A stretch of DNA of 45,717 nt from Octopus bimaculoides (lineage: Eukaryota): contig NC_068986.1 of the NCBI RefSeq assembly GCF_001194135.2, forward strand, positions 93,266,974-93,312,690, written 5' to 3'. The translations under genes and the position numbers were made by a program. Shown here one piece after another: positions 1-45,717 of this stretch (positions within the stretch are counted from its first letter, which is position 1; each line of letters opens with the position of its first letter). Below the pieces are notes generated by a model. The model did no database searches. It worked only from the letters and a program-made list of their open reading frames with translations, and had not been told where the DNA came from.

Positions 1-580
1 ACACACACATATACACATACATACATACATACATACACACACACATACATACATACATACACACATACATACATACCCATACATATACACACATGCATAC
101 ACACATACATACATGCATACATACATACATACATACACACATACATACATACCCATACATATACACACATGCATACACACATACATGCACACATACATGC
201 ACACATACATACAGACATACACATATACACATACATACATACATACATACACACACATACATACATACATACACACACATGCATACATACATACATACAT
301 ACACACATACATACATACATACACACATACATACCCATACATATACACACATGCATATACACATACATGCACACATACATACAAACATACACACACATAC
401 ACACATACATACACACATACATGCACACATACATACAAACATACACATACATACATACACACACATACATACATACACACACATATACACATACATACAT
501 ACATACATACATACATACATACACACACATACATACATACACACACACACATACGTACATACATACATACATACATACAC
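1..580. repeat. Compound (CATA)n/(CA)n microsatellite
   Basis: Continuous ACAT/AC units; the H/T/Y/I-rich ORFs at 93-698 are translations of this repeat. Confidence 0.97.
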
Positions 581-738
581 AGAGTCTTGCATTGAATATG
601 TGAGTCTGTGTGGTTGTGTGTGCTTAAACTTGGCGGCAACACAGTTAGCTACAAACACTCTGAATGACTACACTTCAATGAAAACTATTTCAAGCTGAAT
701 GGGTTTAAAACAACAATAACTCTTTACAAATATACAAT

Positions 739-740
<2 letters not shown>

Positions 741-823
<83 letters not shown>

Positions 824-890
824 TATATATATATATAATGAAAAGACACATAAAACAGAAATGATAATGATAATAATAATAATAATAATA
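741..890. repeat. (TA)n followed by (TAA)n microsatellites
   Basis: Direct reading. Confidence 0.95.
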
Positions 891-1194
891 AAACATTGCA
901 TCACATTTTTCACAGACAAACAAGCAAACATTTGTGATGGGTTTTGTTAGTATTGTCTTTTGTTTTTTTTTTAACTATTTTTATTGTCTGTTTTTATGGA
1001 ACAATCTATATTTTCCTCTTTAGATTTTCTCAAATTTAGAAAAGTTAAATTTTGTTTTATTTGTCGTGTTTATTATTATTTTTTTTTTGTTCTTCTATTC
1101 CTTTTATTTTATTGTTGTTTCATCTGGAAGCCACTTAGCAAAATAAGAGATATTAATACTGTTTTTTATTTTTTATATATCATGAATACTATGG

Positions 1195-1680
1195 ATGCCC
1201 ATATAAAGAGGCGCATAAGGAACTATGGAAAGCTGTTGGAGTAGTCACGTTGTTGTGGGGCTTGACTGAGGGGACAGTAAAAGGCTGGTCAGTATGACAA
1301 TTTTCCTGTTCCTTGGCGGTTGGCTCCTCGTCTGGGGCACCACATGCTGTGACACCTTCTCCAGCAGCATCTTGGTGTTGTCAGCTACCAGCCCAAGCTC
1401 TGCTGCTTATCAGGCTGAGAAAAGCAAATTGTTAAGGTATCGGTCACTCTCCAACAGGTTTATAATCGGGCCTGTGGCAGTTGAGGCCTCCAGCATTCTT
1501 GTCCCTCAGACCATATCCCAGCTCACCGCTATCAGGGCAGAGATTGTTGTCTGCAGGTGTGAGCTCTGTGAGCCTGAGTGGTTGTTTCATCAAATCTCCC
1601 GCACCATCTTCCAGAGCAATGCCTTTTCCATTTTGTCTGCCGGGACCATGAGAAATGTTTCTATATTGTGAGAGGCAAGA
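1195..1680 (+). mobile_element. 3' fragment of a CRE-clade non-LTR retrotransposon (restriction-like endonuclease domain), dead
   Basis: Frame reads VGLD*GDSKRLVSMT..LVWGTTCCDTF..AAYQAEKSKLLRYRSLSNRFIIGPVAVEAS..EPEWLFHQISRTIFQSNAFSILS. By eye this matches the CRE C-terminus (GDGKRPDG..LVWDATC.DT..AE..K..KY..L..F.PVAVET.G..WLFQR.S..RGNA.SIL). The catalytic PD is lost and there are upstream stops. Confidence 0.8.
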
Positions 1681-1789
1681 TGCTCTGTTAATCCTTCTCT
1701 TTTGACTTAGACAAAAGAGTGTTAATCCCAAGTTGCCCCCAGTATCAAATAAAACTGTAATCAAACGAATTTCGACCCTAGCCATCTTA

Positions 1790-1960
1790 TCTTTTATTTA
1801 GATATAGTATGTCTAGGATGAGATTATCCAGTTCTGTAATTCAGTAGGGCATGATTTGAGACATGTTTTAGCTGTTATTTCTGGAAGATCAAGTGCTTAA
1901 AGGAATGTTTCCTAGTTAGCTCATGGTGGTTGTTGTTGTTGTTATGCTTGTTTAACCTCC
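1790..1960 (-). mobile_element. SINE-like repeat family D ((AAC)n tail), decayed
   Basis: Similar to copies at 3745-3935, 19035-19255, 19285-19600, 35170-35320. Confidence 0.55.
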
Positions 1961-2264
1961 CCAAATTGGCTTCATTAAACAAACCTTCTATGGTTGAAGG
2001 CATTCCAGCTGAAGCCTTCTTGTTTCTTTAAGAATGTCTATGAATATGTTATCTCATGTATCCTCTCTTTACTAGAGATTTGGATGCCTTTTCTAACAAG
2101 CCAAATGACCCGGTTGAGGCTTCCACATCAACTCAAGCATGGTCATATTTTCTTATTTGTTCTTTAAGTCCATAAGGTTGTTGGAGAGGATAGACGATAA
2201 GCCCAGAAGCAACTGCTATCCTGTGAACTTACATATTTTTTTTATTTACTTGTTCCAGTCATTT

Positions 2265-2630
2265 GACTGCTGGTGGCACATAAAAAGCACCATTCAAGCA
2301 TGGTTGATGCCAGTACCAGCTGGCTGATCCCGTGTCAGTAGCTCGTAAAAAGCGTCCTTCGAGTGTGGTCATTGCCAGTTCCGCCTGACTGACTCCTGTG
2401 CCGATGGCATGTAAAAGGCACCATTCAAGCTTGGTTGATGCCAGTACTGCCTGACTGGCCTCATGCCAGTGGCACGTAAAAAGTACACACTACACTCTCA
2501 GAGTGGTTGGTGTTAGGAAGGGTATCCAGCTGTAGAAACTTTGCCATATCGGATTGGAGCCTGGTGCAGCCTTCTGGGTTGCCAGCATGGAAAGCAGACA
2601 TTAAATGATGACGACTATGATGACGATGTA
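2265..2630 (+). mobile_element. RTE-LINE 3'UTR / RTE-tailed repeat (family C)
   Basis: ggcacgtaaaaagcacc internal repeats, gttaggaagggcatccagctgtagaaac, ends gcatggaaagcagacattaaa(tga)n; same family as 5822-6160 and 12528-12880. Confidence 0.85.
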
Positions 2631-3019
2631 TGGACACAGTCCAATGATGAAAATCTGCTTAAGGATCATATAAGGGTGCAGATAGCAGAAGTAGTACAGT
2701 TTTGAGTTTAAAAAGCTTTTTGTTGTTGGATCCCTTTCATTCCTCAAGCTTTTGATAAACACCAATCAAGTACCTGAGTTGATCTAGATTAATACCTGTG
2801 GTTTTGTACTTGTATAAGGAATCATAATCATTACTATTATAATCTTTGACACCATGATTATCTTCATAATTACATTCATCTTTACAGTTAATGTCATCAT
2901 CATTATCATCCACAGCAGCAGTGACAGCATCATCACTCATCATCATCATTACAATTTCTGTTGTTGAATGTTCACATTTTTTTCCCCCGACATCGTGTTT
3001 GTGTGGGTTGTACAGATCT

Positions 3020-3260
3020 GTAATTAATAGGACATGTCTCCCCCAACTCCATTTTCTGTCCTGTAATATGACCATCACTTCTATGAGAATTCTGCATCCT
3101 TCGATCTGACCTCAGCACTTCTTTCCCTGTCTTATGTTAGCTTTCATCTTGGCATGGCCACCTCCCATTGTCATATCTTGGTACATTATTGGAACTTTTG
3201 CTCCTTATGGCCACTTGGGAACCCCAAACCGCCATCAGTTCTTCTCATAACCCAACTATC
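3020..3260 (-). mobile_element. Decayed RTE-LINE C-terminal fragment
   Basis: Minus frame ILQDRKWSWGRHV resembles the RTE motif RKW.WAGHV. Confidence 0.45.
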
Positions 3261-3744
3261 ATGTTATTTTATCCTGCTTGCTTGATTGATTTATTGATTG
3301 CTTGATTGATTACTCTGTCTGATCTGTTATCTCAGAAACTACTGAAGCTTAGAAATACAAATTATTTTATCAAATAAACTTCATTTTTGTTTCAAATATT
3401 GCTGCACTGCAATTGGCAAGGTGCTGCAGTGGACTGCTTTCCATGTGATCCTTGCCCTTTGCAACACAAAAGAAGGGAGGTGGCAGGATGGCCACATCAC
3501 ACACTCAAATGCACAACCTACTGCATCATGAGCAACCAGCAATCCCTTACTTGTAAAACAGGTAAGGGTTTGAAACAGGAAGTTCATCTAGTCACCGCCT
3601 CAAATGTGTAACTATCCGATTTATGCCAGAATTAAAAAACATGTAAAGCAAATGAATAAATTGCTAGGTTTTTTTTTTTTAGTAAGGTATTTTGATATAA
3701 GCTGCCCAGTGCAGCTCTGTCCTCAATATCAACCTCTATCTGGT

Positions 3745-3935
3745 TCTCAATATGCTGAAAATAGCTACCATATATCGCTCAATTCTCGCCCTCACTGTCC
3801 TAAAAGAGGGGCACATTGGAAAATGATAATATAGACCTTGATGCCTTGCTTCCAAGATGGCAGAGTAGTCATGGGTGGAATGCCTTTGGTCAGAGGTCTG
3901 TTTGACCAGGGTTCAATGAGCTGTGGTTAAGAAAC
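3745..3935 (+). mobile_element. SINE-like repeat family D
   Basis: aaatagct..aaagaggggcacattgg..ggaatgcctttggtcagaggtctg shared with the 19035 copy. Confidence 0.55.
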
Positions 3936-4064
3936 GACTTGTTGAGCAAGTTATAATTCATATCAAAATAACAAAATGCACCACAAATATATTCATACAC
4001 AAAATGGTAGAATATTTTTCAGATATTGATATAGTCATATGAATATTATAGTGACATAAAAAAT

Positions 4065-4330
4065 CATCATTATTTCAAAGTCATTTTAGCATCCACTTTT
4101 CCATGTCTGCATGGGTCAGGAGGAATTCATTGATGCAGATTTTCTACAATCAGATGCCCTTCCTGATGCCAACCTTCACCATTTTGCAAGCAATGTAATA
4201 TTTTCTCATTGCCAGACATGCTTGCAAGGAACATGGGAAATGAACAGTGCCATTTCTATGATGGTTTTGATCGTTTTATAACTGTTGCATAATGTCAAGA
4301 CAAGGCGACTCGCACACATTTGCATGAGCA
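4065..4330 (-). mobile_element. Family C (RTE tail) copy
   Basis: ttttccatg..catggg..gatgcccttcctgatgccaacc. Confidence 0.7.
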
Positions 4331-4335
4331 TGCAC

Positions 4336-4376
<41 letters not shown>

Positions 4377-4404
4377 CACATACATACATAAACTATGGTT
4401 TTGG

Positions 4405-4568
4405 CCCAACATATGATGGGCTTCTTTCAGTTTCCATTTGCCAAATCCTATCACAAGGCTTTGGTCAGCCAGAAGCTATAATAGAATACACTTGCCCACT
4501 GTGCCACACTATAGGACTTGAACCCAAAACCATGTGGCTATAATGTGAACTTCTGAGCCACACAACCA
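4405..4568 (-). mobile_element. tRNA-derived SINE family B, 5' half
   Basis: Reverse complement of the 41285-41445 head. Confidence 0.75.
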
Positions 4569-4666
4569 GTAAAATGCAGATCAATATTTTCTAACTTTGA
4601 TAGCAACACTTTCAGATTAGAGTTTCTATAAAAATTGGTAAAACAAAATAATACAAAATGTTTGTT

Positions 4667-4850
4667 GGAGTAGCAGAATCATTAGAACGCCAGACAAAAT
4701 ACCTTCCAGTATTTGTTCTGCCTCTCTACATTCTGAGTTCAAATTCTGCTGAAGTTATGTTTTACTTGCATTCTTTTGGAGTCAGTAAAATAAAGTACCA
4801 TCCAACTGTTTGGGTCGATTTAACCAACTGCTGATCTCTGCAAATGTGCA
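4667..4850 (+). mobile_element. tRNA-derived SINE family A
   Basis: gcagaatcattag..ttctgagttcaaattc (B-box-like)..aaataaagtacca. Confidence 0.75.
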
Positions 4851-5206
4851 ATGAGCTAGCAGAAGTCAGTTGAACCCCCATCTAAGTATGTAGCTTCTAT
4901 AGAAGGTGAAGTGAGACATCAGTTGGAGTGCACTGTTGCACTCAATATCATCCATCTGTAACACCCTGTATCACTGCAGATAGAACACACACACACACAC
5001 ACACACACACAACATGCGCATCCTGTCTATCACTGACACATATGCATAGTCTCTTTTTCTTTCTCTCTCTCTCTCTCTCTTTCTCTCCCTTCTCCCTCTC
5101 TTCCCTTTGCTCTTCCCCTCTCTCTCTAAAAGCTGACCCTTTTAAAAAAAGATAATACAAATGAAAAAGAAAATGAATTGTTAATTGAACAAAATGTATT
5201 TAAATA

Positions 5207-5423
5207 CTAGTTTCACATTTTGGCACAAGGCCAGCAATCTCAGGGGAGGAGATAAGTCAATTACATCGATCCCCAGAGCACAACTGGTACTTATTTTATC
5301 AACCATATAAGATGAAAGGCAAAGTTTACCATGGCAGCATTTGAACTCAGGACATAAAGATTGATGAACTGCCGCTAAGCATTTTGCCCAGCATGCTAAC
5401 AACTGTGCCAGCTCACTGCCTTA
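5207..5423 (-). mobile_element. tRNA-derived SINE family A
   Basis: Reverse complement of the family A head and tail. Confidence 0.8.
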
Positions 5424-5821
5424 ACACATTCAAATATTAACCACATGTATCACGAAGTACGTTCATATACAATGCTACATAACTACTTAGGGTCTTTCAG
5501 ACACTGATAGCTATAACAATAATAATAGTTAGTTGTACACAATATACTGAAAATTCAAATACTGATCACATATTGACAACAGAAAAACAAAATAGTCGTT
5601 CTCTTTCTGTTCGTTAACTATTGACTTTTAAATAATTGTGTCTTCTGGTTATGTAAGAGAATGGAGAAAGATGAAGATGGCTGTGTGTACATCAAATGTT
5701 GTTGTATCTGTTTGTTATATAGTTACCTGTTCATATTTCTTCTGTGAGATATTGCTTTTATTCTCTCTTAGATTGGTACTTAGAGTGACCAATATTCCTC
5801 ATTTTTGGGGGTTTTTTTCTA

Positions 5822-6160
5822 AAATCATCATCATCATCATCATCGTTTAACTTCCGCTTTCCATGCTAGCATGGGTTGGACGATTTGACTGAGGACTGGT
5901 GAACCGGATGGCAACACCAGGCTTCAATCTGATTTGGCAGAGTTTCTACAGCTGGATGCCCTTCCTAACGCCAACCACTCCGAGAGTATAGTGGGTGCTT
6001 TTACGTACCACCGGCATGAAGGCCAGTCAGGTGGTACTGGCAACAGCCATGCTCAAAATGGTGTATTTTACGTGCCACCTGCACAGGAACCAGTCCAGCG
6101 GCACTGACATGATCTCGCTCGAATGCCTTTACACATGCCACCGGCACAAGTGCCAGGAAT
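5822..6160 (-). mobile_element. Family C (RTE 3'UTR) young copy
   Basis: (cat)n cgtttaac..ccatgctagcatgggttggacg; near-identical to 12528-12880. Confidence 0.9.
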
Positions 6161-6323
6161 ATTTGATATTATATGTTTGTGACCTGGTAACTGAAATGAG
6201 CAAGGTCTGCTACATGGAAGTGAACATGGTTTACTAGATAAATTGAGCAAGATCTGCCAGATGAAGTAAGATGTGTTTGATGAAGTAAAATCTGCTAGAT
6301 GACATGAATAAGATCTGCTTGAT

Positions 6324-6570
6324 CAGTGGTTCTCAACCATTTTTTTTACTTATGGACCCCTTTAGTTTCTGTTTTAACTCAGGTGGACCCTTATAGCCAG
6401 TTGATGTTTTTTTTAATATTTTTATAATTATGTATTATTAGGAATTGTATAAAAAAATTGTTAAAATATTTCATGTATTGTAAAATTTTAGGCAATTTAT
6501 TGAGCACAAATTTTAACAAAATCTTATGTGGGTCCCTAAGGGTCATATAGACCCTTATTGAGAACTGCTG
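6324..6570. mobile_element. hAT (Charlie-type) MITE
   Basis: TIRs cagtggttctcaa / ttgagaactgctg; 8-bp flanks tgcttgat / tgctagac (6/8 identical). Confidence 0.75.
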
Positions 6571-7429
6571 TGCTAGACAAAGTGAGCAATTGTCTTCTTG
6601 TTTAGTTAGGAGTGAATGCCAGGGCCCTTTAAACTTTTTGGGTGGCCAAAGCCATGGTTTATGGGTTGTTGCAACATGAAGTAATCTAATTCAATGATGT
6701 TATCCTCCAACAAGCAACCTGATGGGAAGGAAGGTTTTCAGCAGTTTGGATTCCGCTAAAGATACCCCAGGACCAGATGTTGGGGATATTAAAATGAGCA
6801 ATGGATTTAGTTCACCACCCAACAGATTTCTATAGTTTCTACCTACCTAGTTTTACTGGGTAGGTAGAAACTGTTGATTATGGCGCCAGTGTGTGGCACT
6901 GAAGTATGAACCATATGATTGCAAAGAGAGTTTCTTCAACACATGGCTATACGTGCAAGTATGTATGTAGTTAGGCTTAGTTGGTATTTGAAGCGAGGAT
7001 CTTTTGCACTTGAGGTGAGTGATGTCAGAGAATCAGATAGATCTGGCCTGGGACTGGACATATTGTGACAATTTCCATTCTTAGTTTTCTCAGAGTGCTG
7101 AAGCATCATCGAAGGTCTTCATTTTTGTGCATCAACTTCAAAATTATACTTGCTCTAATTTGACAAAATGGAAATCTCAGGCATTTTAGAATAATTTTTG
7201 GTCATATTTTTTCAACATTCTTTGCAAAAGCTGTTTGTTTTTTTTTTTCTGGTTTTTTTCCTCACTTTTTTTTCCATTGTTGTTCAAAACATAACCTGAT
7301 GGATGGAAAATTAAGTCATTTAAGATCTTAATCTAAAATTGAAATTTTTTTTTTTTCTAAGGTGTTATTATAATATTCATTAAAAAAAAATGTGCTTGGT
7401 GCCTGCTTTTTGTGGCCTCTGCCACTTGT

Positions 7430-8380
7430 CATCAGTATAATATCATCATTGTCATCATGAACCTCCTCTTCCACACCACCATCATTGCTCATCATTTATC
7501 AATGTTTATCATCATTGTTCGTTATTCTCATCATTCATCATTACCATAATTACTTCCCATGGACATATCATCCTTAAGAACTACATCAGTTCCTCTTCCA
7601 CACTACACAAACAAGTTGATAGTGCCTCCATCATCATGCCACTATTTCACCTTCACTACTTCACTACAACCCTTATCAACATCATTGTTACTAAAAGCAA
7701 CAGTAGCAACAATAAAACATCAGCTATTTGAACCAACCTTAAACCTCGTGATTAGCAACAATAGCACCATGCCAACTCCACAAATACCAGTGTCCCCATC
7801 AGTAACATCACCACTGTCATCATCATCATCGTCATCATCATAACTCTAAGCTACCCCATCATCATCACCACTGGTAACACCACCATCTTCATCATTAGCA
7901 ACATTATGATATCATCAGGACTCTTACCACCACTATCAATAACGCCATCATCACCATTAACATCAGCACATCAACATGAATAACATTACAACCATCTTCA
8001 TCATCATCGTCGTCACTATTAGCAGCATCATCGGTATTAGAAATAGCATCAACAACAGTGCCAGCACCATTAGCAACAACAATATCATCCTATCAGCCTA
8101 TACAGCTAACACTTCCATCAGCACCAACATCATCCTCACTAGTAGCAATAGCATCAACATCACCACATCACTACAACTAACACCATCCACATTAGCAACA
8201 CTGTCACTGTCATCACTATTAGCAACATCGACACTGTCTGCACAACACCACCATCATCATCATCATCACCCCACTGCCACCACCACCACCATTAGCATAA
8301 ACACCTTTACCATTGGCAACAACAACAGCACCAGTATATCAATGCAACTAACATTTTTGTCACCATTAGCAACCATGTTA
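7430..8380. repeat. Degenerate (CAT/CAC/CAA)n triplet low-complexity tract
   Basis: Direct reading; explains the T/I/S/H-rich ORFs at 7559 and 7976. Confidence 0.85.
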
Positions 8381-8602
8381 GCATCACTGAGAGCCTTTAC
8401 ATCATTGCTTTGCCTGCTGGAGATAGAGCACAAACCTTCCTCAAGTTACATTTTACCATTGAAGGACACATGAAATAATATAATCCTTGATACAACACAA
8501 TGACTGCAAAAAAGGTGTGAGGGTCATGTTCGGTATGTCTCTGAAAGTTGCTGGATCAGGTCTGATAATGAAGCTGAACAATGGCAGTATTCATTACCAT
8601 CT

Positions 8603-8818
8603 AAGATGGCAAGCTGGCAGAACCATTAGCATGCCAGGCAAACATGCTTAACAGCATTTCATCTGTCTTTATGTTCTGAGTTCAAATTCCACCAAGGTTG
8701 ACTTTGCCTTTCATTCTTTCTGGGTCGATAAAATAAGTACCAGTTGAGCCCTGGGAGTTGATGTAATCAACTTATGCCCTCCCGCAAAATTGTTGTCCTT
8801 GCATCAAAATTTGGAATC
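8603..8818 (+). mobile_element. tRNA-derived SINE family A
   Basis: gcaagctggcagaaccattagc..gttctgagttcaaattcc..gtcgataaaataagtaccag. Confidence 0.85.
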
Positions 8819-8981
8819 AGTTTTCACTACCATCATTATTGTCATCTTCTCTGCTAACAGCAAGCTACTACAACAACGCTAATACATTCGCAATGGTACT
8901 GACATTACATTTACTACAAACACCATCATGCCATCACCAACAACATTATTATCAACAACAACATCATCTATTAAAACATTG

Positions 8982-9638
8982 GGATCTTGTTCAAAACGGG
9001 GGCACCAGTTTTCATTAATGTTTTATGTAGTGTTTTTGGTACCAAAAGACTTTCAAACTTCGTATACTTATCTATTTTGTGTTATAGAACGGAAAAACAT
9101 GTTTGTATTCGGATTTATTTCATGTAAAAAATTGTCTTATTTCGATAATTTCAACCAATCACTGACAAGTATTCAGCTGTTTACAAGTTACTCCTTTGGC
9201 ACTTTAAGCGGTGTAAAGCGTATTTAATCTCCATTACTTCTGACATTTTGCAGAGGCAACACACGTGTGTTCGTTTTCCCTAACCCTAACCGACTTGCTC
9301 CTTCCCTCAAAAACCATGCTTTGTGCCTATAATAGAAAGGTTTATTAGCTACTGCCAATATGCTTCAGCCATTTTTGACAAGGAAATAATAATTTTATCA
9401 CCGCCGAGATTCGTTTGTTTACGTAGTCAGCACTTAATTTTTACGGCTGAATGGACATCAGTCATTGGTTGAAATTACAGAAATACGACAACTTTAACAT
9501 GAAATAACTTGCGATGTACGTTTTTTTGTTAAGAAGACTAAGAGAAAAAGATGTTTTATATGACACATTCTACCAGTGTCCCTAGTTTCAAAGTGTTTCG
9601 TTAAGAAAATACTGGTGCCCCCGTTTTGAACAAAATCC
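8982..9638. mobile_element. Non-autonomous DNA transposon, Merlin-like
   Basis: ~40-bp TIRs ggat(c/t)ttgttcaaaacgggggcaccagt; perfect 8-bp TSD aaacattg (8974-8981, 9639-9646); 5'-GG termini; no transposase. Confidence 0.8.
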
Positions 9639-10399
9639 AAACATTGTCACTTCCACTATTACCACTACCATCATCACCAACTGTTTTACCTAAAATAGTA
9701 CCACTAGCCTAGAACGTACGTCTCTTTGATGTTTTTTGGGGTTTTTTTAATTTCCATAATTGCAATCTTTTCATAGATCTTTTGACACTTTGATCACCAA
9801 TTAACTGCAAAATAAGTGAAAAAAAATATGCTTCCTGTATCTTTTGGAATTTCTGCTATTAGCAATTTCCATTGCTGGGAGTGGGGAAAAGGGTGTTAGG
9901 TTTATTTAAATTTTTTTTTTTTTTTCTAAACTTCAAAGCAGGCTGACATATTTTTTTCTTTTGACGGGATTTTTTTTTTTTTTTTTTTTCTGTTGGGAGT
10001 TAAGCTGTGTTTGAATGAATTTCTGTCAAAAGATTTGGCAGGTGGAAAACTCAGGCGCGAGGTGTGATTGGATGAATTTTTGTCAAAAATTTTGGATGGG
10101 ATGGAGAATGGCTATGATTGGATGATATTTGTCAAAAGATATCACAAATGTAGAGTTTGGATGTGAGGTGTGATTGGATAGTTTTTGTTAAAAAGTTTGG
10201 TTGGGATAGAACTAGGGTATGGTTGCACAATTGTTATTATTTTTCTGTTACAGGGCAATCAGGTGGCAAAATTAGTAGGAGACCTAATAAAATACTGTAA
10301 AGTTATTCTATTAGATCTCTCTGTTTCTGAGTTCAAATCCTCCAGTTGTGAAGTAGTATTTTTTTTTCATCTGTTGTAAAGATAACTTGTTTTTGATGA

Positions 10400-10501
10400 A
10401 TGCCTCTAAAAAATTGGTGCCTTGGGTAAGTGTCTTCTACTATAGCCTCGGGCTGACCAAAGCCTTGTTAGTGGATTTGATAGACAGAAACTGAAAGAAG
10501 C

Positions 10502-10589
<88 letters not shown>

Positions 10590-10935
10590 AAATTAAGGTA
10601 CTCAGAAACCTGGATGTTTGTACATTTACAGATTTTTATTAATGTCACATATTAAATGAAGCGCTTTTCACCTAGTCGTGTAGGTTTTCCAAATTGTTTC
10701 AAAACAATATATATATATATATGTACATGTTTGTGTGTCTGTGTTTGTCCCATGCCATCGCTTGACAACCATCATTGGTGTGTTTACGTCCCCGTAACAT
10801 TAGTGGTTCGGCACAAGAGACCGATAGAATAAGTACTAGGCTTACAAAGAATAGGTCCTGGAGTTGATTTGATCGACAAAAGGTGGTGCTCCAGCATGGC
10901 CACAGTCAAATGACTGAAACAAGTAAAAGAATAAA
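10400..10935 (+). mobile_element. SINE family B interrupted in its (TA)n linker by a ~115-bp insert
   Basis: Head 10420-10508 and tail 10720-10935 align with the complete copy 41285-41675; the insert at ~10590-10708 is absent there. Confidence 0.85.
10655..10695 (-). ncRNA. Minimal type-I hammerhead ribozyme motif, variant core (U3-A8, A6G)
   Basis: Minus strand AAU UUGGAAA ACCUA cacgac UAGGU GAAA AGCGCU UC AUU: 5-bp stem II, AAGCGCUU palindrome, UUC site, 3-bp stem I, AATAAA downstream. Confidence 0.55.
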
Positions 10936-11699
10936 AGAATATACAAATGTGTTTATGTGTATGTATATATATGTATATAATGTTAACGCATGTATCATAC
11001 ACATACATATATGAGCACACTGCGATGCATACATAAGACATGTATATGTACATAAATACACACACACACACACACACACACACGCATACACACACTCACA
11101 CACATACTTGTATGGGCAACCACATAGAGTGAATTGATATCTTTTTAAATTCCTACGATCAAATAAAACCCCTTACAGATCATGTGCAAGACTGGCAATA
11201 TAGATATATATCTGCGTGAGTCTGAGGAATAAGTCTGTTAAGAAGATATGTATTTTAAGTTTTATTGTTGTGTTGTTTGTCTGAGATATTCACAGAGAAT
11301 TCTAGAACCTCTACCCCCATCACAGCTCATCAGCATCCAACATTCTTAGAAGATAAGATGTGATCCTTGGATGCCATCGTAGAACATCAGATATTTTCAG
11401 GCGTTGGGGGTAGGCCTATTTTGCTTCACATATGTGGGGGATGTATACATCTATGTGCTTTCGTCTGTGTGTTTGTGTTTGTGTATCAAACACTGGAAAT
11501 AAGCCTATTTTATGTCTATGAAGATTTGTATGTATGTTTGTGTGTGTGTGCATGTGTGTGTGTGTGTTAGATGTGTGTATGCATATTGGTGTCTGGGTAT
11601 GCATGTAGGTATTTGTGTGTGTGTGCAAATATGTATGTGTTTCAGCAGTATTTGAGTGAAAGTGACAGAAAACATTGAAACGTGTAGTGGGAGTGAAGT

Positions 11700-12070
11700 T
11701 CATTGTAATAGAGTGGTGGTGGTGGTGGGTTGTAATGGAATAGAGTGGTGGTTGTGTTAGTTGTGTGGGGGAGTCATGATGATGGCAGAGTAGACAGTGG
11801 TTTTGATAGTGGTGTGGGTGTTGGTTGTGGTGGTCGTTATTGTGGCAGGGTTGATAGTGGTTTTGGATATGGTGTAGGTGGTGGAGCAGATGGTGCTTTT
11901 GTGTGGTGTTGGTGGAAGTTGTGGTAATGGTGTAGTTTCCATGGTGGTTGCATTGGCATGTGAATTAGATGATTGAAGTGTTAGTAACAGTAAAGATCAT
12001 AGTTGTAGTGGTAGCGTAGGTGGTAGTGCAGTGTTAATGATAACAGTAAAAATAATAATAATAGTAAATA
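11700..12070. repeat. Degenerate (GGT/GTG/GTA)n tract
   Basis: Direct reading. Confidence 0.8.
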
Positions 12071-12488
12071 CATATAAACATTTGCTTCCTTTCTTCTTCC
12101 TACGTCTATTTTTTAAAAATTTTCCGCCTTCTCTTCATTCTTTCTTTCCTTTCCTTCCTACCCCCTGTTCCTCAACCCCTATCCTCAAGTCTTATCTTCA
12201 ATCTGTCTGGCAATGTTTATAAGGAATACATTTCAAAACTGGATGAATGCTTCTTATTTTCGGGAAAGCCTTTTCCTTCTGTACATCTATGCAATCATCA
12301 TCATGCCATATAATCATTATCATTATGTAACTTCCTTGCTAGTTATAAGATAGGGACACAGATATAATCATCATAAACAAAGCCTGAAAGATTGCTTGGA
12401 GATACATGGTGTTTTTTATAAATATGCCTGTTTAAGGTATCATAAAAGCATGAAGCTATTAGTATCTCTTTCGGTATGTGTATTAAAT

Positions 12489-12527
<39 letters not shown>

Positions 12528-12530
<3 letters not shown>

Positions 12531-13190
12531 TCATCATCATCATCATCATCATCATCGTTTAACATCCTCTTTCCATGCTAGCATGGGTTGGACGATTTGA
12601 CTGGGGACTGGTGGACCAGGAGGCGACACCAGGCTCTGATCTGATTTGGCAGAGTTTCTACAGCTGGATGCCCTTCCTAACGCCAACCACTCCGAGAGTG
12701 TAGTAGGTGTTTTTTACATGCCACCGGCACGGAGGCCAGTCAGGTAGTACTGGCAACGGCCACACTCAAAATGGTGTATTTTATGTGCCACCTGCACAGG
12801 AGCCAATCCAGTAGCACTGACAATGATCTCGCTCAAATGTTTTTTCACATGCCACCAGCACAAGTGCCAGGAAGGCGACGCTGGGCACTTTCGCTTGCCC
12901 CAACAGGTCATCACAAGCCTAGTTTCATGTCCAATGAAGAAGACGACGTTGGCATGGGTGCCAGTCGTCTTCGCAAGCGGAGTTTAGTGTCCAATGAAGG
13001 AAGATACACATAAGAGGGCTGGCTACACCCCTGGCAGAGGCCTTGAATTTAGGTCTCACTTGGCTTGCCGGGTCTTCTCACGCACAGCATATTTCCAAAG
13101 GTCTCAGTCAGAAGTCATTGCCTCGGTGAGGCCCAATGTTCGAAGGTCGTGCCTCACCACCTCATCCCAGGTCTTCCATGGATTGGACAG
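12528..13190 (-). mobile_element. 5'-truncated RTE LINE: ORF end plus long 3'UTR and (GAT)n tail
   Basis: Minus frame PWKTWDEVVRHDLRTLGLTEAMTSD*DLWKYAVREKTRQAK* runs directly into family C sequence. Confidence 0.9.
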
Positions 13191-13204
13191 ATTAACAGGA
13201 TCCA

Positions 13205-13500
13205 ACTGAGTATCATTAACAATTGTTCCTACCCCTTTTCTTTCTCACTATATCCACCCCTACATACCTCTGACATCTGTCTCTGTCACTGTGCACCTTC
13301 TCTCCCTACCACCACCACATTTCACTTCATCTCCTGACTACAGTTTTATTATACTGTTGCTCATCTCTACCCCCTCTCTTTATGTATCACCTCCTTATTT
13401 TCTTTGAATATTACCCTTTCTAACTGAGATTCACCAATGACCACGCCTCTGTTCATGTTCACCATTTACTTCATTCACTTCTATTCTCATCTGCCATTCT
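13205..13500 (+). mobile_element. Highly decayed CR1/L2(Jockey)-group LINE 3' fragment
   Basis: Weak by-eye similarity to 40560-40850 and 24200-24420. Confidence 0.35.
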
Positions 13501-13510
13501 CCTTTCACAT

Positions 13511-13556
<46 letters not shown>

Positions 13557-14177
13557 CATTCATGCATGCATAAACATAAGTACACATACACGTGCATGTA
13601 TAGATAGAGAGAAATATAAATAGATAGTGACAGACAGACACATGTTTTTATGTCTGTTTTGTTGAGATAGAAAACGCGCGTTTTTTTTTTCCTTCATTTT
13701 ATCTCTATCCTTCACCATATGAGTTTTTTTGTGTGTTGCTAACCTGTTCATACCCTAAGGCTCCTAAGTTCAAACGCTGACTAGCTTCACTTGGCCTTTC
13801 ATCTCTGTGACATCAGTAACGTAGCTGGAAGCAACTGTATATGCTCCACCACTTGATTGGTTGGTCCTTAGATATAATTTAGTCTGACCCTTTAAAGTCA
13901 CATGTACTGATAATAACTTATTGGAGCAACGAGTGTTTCTCTGTGTGTATGTATGTATGTATGTGTGCATATTTGTGCATGTAAGTATTGTATGTGTGAG
14001 TGTATAAGTACGCTTGCTTATATATGTATATGTGTGTATGTACACATAATTGCATGTATGTACACATGCATATATATATGTGATGTGTTTATGCATGCAC
14101 ATATTGTGAATATGTGTGTGAATATATGTAAGTATGTATGCTTATATGTGAAATTATATATACATATGTGCATGTGC

Positions 14178-14219
<42 letters not shown>

Positions 14220-14269
14220 TTGTGTGTGTGTGTGTGTGTATGCATGTAAACATAAAAGTGATATTATTA

Positions 14270-15040
14270 NNNNNNNNNNNNNNNNNNNNNNNNNNNNNNN
14301 NNNNNNNNNNNNNNNNNNNNNNNNNNNNNNNNNNNNNNNNNNNNNNNNNNNNNNNNNNNNNNNNNNNNNNNNNNNNNNNNNNNNNNNNNNNNNNNNNNNN
14401 NNNNNNNNNNNNNNNNNNNNNNNNNNNNNNNNNNNNNNNNNNNNNNNNNNNNNNNNNNNNNNNNNNNNNNNNNNNNNNNNNNNNNNNNNNNNNNNNNNNN
14501 NNNNNNNNNNNNNNNNNNNNNNNNNNNNNNNNNNNNNNNNNNNNNNNNNNNNNNNNNNNNNNNNNNNNNNNNNNNNNNNNNNNNNNNNNNNNNNNNNNNN
14601 NNNNNNNNNNNNNNNNNNNNNNNNNNNNNNNNNNNNNNNNNNNNNNNNNNNNNNNNNNNNNNNNNNNNNNNNNNNNNNNNNNNNNNNNNNNNNNNNNNNN
14701 NNNNNNNNNNNNNNNNNNNNNNNNNNNNNNNNNNNNNNNNNNNNNNNNNNNNNNNNNNNNNNNNNNNNNNNNNNNNNNNNNNNNNNNNNNNNNNNNNNNN
14801 NNNNNNNNNNNNNNNNNNNNNNNNNNNNNNNNNNNNNNNNNNNNNNNNNNNNNNNNNNNNNNNNNNNNNNNNNNNNNNNNNNNNNNNNNNNNNNNNNNNN
14901 NNNNNNNNNNNNNNNNNNNNNNNNNNNNNNNNNNNNNNNNNNNNNNNNNNNNNNNNNNNNNNNNNNNNNNNNNNNNNNNNNNNNNNNNNNNNNNNNNNNN
15001 NNNNNNNNNNNNNNNNNNNNNNNNNNNNNNNNNNNNNNNN
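14270..15040. other. Assembly gap (771 N)
   Basis: N run. Confidence 1.
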
Positions 15041-15058
15041 TATATATATATATATATA

Positions 15059-16423
<1,365 letters not shown>

Positions 16424-16784
16424 ATGTATGTATATATGTATGTAGATTTATATACGTTTGTGTAATCATGTGGCTTCTCTACAGAAGGAAACCTGTTGTG
16501 TTCTGGCTCCTCTCATTTTTACTCCTCATCTCCTGACATAAAGCTGCCCCTCTCAGGACTGGTTGTCTTGGAATCTAAACGATGACCTCACAAGTGTAAC
16601 TTGCACAAGAAAAGCATCCAGTACACTCTGTAAAATGGTTGGCATTAAGAAGAACATCCAGCCTGAGAAACCACTCCAATGCAGGCACTGATGCACAAAA
16701 CAGTCCTTAGGCTCACAGGATTCTTTTGAAGCATCCAATGCATGCCAGAATGTAACATGGCCATTAATTAATGATGACGACAAC

Positions 16785-17200
16785 CACCACCACCATCATC
16801 ATCACTTAACATCTGTTTTCTGAGCTGGCATGGCTTGGATCATTTGATTGGGCCTGGCCAGGCAGAGCACTGCTCCAGGCTTTACTATCTGTTTTGGCAG
16901 GGTTTTTATAGTTGGATGCCCTTCCTAACATCGACCCCTTACAAAATGGACTAATGCTTTTTATGTGGCACCAGCACCAACAAGGCCAGTTTTGGCATGG
17001 TTTTTACAGCTGGATACCCTTCCAAACACCAACTACTCTAAGTGTGGATTGGATACAGCAGCACTGGTGAGGTTACCAAGCAATTTGCAAGACAAAGATC
17101 CTATGAGATGGGGTAGCATTGAAGGTGGTGCCTTTGTGCCAGGTGATGAGAGGTTAGAGTGTGACTGAAAAATAAGTACTGTCTCAAGTCCTAGAACTCA
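16785..17200 (-). mobile_element. Family C (RTE tail) decayed copy
   Basis: tggatgcccttcctaac present twice; (cat) tail. Confidence 0.7.
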
Positions 17201-17882
17201 TAGAGCTCCTTACCTAGGTTCTATGGTGTATAAGCGACCAAGATTGTAATATTCCTCTTGGATGGGATGCCAGTCCATTGCAAGCTTACTCATTAACAAC
17301 TGAGTAGACACTGGAACAACATAAATTGAAGTTCTTTTATTTTTTACTGAAGATCACAATGCACTACCCTTTCTGGGAATTGAAACCACTATCTTGTGAT
17401 CATTTGTGCAACTGGGCCTTGCACCTTCACATGATGATGATGATGATCGTCATGCGTATATATATCATCATCATTATCATCATTCACACATGTACACACA
17501 TACATATATATATATGTACATATACACATACACAGACACTTATATCTGTATATACACACTATATAAATCAACGAAGGAAAATTGTATTCTGTGTGTGTAT
17601 GTTTGTGTTTTTCATTACTAGTATATTTCTATCATATGAAGTATGTGCATGTATGTCCATTGGCAAAGATTAAAATAAGAGACTACTTCTCTGCTGAGTC
17701 TTCACTGAATTGTCTCCAAAGAACTTTGTCAGTCATGTAAATCTTTTATCTTTTTTAATCGACACATGTCTCCTGTCAGTTACCATATTATCAGTTCTCT
17801 AACCCCAATTCACTTCAGCTTATCACCAGTAGTATTTATCAAAAGAATATATGCTCCTTACACAAATATAATCGAAACATCT

Positions 17883-18050
17883 TTCATTATTTTACTTGTT
17901 TCACTCATTGGATTGCAGCCATGTTGAAGCAACACCTTAAAAGGTTTAGTTTAGCAAATCAACCTTGTTCTTATTCTATTGGTCTCTTTTTTGCTAAAGT
18001 GTGAAAGAATGGGGAAGTAAATAAACCAAAACCAGTTGTTAAGTGCTATG
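17883..18050 (-). mobile_element. SINE family B 3' tail fragment
   Basis: ttacttgtttca.tcatt.gactgc.gccatg reverse complement of the 41640-41675 tail. Confidence 0.65.
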
Positions 18051-18143
18051 ATGATGGTGGTGGTGGAAAAACACAAAGCTACACACACGTGCACACACAC
18101 ACACACATACACACACACGCACGCGCACATGCAAACATATATA

Positions 18144-18360
18144 TGAAGAGGTGCTGAAAAGTTCCTAAGTTTCGGTAAAAGAAAATACAGGAGGATCAGT
18201 TCATTATGATTTTATTCAATATATTCCCCTCTAAGATGCATGCACTTATTGCAGTGGTCCTTCCGTTTTTTAAAGCCCTGTAAAAGAACTTGGAAAGTTG
18301 GGTCTCCAACCAGGCTTTTTGTGTTACCCTTAAAGCCAGGAACTCTTCAGCACCCCCTCG
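18144..18360. mobile_element. mariner-type MITE
   Basis: TIRs tgaagaggtgctgaaaagttcct / aggaactcttcagcaccccctcg with TA on both sides. Confidence 0.75.
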
Positions 18361-19034
18361 TATATATATACATATATGCATAAATGTGTATGTGTGTATA
18401 TATATATACATATATACATATATACATACACACACATATGTATGTGTGTATATATATATATATATATACATACATACATATGTACATACATACATGCATG
18501 CCTACATATAATATATAAACATACATGAATACATACATAAGTACATATGCAATAGGATTCCTCACATGGTATTGCAGCTCAGGACTACAATTGAAGTCAC
18601 TTGCCCAAGTTGCCTCACGGTGGGACTGAACTTGAAATCATGCAGTTGCAAAGCAAACTTCTTAACCACACCACACCACACCACAAAGCTTTGCTGGTAT
18701 TTTACTTTTGTAAAAGGCAAAAAGCGAAAGAGAAGCAATTATATATCCAAGGACCATTGGAACAAAATACTGATATATATCTTGATTTTATGAAACAATA
18801 TACCAAAGGCGTGATGACCCACAGCAGGCAGTTAATACAAAGAAGATAACCATTTATTCATAATATTTGGTGGGATTAGAAGCTTGTATATGAAAGTAAG
18901 GAAAAAGAAAAGAGATTCATGGAATGCACATATAGTTATTTTTTTTATTATTATTATTTTGTTATTAACTTATTTCAAAGTTCAAGTGAAGAAGAGTTGA
19001 GAAACGGTATCTGAACCAGTCTGATGAAGGTGCT

Positions 19035-19600
19035 TTTTTGCAGTTGCTTGACCTGTTTGAAGTAGCAGCTAAATCTCAATCAGCTCACACTCTGTAGACT
19101 TTAAAAAGGAAGGGTGCCTTGACTAATGTAGTTTGATGTATTTTATAAATGTTAAAATTGAGATAAGATGGTCACGTTTGGAATGATTTTAGTCATATAG
19201 GTCTGCTGGGAAAAGCTGAACATGGGGGTTAAACAATAACAACAGTAGTAATGAAAACAAGGGTATTAGAGTAATGGTTCTGTCATTATTGTTGTTATTT
19301 GTTTAACCCCAGGCCATCCCTGACAGAGTGCATCTATAGTTTTGAACCTATCAACCATGACTCTCATGTCCATATAAATAGAACAGACTCCCTGTTTTTT
19401 GTAATGTTGTTGTTGTTTGACCACTGGTCAACTCTGACTTAGCAAACCTATGATCAAAGGGCATTCCAGTTGTAATGACCCAGCTTTTATTCAGACATAG
19501 TATATCTAGGACTCCATTATCCAATGTATCTTTCTGTTTTAAAGATGGTAGGCTGTGAACTGAGAGAGATTTAGTTACTATTTCTAGCAAGTTGAATGAT
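19035..19600. mobile_element. Cluster of family D SINE-like copies in opposite orientations
   Basis: + copy 19035-19255 ending aaacaataacaac; - copies from 19285 starting ttgttgttatttgtttaacccc. Confidence 0.65.
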
Positions 19601-20029
19601 CACACAGATGCTACTTCTTCATTGGCTCCTTCTGTGAGAGTCTGTGGGGTTTTCTGGGTGAGATTAACTTCATGTTCCACTTAGCTGAAGGCATATGCAT
19701 CAAAGTATATATAAAAAGAAAGAAAAAAACGGTGGAAGATATTGAGATATTTATTACATGGAAGCCAGACAGACCCAGGAAGGCTGACTGATGTATGGTT
19801 CTATTCCTATCAGATTTTCTCTTTTTCTTTTTCGATCTCGTACATTGCTGAAGTGACCTTATGGTCATGCAACAGTGATTCCTGACCCTTTGACATCAGC
19901 ATATCATTCAATCATATCCTTTGTACTCTATAAGCACCTTTTATCTAAGTTGCTTCATCCATCACTCATCTCTTGGAATGAAAGTTTTCTGTCAGTCGGC
20001 TGTATTGAAGTTGATAAGAAAAGACAGTG

Positions 20030-20365
20030 TTATTGTTGCTATTGTTGATATTTTCGCTGTTCCTGTCAAAGTTGCAGATGTTGTTGCAGTTGTTATTGAT
20101 GTTGTTATTGTGACAGTTGTTCTTCTTGTTGCAATTGCAGTTGCTACTGTTTGTTCTTGTTGCTATTTCAGTTACTTTAGTTATTGCAGTTGTTACAGCT
20201 GTTGTTGTTATGAAAGTTACTATGGTAACATTTGTCTTTTTGTTGTAATTGTTGTATTCGCCACAGTTGTTGTTTTTGTTCTTCTTTTTCTGTTAGTCAC
20301 TTGAATTCAACAAAAATTAAATGTTTTGTGTTTTCCCTCTTATTTCATTACACTTTCAAAACGTT

Positions 20366-20403
<38 letters not shown>

Positions 20404-20405
20404 AC
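20030..20405. repeat. Degenerate (GTT)n tract
   Basis: Direct reading. Confidence 0.85.
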
Positions 20406-21257
20406 ATTTGGTTGCTTTGGTTGAAGGGGCATTGTTGACTCCTATCTATATTTTGAATGTGTTATGCCTGTTGAATTGGATTAATTAGAATAAACTAAGC
20501 AAAGACTGTTCTGCTGATATTCAACTTGGATTATCAGAACAAAATTAAATAGAATATGACAGTGAGAGAGAAAGAGTTAGTAGGATTCGGTGCATTAAAT
20601 ATTACCTTTGCATGTTGCTAGAATAAGAAGTATTGGTGAAAATCCCATATTTGATGGGCATATTAGATGCTCCTAAATTTCAGCAGCATATGTTCAAGAA
20701 AAAAAAGGAGAGATTTCAGTGTATTAAAACATGGGATATGGGTCCAACTTTGTGTACAAGGACCCAGGGTAATTTCTGGTAATTTCTGGAGATTTTTTTG
20801 GGGTGGGGATGGGGGACAATGTGTATGCCATCAAATACAGAATTTAATGAAGAGATAGCTGAGATGTGTTGTGGTATGTGGAAGTGAAACTGTAACTAGA
20901 GAGGTGGGGTGCAGCAACTGTAGGGAGTGAGTTAACTTGGGCATAGTTCAAAAGAAACATGGGTCTTTGTAGTAGTAGTAGTAGTAGTAGTAATGATGGT
21001 GGTAATGGTAGTGCTAGCAGTAGATTGTCAGTTTGAATTTTTTTTTACTTTTTGATAGTTTTTTTCTTTTTTGGTATGTGGTCAAACATGTAGCTGTTTG
21101 TTGTGTAGGTGTGAGTCAGTCCAAATGGAGTGAATGTGTCTAGTGTGTAGTTTAATGCATGCCATGGATAACCCCATGACTGAAATTAAGTACACAGCTG
21201 TGCAGAACATCCAAGTATCTAGAATTGTGGAATCTGACTGTAGTAGTAGAAGTAGTA

Positions 21258-21291
<34 letters not shown>

Positions 21292-22204
21292 CCTATCGCC
21301 ATCATTAAGATCATCATCATCATCAAAACCATTCTAAGGGAGTATCTCATATAATAAAACCTTTAATGATATACTATTGAATACAGTGCACCATGGAGTG
21401 TGTTAGCATGGACGTACACATGCACACACACACATGTATGTTGATGTACACATGCATACATGCATGAAACCTCAGTAAAATACACCTATATTTCTTATTG
21501 CATCTCTTCCTGTCTCTTTACATACATACACACACATGCATGTACATATGTATATTTATGCCTGTAGATGTGTATGTATATGTGTGTGTGTATGTAATTG
21601 TATTAATAGTTTAAGTCACTGATACACTACATGAAGCTTTACAGATGTAAGAGATATGCCCGATCATTTAGATGCTTACTTCTGAGTTGCACAACACAAC
21701 TTGGAACATTCTTGACAAGGATTTAGTCTATCCACCTTGAGCATGCATCTGTCACCTTTGTTTTGTGAAAAACTGTTCATAATACTAAAGCACAGTATTT
21801 TTGTGACAGGAAAATTGGAATGTTATTTTGCTGTCATCAGTGGAGCTCTCTGCATATGACATTAGCTATCAATAACATTTCATATTTACTCCATATATAG
21901 CAAAATCCTACTGTACCTCTGAACAAGGAAACTCTTGTATTGCTCCTGCTAATGGAGTTTTTTGTTGACTAACTCTAAGCTGTTACTATCATCCAGTAAA
22001 TTTCAGTAAACTTCGCTCAAAGTTTCAACTTCCCTGAAATTTCATTAGAATTTCTAACCAATACAAGAAAGAATACTCCTGCTCCCTCAACAAGAATTGT
22101 CTCCCATTCAATTTCGTCAACAGCTGTTGAGACACCAGCTTCATCTCATGATCCAAACTAGCCAATGAGAATGAGCCTTAGTAACCATCCAATGACTAAC
22201 TGTC

Positions 22205-22750
22205 ATTGGATGATTACAGGAGATATTTTTCTGCAATCCTAGCATGTATAAGCAGTGATTAAGCAAGGGTCAGCTTCTGGAACCCATTGCCAAACATGGG
22301 CATTTTGAACACAGTAATGCTCTGCATCTAGTGGAATTCGCAGGGATAATACACTACGAATTCATTCTGGATGGTTGAATCCTCGATGCCAACCTGTATT
22401 TGGAACAGCTGGAGCAGATGCATGCCACTGTGCAGCAAAAATATTTGGTGTTAATTAACAGAGAGCAAGCTGTTCTGCACCAAGACAACACAAAACCTCA
22501 TATCACCTGAATAACTTGGAATAAACTCCAGAAACTTTGGCGAATCGAATAGATGCCACACCCAGCATATAGTCTGGACTGAGCTCCCTTGGATTATTAT
22601 TACTTGTTCTGATACAAGGTTCACTTACTACACTTATGACACTTCATCAACCAAGTGGAGGTGGAAGTTTCAGTGAAAGAATTCTTAGCCTTGGTGAGAT
22701 CAAAGTACTGGCAGAAAAGTAACTTCAGTCATGATGGCCTCTACTTTCAA
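22205..22750 (+). pseudogene. Decayed mariner (DD34D-type) transposase fragment
   Basis: ITGD..IIHYE..DANLY.EQL..HQDNTKPH..MPHPAYSLD*APLDYY matches mariner HDNARPH / HPPYSPDLAPSDY. Confidence 0.85.
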
Positions 22751-23138
22751 TACAAGGCTGCTTTTGTTGTAACTTTACAAATAAAGCAAATGAATTATCA
22801 AAATATTGCTAAACTTTTGACTCAGCACAATATAACAGTGAATCCAAGTAGATTTCATGTTGTCACATATTTTACGTGTAATGTATCTTTGCATTTAATT
22901 TAGGTGTGTCATTGGCAATTAGTAAAGCTTTCCTAATAGTTGTTCTCTCTCTCTCTTTTTTTTTTTTTTTTGCCCAATTCTTTGTAAAATCATAGTGTTG
23001 TCAGTGAGTAGTTTTTGTGCCTACATTTATTTTGCATATTATAATGGGACCATATTTGGATGTAGCTGTGTTTTTAATATGTTTGAAACAAAAGTTGTCA
23101 TCTATTTACACACATACACACATTATGCAATTTATTAC

Positions 23139-23183
<45 letters not shown>

Positions 23184-23569
23184 GCTTTTGATTTGCATGT
23201 TTGATACCATCATTTGTTGGTGTCACACCCAGTGCCCTAGGTCAAGCTATTGTTATTACTATTATTATCAATATTATTACTTTCATCACCATCATCATTG
23301 TTTTATTATTATCTTCATTATTATTTTTATTATTATAATCATTTCGGTAATGTTCAGTATTATGATATCTCTAATACAGTAATGAGACTTTAAAAAAAAA
23401 ACCCTGTTTGCCTCAGTCTGTATGGCTGACAAAACAGATTGCTCTCTTATTTCATGGATGAATGGTCAGTAACATAATAATATTGCAAAGTCATAACAGG
23501 GAAAAAACATTTTTTTTAATTACTATAGTAACGGAAAAAAAATGTATAAATTTGTGGACAACATTGCAA

Positions 23570-24420
23570 TACTTGCTTTGCCAGTTCTGTGTACAACAAA
23601 GTTCCTTTCTAAACCCTATACTCTTTCTTCTGTACATTAGCAACCTACATAACATCATTCTCAACAACACCCCCTTTTATATCACTCTTCATTTCTCTCT
23701 AATCTTCAGAGTACAACTGTCATTCACATGAAATCTAGATACCTGATCCAATCTTGTGCTGCTTTCTTGAACAGAGACTTTACAAGCATACACCAATGAG
23801 TCGTATCTGTTGTACTTGCCTCCACAGATGTACAATGACTGCATGTGTCTAGGCGATACTTGTTTACCCTCACCTAGTCATAGTCAACATGCAGCTAAAA
23901 CCTTCAAACTCATTGCAAATGTTAAACCCTGACATTCACTGATGATCTCCCTTTGTTATCTCGCATACACGACATAGCAAACAATGCTTCCCTAAAATGG
24001 GTTTCCTCTTTTAGGCCCTGAAAATACTATAGCTTCTTACAGTCACTAACTTTTTACTAAGTTCAAATGAGAGCCACCATTTTGAATGATGATGCTTTTG
24101 CAGCAGATCCCGACACTCTAAGTCACCACACACATACAAAAACGACATAGAAAGACTACATTCAAATTTCTGATCCACAGATATGCCATACCTTCCTCTA
24201 TCTAGTTTACACCTGCTGCTGTCTCCTCTGTCTTAGGAGCCATCCTGGTTTCATGACATCTCTACTCAGGTTTACCCAGTTCTCTCATCTTTCCTCCTCT
24301 TGCCATCCATATTGTGTGTGTGTCTCTCTCTGCCCTACATGCATGCTCTACTTTAATAGTCCTTCTTCAAGAGAATCTAATCCCTCTGCAGGCCTCCACC
24401 GTCTGCTTGTTTATTCTGCA
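23570..24420 (+). mobile_element. Highly decayed CR1/L2(Jockey)-group LINE RT region
   Basis: CVQQSSFLNPILFLLYISNL resembles the RT motif GVPQGSVL.P.LFLLYINDL. Confidence 0.6.
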
Positions 24421-24510
24421 GTTATGGTCTTCCAACTATTCAAGAAAACATGAAAGATTAAATAAAAACACGGAAGACTAAATAAAAATAAATGATGTCA
24501 TCATAACTAT

Positions 24511-24547
<37 letters not shown>

Positions 24548-24817
24548 ATGTGAGACTTAACATTTTTATGTATTAAACCAAAACAAAATGTAAATCACTT
24601 GAACTCATTCCACATAATGCAGAAAGATCTGTAGTGTTAATAATTATTTTTGTCAAAGCCAAAGGGGACAATCCTGAATTACAAATTGATGAAATATGAG
24701 GAGGCAGGCAGTGGTAAGTAAGACTTCAGCTCCAGTGACATGTTTTCTGCCCAGTTTGACTTCCTTAGCAAAGTAAAGTGTAACTGTTATGAACCTTGAT
24801 GCATTTACATGTGTGTG

Positions 24818-24855
<38 letters not shown>

Positions 24856-26155
24856 CGCGTGTATATCTTAATACACTAAATACTCATGTTCTCAACATAC
24901 ACTTATCAGAACTAGAAGTGTGTAGAGTTTGCCTTGTAAATATGTGAGTGTGTATGTGTATACAATGTTTTATCACTAAAATCCGTACATGTTCACTAAA
25001 TATGCTTAAGTTGAATTAAAAGTCTTTAGAATCTGATGCATAATCCTCTTCATCATTATCATCATCATTATAGTCTTCATCGTCAGCATCATAATCCTCT
25101 ACATCTTCATCAGTTAACATTTGTTCTGTACTGACCTGAGTTTGATTGGTTCTTTTGGTCTGAGTGATTTCTTATTTGAAACTACTGCACTCTTGGACAG
25201 GCCAGCGAGACATTTCTTACCCATTACATTCTCTTTTTGGTATGATTCTAGAGTTGGATCACTTTACAGAACGTATGAGATGCATTTTACCATGGCACCA
25301 GCACTAGAGATGTTACTTTGTCCCCAGCAAAGCTATAGAGTATGCTCCTCGTTGTTACTATTTGTTTAAAGTGACATCATTGAAAGGGTGAATAGAGAAA
25401 GAGTATGAAAGAGAGACAGGGCTATGGTGAAAGGATAATAGAAAGAGAGAGTACGATAAAAAAAAAATAGCAATTAAGAGTGAGAGGATGGTTGAGGAGG
25501 GATGAGAGAGAAAGAGGGAGAGCAAGACATTGAGGCAGCTACATGTTGGTTGTTTGTAATGAATTGGAAAAAGAGCATGAGTGGTATGATGAGAGAAGAG
25601 AAATTGACCAAAGGGTGAGAGAATTATGAAAGAGGGAGTAATGGAAGAGAGAGAGAGTGGTTGGGCAAAAAAAGTAAATTGGCATCAAAAATGTGTAATA
25701 GAGCTGGAAGTTGTGTGTGTGTGAGAGAGACAGAGAGAGAGTGTGTGAGTGAGTGAGTGAGTGAGTGTATGTGTGATGGATGGCAAGAAAGATGTGTGAT
25801 GTTGCGATTGATATTTTCCCTAACTATATAGTGGTTTACAGACATACTTCCCTCTATTATTGATCAAGTATTTACTAACTCTCTCTTATCGCTGGATACT
25901 GAAGACATCTTTTTATACATGTGCAAACATATCTCTCACAAGTCCATAAGAAACTACTCTTATATATATATATTATATTTTGGAACGGTAATTTTTTTTT
26001 GTTTTTGCCATATGGATGCACGCACTATATATTTGTTCTTCGTTTGCTTATTGCTATTCTTATTTTATCTCATGTCCATTGGACATAAGATAAAATAAGA
26101 ACAGCAATAAACAAGTGAAGAACGAATATGTAGTGTGTGTATTTATTTGGCAAAA

Positions 26156-26191
26156 NNNNNNNNNNNNNNNNNNNNNNNNNNNNNNNNNNNN
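26156..26191. other. Assembly gap (36 N)
   Basis: N run. Confidence 1.
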
Positions 26192-26300
26192 AAAAAAAAA
26201 AAACAAAAGGAAATGACCATCCCAAAATAGAACAATATTTGTTTCAACACACAATTTCACATCAGGAATCTTGCAAAACAAATTCATGCATATATATATG

Positions 26301-26365
<65 letters not shown>

Positions 26366-26384
26366 ATATATTTGTGCGTGTGTG

Positions 26385-26790
26385 TGTATTTACCAGACCA
26401 TCAAATGTTGTTACTCACCACTGGTCACAATGTGCTTCCAATTTTGTCTTGATTGCGTCATTCTTTTCCATCTTGACTAAGTCATCTCCCTATCATCATG
26501 GAGGCCTTCCAAGTGGCCTTTTCCAATCATTTGGACACCACCAGGCAATTTCACAGATCCACCTGTTGTCTGTGAACCTTGTGACATGTCCTGCCCTGTG
26601 AAACTTGTGTTTTCAGTACTCTTTCATCACATCATTAAACTCTGCTCCACTCTTGAATTATCTCGTTTTGAATGTGCTCTTGTAACGATGTTGCTAGCAT
26701 AGATCTTTCCAAGGCCCTTTGCATCATAACCAATCAATGTCCTGTCCACTATGTCTCATTTGTGTTTAAGAGCACAGATAGGATGGTGCA
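26385..26790 (-). mobile_element. RTE LINE C-terminal fragment
   Basis: Minus frame HKFHRAGHVTRFTDNRWICEIAWWCPNDWKRPLGRPP resembles KW.WAGHV.R.TDNRW..W.PR..KRP.GRP. Confidence 0.8.
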
Positions 26791-26845
26791 TATGCACATA
26801 ATTATACACACACACACACACACGTGTACACACACACACACACGT

Positions 26846-26880
<35 letters not shown>

Positions 26881-26989
26881 TTTTCAGCTTCCAATATCAT
26901 TCAAGTATACCTTGTCTTTCAGTATTGAGTGCCCTTCTCTCTCCTTGTTTGCATTTATGAATGATTACACACACACACACACACACACC

Positions 26990-27250
26990 TTCACTGTTGT
27001 CATCATCCTCATCATCGTAATCATCATTTAATGTCCACTTTTCCATAATTCCATGAATTAAACAGAATTTCTTGAGTCAGAATCTCTACGACCTGATGCT
27101 CTTGCTGTTGCCAACCCTTGCCTGTTACCAAGCAAAGTAATTTTATCTCATAGCCAGACGTGTTTCTCACGGGAGATAGGAAATGAATAACCTTGTATGA
27201 CAAAGGTGTTTGTATACAACCATTATGTGATGTCTAGACAATGGTACACA
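26990..27250 (-). mobile_element. Family C (RTE tail) decayed copy
   Basis: (cat) tail, tttaatgtccacttttccat, gttgccaacc. Confidence 0.65.
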
Positions 27251-27460
27251 CTCAAACACACTTATAAATACATACATATATGTGTATGTGTGTGTGTATA
27301 TATATTATATATATATATATGTATGTATGTAGATTTGAGTGTTTAAGTATATGTACTTACATTATATTCATACATATATATATATTCATAAATGGCATAT
27401 TTGTATATATATCATTATATATTACTGGCACTCCATCCATTACAATGGTGAGTGTTCCAG

Positions 27461-27529
27461 TTAATCCAACAGCTGAACAACCTGCTTCTGAAAGTGAAAG
27501 TAACATGCAAGTGACTGAGCATTCCACAG
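27461..27529 (+). CDS. Candidate host coding exon (phase 1-1), (V)NPTAEQPASESESNMQVTEHST(G)
   Basis: ccag| ... ACAG|gtatgc; 69 nt; only the phase-1 frame is open; A/T-ending codons; acceptor weak; no homology recognised. Confidence 0.35.
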
Positions 27530-27594
27530 GTATGCATATCCTTGCTGTAGCTCTCAGGGAGATTCAGCGTGACACAGAGTGTGACAAAGCTGGT

Positions 27595-27750
27595 TCTTTT
27601 AAATACAGACACTTCTCCTCATTTTTACCAGTTGAGTGGAGTGGAGCACTGAAATTAAGTGCCTTGCTCAAGGACACAATGTGCCTGCTGGGTATCAAAT
27701 TCATAACCTTTCGATCATGTGCTGAATACCCTAATCACTGAACCACATGT
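27595..27750 (-). mobile_element. CORE-like tRNA SINE fragment
   Basis: aagtgccttgctcaaggacacaa..ataacctttcgatc..taatcactgaaccac. Confidence 0.6.
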
Positions 27751-28145
27751 TTTTATATGTGAGTGTGTATATATCATCATCATCATCATCATCGTTTAAC
27801 GTCCGCTTTCCATGCTAGCATGGGTTAGATGGAAAGCGGACATTAAACGATGATGATGATGATGATATACACACACTCACATATAAAGACATGTGGTTGT
27901 ATGTGTATGTGTATATATATATATATATATAATGTGTCTACTGACATGTGATCTTCTTCTAGCACATTAGCAGTCCACCTAGTGGCCTCCTTTATATATA
28001 TTTTTTTATATATTCTTATATATACATATACAATAATCGTTTGAGATCTCAGGGTTTTTTTTCTGAATCTCCCTGATTGTTTTAATGTGCATGTTACCTG
28101 GTATTAAATTGATATTAATTAATATCCAATTTTTTACCCTATTGT

Positions 28146-28190
<45 letters not shown>

Positions 28191-28511
28191 ATTACACATA
28201 CACATATACACTAGCACATGCAGACACTATAGGCATATATATGTATGCATGTGTGTCTGATAAATTCCTCGTTTAGCATCCAATTTTCATGCTGACATTG
28301 ACTGAATAGGTTGTCAGTGTCTGAGTCAGTTTTTATTCAGTGTTAAAAGACCTCATTAATGGCTCAGGTCAGAGGAGCATGTCTCATTCAGACATACAAT
28401 TTTGGAGTGGTTTCTACTGCCTGATGCCCTTCCTGACAGCAACCACTTTATTTGCACTGTATTGTGTCCCCGGTACTAGGGAGGTTCATATAACATGAGC
28501 AGAATAGAAAT

Positions 28512-28732
28512 GAACCCTTTAACATTTAAACCAGCCACATAAGGCCCAAATACTCTACCTGTTATGTATTCAAACTGATCAGATCCAGAGTCTCACACCT
28601 ACCCTACAATGTCATCCTACAAATAAACTGTCACATCATTGAAATCTCAAAGCCATGAGATAATGCATGATTGATTTAAAACTAAGTGAATAAATAAACA
28701 TTACATTTCATGGAATAACTAAAATGCTAAAG
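28512..28732 (+). mobile_element. piggyBac-type MITE, decayed
   Basis: aaccctttaacatt ... aatgctaaag termini; second partial copy in reverse at 41693-41879. Confidence 0.55.
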
Positions 28733-30105
28733 TCCATTTTGTCCCTGTATTGGCTCCTGTCTCCAACTGAACATTTTTCTGGGTGTGTTGGATGCATTGT
28801 GTTATTGCATCTGCACTAATGGAATCGTTTTGTACTTCAGAAGACTGAAAAACTTGTATCACTTAATGCTGTTTGTGTTTGTTCGAGGCGATAAGATGAA
28901 ATGGGTGATTTGAAGAGGGTATTGACTGAAAATGAACTTGAGTGGGAGGTGAAAGGAGTAAGAATATGATGTGAGATACAAAATGTTTTGGGTGACATGT
29001 ATGTGTGTGTGTGTGTGTATTGGTATGTGTATGCATGTAAAAAAATGTGTGTGTGGGTGTAAGTATGTTCTTGTCTAGTTTTAATGATTTGAAATCTTCT
29101 TGTAAGAAAGGACCTGCTTTCTAACAACGATATGAAGCTCCATTTGTTGGAATGTAGATAACAAACGTTTTAGGGGACATGTGTATCTGTGTGTGTGTAT
29201 GTAAGTATTGATGAGTGCATTCAGTTTTATCATGTTCTAGCACATGTAAAAATGTTTTTCTGCTGCAAGGGTGTTGCATCGAAGGGCAACTTCTCTTTAT
29301 AGATGCTGTGTGCAAAGGACGCACATGCTCCAAGGAACATAAATGAACTACTAGAGACAGTGCTTTTGCATGACTTATCACCTCTTAAGTCGTAGACACC
29401 ATGTGGATCTTTGAAACGAATACATGCTACTACTTCTACATAGAGAAATCAGCAAACACAACCTTTGCTGGTGCATGCATCAGCTTGCCAAGCTGGTGCA
29501 GACAATAATCAATCTCAGTTTGACAAGCCTGCAAATGTTGCATTTGCTTATTTCTATGAATAGAAGCAATAGGTTCCTTTAGTTCTAAAGGTTCAACTGG
29601 TATCTTCAGCTGAAGAGGTGGTAATCTCTTGCTGAAGCACTGGCTCTAGTTATCCACTTGTGTCTCTCAGAGTAAGTGCACTCTCTGATATGATACCCTA
29701 CAACACAAGAATCATTTTCATGTTTGATTGTGCAAGAACATGATAAGAATCAATGCACACATCAATATTTTGAATTTGGCTTTTCTGCATATTTGTGATT
29801 ATTTATGCATACATAACACATATTATGTACTTGTATATATGTGTGTATATGTATGTGTATAGATATATATACATATACACACACACACACACATATATAC
29901 ATACAGTGGAAGATAGATAGATAGATATAGAACTATGTGTAAATGATTCATACATGTAAAACAGCTCCAAAAATATTAAAAATATGTATAAAAATAATTT
30001 AAACTTGAGAAAAATTGAGGTGGGCAAGAATATGGTGTGTGTGTATGTGTGTGTTTATTGAAGTATCCCCCTCAATCTATCTCTTGTAATTATTTGGTTT
30101 TCCAG

Positions 30106-30189
30106 GTGGCGGCGTTACAAAAAGTCTCTCAGTACCACTTCCATTACAGGCAATGCAAGCCCCCTGTTGGTGGCTCCAGTTCACAGCCG
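30106..30189 (+). CDS. Candidate host coding exon (84 nt); in phase 1 (G)GGVTKSLSVPLPLQAMQAPVGGSSFTA(G)
   Basis: Good acceptor tatttggttttccag|G and donor CCG|gtatga; GC-richer island; phase-compatible with 27461-27529; all three frames are open. Confidence 0.45.
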
Positions 30190-30639
30190 GTATGAGCCTG
30201 TACCATCGCCACTGGCCACAGATACCACCACTACTACTACTACTACTACCACCACCACCAACACAACCACTACTACCATCAACAATACTTCTTCTTCACC
30301 CTACCGGGTATGGTTAGATTCCTGAGAAAGCATTATTTTAAAATTTTATTTCATCTAATTAATTAATTAATTAACTAACTCACTAATTAATTGATTGATT
30401 ACTTATTTATATTTTATTTCACTAATTACCCTTAATTTTGTCTTTTTTTATAATATATTTTTGTTTCAATTTTTTTTTTTTGGCTTTAAATATTTCTTTT
30501 TGTTTTTTTATTATTGAAATATTCCCCTCCTTCGCCATTGCACATAATTCTCAATAAAAATGAAAGAGACTACTAATAAATTAATATATAATATATCTGA
30601 GAGCTAAAACTTCACTAGTGCTGTATGTACATGCATATA

Positions 30640-30790
30640 NNNNNNNNNNNNNNNNNNNNNNNNNNNNNNNNNNNNNNNNNNNNNNNNNNNNNNNNNNNNN
30701 NNNNNNNNNNNNNNNNNNNNNNNNNNNNNNNNNNNNNNNNNNNNNNNNNNNNNNNNNNNNNNNNNNNNNNNNNNNNNNNNNNNNNNNNNN
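30640..30790. other. Assembly gap (151 N)
   Basis: N run. Confidence 1.
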
Positions 30791-30880
30791 NAATAGGATG
30801 AATTCTTTTACAAGAATTTATCAAGTAGCTAGCGTGAAAAAAACCTCATAAGGGAAAAAAATCCATCATTTATTCCCGAA

Positions 30881-31243
30881 ATATATATTTTTATTTATAT
30901 AAGGGCATTACTATACAATAATGCCTCATGCTATGAGGGACTCTAAGGTCAGACTACCATAAAAAACATATTTTTACCGAACACGATGTTCGTTTGGTAT
31001 GTTGATTCTCTGTTTACTGCTATTTTTCTTGACCATATTATACTGACGAGTAGAGGTTGTATAATACTACAATAACTACGAAATCATGATCTATAATTCA
31101 GTCTGTTTTTAAGGGGTTGGCTTTGAGAGTTGCATTTCCTCGCGTTCGGTAAAAATGTGTTTTTTATGGTAGTCTGACCTTAGGTCCCTCATAGCGTGAG
31201 GCATTATTGTATAGCAATGCCCTTATATAAATAAATATATATA
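30881..31243 (+). mobile_element. Inverted-repeat element carrying a hammerhead; probable Penelope-like pLTR with inverted 3' duplication
   Basis: Arms 30902-30986 and 31140-31223 differ by 4 transitions and 1 indel, and the symmetry extends ~20 nt into AT flanks; the spacer contains an intact hammerhead. Confidence 0.8.
31037..31097 (+). ncRNA. Minimal type-I hammerhead ribozyme, intact core
   Basis: AUUAUA CUGACGA GUAG..CUAC GAAA UCAUGA UC^UAUAAU: 6-bp stem I, stem II GUAG/CUAC plus UUGUA/UACAA, palindrome AUCAUGAU, AUC cleavage after 31091. Confidence 0.9.
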
Positions 31244-32429
31244 TGTCTGATTATGCATATTGGAAGTTCTTAAAGCAAATGCCCAATTATTCCATTTATA
31301 ATACCAGCACACCAATTAGCAGGCAAGAATGCAGGGGATATTTGAAACCCTGTGCATTCTGTGAAGCAATTATATAAATATAAAATACAAATAAATATAA
31401 CATGTATATTTACATATGTATTCACGTACACACACATACACATACATATATGATGCCTACCCACTCATGTCTAAGGAAGGTCATCATTGACTATTAGAAT
31501 AACCATTCTTTCAATAGGGGTTATTTAAGTTTTAAGCCTGCCGGATTCCTATGTCTTGTTGGCAGATCTTATTCAAGAAAAAAACCTAACACAGTACAAA
31601 TGTATACATCTGTATGCAGAAATTTATTCCAATGTAAAATACTGTGTCCTTTAAAGCCAGCAATAGATTTATCAGCCTTTCCATATGTACAGCAAGTTGC
31701 ACAATCTTTTATTATGAATATACAGTTATCAACTTCTGTTTGACCTGGTGACTAGTGAATCCAGCCTTGGGAACATATATACATGATGGCAAATATTGCA
31801 GACAAATATATTTATGTAGCTTATATGTTTTTGTGCAGTTTATTGAAGTTCCGAGTGGTGAGTACATACGTCAGCAAAAACAGTCATGCTATCCTTTACT
31901 TGTCCTCTCCACTAAAGATGATCAAAAACATTTATTTCCCAAACATGTCACAAACATATTTTAATTAATCTAAAGCTTGTTTATTCTTAATCACTGCTTG
32001 GTGCTGATGCTGTTATATTAATCGCAACCAAGCAGTCATTCACTTGTGCAAGTCAGTCACTGATGTTGACTGTTTTTTTTTTTTAGTTAAAGCTACTGCT
32101 TTGGATCTTCTCAGGGTTATCTCTCTTCCATATTTCCCATTGAGGAAGATTAAAGAGCCAGAAATATATATATGAGAATCCAATAGGTGGAAGTGCTGGG
32201 CAGATATGGTGTTTTTGCATTTTTTACCATAAGCGAGAGTATTTTCTCCATGGTAACTGTCTTCAAAAGTTAAAATATATCACAAACCTATTTTAACTAA
32301 TCTAAAATTCATTTATTTCTTAATTGACCCCCAACTAATTTTAATTCTTTTAAAGAGGATTCCACACGTTCCTCAATCTGCAGCCCTTGTTTGTAATGGG
32401 AGCACCTGCATCATACAAACCCCTCATAC

Positions 32430-34340
32430 AGCATCTGTTTTGGTTTTCTCTGATCATTCATTTATATAACATGTCTGGTTCATTGTAACTGATGTTGATT
32501 CAGTGTTCAAGACTTTGGTTCTCTGCAAAATCTCTGACTGTAATTCATGAGGACCAACTCCAATTCAGAATGTCTTAAACATCTTTGATAAAAGCACTCA
32601 AGGACCTTTATATTATGCTTGTAAAGGACCCGTGGTTCAAACGAGTAAAGAAGAGAAGTCTGCCCCCAATTACAATACACAGCAATTTCTGTTAACCTTA
32701 TGACTGCCTGATGGGACCATGCCATGTTGGGAACAAACATGAGCTTCAAGGGCCCAGGAGAAATCAGTTTCCCTCTGAAGCCATAGAGCTGTTTCACCAA
32801 TTGAGAAGCCAGAACAGCTGAGTGTGCTAGCAAAATTCCAGATGGCAATTAGAGTGAAAAAAAAGATGAGGACTAGTTAAGAGGAAGGATCTTGAGAATC
32901 ATCCATGCAGATGGAAGTTGGGCAATATAGGAAGAATTATTTGAAGACCAGAGTTTCCAAGGTGCTGCTGAAGTATTGAGACATATTTGAATCAGTCACA
33001 GAAGCTGGTTTAATGAAAAGATGTTGAGGTTCAGAGACTCTTGCCTGCAAAGCACAGCATTCACAGTTTTATTCTGCTACAGTAGGCTGTCAGATAAATG
33101 GCAGAATTTAGCACTTGTTCATTGCAAGACCTCAACCTTGGTGATTACTCATACAGAACACTTGCTGGGAAGGTCTTGCTTGTGACATTGAAGCTGCTGT
33201 AGATGAAAGTGTTAGTAAAAAATTTAACATCTCTTAGGACAAGCTTATAGATCAAAAATAAATTTAAGCATTGCTTGAATAAATGGACTGTCCAACATTC
33301 TGAGCCATGATAAGACTTGACATTACAGGTATCATGGTTGTATCATGCTTGTGAATAATTATCTATGTTGTTGCATGTTAACCTTTGTGGCTAAAGTGAG
33401 TGCTGGCAATATACAGACCATATTCTTCAAAAAATTCTTGGAACATGTGATTGATGATACAGACACACACATATATGGTAGACGTCAACTTGTGTAAAAG
33501 TCGGACCACTTCTTGGAGAGTTAAGTTTCTTGAGTGTTATCATGGAAGAAGATAACTGCTAAGCACAGGATTGCTGACCACTTCTGGAATTAGGCATACT
33601 TTGTTTTGATAACCCTTTTATGAGTTCTTCCTAATTTTTTGGTAAGCAGTACTAGTCCTTGGAAAGGTCTGCTCACTCAGTTGAGCTGCTACTGCTGAAT
33701 CATTCCACTGCCATTGTTTGGAAAAGAACCAAGCAATATCCCAAGCTGACTTCACATGTTTCTAATTGTACACTTCCTGCTAATCAAGTCTGTGTGTTCC
33801 ACTGCTCTCCATCACAGAAATTTATGAGAATTACACACACACACATGCATACACACATGCATACCCAGTGATTGTTCCATTTTCACAGAGGATTGTCATC
33901 TCTTTGTGCTTCCTTGTTGTCAATGGCATTTCTAGCTTTCCATCCACGACCTCTTAGAGGACTATTCCGTCTTGCTGCAGATCTGCATAGTTTCAAGTCT
34001 AGGGGACAGACAAAAGTCCTAACTTATTGTGTCCTTTCAATTGGTTAAGTCAGCATGCTTCACCACATGTCCATCCCATGGGACTTTCGGTAGATGGAAT
34101 GGCAAATGAGGTTACCTTAAAGAAATATTTTTATGTTGTTAGATTGTAGTGATAAACACTTGTACAACACAGATACCACTGTCTGAGTTTCCATGATTAG
34201 TATCTGGTGACAGACCAAAGTCAGATGACCAGTAATCATGGGAGACAGCCTGTTTTATGTCAGAGTGCCCCTCTCTTAGAAGGATTCTGGGACAACAGTT
34301 AGGTGGGGTAGAGGTCTTTCACTTTTGGTGGCATGCTAAT
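32430..34340 (-). mobile_element. Decayed RTE-BovB-like LINE
   Basis: LLYSFEPRVLYKHNIKVLECFYQRCLR resembles LLYG.ETWT.Y..HI..LE.FHQRCLR; weaker RT/endonuclease remnants upstream; the upstream boundary is uncertain. Confidence 0.65.
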
Positions 34341-36639
34341 TAAACCATAGTTGGGACCCTAGGAGGTGCTGCTGCTCCAGTTTAGAGTAGACCTGAGAAC
34401 AATTCTGTGCTCTACTATCGGATGCAATTTGGAATCATACCCAAAACACACGTACATACAGACACACATGCACACATACATACACACACACATGCATGCA
34501 TACTTACATGCATACATACATACATACATACATACATACATACATAGTGAGAGTTACAGTGGTCAAAGCATTATTTAAAAGGTCAGTGTAGGGAGAAAAT
34601 AAGTTTTAAACTATGATTTTTTTTTTGTTTTGCTTTAATTTTACTAATCCATTATTATTATTATATATTCTGTCATATATAAAAACTCTTCGATGCCCTA
34701 GAACCTCCCCCATCTCTGAAATTACTAATATTGCCAAAATTCTTTAATTGATTAATAGGAAATCAAAATTATTCTTTCTTATGTTTTTAGAACTTATTTT
34801 TATCGTTAGTGTAATTAACTATACTCTAGAAGGTAATGCCCCAACATGGTCACATTCCAATGGCAGTAACCAGTAGAATAATAAAAGAAAAGACTGTTTA
34901 AATAAATACTTATATTGTTTAATGTAAAATTGTCTCAGGAATTCCATGTTATTAAGTCTGTGAGTCTGATAGTTGTACAGTTATTTTCTGTACAGGAAAT
35001 GGCATAAAATAGGACTCTTACCACTTTACTGTTTTACCTTTAAAGACAGCAATGCAATGGTGTCCTGGCATACTATTCATATGGCCCTCAGCTCAAACTC
35101 CCTTGAGTGGAGCCCTATGGATCAGCCTGTTTCAATCACACTCTTTATTGTGTCACGCAAATCTCATCTTCTCTTTGTGATTGCTGTTGTTGTCCAGCCC
35201 CAAGTCAGCTCTGACTGAGCAGACTTATGGTCAAAGGTGTTCCAGTTATGACCATCTCAGCTTTTTATTTTTCATTTATTGTTGGGCATAATGTATCTAG
35301 GATTACATTATCCCCATAGTGTCTATTTTATTATATTTTATTTTATTTTACTTAATATATTTTGGAGATGATAGTATGTAGTAGGTGAATCAATCTCATA
35401 AATACTCCCTTTGTTAACTCATGACTTCAATTTATTTCACTGAGCAAAGTTACCTGACATTTACGGGTTGTAATCAATCTGTCACCTAGTTAAGCACTAC
35501 TTGACCTTTGAGTTTTTTGGGTACCTTTTACAGAACTCTATTGCAAGTGCATGGACCAGGTTTCTACTTCAAAGATAACTCTTTCCTTTCCACAAATCTT
35601 AATTGGCCTTCTCATTTCTTTCACCCTAATTACTATCCAGAAATCTGTTTGCATTAAATGATGTTTCATTCAGCACTCAGATCCATGAAAGGACTTGGTA
35701 TTACAGATATCACAGATGTCTCACTTGGGAATGATAACATGATCTGTTAAGAACCTAACCGTAGACCTTGGATGCATTCATATCATTGTAGGATCGTCTT
35801 TGTGGATAAAGTGAGTGCTGACTATATACAGACTATATTTTTCACTGTATTCTAGGAGCATGTGACTAGTGTTATTCAACTTTGCCACACCAAAATACCT
35901 GGGGGAGCTCCATGTTTACTTATCTACTCCAACTCTAGCATTGAAGTCTCTTAGTAAAATGCTTGACTTCAGGATTTTCCTGAGCATATCTCTTATATGT
36001 GCAGGGAATGTAAAGAGGCTTTTTAAAGGTTTAAACACCTGACCTCTTCCTTTGATTAAAATATGGAAAAATAAGAAAAGAATTTCCCAGAAAAATTTCT
36101 TCTCTTTCTCTTATGAGCTGTACCATTACAAACCCTTTCGTTACTTTACTATAATTAATTAATTAATTAATTGTCAAATAATTTCATCAAAAATCTTGGG
36201 CAAATTAAGGGACTTAAATTAGTAGTTATCAAATATTGCAACACAGTTTTTATATATGCACATATATAATTGATTTCTTTTTGGTTTTGTTTTTTACTTG
36301 CATATATTTTATACACCTATTTTCACCTCACTTATGTGTTACTAATTTACTCACTGAGATGCGCTTCAATTAATTTTAGCCAATTATTTAATTATTCACT
36401 ACTAACCTAACTAATTTAGTCTTTAGAAAATGATTCATATAATTATTTTTTCTTTTGCGATTTTTTTTTTTCCTTAGCGGCTTTGATTTTTGCAGAAATT
36501 ATTTTAGTCCTATATTTATATTTTTATATCTATATATATACATATGTATATATGTAAAAATGTTTATATATATGTATATATAAATATATTAAAATATTTA
36601 TATATTTTTTTATATATATATATGAATATATTTATATCT

Positions 36640-37900
36640 ATTTATCATCATCACCATCATTATCTTCGTCATAATTTTTAGGTCCCCTTTTTCCATGCTT
36701 CATTGTGTGGGACCTGTCTGTTTTAGCACAGTGTCCCCCTCAACCTCTCTTGTGAGGTCCAATATCATTAAGATCACATCTCATCTTTACTTCCCATCTC
36801 TTCGTTTTTTCCTCTCCCACATGCTTTTTCCACCAACACAGTCATTATTCATACACATCATATTATTCACATTATTTATACCATCACACTCTTCCAACGT
36901 TTACACTATGGCTGTTATCTTTAATGCCTAGTTTTATCTCTCAGAACACTTGCCCTTTGTTGTAGATGCACACTGACATTTTCTTATCCAGTGGAGCATG
37001 CTTGCAATATTTCTTTCAAGCCTTTGCAGTTTTCCACATTTAGTGCTCATAATCTCACTACCATGCAATATCAAACCTTATAAACTCGTAGCATACAATA
37101 TACCCTTCCCTACGAATGAGAAGACAGCCCTTGTTGCAAATACAGGTAATAACAACTTCCTGAATTTTTTCCATTCCATTCTTACTCTGGTCACCATGCT
37201 TTGCTGCTGATTAGATCACCTAGAAAAAAATATAAAAAAGAAACAGAAACTATCTCGTAGTTCTAATGAATCTTCTGAGCAATCAAGAGACTTCATTATT
37301 TAATGGCTCTTACTGCTAACTGTTCCTGCATATCAGTTGCACATGAAATCCTTTCCCTTTGTTCACCTGCCTGCGATCTCATTGCACATTTTTGAACCAT
37401 TGTTTGCATATATAATGCACAGTTGCTACCTTCTCTTTTTCTGCATGTCAAACGTTGCCAGTCCCCAGATGGTAGTAGTGTTTTGTTTTCTATGATGCCA
37501 ACTTGATCTGTCGGTCTGTTGATCCTAAACCCTGTTTCCATGTTTAGAACTTTACCCCTAATTCTCCAACTGATTTGGCTATGAGAAGAACTAGGTTATC
37601 AACAGACAAGAGCCACCACTCATGGAGAGCTATTCTTCAGCTCCTTTATTATGAACTGCATAACTATAATAAAGAAGAAGGAGCTAAGAACTGCCCCCTG
37701 ATAGACATCTACACACATGCTAAATTTTTCACTGAACTCATTGATAATTCTCATTTTGTGGTCCATGGCTTGCATAGCTCTCACCAGCCATTCATCCACC
37801 AATAGTTTCTCAGTGACCAACAGACTACAGAGTATGGTACCCTATCAAAGGCTTTTTCCATGTCAACGAATGTTAGATATACAATTGTTCTTGGCTTAGA
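36640..37900 (-). mobile_element. Decayed RTE LINE (RT to 3' end)
   Basis: DEWLVRAMQAM..VDVYQGAVLSSFFFIIVMQ..KNSSP (RT) and PSGDWQ..CRK; ends gcatggaaaa..(gat)n. Confidence 0.85.
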
Positions 37901-38877
37901 ACTTCTTGCTTTATTAAGAAGAGGGGATCAATGGTTTCACATGCTGGCACAAACACAAACTGCATCTCTCATCTAAGCTGTCTCTCCTTCATTAGCTTTG
38001 CTATTTACTCTGTCTCTGCCACATATATATTTCAGTTTCTCTCTGTATATGTATGCGTAAATATATGTGTGTGTTTGTGTGACTTTGTGTGTGTGTGTGT
38101 GTGTATATATATATGTATATATATATAGCTATCTGTATATCTATTTATCTTTCTACTTATATATTATTTCTTTCTCTCTCTCTCTCTCTCTCTCTCTTTC
38201 TAAATGTGTGTATGTGTGTGTGTGCAATCTAACTATATACATTTCAACCCATTTATGCATTTATCTCTTTATATGTCTGTTTTCAAACTAACTTACTGAA
38301 AATATTAGGAGCAGAGCCCATGGCATTTGTGACTCCTCCAATACTAGTGGGATTAATAAAGCTAATCTTCAGTTTGGACACCTGTTGGCCAACGTCCATG
38401 GAGATAACATTTGATAGAGAAGAAATCCTGGGAGATTACTGTTCTGGAGACGAAATGTTTAATGTGAGGCTTGGATGGTGAGACAAATTAAAGCAGTGAT
38501 AACAGGAGGAGGAGGAGGAGGAAGAAGAAGATAGCTGGGTAGGAGTGAGCAGATCTGAGTGCTAAAGATCAGAAGTAACAGAGTCTGTTGTAGGTGTAGT
38601 AGACAGAAGATGCAGATTATCTGTTTGTTTAATGGCTGTAGTGTGTCGGTGCATGAATTTTGGCTAATTATTAGAATGACTTAATTTCCAGTGTGGCCTA
38701 GGACAGTTTTACCCATGAAGTCAATGCTGTGAGGACTGAACAGGGGACAGACAAATTATCATTTTTAATGTAATTTAGATATTTTTTTTTTCTTTTACTT
38801 TTTAAACTTGTCCAAAATCATGACAGCAAAAGAAGAATTATATGGAAGCAAATTGTATTCTGTCTTCTCATTAATAA

Positions 38878-39085
38878 AGCTGAGGAATTCTTAGAGTGTC
38901 TGACAAGTGCCTTGTATTTGTTCCAACTCTTTATGTTCTGAGTTCAAATCTCACCTAGTTCGCCTAGTTTGCCTTTCATTCTTCCTGGGTTGATAAAATC
39001 AAATACCAGTCAAGTACTGGATCAAATTAATTGACCAAACACTTCCCCTAAATTTCTGGCTGCCTTGTACCTGTTTTGAAAACAA
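38878..39085 (+). mobile_element. tRNA-derived SINE family A
   Basis: atgttctgagttcaaat..ttgcctttcat..ttgataaaatcaaataccag. Confidence 0.75.
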
Positions 39086-39348
39086 CTGAGTCTGAAATAA
39101 CTTTGACCAGTATTGTGCAATGTGCTGGTATTATTTAGTTTGAGTATCATTGGTCAGGGATGTTAGTGTATTTAGTAGCAGCACAATTCCATGGATGTGA
39201 GTAGACCTTTAATGTTGGTCTTATTACTGCTTAGTTGAGGGTCAGCATTTGTGTAGGTATTAAAAATTTTCTGTTCTAAAATGTTACTCTAGACTTTTTG
39301 GTGTAGTTTTGTAATAATAATAATAATAATTAAATAAATAACTATGAT

Positions 39349-39653
39349 GATTTGAAGTGAGAAATACGAAGGTTGTGGTCAATGAGGTGAGTAGACATGA
39401 TACCAATAGTAATTGACACACCTGGAAGTATCAATACTCAACTACCAACACGGATAAAAAAGATTGGTACAAATGTAAAGGTAGAACACCTACAAAAATC
39501 AGCATTGCTTGGAACTGCCAGAATTCTTTGCAGGATAATTGAAGCATGACCAATAAACAAGTGTTACCTTAGTCTGCTGGCTGTGGACAGATGACACTTC
39601 CCATCATACCCAGAAAAATAAGCTGTGAGTTTTCATCACATAATGATAATATT

Positions 39654-39692
<39 letters not shown>
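39349..39692 (+). mobile_element. R4/Dong-clade LINE 3' end with (TAA)n tail
   Basis: DLK*EIRRLW..IPIVI..G..HLQKSALLGTARILCRIIEA*; (TAA)n on both sides. Confidence 0.85.
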
Positions 39693-39884
39693 TTCTTTTA
39701 TTGGCCACATGGGCCCAAGATATGGAGGAAAATATCGAAGGACGAGTTACAACACACAAATAAAAAAACACAACAAACAAAGATTACAAAAATGTAGGGC
39801 TAACATTGATCAAGGGGTGTTACTACCATATTAAAGGATATAACAGAGGATATACAATAGAAAGTAGAAAAATAAATAATAAAT

Positions 39885-40012
39885 ATATTAGCTTCAGAAA
39901 ACAGTATTATTAGGGACAGCTAGGATACTTAGGAGTGTTCTTGGCATCTAAAGTTGTTGTAGCCCAATATTAGGAATTTTTTTATGGTGTGTAAATGAAA
40001 TAATAATAACAA
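39885..40012 (+). mobile_element. Second R4/Dong-clade LINE 3' end
   Basis: LQKTVLLGTARILRSVLGI* followed by aaataataataac. Confidence 0.8.
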
Positions 40013-40014
40013 TG

Positions 40015-40232
40015 GTTTCAAAATTTTATTTTGGCACAAGTCCAGCAATTTCGGGGGAGGGAGCAAGTCAATTACATCGGTGCCATTGCTCAACTGGTAC
40101 TTAATTTATTGACTCCGAAAAGATAAAAGGCAAAGATGACCCTGGTGGAATTTGAACCCGGAATGTAAAGATGGATGAAATGTCACAAAGCATTTTGCCT
40201 AGCGTGTTAACAGCTCTGCCAGCTCACTACCT
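40015..40232 (-). mobile_element. tRNA-derived SINE family A
   Basis: Reverse complement of family A. Confidence 0.85.
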
Positions 40233-40559
40233 GAATAATGATAATGATGGTGGTTTCTTTTATTGGTCATTAGGGACCAAGACACTGAGAACAACATCAA
40301 AGGGTGAAATACGGAATACAATATTTTCACTAATTACAAATGTTTCTTGACCAACCACTCAAACTCAGCAAAAGACCCGACCTTTACTTGTGTTGTTTAT
40401 TTATTTTATCTTTTTATTTATTTATTTAATTATTTATTTATTGTGGGGGTGGTAGAAGCAACATTGATGGGTGGAATAGGATGTGTTGATGAAGAAGGAG
40501 TTATTTTCATTGACTTATTTTTTGGTGGTGGGGTGGGTGAAAGTGTTTTTTTTTATTTT

Positions 40560-40850
40560 TGCAATTTATTTTCTTTTTGGTATTTCACTTCTTTCCTTTC
40601 TATTCCAACATCCATGTCCTTGCCCTTCACTCCATATCTCTCCCCCACCTTTCAGCCTCTAACAACAAAGAGCAACCTCAGTCTCCACTTTTTTTCTTTC
40701 TTCCTTTTTATACCCTCTTACAGTTACATCTTCTCGGAGTAGCTCTCACCCGTTCCCAACCCCAATCTTCAATCATCTTCCATTCCCAGTTAGTCTTATA
40801 TGCAGTCATACTGATCCTTTCAAGCATTTTCCCCAGGTGAACTTTTGAAG
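40560..40850 (+). mobile_element. Decayed CR1/Jockey-group LINE C-terminus
   Basis: FQPLTTKSNLSL..F resembles LQPLSHRRNVASL.LFY. Confidence 0.45.
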
Positions 40851-40883
40851 CTACAACAGCCAAAGACTGATCGTTACCATTAA

Positions 40884-41105
40884 CCCTTTTGTTACCATAT
40901 TTCGGTTGAAATATACTGTCTTTGTTTCAAATTATTTGGAATATAATGAAGAATTTAGTAAAATCACTTTGTCATTATTAATCTGGTGTCTGGTACATAA
41001 ATTACCATGAAACTTAAATGGAAGATTTTAATTTGTATCATTTTAAAACTGGAAATTTGCATCATAGAACCAAGAGCGTTCTCAGGTGAGTTGGTATCCA
41101 AGGAG
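40884..41105. mobile_element. piggyBac-type MITE
   Basis: ttaa|ccctttt gttacca ... tggtatccaaggag|ttaa. Confidence 0.6.
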
Positions 41106-41284
41106 TTAATGATCAAGTGTAAGATTCTTGCGAGAAGTAAATAACAGAAGGAGACAATGGAAAGGAAGTGGAATGAGTTTAAAGGGGTCAGTGATCTACT
41201 TCAAGTGGTAACAGCATGAAGCAAGAGGATTACAAGTTGAACCCCTTACCATACAAATTACCTTGTAAAATGTTATACATATAT

Positions 41285-41675
41285 AGGCGCAGGAGTGGCT
41301 GTGTGGTTAGTAGCCTGCTTACCAACTACATGGTTCCGGGTTCATTCCTACTGCGTGGCACATTGGGCAGGTGTCTTCTACTATAATCTCGGGCCGACCA
41401 AAGCCTTATGAGTGGATTTGGTAAACGGAAACTGAAAGAAGCCCATCATATATATGTATATATATTATGTGTGTGTATATGTTTGTGTGTCTGTGTTTGT
41501 TCCCCCAACATCGCTTGACAACAGATGGTGGTGTGTTTACGTCCCTGTAAATTAGCAGTTCGGCAAAAGAGACCGATAGAATAAGTACTAGGCCTCCAAA
41601 AGTCCCGGGGTTGATTTGCTTGACTGAAGGCGGTGCTCCAGCATGGTCGCAGTCAAATGACTGAAACAAGTAAAA
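41285..41675 (+). mobile_element. Complete tRNA-derived SINE family B
   Basis: ggcgcaggagtggctgtgtgg (A-box-like), ggttccgggttca (B-box-like), (TA/TG) linker, tail caaatgactgaaacaagtaaaa. Confidence 0.9.
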
Positions 41676-42786
41676 CAGAAAAGGGAGAAAGAGAATATTT
41701 ATTCACATTGTTTTGAATCAATGATCACTTAGCTCATAGCTTTGGGATTTTGATGTGATTGTTTACTTTTAGAATGACATTGTAGGATAGGTATGAGAGG
41801 CCAGATCTGGCTAGTTTGAACATAAAGTAGGTAGAATGTTTGGGCTGGAAATGGCTGCTTTAACTATTAAAAGATTAAGAACATTGGAATAGCAGTTCTG
41901 TAGAGCAACATATCAGATACTTTGTCCATAACTGATTATGATCTTTTACATTCTAAATTCAAATGCAATTAGCGAAAAGTGGGTCGCGATGGGGTGAAGC
42001 TCATTCTCGTTTTGTTAACGGTTTTGACCATCATTTATCAAGCACATATAGTTTAGTAAGTGCTCTGTATTCTCATAAAACTTCCTCAATAATCTTCTGA
42101 TTATTTGTTTTCCTTTCATTTTCCCTACATTATTTGCCTCAGATTCTTATGTTGTCATTTTTCATTAGTTGTTTCAAAATGAGGTGGATTGTGTGATTTT
42201 GTGCTAATACAGCTGCCTCTCCGTGCCAGATCTTTCATGTGATCCACTATCCAAAGATTGGTCCCCATCAATTCTTCTCACATCTTTGATTTACCTTTCC
42301 TAATATCACACTGCTAACATCATCTCCTCTCCCTTCGTATGTGTGTGCACAAAGCTGACATTGGGGAATGGTGCAGTTTTCTGATCTTCTGATGTATATC
42401 TATATGTTTGTAAAGTGTACATTAAGGTGCCTGGTATATAACCAATATTTTCAAGCTTGATCTGTTCCTTTATAATGCAAACAAGAAGTCTGTGCGTGAA
42501 AAGAATTCGTGTTATTTTGACCATTTTTGTCTTGTTTTGAGCACCTTGGTTCTAATGACCACAAAGTATACAAGCAAACTAGATTTTTGATGTGTGTATT
42601 ATTAATTTGGAAAAGAAAAATGGAATAGACTAAATATGAGCTTGATTTTAACTATTGTGACAACCGAACAAGGAATAAATTTGCTTCTTCTTACTAAAGT
42701 ATGACAAATGGACCAGTCGAAATCATGCAGAGAGAAAACAGGTTTGATCCATCATTTAGCATCATTCATTATTTGTTTCATAAAAA

Positions 42787-42990
42787 TTAAGGTGGTGAGC
42801 TGGCAGAATCATTAGCATGCTAGGTAAAATGCTTAGTATTTCAGCTGTTGTTCAGATTCTGAGTTCAGATTCCGCTGAGGTCAACTTTGCCCTTCACCCT
42901 TTCAAGGTTGATAACACTATGGTTGATGTAATCAACTAGTCTCCTCCCTCCAAATTTCAGGCCTTGTTCCTTCAGTGAAAAGGATTATTT
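42787..42990 (+). mobile_element. tRNA-derived SINE family A
   Basis: aaggtggtgagctggcagaatcattagc.. Confidence 0.85.
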
Positions 42991-43914
42991 GTTTCATAAA
43001 ACGATGATAATGATTACCTTGAATATTCTCTCCTGAAGGCAATTCCCAGAGGAATGCAATCAACCAAATCAACATTTTGCCTGCAGCCTAACACCGAAGA
43101 GAGAAAGGCTAGAATGGAGAAAACTTATTCTGTAAAAATTTAGTTCCATAAATTTGTGAAAAAAACCATCACAAAAGCTGGTGGCAGGCAAAAACAAATG
43201 CATCTACTTGTATTCTTTCTCTTTCTCACCCATCCACCTTACATACATGCATGTATATATTTGCTAAGGAAGTTACTGTTTCTGAAGGACTTAGATTTTC
43301 ATGCCAATACACTGAACAGGTTTGATAATTACATTGACACGAAACTTTAACCTCTGGAGCCCCTGTATCTTTGTGTTTATTAAAAATAAACATACTCTAT
43401 GTATTGTGTTCTATTTTCCCATGAACCCAAAATTGCATAATTAAATTTAGTCATCTGTATTGTATATCCTTTTACCATCCACTTCTTTCATATCTTGACA
43501 ATTCATAAGCCTACAAAATTTCTGTTAATCATATTTTATCACTATTTTCCTTCAGTTAGAGAATAGTATTTTTCTAGCTTTTGTTGGTTCCAAAAATAGC
43601 TTATATTACCCCGCATTAGCTGAAGTTAATGGTTTCTTCAATTCTTCTTCATACATTCATATTTAAATTCAATTTATTCTTATCCAGTTATTGACCCTTT
43701 TCCCATATAAGGAGGAATATAGCTACAAGACACAGCATTTTATATTGGTCTGTATATTTTATTTCCCTGACATAGGTGTAAATAATAAAAATTTATTAGA
43801 TAAAATTATTCCTTTAAACAAGGAGTTGGCATCAGCTTTATTTTCATGTAGGGACATCCAAAATGTAAGTAGTAGAATACTTTAAAATGATCTCAAATAA
43901 ACACGGAATAGATG

Positions 43915-44075
43915 TGGGTGTGACTGTGAAGTGAAAAAGTTTTCTTTCCAACTACATGGTTCCAGGTTCAGTTCTACTGTGTGGCACCTAAGGCAAGTGT
44001 CTTCTACTATAGCCCCAGGTAGACCAAAGTTTTGTGAGTGGATTTGGTAGACAGAAACTGAATGAAGCCTGTCAT
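43915..44075 (+). mobile_element. SINE family B 5' half
   Basis: Aligns with 41285-41445. Confidence 0.8.
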
Positions 44076-44454
44076 ATACATAAATATATATATATAATAC
44101 ATTTTTAATGCTTAAGCTTAAAGTAGAAAGGCTACAAATAATAGCATGTAGATATTGGGTTAAAAATACCCTTTTGGATTAAAAAAAAAAGGTCAAAGGC
44201 TGCCATGGAACTCAAACCCACATCTTCTGTAAGCATGACAGGTATTCTAACATTGGATCAAAACAGTCCTTCTAGTTCCCCTTTCCTGTTTAAAATTTTT
44301 ATTCTTACCAATGAGGGTTGTATATTGTTGATGTCATAGGGATTTAGAAACTTTGAAAGAACATGAAATAAATCGTTTTTAATGGTTGAACTTGCGGTTG
44401 AAAAGTTTCAGAATTCTTATGATGTCAACTCTGTGTGTGTGCGTGTGTTGTTGT

Positions 44455-44720
44455 CTCCTTACCTTGACATTACATGATAGTTGTGAGCAAGTGCCACCAT
44501 CATGCAAGTGGTGTGCTTTGTTTCCAGTATTCCATTAAAACATGTCTGGTCATGAAGAAATATTATCTTACTTGGAACTAAGTGAAGGTTGACCACAGGA
44601 AAGGCATCTGGCCATAGAAAACCTGCTTCAACAAATTCTGTCTGACCCATGCAAGCATGGAAAAACGGACGTTAAAACAATGATATTCACAGTGATGATG
44701 ATGACAACAACAACGATTAT
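44455..44720 (+). mobile_element. Family C (RTE tail) copy
   Basis: aggaaaggcatctggcc..acccatgcaagcatggaaaaacggacgttaaa + gat repeats. Confidence 0.75.
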
Positions 44721-45214
44721 GATGACAATGATGATGCCCAAAATTATATTTCTACACTTTGACATTAAAGAACATGATTCATCTATCACAGAGTCATTAT
44801 TAATTAAGGTGCTCAGTTTCACAAAATCAATCAATCACCAGCATAGGTAAGACCAAAATAGATATCAGATCAGATCAGATATTTATTCATTTATGTATTT
44901 ATTTACTTCATTCTTTATAATCCATTCATTAACGATGCAACTAACCTACATTCTCTCTCTGTCCCATTTTTGACATCTACTAAGCCTCACCACTTCTAGT
45001 TTTTCACCTAAACACTAAATAATTTATGGCATTCATTCAATCATGTTCATTTCCCATTAAATATCTCTTAAAAATATCTCTACAGAAATTAGTTATTCCA
45101 CTTCTATTTCTTAAACACTAAATCATCTATCCACAGATACAAAGAAATTATTTAAAGAATTTCTTGAATGAATTTCAATCTTTTACTTTTTATTACTCTA
45201 CGTAGCTAATTCTT

Positions 45215-45385
45215 TTATGGTTATATGGTTAAGAAGTTGACATATAAGTTTACTTTCCAACCAAGTGGTTTTGTATTCAGTCCCACTGCATGGCACCTTG
45301 GGCTAGTTTCTTCCAGGTATCACTAGACTGACCAAAGCCTTGTGAATGTATTTGCTAGATGCAAACTTAAAGAAACCTGTTGTAT
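45215..45385 (+). mobile_element. SINE family B 5' half ending in (TA)n
   Basis: ttcagtcccactgcatggcaccttggg..gaccaaagccttgtga. Confidence 0.75.
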
Positions 45386-45402
45386 ATATATATATATATA
45401 TA

Positions 45403-45717
45403 AGGTTGAGGAGGGTATTGGATTTAACCAAACCCAGGAGGATACAGGTAATACCGAGTAAGTGCTGTATACCGATTAGTTTGCCCCAGTCGTTGTATGA
45501 ACAGGATTGGGTATTATAAGTCGTGTATTAGCGTGTGTATATGTAAATATATAAAAACAAAAAGATAAAGAGAGCAAAGGTAAGGTTGAAGTATTTTATG
45601 GATAGAGTCTTACAGCTGTTTCTGGGAAGATCCAGTACTTCCCTTCATCGGAGACAGAAAAAATAAGGTAATCTATAATTATATCCATAGGCAGATATTT
45701 TTAGTATGAAGTGGTAA
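45403..45717 (-). mobile_element. Probable Penelope-like pLTR (runs off the window end)
   Basis: Abuts the SINE (TA)n and contains the hammerhead motif at 45607-45655. Confidence 0.6.
45607..45655 (-). ncRNA. Minimal type-I hammerhead ribozyme motif (U4C; A.A at the base of stem II)
   Basis: GUCU CCGAUGA A GGGAAG uacuggau CUUCCC A GAAAC AGCU GUA^AGAC: 4-bp stem I, 6-bp stem II, ACAGCUGU palindrome. Confidence 0.8.

What the first reader, a model, noticed from the sequence alone, without database searches (positions are those of the whole stretch)
31037..31097. Intact minimal type-I hammerhead ribozyme with a palindromic stem III
Every conserved core nucleotide is present (CUGACGA 31043-31049, GAAA 31080-31083, UC 31090-31091). 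Stem I AUUAUA/UAUAAU is perfect, and stem II is GUAG/CUAC extended by UUGUA/UACAA (seen). Stem III is replaced by the self-complementary AUCAUGAU, the hallmark of PLE-associated minimal hammerheads that cleave efficiently as dimers (established). Predicted cleavage is after C31091. As a lone intronic copy it should be weak, but it could be activated by pairing in trans with another transcript of the family (inference).
Basis: partly seen in the sequence, partly recalled or inferred. Interest (0 to 1): 0.9.

Follow-up and report, generated by a model that had tools for sequence, protein, structure and literature searches.

The report
Hammerhead ribozyme in octopus retroelement relic
A complete hammerhead self-cleaving RNA motif really is at this spot, but it sits in a small, old, broken copy of a jumping-gene type already known to carry such ribozymes, so it is a good ordinary example and not a discovery.

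Summary
The motif is real and at the stated coordinates. 31037-31097 (+) has every invariant hammerhead core base, a 6-bp helix I, a 4-bp helix II extended by a 2x2 internal loop, 6 more pairs and a hexaloop, and the 8-nt palindrome AUCAUGAU as helix III. Rfam Hammerhead_1 (RF00163) aligns it end to end at 24.4 bits. That is below the curated 34-bit cut-off, and the match appears only when the 63 nt are searched alone. In 205 Mb of dinucleotide shuffles, 0 motifs of this quality appeared.

The host is an octopod. An unselected 20.5-kb Octopus bimaculoides locus holds a second, unrelated type-I hammerhead with a palindromic helix III.

The ribozyme lies in a 261-nt unit (30987-31247, +). An inverted copy of that unit's last 109 nt (30878-30986) abuts it, and both outer ends are AT-rich. 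This matches published Penelope-like element (PLE) insertions. No reverse transcriptase (RT) or endonuclease ORF, tandem copy or same-family copy could be found.

Folding favours an inactive monomer and a helix-III dimer. The arms differ by about 6%, so the intact core needs no selection. Verdict: a new member of a known kind, low interest.

The parts
31037..31097 (+). Type-I hammerhead ribozyme motif. Helix I 31037-31042 / 31092-31097. Core CUGACGA 31043-31049. Helix II 31050-31079. GAAA 31080-31083. Helix III palindrome AUCAUGAU 31083-31090. Predicted cleavage is 3' of C31091.
   Evidence: Sequence; descriptor scans; Rfam RF00163 full-length match at 24.4 bits; shuffle controls.
31050..31079 (+). 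Extended helix II. GUAG/CUAC (with G10.1-C11.1), a 2x2 internal loop AG/AA, GUUGUA/UACAAU, and the hexaloop UAAUAC.
   Evidence: This is the only part of the motif present in every predicted fold.
31083..31090 (+). Self-complementary helix III (AUCAUGAU). As a monomer it gives 2 bp plus a CAUG loop. Between two copies it gives 8 bp.
   Evidence: Duplex energy -8.6 kcal/mol. The dimer MFE uses exactly this pairing.
31031..31103 (+). Possible closure of helix I. GAC 31031-31033 pairs with GUC 31101-31103 beyond a 3x3 internal loop (CAU/UCA), 6 bp from the core.
   Evidence: Present in the MFE folds of 31027-31107 and of the whole element. This is prediction only.
30987..31247 (+). Direct, 5'-truncated unit of the repeat (about 261 nt). 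It runs from the junction with the inverted copy, through the ribozyme, to the AT-rich 3' end ...CCCTTATATAAATAAATATATATAT. The cleavage site is about 155 nt from that 3' end.
   Evidence: Repeat analysis and arm alignment. The left boundary is defined only by where the inverted repeat stops.
30878..30986 (-). Inverted copy of the last ~109 nt of the unit. It stops short of the ribozyme.
   Evidence: 94-95% complementary to 31140-31247; 93.6% by blastn. The alignment shows 4 transitions (2 at CpG), 1 transversion and 1 indel.
31140..31247 (+). Right arm, which is the 3'-terminal part of the direct unit and the partner of the inverted copy.
30879..30888 (.). Candidate 10-bp target-site duplication AAATATATAT, whose second copy is at 31233-31242. 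It is ambiguous because the same bases also fit the inverted repeat.
   Evidence: Longest direct repeat shared by the two boundaries.
30640..30791 (.). Assembly gap (152 N) 86 nt upstream of the element. More of the insertion could be hidden there.
   Evidence: PMC8557442 notes that complex PLE insertions break short-read assemblies.

Best explanation
This is a relic insertion of a hammerhead-bearing retroelement of the Penelope-like (PLE) kind. It could derive from the pseudo-LTR/3' region of an autonomous PLE or from a short non-autonomous derivative (retrozyme-like). The host is an octopod genome. Inferred mechanism of origin: a PLE enzyme with reverse transcriptase (RT) and endonuclease activities cut both strands of an AT-rich target. 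It primed reverse transcription from the 3' end of the element RNA on both strands. This gave two 5'-truncated cDNAs joined head to head, one of 261 nt that reaches past the ribozyme and one of 109 nt that does not. Role of the ribozyme in the active element (established for the class, not for this copy): self-cleavage of longer-than-unit transcripts. Two ribozyme copies pair through their palindromic helix III to form a double hammerhead, probably helped by protein. At this locus there is one copy. The monomer prefers an inactive fold, and any read-through transcript would also lock the flanks into a ~109-bp hairpin. It is therefore most likely a neutral, largely inactive relic. Shown: the motif, the architecture and the octopod host. 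Inferred: PLE parentage, the dual-priming origin and present inactivity.
For: A complete type-I hammerhead far beyond chance. Both outer ends of the 370-bp structure are the same AT-rich 3' end, and the ribozyme lies on the longer copy. PMC8557442 describes exactly this: strong 5' truncation, an adjacent inverted 5'-truncated copy forming inverted repeats, hammerheads near the 3' end in pLTRs, a (TA)n target bias, and assembly breaks. PMC11167929 shows a PLE protein that cuts and extends both DNA strands and prefers AT-rich sites. PMC4209133 reports paired hammerheads 100-700 bp apart on opposite strands and mostly single truncated copies. The arms differ by about 6%, so the palindrome is not an assembly artefact. 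The host is an octopod, sharing 63 repeat matches at 77-96% identity with an O. bimaculoides locus. PLEs are documented in Octopus vulgaris, including recently active families (PMC13282606). An unselected 20.5-kb O. bimaculoides locus holds a second type-I hammerhead with a palindromic helix III (ACCAUGGU) and a long helix II, scoring 21.9 bits against Rfam. Its two departures from the type-I consensus are at the two core CpG sites. Folding favours a dimer through helix III.
Against: No RT or GIY-YIG ORF remnant was found in the window (Pfam on all ORF segments of at least 60 aa). That scan also missed the evident Tc1-like transposase, so its sensitivity was poor. No second copy of this 370-bp family could be retrieved anywhere, so family conservation, covariation and the link to an autonomous PLE are untested. 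The Rfam score is below the gathering cut-off. The extra nucleotide between A9 and G10.1 typical of PLE min-HHRs is absent. Long terminal inverted repeats plus a possible 10-bp duplication would also fit a non-autonomous Mutator-like DNA transposon. With about 3% divergence per arm, an intact core is expected by chance about two times in three (my arithmetic), so intactness says nothing about function.
Confidence: 0.68

Rival explanations
1. A non-autonomous DNA transposon or foldback element (for example Mutator-like, with ~100-bp terminal inverted repeats and a 9-11-bp target duplication). Its internal region either captured a hammerhead-bearing fragment or resembles one by chance.
For: Arms of 109 nt at 94-95% complementarity around a 153-nt core. 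A possible 10-bp direct repeat AAATATATAT at both boundaries. Mutator and MITE families are listed for Octopus vulgaris. No retroelement ORF lies nearby.
Against: The candidate duplication is equally explained by the inverted repeat running into self-complementary AT sequence. A chance hammerhead of this quality was not seen in 205 Mb of shuffles. Hammerheads are not known cargo of DNA transposons, whereas both features are joint hallmarks of PLE insertions.
Confidence: 0.12
2. A purely accidental hammerhead-like string with no evolutionary link to ribozyme-bearing elements.
For: Only one copy is in hand. The monomer fold is no more stable than shuffles (z -0.74). It scores below Rfam's gathering threshold and was missed in larger searches.
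Against: Expected 0.037 loose hits per window and 0 hits of this quality in 300 window shuffles and in 205 Mb of shuffles. The CM match is full-length with all pairs standard. A second independent example turned up in an unselected octopus locus. The PLE-like insertion context is independent of the motif.
Confidence: 0.04
3. A domesticated ribozyme or hairpin with a host function. Examples would be an intronic self-cleaving switch, or a 109-bp double-stranded RNA serving as a substrate for editing or small-RNA production, with the ribozyme at its tip.
For: The core is intact, including two mutable CpG sites. The whole 386 nt folds as one long hairpin with z -24. Conserved intronic hammerheads are known in amniotes (from my own knowledge, untested here).
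Against: No gene, exon or transcript evidence could be obtained. The arms have drifted by about 6%, mostly by transitions including CpG decay, as expected for neutral DNA. Intactness is expected by chance at this age.
Confidence: 0.05
4. A unit of a metazoan non-LTR retrozyme, that is a tandem 170-400-bp repeat expressed as circular RNA, and not a PLE insertion proper.
For: The canonical type-I architecture is the one reported for animal retrozymes, including in a mollusc (PMC7229834). A 2026 preprint argues that retrozymes derive from PLE pLTRs. The unit length of at least 261 nt fits.
Against: No tandem array is present. The head-to-head inverted partial copy is described for PLE insertions, not for retrozyme arrays. 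This largely overlaps the best explanation, since retrozymes are thought to be mobilised by PLE machinery.
Confidence: 0.1

Closest known systems
Canonical metazoan type-I hammerhead (Rfam Hammerhead_1, RF00163; newt satellite 2, Schistosoma Sm-alpha, animal retrozymes)
   Same: Same core, type-I topology, 6-bp helix I and 4-bp proximal helix II with G10.1-C11.1. Helix III is an 8-nt palindrome, as in the Rfam consensus ACGcgCGU. The model aligns end to end. A dimeric active form is expected.
   Different: A 26-nt insertion in helix II (internal loop, 6 more pairs, hexaloop). The helices are AU-rich. The score is 24.4 bits against the 34-bit gathering score. The copy is single and not in a tandem array.
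PLE-associated hammerheads (min-HHRs and small-helix-III variants; Cervera & de la Pena 2014, PMC4209133)
   Same: Palindromic 15.x-16.x positions, G10.1-C11.1, a longer than usual helix II, and occurrence as a single copy in what looks like a truncated element.
   Different: The unpaired nucleotide between A9 and G10.1 is absent. A 2-bp helix III with a tetraloop is present, so it is not 'minimal'. No PLE ORF or pLTR pair is present here.
PLE insertion architecture (Craig et al. 2021, PMC8557442; PAc in vitro system, PMC11167929)
   Same: 5' truncation, an adjacent inverted 5'-truncated copy giving inverted repeats, AT-rich ends or target, a hammerhead near the 3' end, and an assembly gap next to it. 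The enzyme is shown to prime on both strands.
   Different: The structure is only 370 bp. There is no coding part, no recognisable 30-40-bp tail, and no demonstrated sequence match to any PLE family.
LINE-1 twin priming (5' inversions)
   Same: Two priming events on one target produce an inverted segment.
   Different: Twin priming inverts a more 5' part of the RNA and does not duplicate the 3' end. Here both arms are the same 3'-terminal 109 nt (from my own knowledge).
Long-TIR non-autonomous DNA transposons (MULE-type, foldback)
   Same: ~100-bp inverted termini, a short core, and a possible 10-bp duplication.
   Different: These are not known to carry ribozymes. The termini and duplication here are ambiguous.

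Membership tests
Hammerhead ribozyme, type I | Invariant core nucleotides C3 U4 G5 A6 G8 A9 / G12 A13 A14 / A15.1-U16.1 and H17 not G | tested here: met
   All are present: CUGACGA, GAAA, and U31090-C31091.
Hammerhead ribozyme, type I | Three helices around the core with helix I open (type-I topology) | tested here: met
   Helix I 6 bp, helix II 4+6 bp, helix III 2 bp as a monomer or 8 bp as a dimer. The Rfam structure line shows no non-standard pair.
Hammerhead ribozyme, type I | Score at or above the Rfam RF00163 gathering threshold (34 bits) | tested here: not met
   24.4 bits, and no hit at the gathering threshold. The deficit is plausibly due to the 26-nt helix II insertion, but the curated cut-off is not reached.
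Hammerhead ribozyme, type I | Conservation of the core and compensatory changes in the helices among homologous copies | tested here: inconclusive
   No same-family copy could be retrieved. One unrelated octopus hammerhead has different helix sequences on the same scaffold.
Hammerhead ribozyme, type I | Site-specific Mg2+-dependent self-cleavage giving 5'-OH and 2',3'-cyclic phosphate ends | not testable with these tools
   Needs a bench assay. Folding predicts an inactive monomer and a dimer-competent helix III.
PLE min-HHR (Cervera & de la Pena 2014) | [quoted passage not shown] | tested here: met
   AUCAUGAU is a perfect palindrome.
PLE min-HHR (Cervera & de la Pena 2014) | Unpaired nucleotide between A9 and G10.1 | tested here: not met
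   G31050 directly follows A9 and pairs with C31079.
PLE min-HHR (Cervera & de la Pena 2014) | No helix III or loop 3 beyond the core (minimal form) | tested here: not met
   A15.1-U16.1 and U15.2-A16.2 plus a CAUG loop are present. This is the 'canonical' layout of that paper.
PLE min-HHR (Cervera & de la Pena 2014) | G10.1-C11.1 pair and an enlarged helix II | tested here: met
   G31050-C31079. Helix II totals 10 pairs interrupted by a 2x2 loop.
Penelope-like element insertion | ORF with an RT domain and a GIY-YIG endonuclease domain | tested here: not met
   No Pfam hit on ORF segments of at least 60 aa across the window (low sensitivity). This is expected for a 370-bp truncated copy, but parentage remains unproven.
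Penelope-like element insertion | 5'-truncated copy with an adjacent inverted 5'-truncated copy sharing the 3' end | tested here: met
   30878-30986 (-) equals the last 109 nt of 30987-31247 (+).
Penelope-like element insertion | AT-rich or (TA)n target and a variable target duplication | tested here: inconclusive
   Both ends are AT-rich, and a 10-bp AAATATATAT repeat is possible but ambiguous.
Penelope-like element insertion | Sequence homology to the pLTR or 3' UTR of an autonomous PLE of the same genome | not testable with these tools
   No searchable octopus genome or repeat library was on hand.
Metazoan non-LTR retrozyme | Head-to-tail tandem repeats, each with a type-I hammerhead | tested here: not met
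   No tandem array and no second copy in the window. A 152-N gap upstream leaves a small doubt.
MITE / long-TIR DNA transposon | Terminal inverted repeats plus a fixed-length target-site duplication, in many copies with the same ends | tested here: inconclusive
   Inverted repeats are present, the duplication is ambiguous, and copy number is unknown.

The most novel reading that the evidence does not exclude
Octopods may carry an undescribed family of short non-autonomous hammerhead elements. In it, a canonical-type ribozyme with a long helix II sits at the tip of a ~100-bp double-stranded hairpin. Hairpin formation, or its editing or dicing in an animal with exceptionally heavy RNA editing, would then gate ribozyme dimerisation and cleavage. 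This copy may be retained for a host function in a transcript.
Probability: 0.05. Interest if true: 0.6.

Novelty: new member of a known kind. Interest (0 to 1): 0.2.

Why it matters
It adds a clean cephalopod example to the known link between type-I hammerheads with a palindromic helix III and Penelope-like or retrozyme retroelements. The head-to-head structure with a shared 3' end is a neat genomic footprint of the two-strand priming recently shown in vitro for a PLE enzyme. There is also a practical lesson. The curated Rfam scan missed both octopus ribozymes unless the exact ~60-160 nt were searched alone. Counts of hammerheads in cephalopod genomes made with default settings are therefore probably underestimates. 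Nothing here changes how these ribozymes are thought to work.

Tried and rejected
1. Rfam at the gathering threshold on the whole window, and at E<=10 on 801 nt and on 96 nt, gave no hammerhead. This turned out to be a filter or threshold effect, because 63 nt alone gave the full-length match.
2. A search for other copies in the window by blastn with word size 7 found none.
3. A six-frame pseudo-protein of the element was searched against 5.8 billion proteins, hoping for spurious ORFs over sister copies. There were no hits.
4. Pattern scans of IMG/VR and two scans of JGI metagenomes, one with the ribozyme and one with a 20-mer of the arm, gave 0 matches. These collections hold essentially no cephalopod DNA, so this says nothing about copy number.
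5. Exact-protein look-ups of three window ORFs, meant to locate the source contig, were not on record.
6. A Pfam scan of 96 ORF segments found nothing.
7. The last protein search, using what looked by eye like LINE RT fragments, gave no hits.
9. Cluster look-ups gave no further octopus loci.
10. Supplements of the two key papers are not held, and Lunse et al. 2017 is not held.
11. A pol III/tRNA-derived SINE origin was considered. No tRNA was found and no convincing A or B box was seen by eye.
12. An assembly artefact as the source of the palindrome was rejected, because the arms differ by about 6%.
13. Homology between this unit and the L001 hammerhead unit was tested. Only a 36-nt hairpin module is weakly similar (uncorrected p about 0.013 over 8 tests), so homology is not established.

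Full report
THE OBSERVATION. The sequence at 31037-31097 on the + strand reads ATTATA CTGACGA GTAG AG GTTGTA TAATAC TACAAT AA CTAC GAAA TCATGA T C TATAAT. The 13 conserved hammerhead positions are all present. Helix I is 6 bp, all A-U. Helix II starts with the typical G10.1-C11.1 pair and has 4 bp, then a 2x2 internal loop, 6 more pairs (one G.U) and a hexaloop. The eight bases from A15.1 to U16.1 form the perfect palindrome AUCAUGAU. By the hammerhead rule, cleavage would fall 3' of C31091.

IS IT MORE THAN CHANCE? A descriptor I wrote finds this as the only hit on either strand of the window. It is still the only hit when one core mismatch is allowed. In 300 dinucleotide-preserving shuffles of the window, a loose version of the descriptor hit 0.037 times per window, and the observed quality never occurred. 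In 3,218 shuffles of window plus an octopus locus (205 Mb), no motif combined helix I >=6 bp, helix II >=3 bp and a perfect 8-nt palindromic helix III. One did so with helix I >=4 bp.

Rfam was at first negative: at the gathering threshold on the window, and at E<=10 on 801 nt and on 96 nt. When only 63 nt were submitted, Hammerhead_1 (RF00163) aligned 31037-31097 to model positions 1-45 of 45. No pair was non-standard, the score was 24.4 bits, and E was 1.7e-4 for that search. Scaled by me to the whole window, that is about E 0.1 over all 4,227 families, or about 3e-5 for this one family. The score is below the curated 34 bits, most plausibly because of the 26-nt insertion in helix II.

THE HOST. 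The window has N gaps and dense microsatellites and is 30-40% G+C. A Tc1-like transposase remnant at about 15.0-16.3 kb has relatives that include Octopus bimaculoides proteins. A 20.5-kb O. bimaculoides locus fetched through one of them (L001, GCA_001194135.2) shares 63 interspersed-repeat matches with the window at 77-96% identity. The window therefore comes from an octopod. The species itself was not determined.

THE SURROUNDINGS. The ribozyme lies in a 153-nt core between two 109-nt inverted arms, 30878-30986 and 31140-31247, which are 94-95% complementary. Aligning the arms shows that the repeat ends at ...CCCTTATATAAATAAATATATATAT on both outer sides, after which the flanks are unrelated.

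On the + strand this reads as one unit of about 261 nt (30987-31247). The ribozyme is about 155 nt from its AT-rich 3' end. Preceding it is an inverted copy of only the last 109 nt of the same unit. The arms differ by four transitions (two at CpG), one transversion and one indel, so the palindrome is old and not an assembly artefact. There is no tandem copy, no other copy in the window, no tRNA-like part, and no RT or endonuclease domain in any ORF segment of at least 60 aa (low sensitivity). A 152-N gap lies 86 nt upstream. A 10-bp direct repeat, AAATATATAT, sits at both boundaries. Because AT runs are self-complementary, it fits the inverted repeat equally well.

WHAT THE LITERATURE SAYS.
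- Cervera and de la Pena (PMC4209133) describe canonical metazoan type-I hammerheads: helix I 6 bp, helix II 4 bp, and helix III 1-2 bp with a 2-4-nt palindromic loop, inactive as monomers and active as dimers. They also describe PLE-borne variants with a longer helix II, an extra base after A9 and palindromic 15.2-16.2. These variants are found mostly as single copies in truncated elements and sometimes as pairs on opposite strands 100-700 bp apart. In vitro activity was low even for dimers.
- Craig et al. (PMC8557442) describe PLE insertions as strongly 5'-truncated. They often have an inverted 5'-truncated copy adjacent, so that inverted repeats flank the unit. The hammerhead lies near the 3' end, there is a bias for (TA)n targets, and short-read assemblies frequently fail at such sites.
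- The PAc study (PMC11167929) shows that a PLE protein cuts and extends both strands of an AT-rich target. It also shows that its hammerhead cleaved only when the protein was present.
- PLEs, including recently active families, are annotated in Octopus vulgaris (PMC13282606). 235 Rfam Hammerhead_1 hits were reported for the giant squid genome (PMC6962438).

BEST EXPLANATION. The window's structure matches this picture point by point, apart from the missing coding part. I therefore read it as a relic of a PLE-type insertion, either an autonomous element's 3'/pLTR region or a short non-autonomous derivative. It would have been made by reverse transcription primed on both strands of an AT-rich target. 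L1-style twin priming does not fit, because that inverts a more 5' segment and does not duplicate the 3' end (my own knowledge).

HOW THE RIBOZYME WOULD BEHAVE. The 61-nt RNA alone is no more stable than shuffles (z -0.74). The active monomer fold scores -2.1 kcal/mol against an MFE of -8.4. In that MFE, CUGA of the core pairs with UCA.G of helix III, and the same inactive pairing appears in the fold of the whole element. Two copies give an MFE of -23.4 kcal/mol, built on the 8-bp intermolecular AUCAUGAU helix with both helices II intact. The complete double hammerhead scores -21.0, against -16.8 for two separate monomers. This supports the 'dimer-prone' reading.

At this locus there is only one copy. 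Any transcript spanning the arms would also form a ~109-bp stem (z -24). Using the clock, the arm divergence puts the insertion at very roughly 9 million years. About 0.4 substitutions would be expected in the core over that time, so an intact core is expected about two times in three without selection (my arithmetic). Present function is therefore neither needed nor indicated.

AN INDEPENDENT SECOND EXAMPLE. The unselected octopus locus L001 contains, at 17141-17218 (+), another type-I hammerhead. It has a 7-bp helix I, CUGAUGA, a long helix II with an 8-bp distal stem and hexaloop, GAAA, and the palindrome ACCAUGGU. It scores 21.9 bits against Rfam Hammerhead_1. Its dimer MFE is double-hammerhead-like. 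Its two differences from the type-I consensus (U7 and U11.1) are at the two core CpG positions, as CpG decay would produce. Its flanks are not detectably related to the window's unit. One 36-nt hairpin module is weakly similar (uncorrected p about 0.013 over eight tests), which I do not count as established. Finding a second motif of this kind in 20 kb taken at random suggests such ribozymes may be common in octopus DNA. It makes a chance origin of the first very unlikely, but it is not a same-family copy.

RIVALS.
- A long-TIR non-autonomous DNA transposon (Mutator-like) would explain the arms and a 10-bp duplication. It would not explain the ribozyme (0.12).
- A retrozyme unit overlaps the main explanation but lacks the defining tandem array (0.10).
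- Pure chance (0.04) and host domestication (0.05) have little support.
- Whether the site is intronic could not be judged, because no exon or gene model could be identified with the tools available.

VERDICT. It is a type-I hammerhead with a palindromic helix III of the retroelement kind. However, it has the canonical layout and not the minimal one. 'Efficient' dimer cleavage is overstated, and 'intronic' and trans-activation are unsupported. It is a new member of a known kind and of low interest. The decisive missing piece is a search of octopus genomes for sister copies and their parent element, which these tools could not reach.

Noticed in passing
L001:17141-17218 (+) (Octopus bimaculoides CM046616.1, about 46.85 Mb): A second type-I hammerhead motif in an unselected locus. 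It has a 7-bp helix I, CUGAUGA, a long helix II with a hexaloop, and the palindromic helix III ACCAUGGU. It scores 21.9 bits against Rfam Hammerhead_1. It lies in a ~640-bp stretch bounded by (TA)n runs and is followed by a SINE-like segment.
   Followed up: partly
window 31037-31097 and L001:17141-17218: Rfam's speed filters hide both octopus hammerheads unless about 60-160 nt are searched alone. Default genome-wide counts of hammerheads in cephalopods are therefore probably too low.
   Followed up: yes
window 15041-16313 (+): A frameshifted Tc1-like (DDE_3) transposase remnant abuts the 771-N gap at 14270-15040. The best protein relatives are about 55% identical. It is 73% identical at the DNA level to a copy in O. 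bimaculoides L001.
   Followed up: partly
window 2268-2585, 5823-6159, 12515-13148, 8611-8791, 40033-40210 and others: Many copies of octopus interspersed repeats (SINE-like), 77-96% identical to copies in L001. Several end in microsatellites.
   Followed up: partly
window 32510-32848 (-) and 37623-37841 (-): ORF fragments that by eye resemble non-LTR reverse transcriptase motifs. Neither Pfam nor the protein search confirmed this.
   Followed up: partly
window 31392-31451 (-): Sub-threshold Rfam microRNA matches (mir-1277, mir-297, mir-466) fall on a TG/TA microsatellite hairpin. They are almost certainly compositional.
   Followed up: no
window 30893-30941 / 31184-31232 and L001:17080-17132: Each arm of the element carries small internal hairpins (GGCATTA..TAATGCC and CCTCAT..ATGAGG). 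A weakly similar hairpin module lies just upstream of the L001 hammerhead (28 of 36 matches, uncorrected p about 0.013). This could hint at a shared module in a circularly permuted unit, but it is unproven.
   Followed up: partly
L001:16907-16978: A perfect 27-bp inverted repeat with an 18-nt spacer lies directly after a (GAT)n/(TA)n microsatellite, at the upstream edge of the stretch that holds the L001 hammerhead.
   Followed up: no
window 31060-31065: The helix II loop region contains UAUAAU, identical to the 3' strand of helix I. The 5' strand AUUAUA therefore has a competing partner inside helix II, which is another route to an inactive fold.
   Followed up: no
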